Source: a virus (taxonomy: Duplodnaviria; Heunggongvirae; Uroviricota; Caudoviricetes; Schitoviridae). Taken from it: a stretch of DNA of 13,110 nt. Both the position numbers and the translations under genes were made by a program. Below the pieces are notes generated by a model, which was not told where the DNA came from, ran no database searches, and saw only the letters and a program-made list of their open reading frames with translations. Location: IMG/VR virus record IMGVR_UViG_3300033155_001073, one strand, 5' to 3'. How positions within the stretch are numbered: the first letter of the stretch is position 1; the number at the start of each line of letters is the position of its first letter. Below, piece by piece: positions 1 to 13,110 of this stretch.

Positions 1-1
1 C

Positions 2-1045
2 TCAGTAATTCCAACTCACAATGCCGTCATACCAGCAGCCGTTGGCGTAGACTTAGGCTGTGGGATGATGGCTGTAAAGACTTCATTAACAGCATCAGAT
101 TTACCTGATAACTTGGCAACACTTCGTTCACATATTGAAGAAATGATTCCTCATGGGCGCTCTAACAATGGGCGTGCAGGTGATGTAGGTAGTCGTCAGA
201 CTGCAAACAAAGATATTATGGATAAGTGGGCCAACCTGGCTGCACGCTACCATGCTATTATTGAGAAACATCCTAAAGCCAAAGCATTTAACACCTGGAA
301 CCAAATTGGAACATTAGGTGGCGGTAACCATTTTATTGAGGTATGTTTAGATGAAGACCAACAAGTGTGGATCATGTTACATTCAGGAAGCAGGGGAGCT
401 GGTAACAAAATTGGAATGTACTTTATTGATAAAGCCAAAGAAGAAATGGAAAGATACCATATTCTTGACTCATTACCTGACAAAGACTTATCGTACCTTG
501 TTGAACACACTGAGCTCTATGATGACTACATCGAAGCAGTAGAATGGGCACAAGAATTTGCAGAAATGAACCGTAAGACAATGATGGAAATCATTATTAA
601 AATTATGGTTAAACGATTCAAAGGATTCAGTATCTTAGATACTGCTATTAACTGTCATCACAATTATATTGCTAAGGAGAACCATTATGGAGAGAATATT
701 ATTATCACTCGCAAGGGTGCTATTCGCGCCCGTAAAGGGGACCTCGGAATTATTCCTGGCTCTATGGGTGATAAGTCTTATATTGTTCGTGGGCTGGGGA
801 ATATTGAGTCTTTCTGCAGTTGTAGCCACGGCGCTGGTCGGGTAATGAGCCGGGCCAAGGCTAAGAAACTATTCACAGCTGAAGACCTAGCAGAACAAAC
901 CAAAGGTATTGAGTGCCCTAAAGATGCAGCCCGGGTTGATGAAATCCCTGCAGCATATAAACCAATTGAAGTAGTAATGGAAAACCAGAAAGACTTGGTT
1001 GAAGTTGTTGCTACATTACAACAAGTACTTAATATTAAAGGTTAA
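2..1045 (+). CDS. rtcB: RtcB-family RNA 2',3'-cyclic phosphate/3'-phosphate:5'-OH ligase, 5' end outside the window
   Basis: The frame is open from nt 2: SVIPTHNAVIPAAVGVDLGCG precedes the called Met at 65, so the real start is upstream of the window. RtcB motifs are present in order: DLGCG (metal-binding D/C), GTLGGGNHFIE, HSGSRG, CHHNY, RKGA, IPGSMG, SCSHGAGR (guanylylated His), DEIPAAYK, and C-terminal KG. Confidence 0.96.
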   Translation, partial: SVIPTHNAVIPAAVGVDLGCGMMAVKTSLTASDLPDNLATLRSHIEEMIPHGRSNNGRAGDVGSRQTANKDIMDKWANLAARYHAIIEKHPKAKAFNTWNQIGTLGGGNHFIEVCLDEDQQVWIMLHSGSRGAGNKIGMYFIDKAKEEMERYHILDSLPDKDLSYLVEHTELYDDYIEAVEWAQEFAEMNRKTMMEIIIKIMVKRFKGFSILDTAINCHHNYIAKENHYGENIIITRKGAIRARKGDLGIIPGSMGDKSYIVRGLGNIESFCSCSHGAGRVMSRAKAKKLFTAEDLAEQTKGIECPKDAARVDEIPAAYKPIEVVMENQKDLVEVVATLQQVLNIKG

Positions 1046-1049
1046 CATA

Positions 1050-1349
1050 ATGAAACCCGAACAATTAAAAGTTATTGCAGAAGGGATGGGGTATGAAACA
1101 TTCTCTATAAGTGAAAACTATGTAACTGTGTGGAATGGTAAAGATATATACACTAGAAAATGGTATAAACCTCACACCACAAACAACGACCAAATGGTTG
1201 AGATAATAGAGAGGCATATTATTCAATTGGAGCAGCTAGATTTTGGAATATGGAAAGCTCTTATAAGTTTAGAGCCTCAAAGTCATTTAGGCAAAACAAT
1301 AAACGAAGCAGTATGCAGCGCAGCTTACGAGTATTTTAAAAATAAATAA
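1050..1349 (+). CDS. Hypothetical phage protein, 99 aa, possibly phage ABA-sandwich-like
   Basis: The ORF track starts at 999, but ATG 1050 follows AAGG and the rtcB stop, so it is the more likely start. The pattern WYKPxxxNxQ..IIE..I.L..W.A...GKT..EA.C.AA resembles phage ABA-sandwich-type proteins (recalled by eye). Confidence 0.7.
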   Translation: MKPEQLKVIAEGMGYETFSISENYVTVWNGKDIYTRKWYKPHTTNNDQMVEIIERHIIQLEQLDFGIWKALISLEPQSHLGKTINEAVCSAAYEYFKNK

Positions 1350-1354
1350 ATAAT

Positions 1355-1375
1355 GCCCTGCCTCCGCAGGGTTTT
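1355..1375 (+). terminator. Probable rho-independent terminator
   Basis: CCCTGC(1356-1361)-CTCC-GCAGGG(1366-1371) followed by TTTT, 6 nt after the stop at 1349. Confidence 0.7.
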
Positions 1376-1383
1376 ACCCGTTT

Positions 1384-1447
1384 TGGGAGTATAGTTAAAG
1401 CTAAATACAAACGCTAATGTAGCACGTATCGAGCACTTATACTCCCA
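1384..1447. repeat. Intergenic 10-bp perfect inverted repeat enclosing a 44-nt spacer with an inner hairpin
   Basis: TGGGAGTATA (1384-1393) and TATACTCCCA (1438-1447); inner GCTA-ATG-TAGC at 1413-1423. Confidence 0.75.
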
Positions 1448-1471
1448 CTTTAATTTAATAACGAGAATATT

Positions 1472-1846
1472 ATGATTAACCAATGTAGCACTTGTAAATA
1501 TACAGCTTTAACTAGTGAACAACATCCTTGCATAGACTGTAGAAGTGGGACCAAATGGGTGGTGGCAGAAAATACAAATATAAATTCTGGCCTGAATGGC
1601 TCTTATTATGAAGTCCTAATTAAACATCCAACTAAACCAGATAAAGAACCTTACTTAGCTGAGTGTAATGATATTACAGAAGCTTTAAACATGACCCCTC
1701 ATGAGTATAACATCTTTAAGTCAGTATGGCGTAAAGCTGCAGCTCGTATGGGTAATGGTAAAACAGATAGTAAAGCACTGTACGATGCACAGAAATGTTT
1801 ATTCGCTGCTCAACGTATGGTAAAAATAGAAGAACAAAATGGATAG
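1472..1846 (+). CDS. N4 gp22-like conserved protein (DUF3310-like) with an N-terminal CxxC..CxxC module
   Basis: The core NGSYYEVxI.HP...PY.AEC.DI.EALNM...E.NIFK..WR.AAAR.GNGK....LYDA.K matches my recollection of a conserved N4-like family. The N-terminus has CSTC and CIDC. Confidence 0.7.
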   Translation: MINQCSTCKYTALTSEQHPCIDCRSGTKWVVAENTNINSGLNGSYYEVLIKHPTKPDKEPYLAECNDITEALNMTPHEYNIFKSVWRKAAARMGNGKTDSKALYDAQKCLFAAQRMVKIEEQNG

Positions 1847-2069
1847 CATTCGAGTTATAGACTTAGATGAAGGTCCAATCAAAGTCTTAATACCCTCATG
1901 GGTACACTGGATGGCTACTGATGAAAGTGGAGCATTGTGGTTTTTTCAATATAAACCTGAACTCATACGCAACCTTGCAGCATGGGCACCAAATAAAGGG
2001 CATGAACGATTTGCTGCATCCATCAGACCACCTAAAGATTATAAGCAAGAATTGTATACTTGGCGCTAA
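1839..2069 (+). CDS. Hypothetical phage protein, 76 aa
   Basis: Overlaps the upstream stop. The P.W..W.ATDE.G..W.F..KP pattern is common in small phage proteins. Confidence 0.75.
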   Translation: MDSIRVIDLDEGPIKVLIPSWVHWMATDESGALWFFQYKPELIRNLAAWAPNKGHERFAASIRPPKDYKQELYTWR

Positions 2070-2575
2070 AGAGGATTAAGATAATTAGTACTATTACACA
2101 AAAAGAATTAAAAGAGTTGTTACACTATGACCCACTAACCGGAATATTTACATGGGCCTCTACTAGAAGAGGAAGAAAAGTCGGTAATACTGCAGGCTAC
2201 CTTAATACGATTGGCTATATAATAATACAAATTAATGGTAAAAAGTACAAAGCACATAGACTTGCTTGGCTTTATGTCCACGGGTATTTACCAGAATTTA
2301 TAGATCATGAAAATCATATTCGAGACAATAACTGGATTTTAAACTTACAAGATGCAACCAGAATAGAGAATGGCAAAAACCTATCTATATATAAGAATAA
2401 CTCCAGTGGTGTAACTGGTGTTAACTGGCACAAGACAACCAACAAATGGCGGGCCTCAATAGGAATTAACAACAAAGATAAGCATCTTGGGCTTTTCACA
2501 GATAAATTTGAAGCAATCTGTACCAGAAAATCAGCAGATAACAAATATAATTTCCATGAAAACCATGGGAGATAA
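2060..2575 (+). CDS. Free-standing HNH homing endonuclease with C-terminal AP2 DNA-binding domain
   Basis: N-terminal ELKELLHYDPLTGIFTW; HNH core YKAHRLAWLY..G..P.FIDHEN..RDNN.I.NL..AT..EN.KN; AP2-like NSSGVTGVNWHK..NKWRASI.INNK.KHLGLF.DK.EA. The start is uncertain (TTG 2060, or ATA 2081/ATT 2084 behind GAGG). Confidence 0.92.
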   Translation: MALKRIKIISTITQKELKELLHYDPLTGIFTWASTRRGRKVGNTAGYLNTIGYIIIQINGKKYKAHRLAWLYVHGYLPEFIDHENHIRDNNWILNLQDATRIENGKNLSIYKNNSSGVTGVNWHKTTNKWRASIGINNKDKHLGLFTDKFEAICTRKSADNKYNFHENHGR

Positions 2576-2605
2576 AATAACTAAAATATATACTTGGAAA
2601 TAGTA

Positions 2606-2920
2606 ATGAAGAAATCAGATACAGAATTATTCTCACAAGAGCCAACATTCCCTGAATCTAGCCGTATTGATATTATTGGACAGAATGGAAATGAAGGTTT
2701 ACATTATAAACCCACAACCTTTGCTATACAGTCAATATTTTCATATGGTTGGGACTTTGTTGGATTTGATGATAAAGATGGCTTACGTGAAGTTTTTAAA
2801 ACCGAAGCAAAAGCTAAAAAAGAACTAAAAGAAATACTTGAATTTACAAACGATGCTCCGGAGGACTGGCGTATTATCCCTTATAACCCTTATGAGGACG
2901 AAACCTTTGCCAGATTCTAA
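2606..2920 (+). CDS. Hypothetical phage protein, about 104 aa
   Basis: ATG 2606 follows GGAAA and is preferred over TTG 2594. Contains RIDIIGQNGNEGLHY. Confidence 0.75.
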   Translation: MKKSDTELFSQEPTFPESSRIDIIGQNGNEGLHYKPTTFAIQSIFSYGWDFVGFDDKDGLREVFKTEAKAKKELKEILEFTNDAPEDWRIIPYNPYEDETFARF

Positions 2921-3191
2921 ACCAGAATATAAAGAATTCTTTTGTAGTAAATGTCAAAAGTATAAAAAAGGCAGCTTGCTTGCATATAAACGTAAAAATC
3001 GTTCAGTATGTACTTCATGTACACTACCTATTAAAGAACAAGAACAATTAGGTATTTTAAGCCCTTATCAAAATGTAGAAAAAGGGCGAGCTTTAATAAA
3101 GCCTGTTGCTAATCCTTATAAAAAACCACTTACTAATTCTACATTACAAGCAATAACCGGAGAAACCCATGGCAGCAAGAAAACCTCTTAG
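2892..3191 (+). CDS. Hypothetical basic protein with a CxxC..CxxC zinc-ribbon
   Basis: CSKC and CTSC motifs. The start is uncertain (2838, 2853 or 2892); 2892 minimises overlap with the upstream gene. Confidence 0.65.
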   Translation: MRTKPLPDSKPEYKEFFCSKCQKYKKGSLLAYKRKNRSVCTSCTLPIKEQEQLGILSPYQNVEKGRALIKPVANPYKKPLTNSTLQAITGETHGSKKTS

Positions 3192-3351
3192 ACGCTTTAA
3201 GTTTACATATCAAACCGAATTCAGTTCAGATCATGATTATAAAAGAATTTTATATGCAACAACATCACAATCAGCCTGGACTAAATTTAATAACTATTGT
3301 GAAGAGCATAATATTAAACTTCACGATGCCTCACTAGAATTATTAGGATAA
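3169..3351 (+). CDS. Hypothetical protein, 60 aa
   Basis: GGAG about 6 nt upstream of the ATG; fills the gap between neighbours on the coding strand. Confidence 0.7.
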   Translation: MAARKPLRRFKFTYQTEFSSDHDYKRILYATTSQSAWTKFNNYCEEHNIKLHDASLELLG

Positions 3352-3354
3352 CCC

Positions 3355-3564
3355 ATGATTGAATATATTAACTCTTTAACCACTATTGCAGTAGGTACTT
3401 ATTTTATAGCAGCATCAATTTGGGGGTACCCTCACATCAGCTTGTTTTTACAAGATAATGAAACTAGTGGAATGAAAACTATGCTAATCGCACTATGTGT
3501 AATAGGAGTAGTTATGTTTACCTCAGGTATACTAGATTTTATTGAAATAGCGGAAAAATTATAA
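3355..3564 (+). CDS. Small membrane protein with two predicted TM helices
   Basis: Hydrophobic stretches LTTIAVGTYFIAASIWGY and MLIALCVIGVVMFTSGIL; AGGA upstream; TAATG overlap with the ATPase gene. Confidence 0.75.
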   Translation: MIEYINSLTTIAVGTYFIAASIWGYPHISLFLQDNETSGMKTMLIALCVIGVVMFTSGILDFIEIAEKL

Positions 3565-4637
3565 TGGAAATTACATTACATAATGCAGCAGCTGCAGTAC
3601 GTGATATCATGCGAGCCAACCTGGTTGCTAATTTAATTGGCTCACCCGGCATTGGCAAAAGTGATATTATTAAGCAGGTTGCTGAAGAATTTGAATTAAA
3701 AGTTATTGATATTAGATTGGCTCAATGTGATCCAACTGATTTAAATGGTTTTCCTACTCTTAGTGAAGATCGTTCCCGGTGCCACTACGCTCCACCGATC
3801 ACGTTCCCATTAGCAGATGATCCATTACCAATTAAAGAACCAGCAGTCTTAGACGAACTAGGGCGCACCATCAAGAAGCCTGTATATTATAAAGGTTGGT
3901 TACTCTTCTTAGATGAATTAACAAGTGCGCCTCCAATGGTGCAAGCTGCAGCATACAAAGTAATCCTTGATCGCCAAGTTGGTGAACATGATCTTCATGA
4001 AAAGGTTCGTATTGTAGCTGCAGGTAATAAAACAACAGATAAAGCTATTGTTCAACGTATGAGCACAGCTTTACAATCCCGGGTAATAACACTTGAAGTA
4101 ATTATTGACCTGGATGAATGGTTAATCTGGGCAGAGAAAGCCGGTATTGATAAGCGTATTATGTCTTATATTCAATTCCGACCTGATATGTTACATAAAT
4201 TTGATGCTAACCATAAAGACTTAACTTTCCCTTGTCCTCGTACATGGGAATTTGCTCATGGCTTACTGAAGATCTGGCGTGTAGTAACATTTCAGAATTT
4301 GATTGTATTAGCAGGAGCAGTCAGTAAAGGTGCTGCATCTGAGTTAATTGCATTCTGTCAAGTATATGATACTATACCTACACTTGAAAAGATGATAGCT
4401 GATCCACTTGGTGTACCAATTGATAATAGTAAAAAAGATCTCTTATTTGCTATTTGTTCATTAATTGGACAATCTTTTAATAAAGATAACAGCCAGGCAT
4501 TGATCTCAGTTATGGAACGCTTACCAATTGAATTCCGAGTTACAGCATGTCAAAACATTCTACGACGGGATCGTACTTTACAACGTGAGCCAAATTTAAA
4601 GACTTGGATCCGCGATAACTCTTCTGAATTATATTAA
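3564..4637 (+). CDS. MoxR-like AAA+ ATPase (N4 gp24-like)
   Basis: Walker A GSPGIGKS, Walker B LLFLDE, sensor-1 AAGN, Arg finger STALQSR, sensor-2 PCPRTWE; adjacent to a VWA gene. Confidence 0.93.
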   Translation: MEITLHNAAAAVRDIMRANLVANLIGSPGIGKSDIIKQVAEEFELKVIDIRLAQCDPTDLNGFPTLSEDRSRCHYAPPITFPLADDPLPIKEPAVLDELGRTIKKPVYYKGWLLFLDELTSAPPMVQAAAYKVILDRQVGEHDLHEKVRIVAAGNKTTDKAIVQRMSTALQSRVITLEVIIDLDEWLIWAEKAGIDKRIMSYIQFRPDMLHKFDANHKDLTFPCPRTWEFAHGLLKIWRVVTFQNLIVLAGAVSKGAASELIAFCQVYDTIPTLEKMIADPLGVPIDNSKKDLLFAICSLIGQSFNKDNSQALISVMERLPIEFRVTACQNILRRDRTLQREPNLKTWIRDNSSELY

Positions 4638-4646
4638 GGACCTGCC

Positions 4647-5768
4647 ATGTTACCTCAAGATAGAGCACTTGATCGTACTAAGATAGCTTTAATGACCTCT
4701 GAGTCTGCTTTCTTAGTTGCAATGGCTCTAAGTCTACATCATCATTTTGATGAGAGCGAAGAGACAGCATGCACTAATGGGGTATATGTTAAGTATAACC
4801 CAGACTTCTTCCTTAGTTTGCCTGAGAAGCAACGACTTACTCTGATGGTACACGAAGTATGGCATGTAGCTCTACTTCATAACTATAGAGGTAAAGGGAA
4901 GGACCACGAGAAGTATAACAGAGCAGCAGATTATACAAATAATCAACTTTTAAAAGACGCTGGCTTTGAACCTATACCTGGTTGGTTACAGGATGATAAA
5001 TATAAAGATATGAGTACTAATCAAATCTATAATTTATTACCTGATGAACCACCAAAAAATAATCCTATGGGAGGAGATATAGTAGCTCCCCCTGGAGGTA
5101 CAGAATCAGGACTTGCAGATGCAAAAGCTAAAGTTGAGCAACAAATCATTCAAGCACAAGTACAATCTGAATTAGCTGGGGATGCGCCCGGGTCTTTACC
5201 TGAGGAGCTGCAGCGTCAGATTAAAAAGTTATTGAATCCTGCATTACCATGGGAAGCAATCCTTGGTAGATTTATGCAAGATCAAGCCAAGAATGATTAC
5301 TCATGGGCCAGACCAAATAAGCGGTTTATGCCTGATTTCTATATGCCATCATTACATTCAGAACGATTAGAACATTTAACATTTGCCATTGATACTAGTG
5401 GCTCTGTTACAGATGACGACATGGTCGCAATGTTAACTGAGATTAATTATATCAAAGAAGTTATGCAGCCTAATCGCATGACTATACTTGATTGTGACAC
5501 TATTATACATAATGTATATGATGTTACAGATAGTGATGATATATTAGAATTAGAATTCACTGGAGGAGGAGGCACTAAATGTGCTCCTGTCATTGAATTC
5601 TGTGAAAAGCAGCATACAACAGCGTTGGTGTACTTCACTGATTTATATATGCGTGAGTACCCACATCCCATTACATTTCCATTATTATGGATCGTATACA
5701 ACAATCCCAATAGAACGAAAGTTAATATTGGGGAAATAACACATTATGATATTAAAGGTTCCAAATGA
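4647..5768 (+). CDS. HExxH metallopeptidase-like plus VWA-like domain protein (DUF2201-type; N4 gp25-like)
   Basis: TACTNG, HEVWHVALLH (HExxH), N.AADY..N, MIDAS DTSGS, GGGGT and FTD motifs; AAGGA RBS upstream. Confidence 0.92.
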   Translation: MLPQDRALDRTKIALMTSESAFLVAMALSLHHHFDESEETACTNGVYVKYNPDFFLSLPEKQRLTLMVHEVWHVALLHNYRGKGKDHEKYNRAADYTNNQLLKDAGFEPIPGWLQDDKYKDMSTNQIYNLLPDEPPKNNPMGGDIVAPPGGTESGLADAKAKVEQQIIQAQVQSELAGDAPGSLPEELQRQIKKLLNPALPWEAILGRFMQDQAKNDYSWARPNKRFMPDFYMPSLHSERLEHLTFAIDTSGSVTDDDMVAMLTEINYIKEVMQPNRMTILDCDTIIHNVYDVTDSDDILELEFTGGGGTKCAPVIEFCEKQHTTALVYFTDLYMREYPHPITFPLLWIVYNNPNRTKVNIGEITHYDIKGSK

Positions 5769-5944
5769 GTACAGATACAACAGAAATAAAAGAACATTAT
5801 GAATTACAAGTACAACTCCATGCTTCTATTGAGCTATGCAAAGAATGCTATGCAGCTCAGATATTAAATGGAAAACTACTTTGTACTCATGATGATCCTA
5901 CACCAATTAACTGCAATGTGCTAAAGGTACATGGAGCCTTCTAA
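5765..5944 (+). CDS. Small Cys-rich protein, 59 aa (not in the ORF track)
   Basis: Translated by hand: MSTDTTEIKEHYELQVQLHASIELCKECYAAQILNGKLLCTHDDPTPINCNVLKVHGAF. It has an ATGA overlap with the upstream stop and a TAATG overlap with the downstream start, filling the gap exactly. Confidence 0.8.
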   Translation: MSTDTTEIKEHYELQVQLHASIELCKECYAAQILNGKLLCTHDDPTPINCNVLKVHGAF

Positions 5945-6504
5945 TGGAATCAGGGCAAGCTAAAGATATACTGGATAAGTTACTCCATGATCTATATGAA
6001 GTACCTTTACATGGTGTCTATAATAATATAGCACTTATTGTCCAAGAAAACGCAGAAGTAATCCTTAATATACGAAATGACGATGTTGTACGTTATGTAC
6101 GATTTGAAAGTGGCATCTATTATAGCACCAACTTACCAAGCTATAAGGATAGAAAATCAATCCTATATGATACACAAATACCTAATCGCAATATGACTAT
6201 GCATGAGTCAATACGTGAACCACTAATGGTAGAAATACATGAGCGTACAGAACTCGAGCAAGAACAAAAAGCATGCGCCTATTACTTACGTACTTTATTA
6301 AATCAATGTAATTCATTACGTGATGTGCAAGCCCTCCTTCCGGGGGCTATCTGGAATCTTCTAGGTATAACAATAAAAACTGAGAGTATAGGCCCATTAA
6401 GCTATACCTCTGAAAATTTTGATAAAATCAAAGCAGAGCATGCCGAAGATGCTGCAATAATTAAAGAACGATTATTCTTAAACTTATTATTAAAAAAGGT
6501 ATAA
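5944..6504 (+). CDS. N4 gp38-like conserved protein
   Basis: The C-terminal pattern YL..LL..C.S..D...LLP..I..LL and the position shortly upstream of the polymerase resemble the conserved gene preceding DNA polymerase in N4-like phages (from memory). GGAG RBS upstream. Confidence 0.6.
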   Translation: MESGQAKDILDKLLHDLYEVPLHGVYNNIALIVQENAEVILNIRNDDVVRYVRFESGIYYSTNLPSYKDRKSILYDTQIPNRNMTMHESIREPLMVEIHERTELEQEQKACAYYLRTLLNQCNSLRDVQALLPGAIWNLLGITIKTESIGPLSYTSENFDKIKAEHAEDAAIIKERLFLNLLLKKV

Positions 6505-6505
6505 T

Positions 6506-6742
6506 ATGAAACTTGGTATATTAGCTCAAGAGACTTTAGCAAACATACATGGATCACCTACTCCTATACATATTGATGATTTATTAGAAAAATCTGAACT
6601 CACTAAACATAGTCGTAGACTTAATGCAGTAGTATTGGAATTAGAATCTCGAGGATTAATCTACTTGGTTTTAAATCCAGATAGTATTACGCAGTATGGA
6701 TGTGAATATGGTGTAAGGGGGTTACATGACAAAGAAAAATAA
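6506..6742 (+). CDS. Hypothetical protein, 78 aa, possibly winged-helix
   Basis: AAGG RBS. IHIDDLLEKSEL...RLNAVVLELESRGLIY resembles a wHTH recognition helix and wing. Confidence 0.65.
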   Translation: MKLGILAQETLANIHGSPTPIHIDDLLEKSELTKHSRRLNAVVLELESRGLIYLVLNPDSITQYGCEYGVRGLHDKEK

Positions 6743-6980
6743 ACAATGTGCCGTATGTAAAGGCCACTACGATGCTTCTATGCTCGTAGGAATTATGGAT
6801 ACTTATATCTGTGATGTGTGTGCCCAGGAAATGGATAGTATGATGCAAAAAGAGTTAGGTGAAGATTATAAGAAAGATTTACCTAAAACAACTACTCGTC
6901 ATATTGAAAATGATATACCTATCTTTACTGTATATTCTCCTATACACCCTATAATTGACCCTGAGCCAACAACTGCATAA
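6726..6980 (+). CDS. Small protein with a ClpX-type C4 zinc-finger-like motif
   Basis: CAVC-x16-YICDVC; AGGGG RBS; TAATG overlap with the next gene. Confidence 0.7.
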   Translation: MTKKNKQCAVCKGHYDASMLVGIMDTYICDVCAQEMDSMMQKELGEDYKKDLPKTTTRHIENDIPIFTVYSPIHPIIDPEPTTA

Positions 6981-7192
6981 TGAATAATAATTATTCTTGG
7001 GCAACTACCTCACAAGGATATGTGAGTGTACAACATTTAGGTAAAGAGATAGGGCGAGCTTCTAGTATACAAGAAGCCTTAGCTATTGAAGAACAGCATA
7101 AATTGGAACGTACTAATGAAGCACATCATCTATTCGGCCAACGAAGACAACAAATACGAAATAGCGGTATTAATCAAAGAAAGCGCTTTTAA
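6980..7192 (+). CDS. Hypothetical protein, 70 aa
   Basis: TAATG coupling to the upstream gene. Its 3' 77 nt overlap the polymerase start, so the C-terminal part is uncertain. Confidence 0.55.
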   Translation: MNNNYSWATTSQGYVSVQHLGKEIGRASSIQEALAIEEQHKLERTNEAHHLFGQRRQQIRNSGINQRKRF

Positions 7193-8720
7193 ACATAAAG
7201 CCTTAGTAGAGCACTACTTTGATCCTCTAGCCAAACTAGGTATAAAGCCCGATAGTATGCTTGGATTAAGCTTAACTTACAATGCACAGAATAAAGCTCC
7301 TATATCATTAGTAAATGATAGCTTGGTAACTATTCTAAAAGCCTGTGAGAAATTAGGTATTACAACTTTATTAGTAGCAGATGCTACTTACTTTAAAAAG
7401 TTAACCGGTGAGCGTAAAGCTGAACCACACCACGGATACATTAAACCATGTACTATTACCCAAAAGGTAGAGGTATATGATGAAATTGAAAAAAAATATA
7501 AAACAATTAAAGAACCTTATAAGATAGATATTATCTTATCGGTAAATTATCAGGTACTATTTTATAAACCTGATATGCAAGATAAGTTAATTATGAGTTT
7601 AGAAACTCTAGCTAACCACACTCAAGGGACGCATGTAGATTTAGGTATAGACATCATTCATAGTGCTGAATATCCTAGTAGTCAAGAAGATATTGCATCG
7701 ATATTGACTCGTCTACATGCCTATCCCGAACTAACATGTGATATTGAAGCTTTCTCTTTAATATTTAGTGAAGCAGGTATTGGAACTATCTCATTTGCCT
7801 GGGACCAACACAATGGTATTGCATTCCCAGTTGATTATACTGACCAAATAGGGTCAAGTATGATTGGACATCATGGAGCCCAATGGGATAATTATGAGAT
7901 TAAAACTCTTTTACGTGAATTTTTTGAAACCTATAAAGGTAAATTAACTTATCATGGAGGTACCTATGACATTAAAGTTATCATTTATGAGCTTTTCATG
8001 GAAGACCTGCTTGATAATAAAGGGTTACTGGAAGGACTTGATGTTATGTATCGGTCTATCGACGATACAAAGCTCATTACTTACTTGGCTGTTAATAGTA
8101 CTGCTGGCAATGTACTTGGCTTAAAACCAAACTCATTTGAGTATACTGGTAATTACGCCCAGGACGATATTAAGGATATCCGACGCATACCTTTAGATAA
8201 ATTATTAAAATATAATCTTATTGATAGTTTAGCCACTTGGTATGTAAAAAATAAGAACTTACCAATCATGATAGCTGATCAACAACAGCCAATCTATGAT
8301 GACATAATGATTCCAAGTATGAAACTTATTACTCATATGGAATTAACGGGCATGCCAATGGATCCAGATCACATTGAAGTAATGTGTAAAACATTAGTAG
8401 ATGTGATCATGGCTCAAAAAAGCATACTACATGGGTCCCAACTTATTAAAGATTATGAGTGGGATCGCCAACGTGAAGCTTGTGTAATAGCTAATCTACT
8501 TCTAAAAAGGAAGATACGTCCTATAGAAGACTTCTACGAAAGGTTTAACCCAGCTTCAACCAAGCAAGTACAGGAACTCCTCTATGAGGATGACCAATTC
8601 AATCTACCTGTTATTGATAAAACAGATAGTGGTGCTCCGGCTGTAGGGGCTAAAACCTTAAAGAAACATCTAAACCATTTAATTCATAAACATAACCTAA
8701 CTAAAGAGGAACTACAATAA
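7116..8720 (+). CDS. polA: Family A DNA polymerase, fragment 1 (N-terminal UDG-like region, 3'-5' exonuclease, start of thumb), about 534 aa
   Basis: ATG 7116 follows GGAA. Exo I TCDIEAFSL, Exo II YHGGTYD, Exo III KYNLIDSLATW; MELTGMPMD; FNPASTKQVQELLY; T.SG.P..G.KTLKK. The ORF stops in the thumb with no polymerase motifs A-C. Confidence 0.93.
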   Translation: MKHIIYSANEDNKYEIAVLIKESAFKHKALVEHYFDPLAKLGIKPDSMLGLSLTYNAQNKAPISLVNDSLVTILKACEKLGITTLLVADATYFKKLTGERKAEPHHGYIKPCTITQKVEVYDEIEKKYKTIKEPYKIDIILSVNYQVLFYKPDMQDKLIMSLETLANHTQGTHVDLGIDIIHSAEYPSSQEDIASILTRLHAYPELTCDIEAFSLIFSEAGIGTISFAWDQHNGIAFPVDYTDQIGSSMIGHHGAQWDNYEIKTLLREFFETYKGKLTYHGGTYDIKVIIYELFMEDLLDNKGLLEGLDVMYRSIDDTKLITYLAVNSTAGNVLGLKPNSFEYTGNYAQDDIKDIRRIPLDKLLKYNLIDSLATWYVKNKNLPIMIADQQQPIYDDIMIPSMKLITHMELTGMPMDPDHIEVMCKTLVDVIMAQKSILHGSQLIKDYEWDRQREACVIANLLLKRKIRPIEDFYERFNPASTKQVQELLYEDDQFNLPVIDKTDSGAPAVGAKTLKKHLNHLIHKHNLTKEELQ

Positions 8721-9190
8721 TGTGGGGCACGACAAAAGAACAAGTAACAGATTTAACTATTAAGTTAAACGCTATAACACTTAAGTATGAAAAAGTACTT
8801 AGTGATAATTTAACTAGAGCTGAAGAAGAAGTCGTATCTATTGCACTGAATGCTGATAAAATTACTTCTTTAGAAGAAACTAAAAAAGGTTTAGAGCAAG
8901 ACATCCTGGACCTTAAAGAAGAAAAACGCCGTGAAACTATCAATATTGAACATGCTACTAAGATTATTTTAGAAAAAAATGAAATTGAATTTGCAAAAAA
9001 AGTAGCTGCAGTTAAAGAAGAAAAAGCTACTGAAATCGCTAAAGTTAAAGATGAATATCGAGATAAAATTGAAAAACAATTAGATGCTCGTGGTTCAGAA
9101 ATGAAAGAAATGTATACTGATGTTCTTACTAAACTTACAAGTGTAACAGGTACTGTGCACACTCCTGCGGTACCTATTAAGGAGAGCTAA
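8720..9190 (+). CDS. Coiled-coil protein, 156 aa, lying inside the polymerase locus
   Basis: GAGGA RBS; TAATG overlap with pol fragment 1; long E/K-rich heptad region. Confidence 0.85.
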   Translation: MWGTTKEQVTDLTIKLNAITLKYEKVLSDNLTRAEEEVVSIALNADKITSLEETKKGLEQDILDLKEEKRRETINIEHATKIILEKNEIEFAKKVAAVKEEKATEIAKVKDEYRDKIEKQLDARGSEMKEMYTDVLTKLTSVTGTVHTPAVPIKES

Positions 9191-9191
9191 G

Positions 9192-9566
9192 ATGGCTATA
9201 TCACATATGCCACATACCCCATATGGGATGGCTGATGATCGCATGCGGGGGTATAGATCTCGTACTCCTGAACATGAAGAGTTTTTAAGGTATATTAGAA
9301 ATGAAGGACCTTCTTTTTATAGATTCTTTCAGGAAGAATTTACTACTAGAGATTTTGAAAGACTATCGCCAAATAGCTTCTCTCATGTATTTGCTCATTT
9401 AAAAGACAAATACCATAGCAAGGAGGGTTATATGTATAATGAGCCCCTGATAGATTATCATAAGACCTCTGCTAAAAAAGTACCAAAAACGTGGCTTACA
9501 GAAATGCAGGCTGAAATTAAAGAATGGCTTAAAGATGTTAACACACTTATAGCTAAACCAGTATAA
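9192..9566 (+). CDS. Hypothetical protein, 124 aa, inside the polymerase locus
   Basis: GGAG RBS 7 nt upstream; no recognisable motif. Confidence 0.8.
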   Translation: MAISHMPHTPYGMADDRMRGYRSRTPEHEEFLRYIRNEGPSFYRFFQEEFTTRDFERLSPNSFSHVFAHLKDKYHSKEGYMYNEPLIDYHKTSAKKVPKTWLTEMQAEIKEWLKDVNTLIAKPV

Positions 9567-9581
9567 CCAAGGAAAATAAAT

Positions 9582-10178
9582 ATGAGCTTAATGCTTCGTA
9601 AATCATGTCAAGAAGTGCTTGACAACTATGGGATCTCAGATCTCCATGCATCTATGGATACTTACTTAAAATTATCTATTGTTAGTGAATGTGGAAAACC
9701 ATTCGTAACTATCCAGGGTGTTGAGTTTACTCGACAAATTCCAACTAAATTAGAAATTGATTATGCTACAGAGTTACTTGATAACTTCTTAGCTACACAT
9801 ATTGAGGACATTGCTACTTACCGTAGACGTAAAGCTATCTTTGATCGTCAACCTACTAAACCAGATGATGGTGATGATGCCGAATTCTTTTTACATGGAC
9901 AAAGTCATGGTGATTATCGTAGTGATTTATATGTATCTTGGAAGACAGATTCATTTACTTACCAAGTTAATAAAAAAGACAAACTTCATTTTCATATTGT
10001 TGATGGTCTAACTAAGGAAACAGACATCACTAAAATGATTGCCGGCATGAAGAAACTCAAACATGACAAAAAACAAGTTACTGCTGCCAAGAAGTTTTTG
10101 AAAGGTTGGGTCAAGTATGACGAAGAACGTGTGTTCTTAGTTAAGTTAAAGTCTAAGCTATCATCTTGTAATATTTAA
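9582..10178 (+). CDS. Hypothetical protein, 198 aa, inside the polymerase locus
   Basis: AAGGA RBS; long ORF; no recognisable motif. Confidence 0.85.
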   Translation: MSLMLRKSCQEVLDNYGISDLHASMDTYLKLSIVSECGKPFVTIQGVEFTRQIPTKLEIDYATELLDNFLATHIEDIATYRRRKAIFDRQPTKPDDGDDAEFFLHGQSHGDYRSDLYVSWKTDSFTYQVNKKDKLHFHIVDGLTKETDITKMIAGMKKLKHDKKQVTAAKKFLKGWVKYDEERVFLVKLKSKLSSCNI

Positions 10179-10192
10179 TACCTGGAAGACGT

Positions 10193-10687
10193 ATGAGTAC
10201 CCCTAGATCAGAAATTATACAACAAGCCAAAATACTTAAAGCATTAATTGCATTAAGTGAAGCAGATATCATCTTAAATAACTTTGTTTATGCTTTCATG
10301 AACAAGACTATTGATAAGGGTGATTATGTTAAGTGGCTTCATGGTAATTTCAATTTAGGAGGTACTGTCTCCGGACGATTAAGTAGCTCTAAAGTAAATT
10401 TACAAAATCTACCCAGCTCAGGCTCTAAGTATGCAAAACTAGTAAAAACTGGTTTTGTTGCCCCTGAAGGGTGGATCCTATGTGGTGCTGATTTCTCTTC
10501 ATTAGAAGATAAAATATCTGCACTTACAACTAAAGATCCAAACAAATTAAAGGTATACATGGGCCATGATGTGTATGAATTAAACATTAATGGTACTGTA
10601 CATCAGATCCGAGATGATGCTATAATAGACTTCGATGGTAAACAATACACTGGAGAAGAATTTTATGATACCTATAGCACACTATGA
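10193..10687 (+). CDS. polA: Family A DNA polymerase, fragment 2 (rest of thumb, palm motif A) plus a 42-aa C-terminal extension
   Basis: GGAAG RBS; LHGNFNLGGTVSGRLSSSKVNLQNLPS, GFVAPEGWILCGADFSSLED (motif A), ALTTKDPNKLKVY. Non-polymerase sequence runs from 10559 to the stop. Confidence 0.93.
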   Translation: MSTPRSEIIQQAKILKALIALSEADIILNNFVYAFMNKTIDKGDYVKWLHGNFNLGGTVSGRLSSSKVNLQNLPSSGSKYAKLVKTGFVAPEGWILCGADFSSLEDKISALTTKDPNKLKVYMGHDVYELNINGTVHQIRDDAIIDFDGKQYTGEEFYDTYSTL

Positions 10688-11204
10688 AATACGTTATTTA
10701 ATTAATAATAAAGGTGAAATATTTAACCTTGCAAATAATAAATATAAGAAATTAAGTAAACAATCTACTGGGTATCTAACTGTAGCTTTAGCTGATGGAA
10801 AAGGTAAACATAAAACCTATTCTGTACATATATTAGTAGCAAAACATTTTATACCTAATCCATATAATCATCCACTAGTTAATCATAAAGATGGAGATAA
10901 AACTAATCCTGACTGGGAAAATTTAGAATGGTGTGATTATGAATACAATGCACAACATGCATTGAGAACAGGGTTACGTCCTGGTTATATGTCAGCTAGT
11001 AATAAAGAACTTTATCTACAAGAAGTCTTGTCAGGTAAACAAGTCAAAGATATTGCAGAAGAAATCAACCGTAGACCAGAAACTTTACATAAAATGTTGC
11101 GTGAAACCGCTAAACGACTTAACTTACATGATGAATGGAAGTTAGTAATGAAAGAGAATCGTAAAAATGCAGCAATTCGCAACCTTGAAAAGATCAACAA
11201 TTAG
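10665..11204 (+). CDS. HNH homing endonuclease, NUMOD4/I-HmuI-like, inserted in the polymerase gene, about 179 aa
   Basis: GGAG at 10652-10655 precedes ATG 10665. Motifs: HYE.RY.INNKGEI, GYL.V.L, YSVHILVAKHFIPNP, VNHKDGDKTN..WENLEWC....N.QHA...GL. C-terminal HTH-like VKDIAEEINRRPETL. Confidence 0.92.
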   Translation: MIPIAHYEIRYLINNKGEIFNLANNKYKKLSKQSTGYLTVALADGKGKHKTYSVHILVAKHFIPNPYNHPLVNHKDGDKTNPDWENLEWCDYEYNAQHALRTGLRPGYMSASNKELYLQEVLSGKQVKDIAEEINRRPETLHKMLRETAKRLNLHDEWKLVMKENRKNAAIRNLEKINN

Positions 11205-11985
11205 CATTCCTAAAGATGCTATAATAACAATTAAAAAGGTAGGACAAACAGATGGATATGATGGACACTGCCTCAGGGCATATTCGTATTTTCCTGATAA
11301 AATGTCAGGTATCGTGGATACTGTTTCGAGCATCAATTCCATCGAAACAAGATATCCTGAGTTACGCCAGGACTCTAAAGCACCGACATTTCTATTAACC
11401 TATCAAGGTACATACCATGGGTTAATGAATAATGTAGGCTTATCAAAAAAAGTAGCCCAGGCTATTGAAAAAGCCTACCATGAAATGTATGTTGTATCCG
11501 ATGAATGGGTAGCAGATAAACTAAAACAAGCATCAAAAGATGGGTATGTCACTGTAGCCTTTGGCTTACGGGTAAGAACTCCTATCTTGAAACAAACTAT
11601 ACTAAACAACTCTAAGACTCCTTATGAAGCCCAGGCTGAAGGGAGAACTGCAGGTAACGCATTAGGACAATCATATGGACTTCTCAACAACCGCTCTGGT
11701 ATCGATTTTCATCAGCGTCTTATGGATTCTGTTCATAAATTGGATATCAAACCTATAGCACACATCCATGATGCCCAATACTTCTTAGTAAGGAAGGATG
11801 TAGCTGTACTTAAATGGTTTAACGACAACTTAGTCGAAACTATGAAGTGGCAGAACCTTCCAGAGATACAACACCCTACAGTGAAGTTAGGTGGTAATGT
11901 AGAGGTATACTGGCCTAATTGGGCCACTAAAACTGTACTTCCAAATAACGCAAGTGAAGATGAAATAAGGAAACTATTCAAATGA
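11167..11985 (+). CDS. polA: Family A DNA polymerase, fragment 3 (fingers, motifs B and C) with a 27-aa N-terminal extension
   Basis: Polymerase sequence resumes at TDGYDGHCLRAYSYF (11248). Motif B RQDSKAPTFLLTYQG, GYVTVAFGLRVRTP, AEGRTAGNALGQSYG, motif C HIHDAQYF. Confidence 0.94.
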   Translation: MQQFATLKRSTISIPKDAIITIKKVGQTDGYDGHCLRAYSYFPDKMSGIVDTVSSINSIETRYPELRQDSKAPTFLLTYQGTYHGLMNNVGLSKKVAQAIEKAYHEMYVVSDEWVADKLKQASKDGYVTVAFGLRVRTPILKQTILNNSKTPYEAQAEGRTAGNALGQSYGLLNNRSGIDFHQRLMDSVHKLDIKPIAHIHDAQYFLVRKDVAVLKWFNDNLVETMKWQNLPEIQHPTVKLGGNVEVYWPNWATKTVLPNNASEDEIRKLFK

Positions 11986-12128
11986 CAGAAAAACAAAAAG
12001 ATGAATTAGAATTTTTACAGTGAGTATATACTACTATGGATTTTGGCCCAGCACATGAAGATGTAGTGGATGGCCTGAAAGATTACTATATATCAGATAC
12101 TGGTAAGTCTATACCAGAAGGGTACTAA
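11982..12128 (+). pseudogene. Small phage gene (48 codons) interrupted by an in-frame TGA at codon 14
   Basis: MTEKQKDELEFLQ*VYTTMDFGPAHEDVVDGLKDYYISDTGKSIPEGY. ATGA overlap with the pol stop; TGA at 12021-12023; protein-like sequence continues to TAA 12126-12128. Confidence 0.65.
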
Positions 12129-12129
12129 T

Positions 12130-12249
12130 ATGACTAAAATGAAATATTTAATGCCAGATATAGATAAGCATACCGCAGGTATCATCTATATCTCTATGAT
12201 AGGCACATTGCTTATTGTGTTAACCCTACTACATAACATGCCTAAATAA
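12130..12249 (+). CDS. Small single-TM protein, 39 aa (not in the ORF track)
   Basis: Translated by hand: MTKMKYLMPDIDKHTAGIIYISMIGTLLIVLTLLHNMPK. It fills the gap between neighbours and follows AAGGG. Confidence 0.55.
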   Translation: MTKMKYLMPDIDKHTAGIIYISMIGTLLIVLTLLHNMPK

Positions 12250-12259
12250 AGAAGAACAA

Positions 12260-12496
12260 ATGTCAGATAAAGATAATAAAACAGTCACATTACCTAAAAT
12301 TGAAGAGGTAATGGATCCAATTGAAATACTAGTACGTGATTGGGTAACTAATCATGTCAAGAGTGAACTTGGAGAGGAGTATGGGGGATTGAATTTATCA
12401 TTTAAAGACTTAGGAACATTAATTTTAAGTTGTTTCGATGAAGTTCAAGAAGTCATGTTAGAATCAATCATGCCGGAAGGTACAACAATACACTAG
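12260..12496 (+). CDS. Hypothetical acidic protein, 78 aa
   Basis: ORF on the coding strand, purine-rich upstream region. Confidence 0.7.
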   Translation: MSDKDNKTVTLPKIEEVMDPIEILVRDWVTNHVKSELGEEYGGLNLSFKDLGTLILSCFDEVQEVMLESIMPEGTTIH

Positions 12497-12520
12497 GCTT
12501 AATAACCTATAATAATGTAG

Positions 12521-12541
12521 GTGTCCTCCGGACACTCTTTT
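12521..12541 (+). terminator. Hairpin plus T-tract, probable terminator
   Basis: GTGTCC(12521-12526)-TCC-GGACAC(12530-12535) followed by TCTTTT, in the 65-nt intergenic gap. Confidence 0.6.
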
Positions 12542-12561
12542 ACGTTTAAGGAAAAGAATAA

Positions 12562-12891
12562 ATGAGTTTTACTGAAAAATATATAAAAGAAAATCAAGCA
12601 ATCGCTGCACAACAAGCAGAAGTATTAGGTGCGTTTGCTAAGGGTATTGCTACCCAAGTACGTGCTAAGGGATGTAATGAAGAATGGCGGGTATTAGAAC
12701 ACACCGATGTAAACTTGTATAAATATGAAATACGTATTAAGCCTGTACCTAAAGAAATATGGGTTAATATCTATACTAATAAGACGCCTGTTGTACACTA
12801 TAGTGAAGACGCCGCCTATCAAGGACATCGCCGAGGGTACGATAAGGCACTTATAAGAACAGAACATTATTTACAGGTGTCTGATGACTAA
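12562..12891 (+). CDS. Hypothetical phage protein, 109 aa
   Basis: AAGGA RBS. The A..KG..Q.R....W........YEIRIKP.P.EIWVN.Y pattern is common in small phage proteins. Confidence 0.8.
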   Translation: MSFTEKYIKENQAIAAQQAEVLGAFAKGIATQVRAKGCNEEWRVLEHTDVNLYKYEIRIKPVPKEIWVNIYTNKTPVVHYSEDAAYQGHRRGYDKALIRTEHYLQVSDD

Positions 12892-13110
12892 AATATTAAC
12901 AAACAACGCTAATGTACCATTATCTATGGCCTTATGGCTTGCAGATGATGATTACGATTATGATGATGATCCATATACAATTAGTGCTACAACTTTACTT
13001 AAGCCAATGAAAGCAATTGTATTGGCTCGTCAGAATTCTGACTTAGATAAAATTGGAGATATCCAATCTGTAGCTGCATCCCGAATTGGAACTGCAATGC
13101 ATGATGCGAT
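12884..13110 (+). CDS. N4 gp42-like protein (putative PD-(D/E)XK nuclease), 3' end outside the window
   Basis: Translated by hand: MTKILTNNANVPLSMALWLADDDYDYDDDPYTISATTLLKPMKAIVLARQ...SRIGTAMHDA. The TN...PL..A.WLA.D.YD...ISAT.LLKP...L and S..GTA.HD patterns match this family from memory. AGGTG RBS. Confidence 0.8.
   Translation, partial: MTKILTNNANVPLSMALWLADDDYDYDDDPYTISATTLLKPMKAIVLARQNSDLDKIGDIQSVAASRIGTAMHDA

Follow-up and report, generated by a model that had tools for sequence, protein, structure and literature searches.

Family A DNA polymerases appear in textbooks as single-chain enzymes and serve as workhorses in biotechnology. Replication-related phage enzymes made in pieces have been described in several systems, among them the split PolB of PhiKZ, in which DNAP-N and DNAP-C form a stable 1:1 complex seen by cryo-EM (PMC13648687), a split PolA in a T7-like cyanophage lineage (bioRxiv 10.1101/325100) and Aeh1 NrdA, whose tails are essential for activity (PMC3045599). 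A two-piece polA has been noted in Vibrio phages JA1/VchO139-I (PMC3670811), and the literature treats two-piece Schitoviridae polA as a possible intron or as plain two coding sequences. We analyzed a window of 13,110 nt (the whole stretch of DNA under study) for which an original prediction had claimed a family A polymerase encoded as three polypeptides. The three-piece double split proved to be real, but part of its novelty was lost, as a two-piece polA interrupted at the second of the two breaks was already annotated in cultured N4-like phages.

Three colinear polA fragments

The window belongs to a 76,976-bp genome with direct terminal repeats and a CheckV completeness of 100%. Its membership in the Schitoviridae is indicated by a 2409-aa ORF corresponding to the virion RNA polymerase phrog_2206 (E = 0); the closest matches of the window polA are Schitoviridae throughout, and a tblastn search with polA retrieved 476 phage records, all from N4-like hosts and genera. 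As predicted, family A polymerase matches fall colinearly and without overlap on three plus-strand ORFs (7116–8720, 10193–10687 and 11167–11985), in which the following parts were delimited:

7116–8720, plus strand: polA fragment 1, 534 aa, with the N-terminal region, the 3'-5' exonuclease motifs and the first half of the thumb
10193–10558, plus strand: core of polA fragment 2, 122 aa, with the second thumb helix, the GGTVSGRLSSS segment and motif A (DFSSLED)
11248–11985, plus strand: core of polA fragment 3, with the fingers (motif B) and the palm (motif C, HD)

The Pfam model PF00476 (cut-off 34.3 bits) matched fragments 2 and 3 above its cut-off (model positions 73–188, 54.2 bits, and 200–361, 46.5 bits) and fragment 1 below it (27–75, 16 bits). 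All three fragments matched phrog_17 colinearly (535–922, E = 4.9e-48; 931–1043, E = 1e-31; 1035–1246, E = 3e-37), and fragment 3 also corresponded to phrog_2573 (E = 1.2e-51). The catalytic motifs are intact in the translations, as had been claimed: fragment 1 (P0001) carries the Exo motifs D-I-E, YD and YNLID, fragment 2 aligns to Taq 560–639 with motif A included, and fragment 3 carries motif B (RQDSKAPTFLLTYQG, pattern K..F..YG) and motif C (HIHD). Fragment 1 is 44.8% identical to EcP1 polA and fragment 3 is 60% identical to its Pylas counterpart. When aligned to the intact EcP1 enzyme (865 aa), the three parts tile it entirely, as they also tile that of Pollock, with about 12 + 9 extra residues relative to EcP1 at the first break and 42 + 27 at the second. 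Relatives keep the start codon of each of the three fragments. The locus thus displays the polymerase domain, motifs A, B and C and the Exo motifs of a family A polymerase with 3'-5' exonuclease of the N4 gp39 type, spread not over a single polypeptide but over three ORFs in different frames with their own stops.

The original prediction had allowed for an intact polA elsewhere in the genome alongside decaying fragments. A search of the whole genome detected no polA match outside the three window ORFs. Compared to the relative L008, dN amounted to 0.34 for fragment 1 (pS 0.73), 0.22 for fragment 2 and 0.26 for fragment 3 (pS 0.80); the range of 0.2–0.34 for all fragments lies far under a synonymous divergence that is saturated (pS 0.7–0.8), which indicates purifying selection on all three. 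The fragments could in principle be relics of a polymerase that is inactive or in use only in part (with fragment 1 serving, for instance, as an exonuclease) while another polymerase replicates the genome, and the sub-threshold Pfam score of fragment 1 would suit such decay. This is highly improbable in view of the low dN in every fragment, the intact catalytic motifs, the absence of another polA from the genome and the persistence of the same layouts in diverged lineages and in cultured phages. We conclude that this uncultured N4-like phage encodes its only replicative DNA polymerase in three ORFs, which are probably translated into three separate proteins.

The thumb break and its cargo genes

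The first break (break 1) is located in a length-variable loop of the thumb. Fragment 1 terminates in a short tail, HNLTKEELQ, followed by the stop, and both this tail and the stop position are kept in the relatives L008, L010, L088 and L120, which share the break with differing cargo. In the window, three ORFs lie between fragments 1 and 2:

8720–9190, plus strand: cargo ORF 1, 156 aa, Glu/Lys-rich and coiled-coil-like by eye
9192–9566, plus strand: cargo ORF 2, 124 aa, an ORFan
9582–10178, plus strand: cargo ORF 3, 198 aa, from a very small ORFan family

The ATG of cargo ORF 1 overlaps the stop of fragment 1 (TAATG). This ORF gave no Pfam match, no confident PHROG match and no tblastn match among GenBank phages, and is missing from the same four relatives; cargo ORF 2 likewise gave no Pfam, PHROG or GenBank phage match and is missing from relatives. 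The family of cargo ORF 3 comprises only 6 members in a search of 5.8 billion proteins, and homologues are found at break 1 in L010 (32% identity), L088 (50%) and L120 (38%), while one member (L087) adjoins a tRNA-Val gene, not polA. Its AF2 model (pLDDT 70.8) gave no match in a fold search. These ORFans may represent site-specific selfish genes of a new type.

Cargo-free alleles are still split at break 1, with the stop and start overlapping as ATGA. Comparison of these alleles identifies break 1 as an old, clade-wide split that does not depend on cargo. Translational coupling would link the two half-genes, and the space separating them may serve as a landing pad for variable cargo ORFs.

The HNH cassette at the second break

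The second break (break 2) consists of a 689-nt cassette located 16 residues past motif A, between KVY and TDGYDGH, and contains three overlapping or adjoining elements:

10559–10687, plus strand: element-derived C-terminal tail of fragment 2, 42 aa plus stop
10665–11204, plus strand: free-standing I-HmuI-like HNH homing endonuclease gene (NUMOD4 + HNH_3)
11167–11247, plus strand: element-derived N-terminal leader of fragment 3, 27 aa

The longest HNH ORF begins at 10635, the likely start being 10665, downstream of GGAG, and the ATG of the leader falls within this gene. Besides the Pfam domains HNH_3 and NUMOD4, its product matches phrog_59 (E = 4.8e-36) and I-HmuI (PDB 1U3E, E = 2.4e-12), and it is 57–62% identical to the HNH proteins encoded at the same site in Pylas, Pollock, L102 and L116.

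Neither the tail nor the leader is present in intact homologues, and the tail is equally missing from cassette-less alleles, which in DNA metagenomes read KVYTDGYDGH, joining 10557 to 11248. The polymerase gene of VEc25 corresponds to N4 gp39 at 97–99% nucleotide identity plus a 702-bp insertion. These two comparisons imply that the tail and the leader came with the insertion. The cassette is mobile and tolerated; its carriers VEc25, Pollock, Pylas and SP5M are cultured phages. All cassettes compared share the stop, the restart ATG and the frame, and the start position and motifs of the leader are kept in 8 other cassettes. The tail is kept across 9 phages with differences biased to the third codon position (e.g. 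4/3/20), and this bias, together with residues conserved over a saturated synonymous distance, points to selection on the protein. A tail profile search retrieved 42 representative proteins, and 27 cluster representatives at E ≤ 1e-10, the tail being nearly always C-terminal in both sets. AF2 predicted four beta-strands and a helix for the tail (pLDDT about 56–71), the model of isolated fragment 2 being of low confidence overall (mean pLDDT 55). In the metagenomic relative L121, polA has a different three-piece layout, in which chain 2 measures 128 aa with about 30 polymerase-derived residues between leader and tail; if the cassette serves to rejoin cut chains, this chain would be a motif-A mini-subunit.

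Among proteins of solved structure, I-HmuI is nearest to the HNH protein, and it is encoded by an intron of SPO1 polA. In the Pylas record the same cassette appears as an intron, with the CDS joined across it, and real group I introns with an HNH ORF reside elsewhere in the polA genes of L102 and L114. Introns have also been suggested for HNH-split genes (PMC3670811). Break 2 might thus be a cryptic self-splicing intron with its HNH gene, leaving a two-piece enzyme, and the tail and leader would be unspliced read-through. We regard this as unlikely. Rfam searches detected no group I intron (RF00028) in the window, including at E ≤ 10 over 8500–11400, nor at the same sites in VEc25, Pollock, Pylas, L008 and L010, whereas the same run found the intron flanking the HNH ORF in L102 polA (E = 5e-4; 30.8 and 30.4 bits), a control that itself lies under the gathering threshold of a model able to miss divergent introns. 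Furthermore, the HNH ORF takes up all but about 150 nt of the cassette, the stop, restart and frame are conserved as described above, and the purifying selection on the tail as a protein argues against an intron.

Split inteins are recognized by Cys, Ser or Ala at the N-terminus, a TxxH block and, at the C-terminus, HN with Cys, Ser or Thr behind it, within about 130 aa. Examined as a candidate, the cassette falls outside this class: the tail has Met or Val as its first residue, G-Q/N/S closes the leader and the two total 69 aa. That the tail and leader nonetheless ligate chains 2 and 3, as a strongly reduced split intein or some other protein-joining module, is suggested by the true split intein with a free-standing HNH gene in L012 polA, by the C-intein half of P0023, by the beta-rich tail predicted by AF2 and by the leader end, where Gln, Asn or Ser before Thr or Ser faintly recalls an intein C-junction. 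Such ligation is very unlikely, however, as the two peptides are about half the size of a minimal Hint domain (roughly 130 aa), the first residue is not Cys, Ser or Ala, the penultimate His is missing, and the leaders of VEc25 and SP5M, both viable phages, end in Ser. Moreover, Pfam Intein_splicing and Hint gave no match in the window tail or leader even at E ≤ 1, while Intein_splicing matched both split-intein halves in L012 polA. Splicing into one chain, considered in the original prediction, is therefore not signaled at either break by searches that detected the intron and intein controls in relatives.

The window derives from a single metagenome-derived contig, and an assembly chimera of reads from several related phages had also been a concern. 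Both types of junction recur in independent assemblies, break 1 with the same cargo family in L010, L088 and L120 and break 2 in many contigs, and the complete double split is found in the diverged relative L120 (73% and 60% aa identity). In addition, the genome has terminal repeats and an estimated completeness of 100%, and an identical 198-aa cargo protein is present on 2 contigs, the longest of 77,110 bp. Taken together, a chimera is hardly credible. Each refuting condition set by the original prediction that was put to the test was decided in favor of that prediction.

A probable three-chain polymerase among known split enzymes

Our preferred reading, to which we assign a probability of roughly 0.7, is that the sole replicative family A polymerase of this phage is made as three chains, each translated on its own, which reassemble non-covalently, break 1 being old and break 2 an HNH cassette. 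Judging from the sequences, the three chains most likely associate non-covalently into an active enzyme. At break 2, the inserted I-HmuI-like cassette would supply the stop, the restart, the tail of chain 2 and the leader of chain 3, and the carboxylates of motifs A and C would end up on different chains. The tail and leader probably aid the docking of chains 2 and 3, as element-derived tails have been shown to do in Aeh1 NrdA-a/NrdA-b. A bolder proposal, which we advance tentatively and at slightly less than even odds, is that the cassette carries a portable and conserved module, made up of the beta-rich tail and the leader and able to non-covalently re-zip any PolA cut by it, and that, in combination with the thumb split, it creates an obligate heterotrimer with its catalytic aspartates on two chains.

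If the three-chain reading is true, family A polymerases have natural split points in the thumb loop and at the junction of palm and fingers, and a PolA active site can be rebuilt across separate chains. The HNH-linked tail and leader would be a second and far more widespread case of "interaction tails" after Aeh1 NrdA, and could be exploited in split-protein engineering as a small, naturally occurring docking pair. Annotation practice would be corrected as well, such cassettes being variously recorded as introns, joined CDSs or two unrelated polymerase genes. The question is directly testable, since the E. coli phages VEc25 and Pollock, which carry the same cassette, are cultured.

Like the split PolB of PhiKZ, split T4-type gp43 and the T7-like cyanophage PolA, the window encodes a phage replicative polymerase as separate polypeptides, which here probably form one enzyme. 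Those systems comprise two pieces instead of three, differ in polymerase family or break points, and have no described mobile cassette with tails. Genes fractured by split inteins with a free-standing homing endonuclease gene (Dassa 2009, PMC2677866), of which L012 polA is a genuine example, share the order of gene half, endonuclease gene and gene half with extra junction peptides; in contrast, the window tail and leader are half the minimal size and contain none of the blocks that define an intein, and the product should remain in pieces. In the Escherichia phages VEc25, Pollock and SP5M and the Klebsiella phage Pylas, polA is interrupted by the same cassette at the corresponding codon (KVY / TDGYDGH), with tail, HNH gene and leader homologous to those of the window, but these phages have this break only, whereas the window adds the thumb break and three cargo genes.

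Of the precedents originally invoked, Aeh1 NrdA/mobE with its element-derived tails (Friedrich 2007; Crona 2011, PMC3045599) is the closest. In both Aeh1 and the window, a free-standing homing endonuclease gene lies between the two halves of the gene for an essential replication-related enzyme and interrupts the catalytic region, and the insertion has produced a C-terminal tail and an N-terminal leader. Active-site residues lie on different chains in Aeh1 and most likely in the window. The Aeh1 system involves no RNA or protein splicing; our searches detected no intron or intein signal at the breaks of the window. The window differs in that the enzyme is a PolA and not a ribonucleotide reductase, the endonuclease is an I-HmuI-like HNH protein and not mobE, the tails form a widespread conserved module present in dozens of cassettes, and a second, independent break raises the number of chains to three.

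A polymerase gene in three colinear pieces

The window forms the first 13.1 kb of a virus record that is 76,976 bp long, with direct terminal repeats (103-bp repeat) and an estimated completeness of 100%. The genome is Schitoviridae-like: its polymerase pieces match N4-like phages only, at 44-62% amino acid identity, and a giant virion RNA polymerase is also encoded. The original prediction that polA is carried by three ORFs was confirmed. Their family A polymerase matches in Pfam and PHROG are colinear and non-redundant, together they completely tile the intact 865-aa enzyme of the N4-like phage EcP1 in alignment, and they retain intact exonuclease motifs as well as intact motifs A, B and C.

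polA fragments in the window
7116-8720, + strand: fragment 1, 534 aa; PF00476 model positions 27-75, phrog_17 positions 535-922
10193-10687, + strand: fragment 2, 164 aa; PF00476 model positions 73-188, phrog_17 positions 931-1043
11167-11985, + strand: fragment 3, 272 aa; PF00476 model positions 200-361, phrog_17 positions 1035-1246

An intact polA elsewhere was sought across the whole genome, where no further match was obtained outside these fragments, the sole polA matches. Signs of decay were looked for by comparison with L008 and L010, two contigs of relatives: synonymous sites are saturated (pS 0.70-0.82) and dN lies far below this divergence in all three fragments, at 0.34 for fragment 1, 0.22-0.27 for fragment 2 and 0.26-0.29 for fragment 3. 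Furthermore, the independent contig L120 displays the same layout, namely fragment 1, a 199-aa member of the family found at the first break (see below), fragment 2 with its tail, an HNH gene, and a leader fused to fragment 3, its polA fragments being 73% and 60% identical to those of the window. A scan for sigma-70 promoters and terminators performed at or below chance and was uninformative.

Genes upstream of polA in the window
65-1045: RtcB-type RNA ligase (phrog_1075, E 3.5e-118)
1472-1846: polynucleotide kinase/phosphatase-like ORF
2060-2575: another HNH gene

RtcB and HNH genes likewise lie near polA in L120. No helicase-size ORF is present directly upstream of polA (5768-7116), a segment holding ORFs of 59-186 aa only, unlike in N4, EcP1, Pollock and Pylas, where a helicase gene lies two genes ahead of polA. 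The virion RNA polymerase (genome 23967-36150, minus strand, L119) also appears to be spread over several ORFs: phrog_2206 is matched in its N-terminal part by an 845-aa ORF and in its C-terminal part by one of 2409 aa, with a 623-aa ORF without match and a 121-aa ORF between them.

A mobile HNH cassette after motif A

At the second break, which follows motif A, homology to intact enzymes ends at KVY and restarts at TDGYDGH.

Contents of the second break
10559-11247: 42-aa tail with stop codon, HNH gene, and restart with a 27-aa leader

The HNH gene carries NUMOD4 and HNH_3 domains (phrog_59, E 5e-36) and is related to I-HmuI (PDB 1U3E, E 2.4e-12). The same arrangement interrupts polA in Escherichia phages Pollock, VEc25, SP5M and PD205, in Klebsiella phage Pylas and in several IMG/VR contigs, and tail, HNH (57-62% identity) and leader are all homologous among these carriers. 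VEc25 polA differs from that of N4 by a 702-bp insertion in place of 7 nt and is otherwise 97-99% identical to it, and marine-sediment and cold-seep DNA metagenome contigs that are 85-99% like the window join position 10557 to 11248, so that the junction reads KVYTDGYDGH. Tail, HNH gene and leader therefore move as one unit, and this unit is polymorphic among close relatives. We conclude that a mobile cassette, carried by cultured phages as well, forms the second break.

HNH genes splitting the DNA polymerase gene of Vibrio N4-like phages had already been noted and guessed to reside in introns (PMC3670811), and polA is annotated as a joined CDS in the Pylas database record. A group I intron is unlikely at either break of the window, as Rfam returned no match over the whole window (E≤1) or over 8500-11400 (E≤10), nor was one found at the second-break site of VEc25, Pollock, Pylas or contig L102. 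The same run provided an internal positive control: elsewhere in the polA of L102, two RF00028 matches (sub-threshold, 30.8 and 30.4 bits, both with E about 5e-4) lie on either side of a different HNH ORF, which shows a real intron at that site in contigs L102-L105 and L114. An intein spanning the second break was rejected. Pfam gave no match on the tail or leader of the window, and its Intein_splicing model matched, albeit weakly, the N-half as well as the C-half of a genuine split intein in the polA of contig L012; tail and leader lack a Cys/Ser start and an HN end, and together amount to only 69 aa.

The tail itself behaves as a selected protein. Its residues are conserved over nine cassettes, with differences concentrated at third codon positions (for example 4/3/20, 2/3/17 and 6/8/17 at positions 1/2/3). 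A tail profile run against 1.84 billion proteins retrieved 42 cluster representatives (27 with E≤1e-10), and almost every match occupies the very C-terminal end of a polA N-fragment or of a small fragment carrying motif A. AF2 modelled the tail as four short beta-strands and a helix with moderate confidence, which we used solely as a weak hint, the model of isolated fragment 2 being of low confidence overall.

An older break in the thumb and its cargo

The first break (8720-10192) falls in a length-variable thumb loop, aligning to about residue 495 of N4 gp39 and about residue 373 of T7 gp5. Equivalence with the thioredoxin-binding-domain insertion of T7 was rejected, the break lying after the FNPSS helix, well downstream of that insertion. 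In four contigs of relatives (L008, L010, L088 and L120), fragment 1 stops at the same point, behind the conserved tail HN(L/I)T-x-EL, and the restart is shared too. In a cargo-free allele found in metagenome contigs, fragment 1 ends in ...EKEL(A/S) with a TGA overlapping the ATG of fragment 2; the cargo region is partly without contig cover in the metagenome DNA runs compared. Since cargo-free alleles are still split, the split is independent of any inserted gene. This break is older and clade-wide, and different cargo has colonised its junction.

Cargo ORFs at the first break
8720-9190: 156 aa
9192-9566: 124 aa
9582-10178: 198 aa

None of the three has a Pfam, PHROG or GenBank-phage match, an IMG/VR pattern scan yielded no relative, and neither sequence nor structure searches recognised a family or fold. 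For the AF2 model of the 198-aa ORF, a convincing match was absent from the PDB, AFDB clusters, VIA wide and Atlas, the best VIA wide score being Z 5.0, to a helical fold. The gaps of L010, L088 and L120 each hold one ORF of the 198-aa family; that of L008 holds a 149-aa ORF, rejected as a member because it is unrelated (hhalign probability 0.1%). Only six members were found among 5.8 billion proteins, one of them next to a tRNA-Val gene rather than at polA, and exact look-up of the 198-aa protein returned no record. A selfish gene would fit this rarity and location; no nuclease signature was found in the family. Conservation among its members is striking at the start (MSLMLRK) and at the end (KLSSCNI), and they have an alpha-beta3-alpha N-domain, confidently modelled (pLDDT about 90), without known fold match.

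Other polA layouts and a proposed assembly of the three chains

L121, a more distant 64-kb N4-like contig, carries a different three-piece polA with two HNH cassettes.

polA of L121
2645-6733: 563-aa N-fragment, 228-aa HNH (phrog_374), 128-aa chain, second HNH, 281-aa C-fragment

The 128-aa chain consists of a leader, motif A and the same tail as in the window, with barely more than motif A between. Contigs L102-L105 were rejected as a further true three-piece enzyme, since group I intron matches were obtained at the first of their interruptions. In the polA of L012 (3283-6945), a third site (GRLSS / ..NLQ) is broken by a textbook fractured-gene arrangement: an N-intein half beginning CLPKG, a free-standing 255-aa HNH ORF and a C-intein half with VHN before Ser. 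It is at this site that the L102 group (L102 5837-6506; also L103-L105 and L114) has an HNH ORF between two group I intron matches. Introns and split inteins thus occupy the same polA site in different phages, and the HNH genes there are related. P0023, a middle fragment of polA with 124 aa, has a C-intein half (YVHN before Ser) at its N-terminus and the second-break tail, which is not an intein, at its C-terminus, a layout that would combine trans-splicing and plain splitting in one enzyme.

The original prediction of a heterotrimeric PolA with an active site spread across chains is supported at the level of sequence by the constraint on the fragments, by the lack of intron or intein matches in the searches of the window and by the identical layout of L120; carriers of the second-break cassette are viable phage isolates. 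Most likely, the three chains would assemble non-covalently into one polymerase, in which separate chains would contribute the carboxylates of motifs A and C, and the tail and leader supplied by the cassette would serve for docking. Two-piece polA is already annotated in isolates, other multi-piece polA layouts exist in metagenomes, and replicative polymerases that are split and function as complexes are documented for PhiKZ (PMC13648687) and, as a split PolA, for a cyanophage lineage (10.1101/325100). For the mechanism, RNR offers a worked precedent: in Aeh1 NrdA, split by mobE, the tails made by endonuclease insertion are essential for assembly of the active enzyme (PMC3045599). The conserved cassette tail of the window, as read from its sequence, fits that pattern.

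Follow-up and report, generated by a model that had tools for sequence, protein, structure and literature searches.

An I-HmuI-like HNH cassette within a split N4-like family A DNA polymerase gene and a possible bracket for the polymerase pieces

How does a phage DNA polymerase accommodate a homing endonuclease gene between its motifs A and B? This question is raised by a stretch of 13,110 nucleotides (hereafter the window) of the Schitoviridae record IMGVR_UViG_3300033155_001073, in which 689 nt (10559–11247) encode, in three overlapping frames, a 42-aa tail on the upstream polymerase fragment, an I-HmuI-like HNH endonuclease, and a 27-aa leader on the downstream fragment (Table 1). A previous sequence-only reading had proposed that the tail and leader are beta-rich and pair with each other through HDVYEL and IITIKKVG, clamping the two chains together. 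We consider it probable that a free-standing HNH cassette carrying a tail and a leader splits the polymerase, the pieces of which would reassemble non-covalently with the help of a tail–leader bracket.

The interrupted polymerase gene and its insertion site

Three open reading frames are located in three different frames, at 10193–10687 (164 aa), 10635/10665–11204 (HNH), and 11167–11985 (272 aa). The HNH gene shares 23 nt with fragment 2 and 38 nt with fragment 3, and its 3′ end is overlapped by the first ~12 leader codons. Within the insert, 106 nt precede its ATG and 43 nt follow its stop codon; tail, endonuclease, leader, and both flanks are exactly as the sequence-only reading had described them. 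The interrupted gene encodes a family A DNA polymerase (N4 gp39-like), with motifs A, B, and C spread over the fragments and with Pfam and PHROG matches. The catalytic residues are invariant (D100 and E105 of fragment 2; R67, K71, Y79, G81, H201, and D202 of fragment 3). The gap between fragments 1 and 2 represents a different interruption, without an HNH gene.

Table 1. Features of the split polymerase locus (window coordinates)
Feature	Position	Strand	Basis
PolA fragment 1, exonuclease and start of polymerase domain	7086..8720	+	phrog_17 DNA polymerase, E=3e-48; weak DNA_pol_A
PolA fragment 2, polymerase part, 122 aa, motif A DFSSLED, end KLKVY	10193..10558	+	DNA_pol_A 73-188, E=1.5e-14
Cassette-encoded 42-aa C-terminal tail of fragment 2 (10559-10684) and stop	10559..10687	+	absent from intact polymerases
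12-nt direct repeat GATGCTATAATA, copy 1, tail codons DAII	10616..10627	+	sequence comparison
GGAG Shine-Dalgarno of HNH gene, within tail codons TGEEF	10652..10655	+	sequence reading; 9 nt upstream of ATG 10665
I-HmuI-like HNH homing endonuclease gene, 179 aa	10665..11204	+	NUMOD4 + HNH_3 + C-terminal HTH-like; phrog_59, E=5e-36
Weak Shine-Dalgarno-like AAAGAG upstream of fragment 3 start	11151..11156	+	sequence reading; Pylas counterpart AAGGAG
Cassette-encoded 27-aa N-terminal leader of fragment 3	11167..11247	+	absent from intact polymerases
12-nt direct repeat GATGCTATAATA, copy 2, leader codons DAII	11215..11226	+	sequence comparison
PolA fragment 3, polymerase part, motifs B and C, start TDGYDGH	11248..11985	+	DNA_pol_A 200-361; AF2 pLDDT 88.7

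Alignment with N4 gp39 and Erwinia phage S6 gp063 revealed that polymerase homology stops at KDPNKLKVY (residue 122, nt 10558) and restarts at TDGYDGH (fragment 3 residue 28, nt 11248), in agreement to the base with the boundaries proposed from the window itself. Both of these intact proteins read contiguously KLKVYTDGYDGH across the insertion point, which bears out the earlier statement that intact N4-like polymerases are uninterrupted between KLKVY and DGYDGH. Fragment 3 was further compared with 50,697 phage records using tblastn; among the 60 matches listed, all intact N4-like polymerases match from residue 28 on, and residues 1–27 are matched by split polymerases only. The cassette is bounded by the codons Y122 and T/E123, between motifs A and B.

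Two close pairs of filled and empty alleles were identified. N4 and VEc25 belong to one species (97–99% nucleotide identity) and differ by a 702-nt block in place of 7 nt, exactly at KVY|GYDGH. The second pair is formed by the window and an uninterrupted relative (P0052/L102; 91–93% amino acid identity), which reads KLKVY-E-DGYDGH; the polymerase part of fragment 2 is 93% identical to residues 1–122 of this protein, and that of fragment 3 is 91% identical to its residues 124–367. Comparison of these two pairs shows that the tail, the HNH gene, and the leader are gained and lost together, that is, as one mobile unit. Synonymous mismatches are enriched near the left junction (11/130 vs. 37/1699, p=3.6e-4) and near the right junction (3/30 vs. 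6/714, p=0.004), and this pattern is, on sequence grounds, a homing footprint of flanking co-conversion. The cassette is present in at least four genera.

The endonuclease contains NUMOD4, HNH_3, and a GerE-like HTH at its C-terminus, and its profile matches PDB 1u3e (E=1.6e-19). Within the invariant motif NHKDG...NLEW...N..H, the elements NHKDG, NLE, N95, and H98 are kept. By its domains and motif it is an I-HmuI-like HNH homing endonuclease, which would cleave or nick the uninterrupted allele; the synonymous differences clustered at the junctions are indirect evidence of such an activity. The two copies of the 12-nt direct repeat are codon-aligned, so that recombination between them would join fragments 2 and 3 in frame; this repeat is unique to the cassette copy of the window and absent in relatives. 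A sigma-70 promoter scan of the cassette found fewer promoter-like sites than in shuffled sequences, and a terminator scan found none convincing within the cassette.

No intron or intein at the insertion site

Genes for I-HmuI-type HNH endonucleases classically reside within group I introns of phage polA. The 689-nt insert might accordingly be a group I (or II) intron with an HNH open reading frame, the polymerase being a single chain after RNA splicing. RefSeq joins the polymerase CDS of Pylas with the note "intron," an intron has been suggested for the HNH-split DNA polymerase of Vibrio N4-like phages JA1/VchO139-I (PMC3670811), and a genuine group I intron with an HNH gene exists at another place in the polymerase of a relative. 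At the insertion site itself, however, no Rfam group I or II intron matched in the window at E≤10, and neither RF00028 nor a group II intron matched in eight related loci at E≤1, consistent with the earlier remark that no intron core is visible. The same scan detected RF00028 around a different HNH gene, at the PNLQNLP site of the polymerase of locus L013. Merely 106 + 43 nt lie outside the HNH frame, and the 5′ flank evolves as coding sequence in the polymerase frame: pN/pS of the tail is 0.33 when read in this frame, against ~1 in either of the others, and third codon positions are variable in 26 of 31 codons. Judged by this codon evolution, the tail is shown to be translated and under purifying selection. 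Its frame is open in every copy examined, and a Shine-Dalgarno sequence and start codon are conserved ahead of fragment 3. Taken with these observations, an intron is extremely unlikely.

The tail and leader could also be the halves of a (degenerate) split intein, either engaged in trans-splicing or persisting as a non-splicing, Hint-like holder. Their gene order (host-N/tail, free-standing endonuclease, leader/host-C) is the same as in the "fractured genes" reportedly described by Dassa et al. in 2009, in which split inteins are accompanied by a free-standing endonuclease. The tail profile weakly matches the Aes123 PolB1 split intein 9hth (E=0.046) in the regions of blocks A, B, and F, the Npu DnaE intein appears at Foldseek rank 48 (38 columns, rmsd 2.1 Å), and one related polymerase (P0015) contains a genuine intein C-piece at a different site. 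In 51 of 52 sequences, the residue directly after the leader is Thr, but this conserved residue is the polymerase's own Thr of TDGYDGH, and the residue preceding it is Q, N, S, K, or others, without a terminal His-Asn. The first tail residue varies by copy (M, I, T, A, Q, L, S), so there is no conserved Cys/Ser nucleophile, and the tails have no TxxH block B. Pfam scans of the fragments and 46 tails gave no intein or Hint match, only chance-level matches to CBM_5_12 and similar families. Tail and leader together comprise 42 + 27 = 69 aa, too few in comparison with the 130–150 aa of the intein fold (PMC11923092). Split inteins with a free-standing endonuclease, such as Aes123 PolB1 (PMC11923092), share the gene order and have beta-rich pieces on both host fragments, whereas the PolA tail and leader lack catalytic residues and are half as large as a Hint fold; ligation is not expected. 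We regard a split intein as very unlikely. The sequence-only reading had likewise taken the element to be neither, and the comparisons above show that neither an intron nor an intein is present at this site.

The tail and the leader in split polymerases

A profile search with the tail against 1.84 billion proteins yielded 48 matches (clusters at 50% identity). In 47 of the 48 clusters, the match lies at the C-terminus or no more than nine residues from it; the exception (P0035) is the tail of locus L100 fused to an HNH remnant. The sequence-only reading had named an intron match, extensions not conserved among relatives, and intact polymerases carrying this segment as an ordinary insertion as grounds against it. 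None of these was found: no intron matched, both extensions are conserved in other split polA genes and always occur together with the split, and no case of the tail inside an intact polymerase was seen among the 48 clusters of the profile search.

The same tail module recurs at a second insertion site, which lies 23 aa farther downstream and follows ...MPDI. Its presence at two sites indicates that the module is part of the cassette rather than of the polymerase. An extension of a tblastn match into S6 and, separately, phrog_23226 hinted that the tail could have arisen by duplication and divergence of the TDGYDGH...MPDI segment native to the polymerase; this origin was rejected because site-2 copies hold both the genuine segment and the full tail. 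Among 80 loci with HNH homologues kept from IMG/VR, the tail module was identified only in L019, which shares its contig with L013, and in L020, whose site-2 tail is diverged (41 bits), both within N4-like polymerases. A BFVD fold search returned polymerase fragments only.

AF2 modeled the tail with pLDDT of 81–94, with strands at residues 127–132, 135–140, 144–147, and 150–153 of fragment 2 and a helix at 154–161. The tail is thus confidently predicted to be a small self-contained domain in which four beta strands are followed by a short helix. The leader was modeled as extended, without secondary structure (pLDDT 43/78/65), and the proposal that both extensions are beta-rich is supported for the tail but not for the leader, which is also less conserved. 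More than 50 aligned leaders follow the pattern ..TLKKSTxxIPxGAxxSIKKVGxT, in which I14, P15, I22, G26, and T28 are conserved. Outside the part overlapping the HNH gene, identity between cassette types is 17–52%, well below that of the tail, and leader entropy is 1.88 bits vs. 1.2–1.4 for the polymerase. Site-2 leaders do not visibly share the motif of site-1 leaders. The overlapping HNH signals and frame impose further constraint on the tail segment TGEEFYD and on the first 12 leader codons.

It might be argued that the polymerase gene, once interrupted, is dead and that the tail and leader are meaningless read-through, since the window derives from a viral contig of metagenomic origin and some related contigs (L017 and L020) have broken downstream pieces. 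Nevertheless, the record is a 77-kb genome, complete and with terminal repeats, split copies share invariant motifs A, B, and C, and purifying selection acts on the polymerase parts as well as on the tail. Several cultured, plaque-forming phages, including Pylas, Pollock, VEc25, and SP5M, moreover carry the same split as their sole polA copy. A dead gene is scarcely credible in light of these data, and the viability of such phages, together with the intact motifs, suggests that the pieces would assemble into an active enzyme. The sequencing runs listed for the window sequence are DNA runs only, none of RNA, and a small share.

In two loci (L100 and L103), the HNH gene has decayed, yet the split, the tail, and the leader persist, which indicates that these extensions have a use beyond the endonuclease. 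L103 also encodes an 87-aa piece in which ~20 aa of polymerase lie between a leader and a tail; judging from its sequence, it is hard to see how this micro-fragment could be incorporated without them.

Likeness to T4 gp39/gp60 and a possible bracket

According to Bonocora et al. in 2011, the T4 mobA cassette reportedly splits the large subunit of topoisomerase II into gp39 and gp60. Similar to the PolA cassette, T4 mobA is a free-standing HNH gene within an essential replication enzyme that close relatives have in one piece, it is associated with C-terminal and N-terminal extensions (~70 aa in total) that are absent from uninterrupted homologues, and it involves no intron and no intein. The cassette-derived extension of ~70 aa in T4 has been seen by cryo-EM (structures 8yo3/8yo4) as a surface "pendant" and taken to be an assembly chaperone or bracket (PMC11461880). 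The two systems differ in the host gene (a family A polymerase vs. a topoisomerase) and in the HNH family (HNH_3 + NUMOD4, I-HmuI-like, vs. PF01844 in the T4 mobA remnant). T4 has a 50-nt translational bypass, whereas the three PolA frames overlap without one. The PolA cassette also has a much wider distribution and greater diversity (48 clusters at 50% identity, two sites) than the T4 gp39 tail, for which a query found a single cluster.

Whether the tails themselves are related was addressed by several comparisons. The T4 gp39 tail (...FTFELNGDTIIVNENDEVQINGKWITVGEL...) and the tail of the window form a gap-free alignment, and none of 2000 shuffles reached the real score in a targeted test of the tail profile against the gp39 C-terminal tail. 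The top Foldseek PDB match of the AF2 model is 8yo3_C, a weak match (37 columns, rmsd 2.1 Å, probability 0.75, E=0.86). The gp39 tail scored 4 bits against the tail profile, which is not significant when 10,558 ORFs serve as an unbiased background, and a profile search over the whole T4 genome gave no match at first pass. In VIA-align wide and second-look fold searches, the model's N-terminal helix prevailed and 8yo3 received no range, and an ESM Atlas search with a gp39-like tail (P0169) gave no usable match. Homology between the two tails is suggestive only. A resemblance by eye between the leader and the T4 gp60 N-terminus was not supported by a shuffle test (leader profile score -1.0, with half of the shuffles higher).

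Genes split by free-standing homing endonucleases, with pieces that reassemble, have been described in PMC2988022 for Aeh1 nrdA/mobE, Aeromonas phage 25 gene 43 (PolB; 43A/43B), and T4 gene 39/60. Like the PolA pieces, the products of the Aeh1 and phage 25 genes are two separately translated, reassembling polypeptides, and the host of gene 43 is also a DNA polymerase; host proteins and endonucleases are otherwise different, and no conserved portable tail/leader module is described for either in the consulted text of PMC2988022. I-HmuI and I-HmuII of Bacillus phages SPO1/SP82 (1u3e) belong to the same endonuclease family and also reside in a phage family A polymerase gene, but inside group I introns that splice themselves, whereas the PolA cassette has no detectable intron RNA and its flanks are translated. 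The suggestion that the locus represents a new strategy, neither intron nor intein, therefore does not stand, because such a strategy is already established by Aeh1 nrdA/mobE, phage 25 gene 43, and T4 gene 39/60 (PMC11461880 and PMC2988022). By analogy, the PolA cassette is of the same kind as T4 mobA gp39/gp60.

In the mechanism that we favor, an I-HmuI-like HNH cassette (10559–11247) has inserted between motifs A and B of an N4-like family A polymerase gene. Its first ~40 codons extend the upstream polymerase frame and end 20 nt past the HNH start; the HNH gene, with its own Shine-Dalgarno sequence and ATG embedded in the tail codons, follows; and ~27 further codons begin in the HNH 3′ end and enter the downstream polymerase frame. 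With coding arranged in these three parts, the polymerase would be made as separate polypeptides, without RNA or protein splicing, and these would reassemble non-covalently. The leader would most likely dock on the tail domain as added strands, and the two would form a ~70-aa appendage at the cut surface loop, holding the motif-A piece to the motif-B/C piece. We infer the reassembly and the docking, and consider it plausible from the model that the tail and leader clamp the polymerase fragments together.

Since the tail folds confidently without the leader in the prediction, it may have another role. The cassette could split the gene without providing an association device, the fragments associating through their native palm–fingers interface. 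The tail could then stabilize the new C-terminus, bind DNA or a replisome protein, or aid HNH expression or targeting, and the leader would be merely a start codon and linker. The contrast between a well-folded tail and an unstructured, poorly conserved leader is consistent with this explanation, as is the small effect of the T4 topoisomerase insertion on enzyme activity (PMC11461880). The HNH Shine-Dalgarno and ATG within the tail, with the tail stop 20 nt past the HNH start, are moreover typical of translational coupling, and overlaps of this type are known for T4 endonucleases (PMC2988022). Hydrophobic alternation and an IPxGA turn conserved in more than 50 leaders argue instead for a structured element, the micro-fragment of L103 has almost solely its leader and tail for binding, and both extensions are retained after HNH decay. 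On balance, the absence of an association device appears rather unlikely.

A wider reading, which we put forward tentatively and consider doubtful, is that the tail and leader might constitute a portable split "bracket" domain, independent of endonuclease family and host gene and related to the extension of T4 topoisomerase II that came with the unrelated mobA HNH. Such a domain may, judging by structure neighbors, occur in split ribonucleotide reductases and helicases and could descend from a Hint fragment. If so, it would be a third general device, beside introns and inteins, that makes the insertion of homing endonucleases into essential genes tolerable, and a natural, non-splicing tag for protein-fragment complementation.

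If the tail and leader of the polymerase hold the pieces together, they would represent a compact (~70 aa), naturally selected, non-covalent complementation pair that tolerates two insertion points and a 20-aa cargo (L103) and that may be of use in protein engineering. They would also address the question of how split enzymes assemble, which is posed in PMC2988022. Database annotation of split polymerases is currently inconsistent, with intron-joined CDSs, two unrelated "DNA polymerase" genes, or fragments. The evidence presented here favors multi-chain polymerases made by a mobile cassette, and suggests that the arrangement of T4 gp39/gp60 is not a one-off.

Anatomy of the split polymerase

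The window covers the first 13.1 kb of a viral genome of 77 kb that is N4-like (Schitoviridae-type), is complete and has terminal repeats. Between positions 10193 and 11985 it carries three ORFs, each in a different frame, that represent two pieces (fragments 2 and 3) of a family-A DNA polymerase (polA) gene and an HNH endonuclease gene. Alignment to two intact enzymes, N4 gp39 and the polymerase of Erwinia phage S6, which both read KLKVYTDGYDGH unbroken across the insertion point, revealed that polymerase homology stops at KLKVY (nt 10558) and restarts at TDGYDGH (nt 11248). The 689-nt insert, comprising a 42-aa tail at the end of fragment 2, a 27-aa leader at the start of fragment 3, and 106 and 43 nt around the HNH gene, agrees exactly with the coordinates of an earlier sequence-only reading. 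Among the 60 matches listed in a tblastn search of 50,697 phage records, all intact N4-like polymerases align to fragment 3 from residue 28 on, and residues 1-27 are matched by split polymerases only.

The endonuclease is I-HmuI-like; its profile matches PDB 1u3e (E=1.6e-19). Its gene has GGAG 9 nt ahead of the ATG, embedded in tail codons, and a Shine-Dalgarno-like sequence and the conserved start of fragment 3 both lie within the HNH 3' end. The catalytic motifs are invariant among split polymerase copies.

Features of the window, and related sequences with a tail at site 2 (P, related proteins; L, related loci)
Feature	Position	Strand	Content or basis
RtcB-like RNA ligase (upstream)	2-1045		phrog_1075
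Second HNH endonuclease (upstream)	2060-2575		phrog_99
373-aa protein (upstream)	4647-5768		phrog_1314 (annotated HNH endonuclease)
Second, HNH-less interruption	8720-10192		ORFs of 156, 124 and 198 aa
164-aa ORF (fragment 2)	10193-10687	same as other two ORFs	DNA_pol_A positions 73-188 (Pfam)
Sigma-70-like match	10597-10626		TGTACA-18-TATAAT with TG, upstream of HNH start
Near-invariant tail segment	10601-10619		CATCAGATCCGAGATGATG (codons HQIRDD)
12-nt direct repeat, tail copy	10616-10627		GATGCTATAATA (DAII)
HNH ORF	ATG 10665, stop 11204	same	NUMOD4 + HNH_3 + C-terminal HTH (Pfam)
272-aa ORF (fragment 3)	11167-11985	same	DNA_pol_A positions 200-361 (Pfam)
12-nt direct repeat, leader copy	11215-11226		GATGCTATAATA (DAII)
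Tail attachment at site 2	P0036-39, P0042-44, P0048, L017, L020, L099, L103, L104		tail profile hits

The fragment 1/fragment 2 interruption separates ...LNHLIHKHNLTKEELQ from MSTPRSEIIQQAK...; its three ORFs have no Pfam match and one weak PHROG match (phrog_9415). This split is also recurrent, because polymerase fragments in P0024, P0052/L102 and P0101 begin at the same point. Six small proteins (P0002, P0004, P0029, P0034, P0040 and P0046) are each built from an unrelated leader, some 20 aa of polymerase (VEDRISALTTKDPNKLKVY) and the tail, which implies a further split within motif A, between its DFxS and LEDR halves. In L017 (305-1877), downstream of a site-2 tail, an HNH is joined in frame to the C-terminal part of the polymerase and the motif-B region is absent; this is probably a broken copy or a deletion derivative. 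In L020 the downstream polymerase is fragmented too. The replication module of the window is rich in selfish nucleases.

A tail-bearing mobile cassette

When 1.84 billion representative proteins were searched with a tail profile, 48 matched, and in 47 of these the match ends at most 9 residues from the C-terminus; the lone exception, P0035, is the tail of locus L100 fused to an HNH remnant. Among the cases that the sequence-only reading had named against itself was that intact polymerases already carry the segment as an ordinary insertion domain. We looked for it and found the tail within an intact polymerase in none of the 48 hits, so a pre-existing domain is unsupported. Tails attach at two points: site 1, after KLKVY, as in the window, and site 2, 23 residues downstream, after TDGYDGH...MPDI. 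Because the module is homologous at both, it moves as part of the cassette and has its origin outside the polymerase.

More than 50 aligned leaders share the pattern TLKKSTxxIPxGAxxSIKKVGxT, with I14, P15, I22, G26 and T28 conserved. Both extensions are conserved among relatives. The leader varies more than the enzyme does (entropy of 1.88 bits, against 1.2-1.4). The overlapping HNH frame puts added constraint on the first 12 leader codons, and the free part of the leader is just 17-52% identical between cassette types. The site-1 motif has no obvious match in site-2 leaders.

VEc25 and N4 belong to one species and share 97-99% nucleotide identity across the polymerase gene, and VEc25 carries a 702-nt block of tail, HNH and leader in place of 7 nt, precisely between KVY and GYDGH. 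Differences between the two phages crowd near the junction, where they are synonymous, both on the left (11/130 versus 37/1699, p=3.6e-4) and on the right (3/30 versus 6/714, p=0.004), a footprint that would be expected from homing with co-conversion, or from target recoding. Within the lineage of the window itself, the metagenomic protein P0052 (locus L102), which shares 93% identity with residues 1-122 of fragment 2 and 91% with residues 29-272 of fragment 3, reads KLKVY-E-DGYDGH without break. Cultured phages from at least four genera (Pylas, Pollock, VEc25/PMBT57/Jura and SP5M) have the same cassette, and in each of them the interrupted polA is the sole copy. These sequence comparisons indicate that tail, HNH and leader are a single mobile unit.

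The tail segment at 10601-10619 is near-invariant even at third positions among cassettes otherwise saturated at synonymous sites, and may hold a nucleic-acid signal atop the coding constraint. The exact 12-nt repeat is codon-aligned in both places and present in the window copy only; recombination between its copies would excise the HNH and leave the fragments joined in frame through a 34-aa insert.

Introns and inteins in the same gene

No group I or II intron was found in the window (Rfam, E<=10) or at the KVY site of eight related loci (E<=1). As a positive control, the same scan of L013 recovered RF00028 flanking a different HNH at the PNLQNLP site (E about 4e-4; two matches, below the gathering score), where the apparent tail is just 4 aa; introns and intron-less cassettes therefore stand side by side in one gene. 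This other HNH, at SSxPNLQNLP, lies at 2124-2793 of L013 and also occurs in L014-L016, L019 and L100 (1-141). Tail codons 1-31 have a pN/pS of 0.33 in the polymerase frame versus 1.1 and 0.9 for the remaining frames, and third positions vary in 26 of the 31, versus 12-13 for first and second positions; by these measures the KVY-site 5' flank evolves as polymerase-frame coding sequence. An intron was suggested for the HNH-split polymerase of Vibrio N4-like phages (PMC3670811), and RefSeq gives the Pylas polymerase as a joined CDS. Given the Rfam results, the coding-type flank and the start signals of HNH and fragment 3, both are probably wrong for the KVY site.

Intein identity was rejected as well. 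The first residue of the tail varies (M, I, T, A, Q, L, S), as does the residue preceding the polymerase Thr (Q, N, S, K, others); no tail has a TxxH block; tail and leader total 69 aa, versus 130-150 aa for an intein fold (PMC11923092); and Pfam found no intein/Hint family in the fragments or 46 tails. The earlier judgement of neither intron nor intein thus holds on both counts. The tail profile has a match, at E=0.046 via three weak stretches, in the split intein of Aes123 PolB1 (9hth), and Npu DnaE ranks 48 in a Foldseek search; this faint resemblance is a lead on tail origin, not membership. P0015, a 124-aa polymerase middle piece, starts at the PNLQ site with a genuine intein C-terminal motif (...YDLEIEEDHCYIANDIYVHN, then S) and ends with a site-1 tail. 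This polymerase is a target for an intein, an intron and a tail-bearing cassette alike.

The extensions and known gene-splitting systems

In L100 the HNH core is deleted, and the gene is still split with tail and leader open; here (180-640) the HNH is reduced to a C-terminal remnant after a TGA and the leader is shorter (MLEIKRTDTVSIKQIENTP). In L103 (1-1471) both sites are filled, the second HNH is decayed with its catalytic core lost, and what is left is an 87-aa micro-fragment in which a leader of 19 aa and a tail of 47 aa enclose some 20 aa of polymerase (GYDGH...MPDI). Without its extensions, such a piece would have no obvious way of joining the enzyme. The L100 loss, the L103 micro-fragment and the invariant catalytic motifs argue that the extensions serve the polymerase, not the endonuclease. 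AlphaFold2, with a 25-sequence alignment, predicted the tail with higher confidence than the rest of fragment 2 (pLDDT 81-94), with strands at 127-132, 135-140, 144-147 and 150-153 and a helix at 154-161; the leader was modelled as extended, without secondary structure. Tail and leader would dock with each other, and this may plausibly clamp the two polymerase chains together, as the sequence-only reading proposed.

Among the nearest candidate matches to residues 121-164 in ESM Atlas predicted structures, spanning about 40 residues, are viral GyrB-like topoisomerase pieces (502 aa), a viral AAA_30/UvrD helicase and B12-dependent ribonucleotide reductases. All belong to protein classes that mobile elements frequently split.

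It is established that a free-standing homing endonuclease can divide a gene into pieces that reassemble, as mobE does in Aeh1 nrdA and mobA in T4 gene 39/60, and as seen in the split gene 43 of Aeromonas phage 25; the way such pieces come together has been raised as an open question (PMC2988022). Cryo-EM of the T4 enzyme revealed a TOPRIM insertion of ~70 aa, on the gp39 C-terminus and gp60 N-terminus and absent from T2/T6, as a hanging "pendant" read as an assembly chaperone or bracket (PMC11461880). Foldseek against the whole PDB gave this T4 structure (8yo3_C) as the top match to our model (37 columns, rmsd 2.1 Å, Foldseek probability 0.75, E=0.86). The gp39 and window tails align without gaps, scoring above all 2000 composition-matched shuffles but not significantly in an unbiased ORF background; the leader has no similarity to gp60. 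Common descent of the two tails is possible. Although the host gene and endonuclease differ (PF01844 in mobA, HNH_3 + NUMOD4 here), and the window cassette has no translational bypass, unlike T4, comparison of the arrangement with gp39/gp60 suggests that the window element works like the T4 mobA cassette and thus belongs to its kind. The claim of a novel strategy is invalid, since the principle was already published for T4; what stands of the interpretation is the anatomy, the conserved extensions and the finding of neither intron nor intein. The cassette-split polymerase is a real and widespread phenomenon that has been mis-annotated, and it makes a tractable system in which to study how split enzymes assemble.
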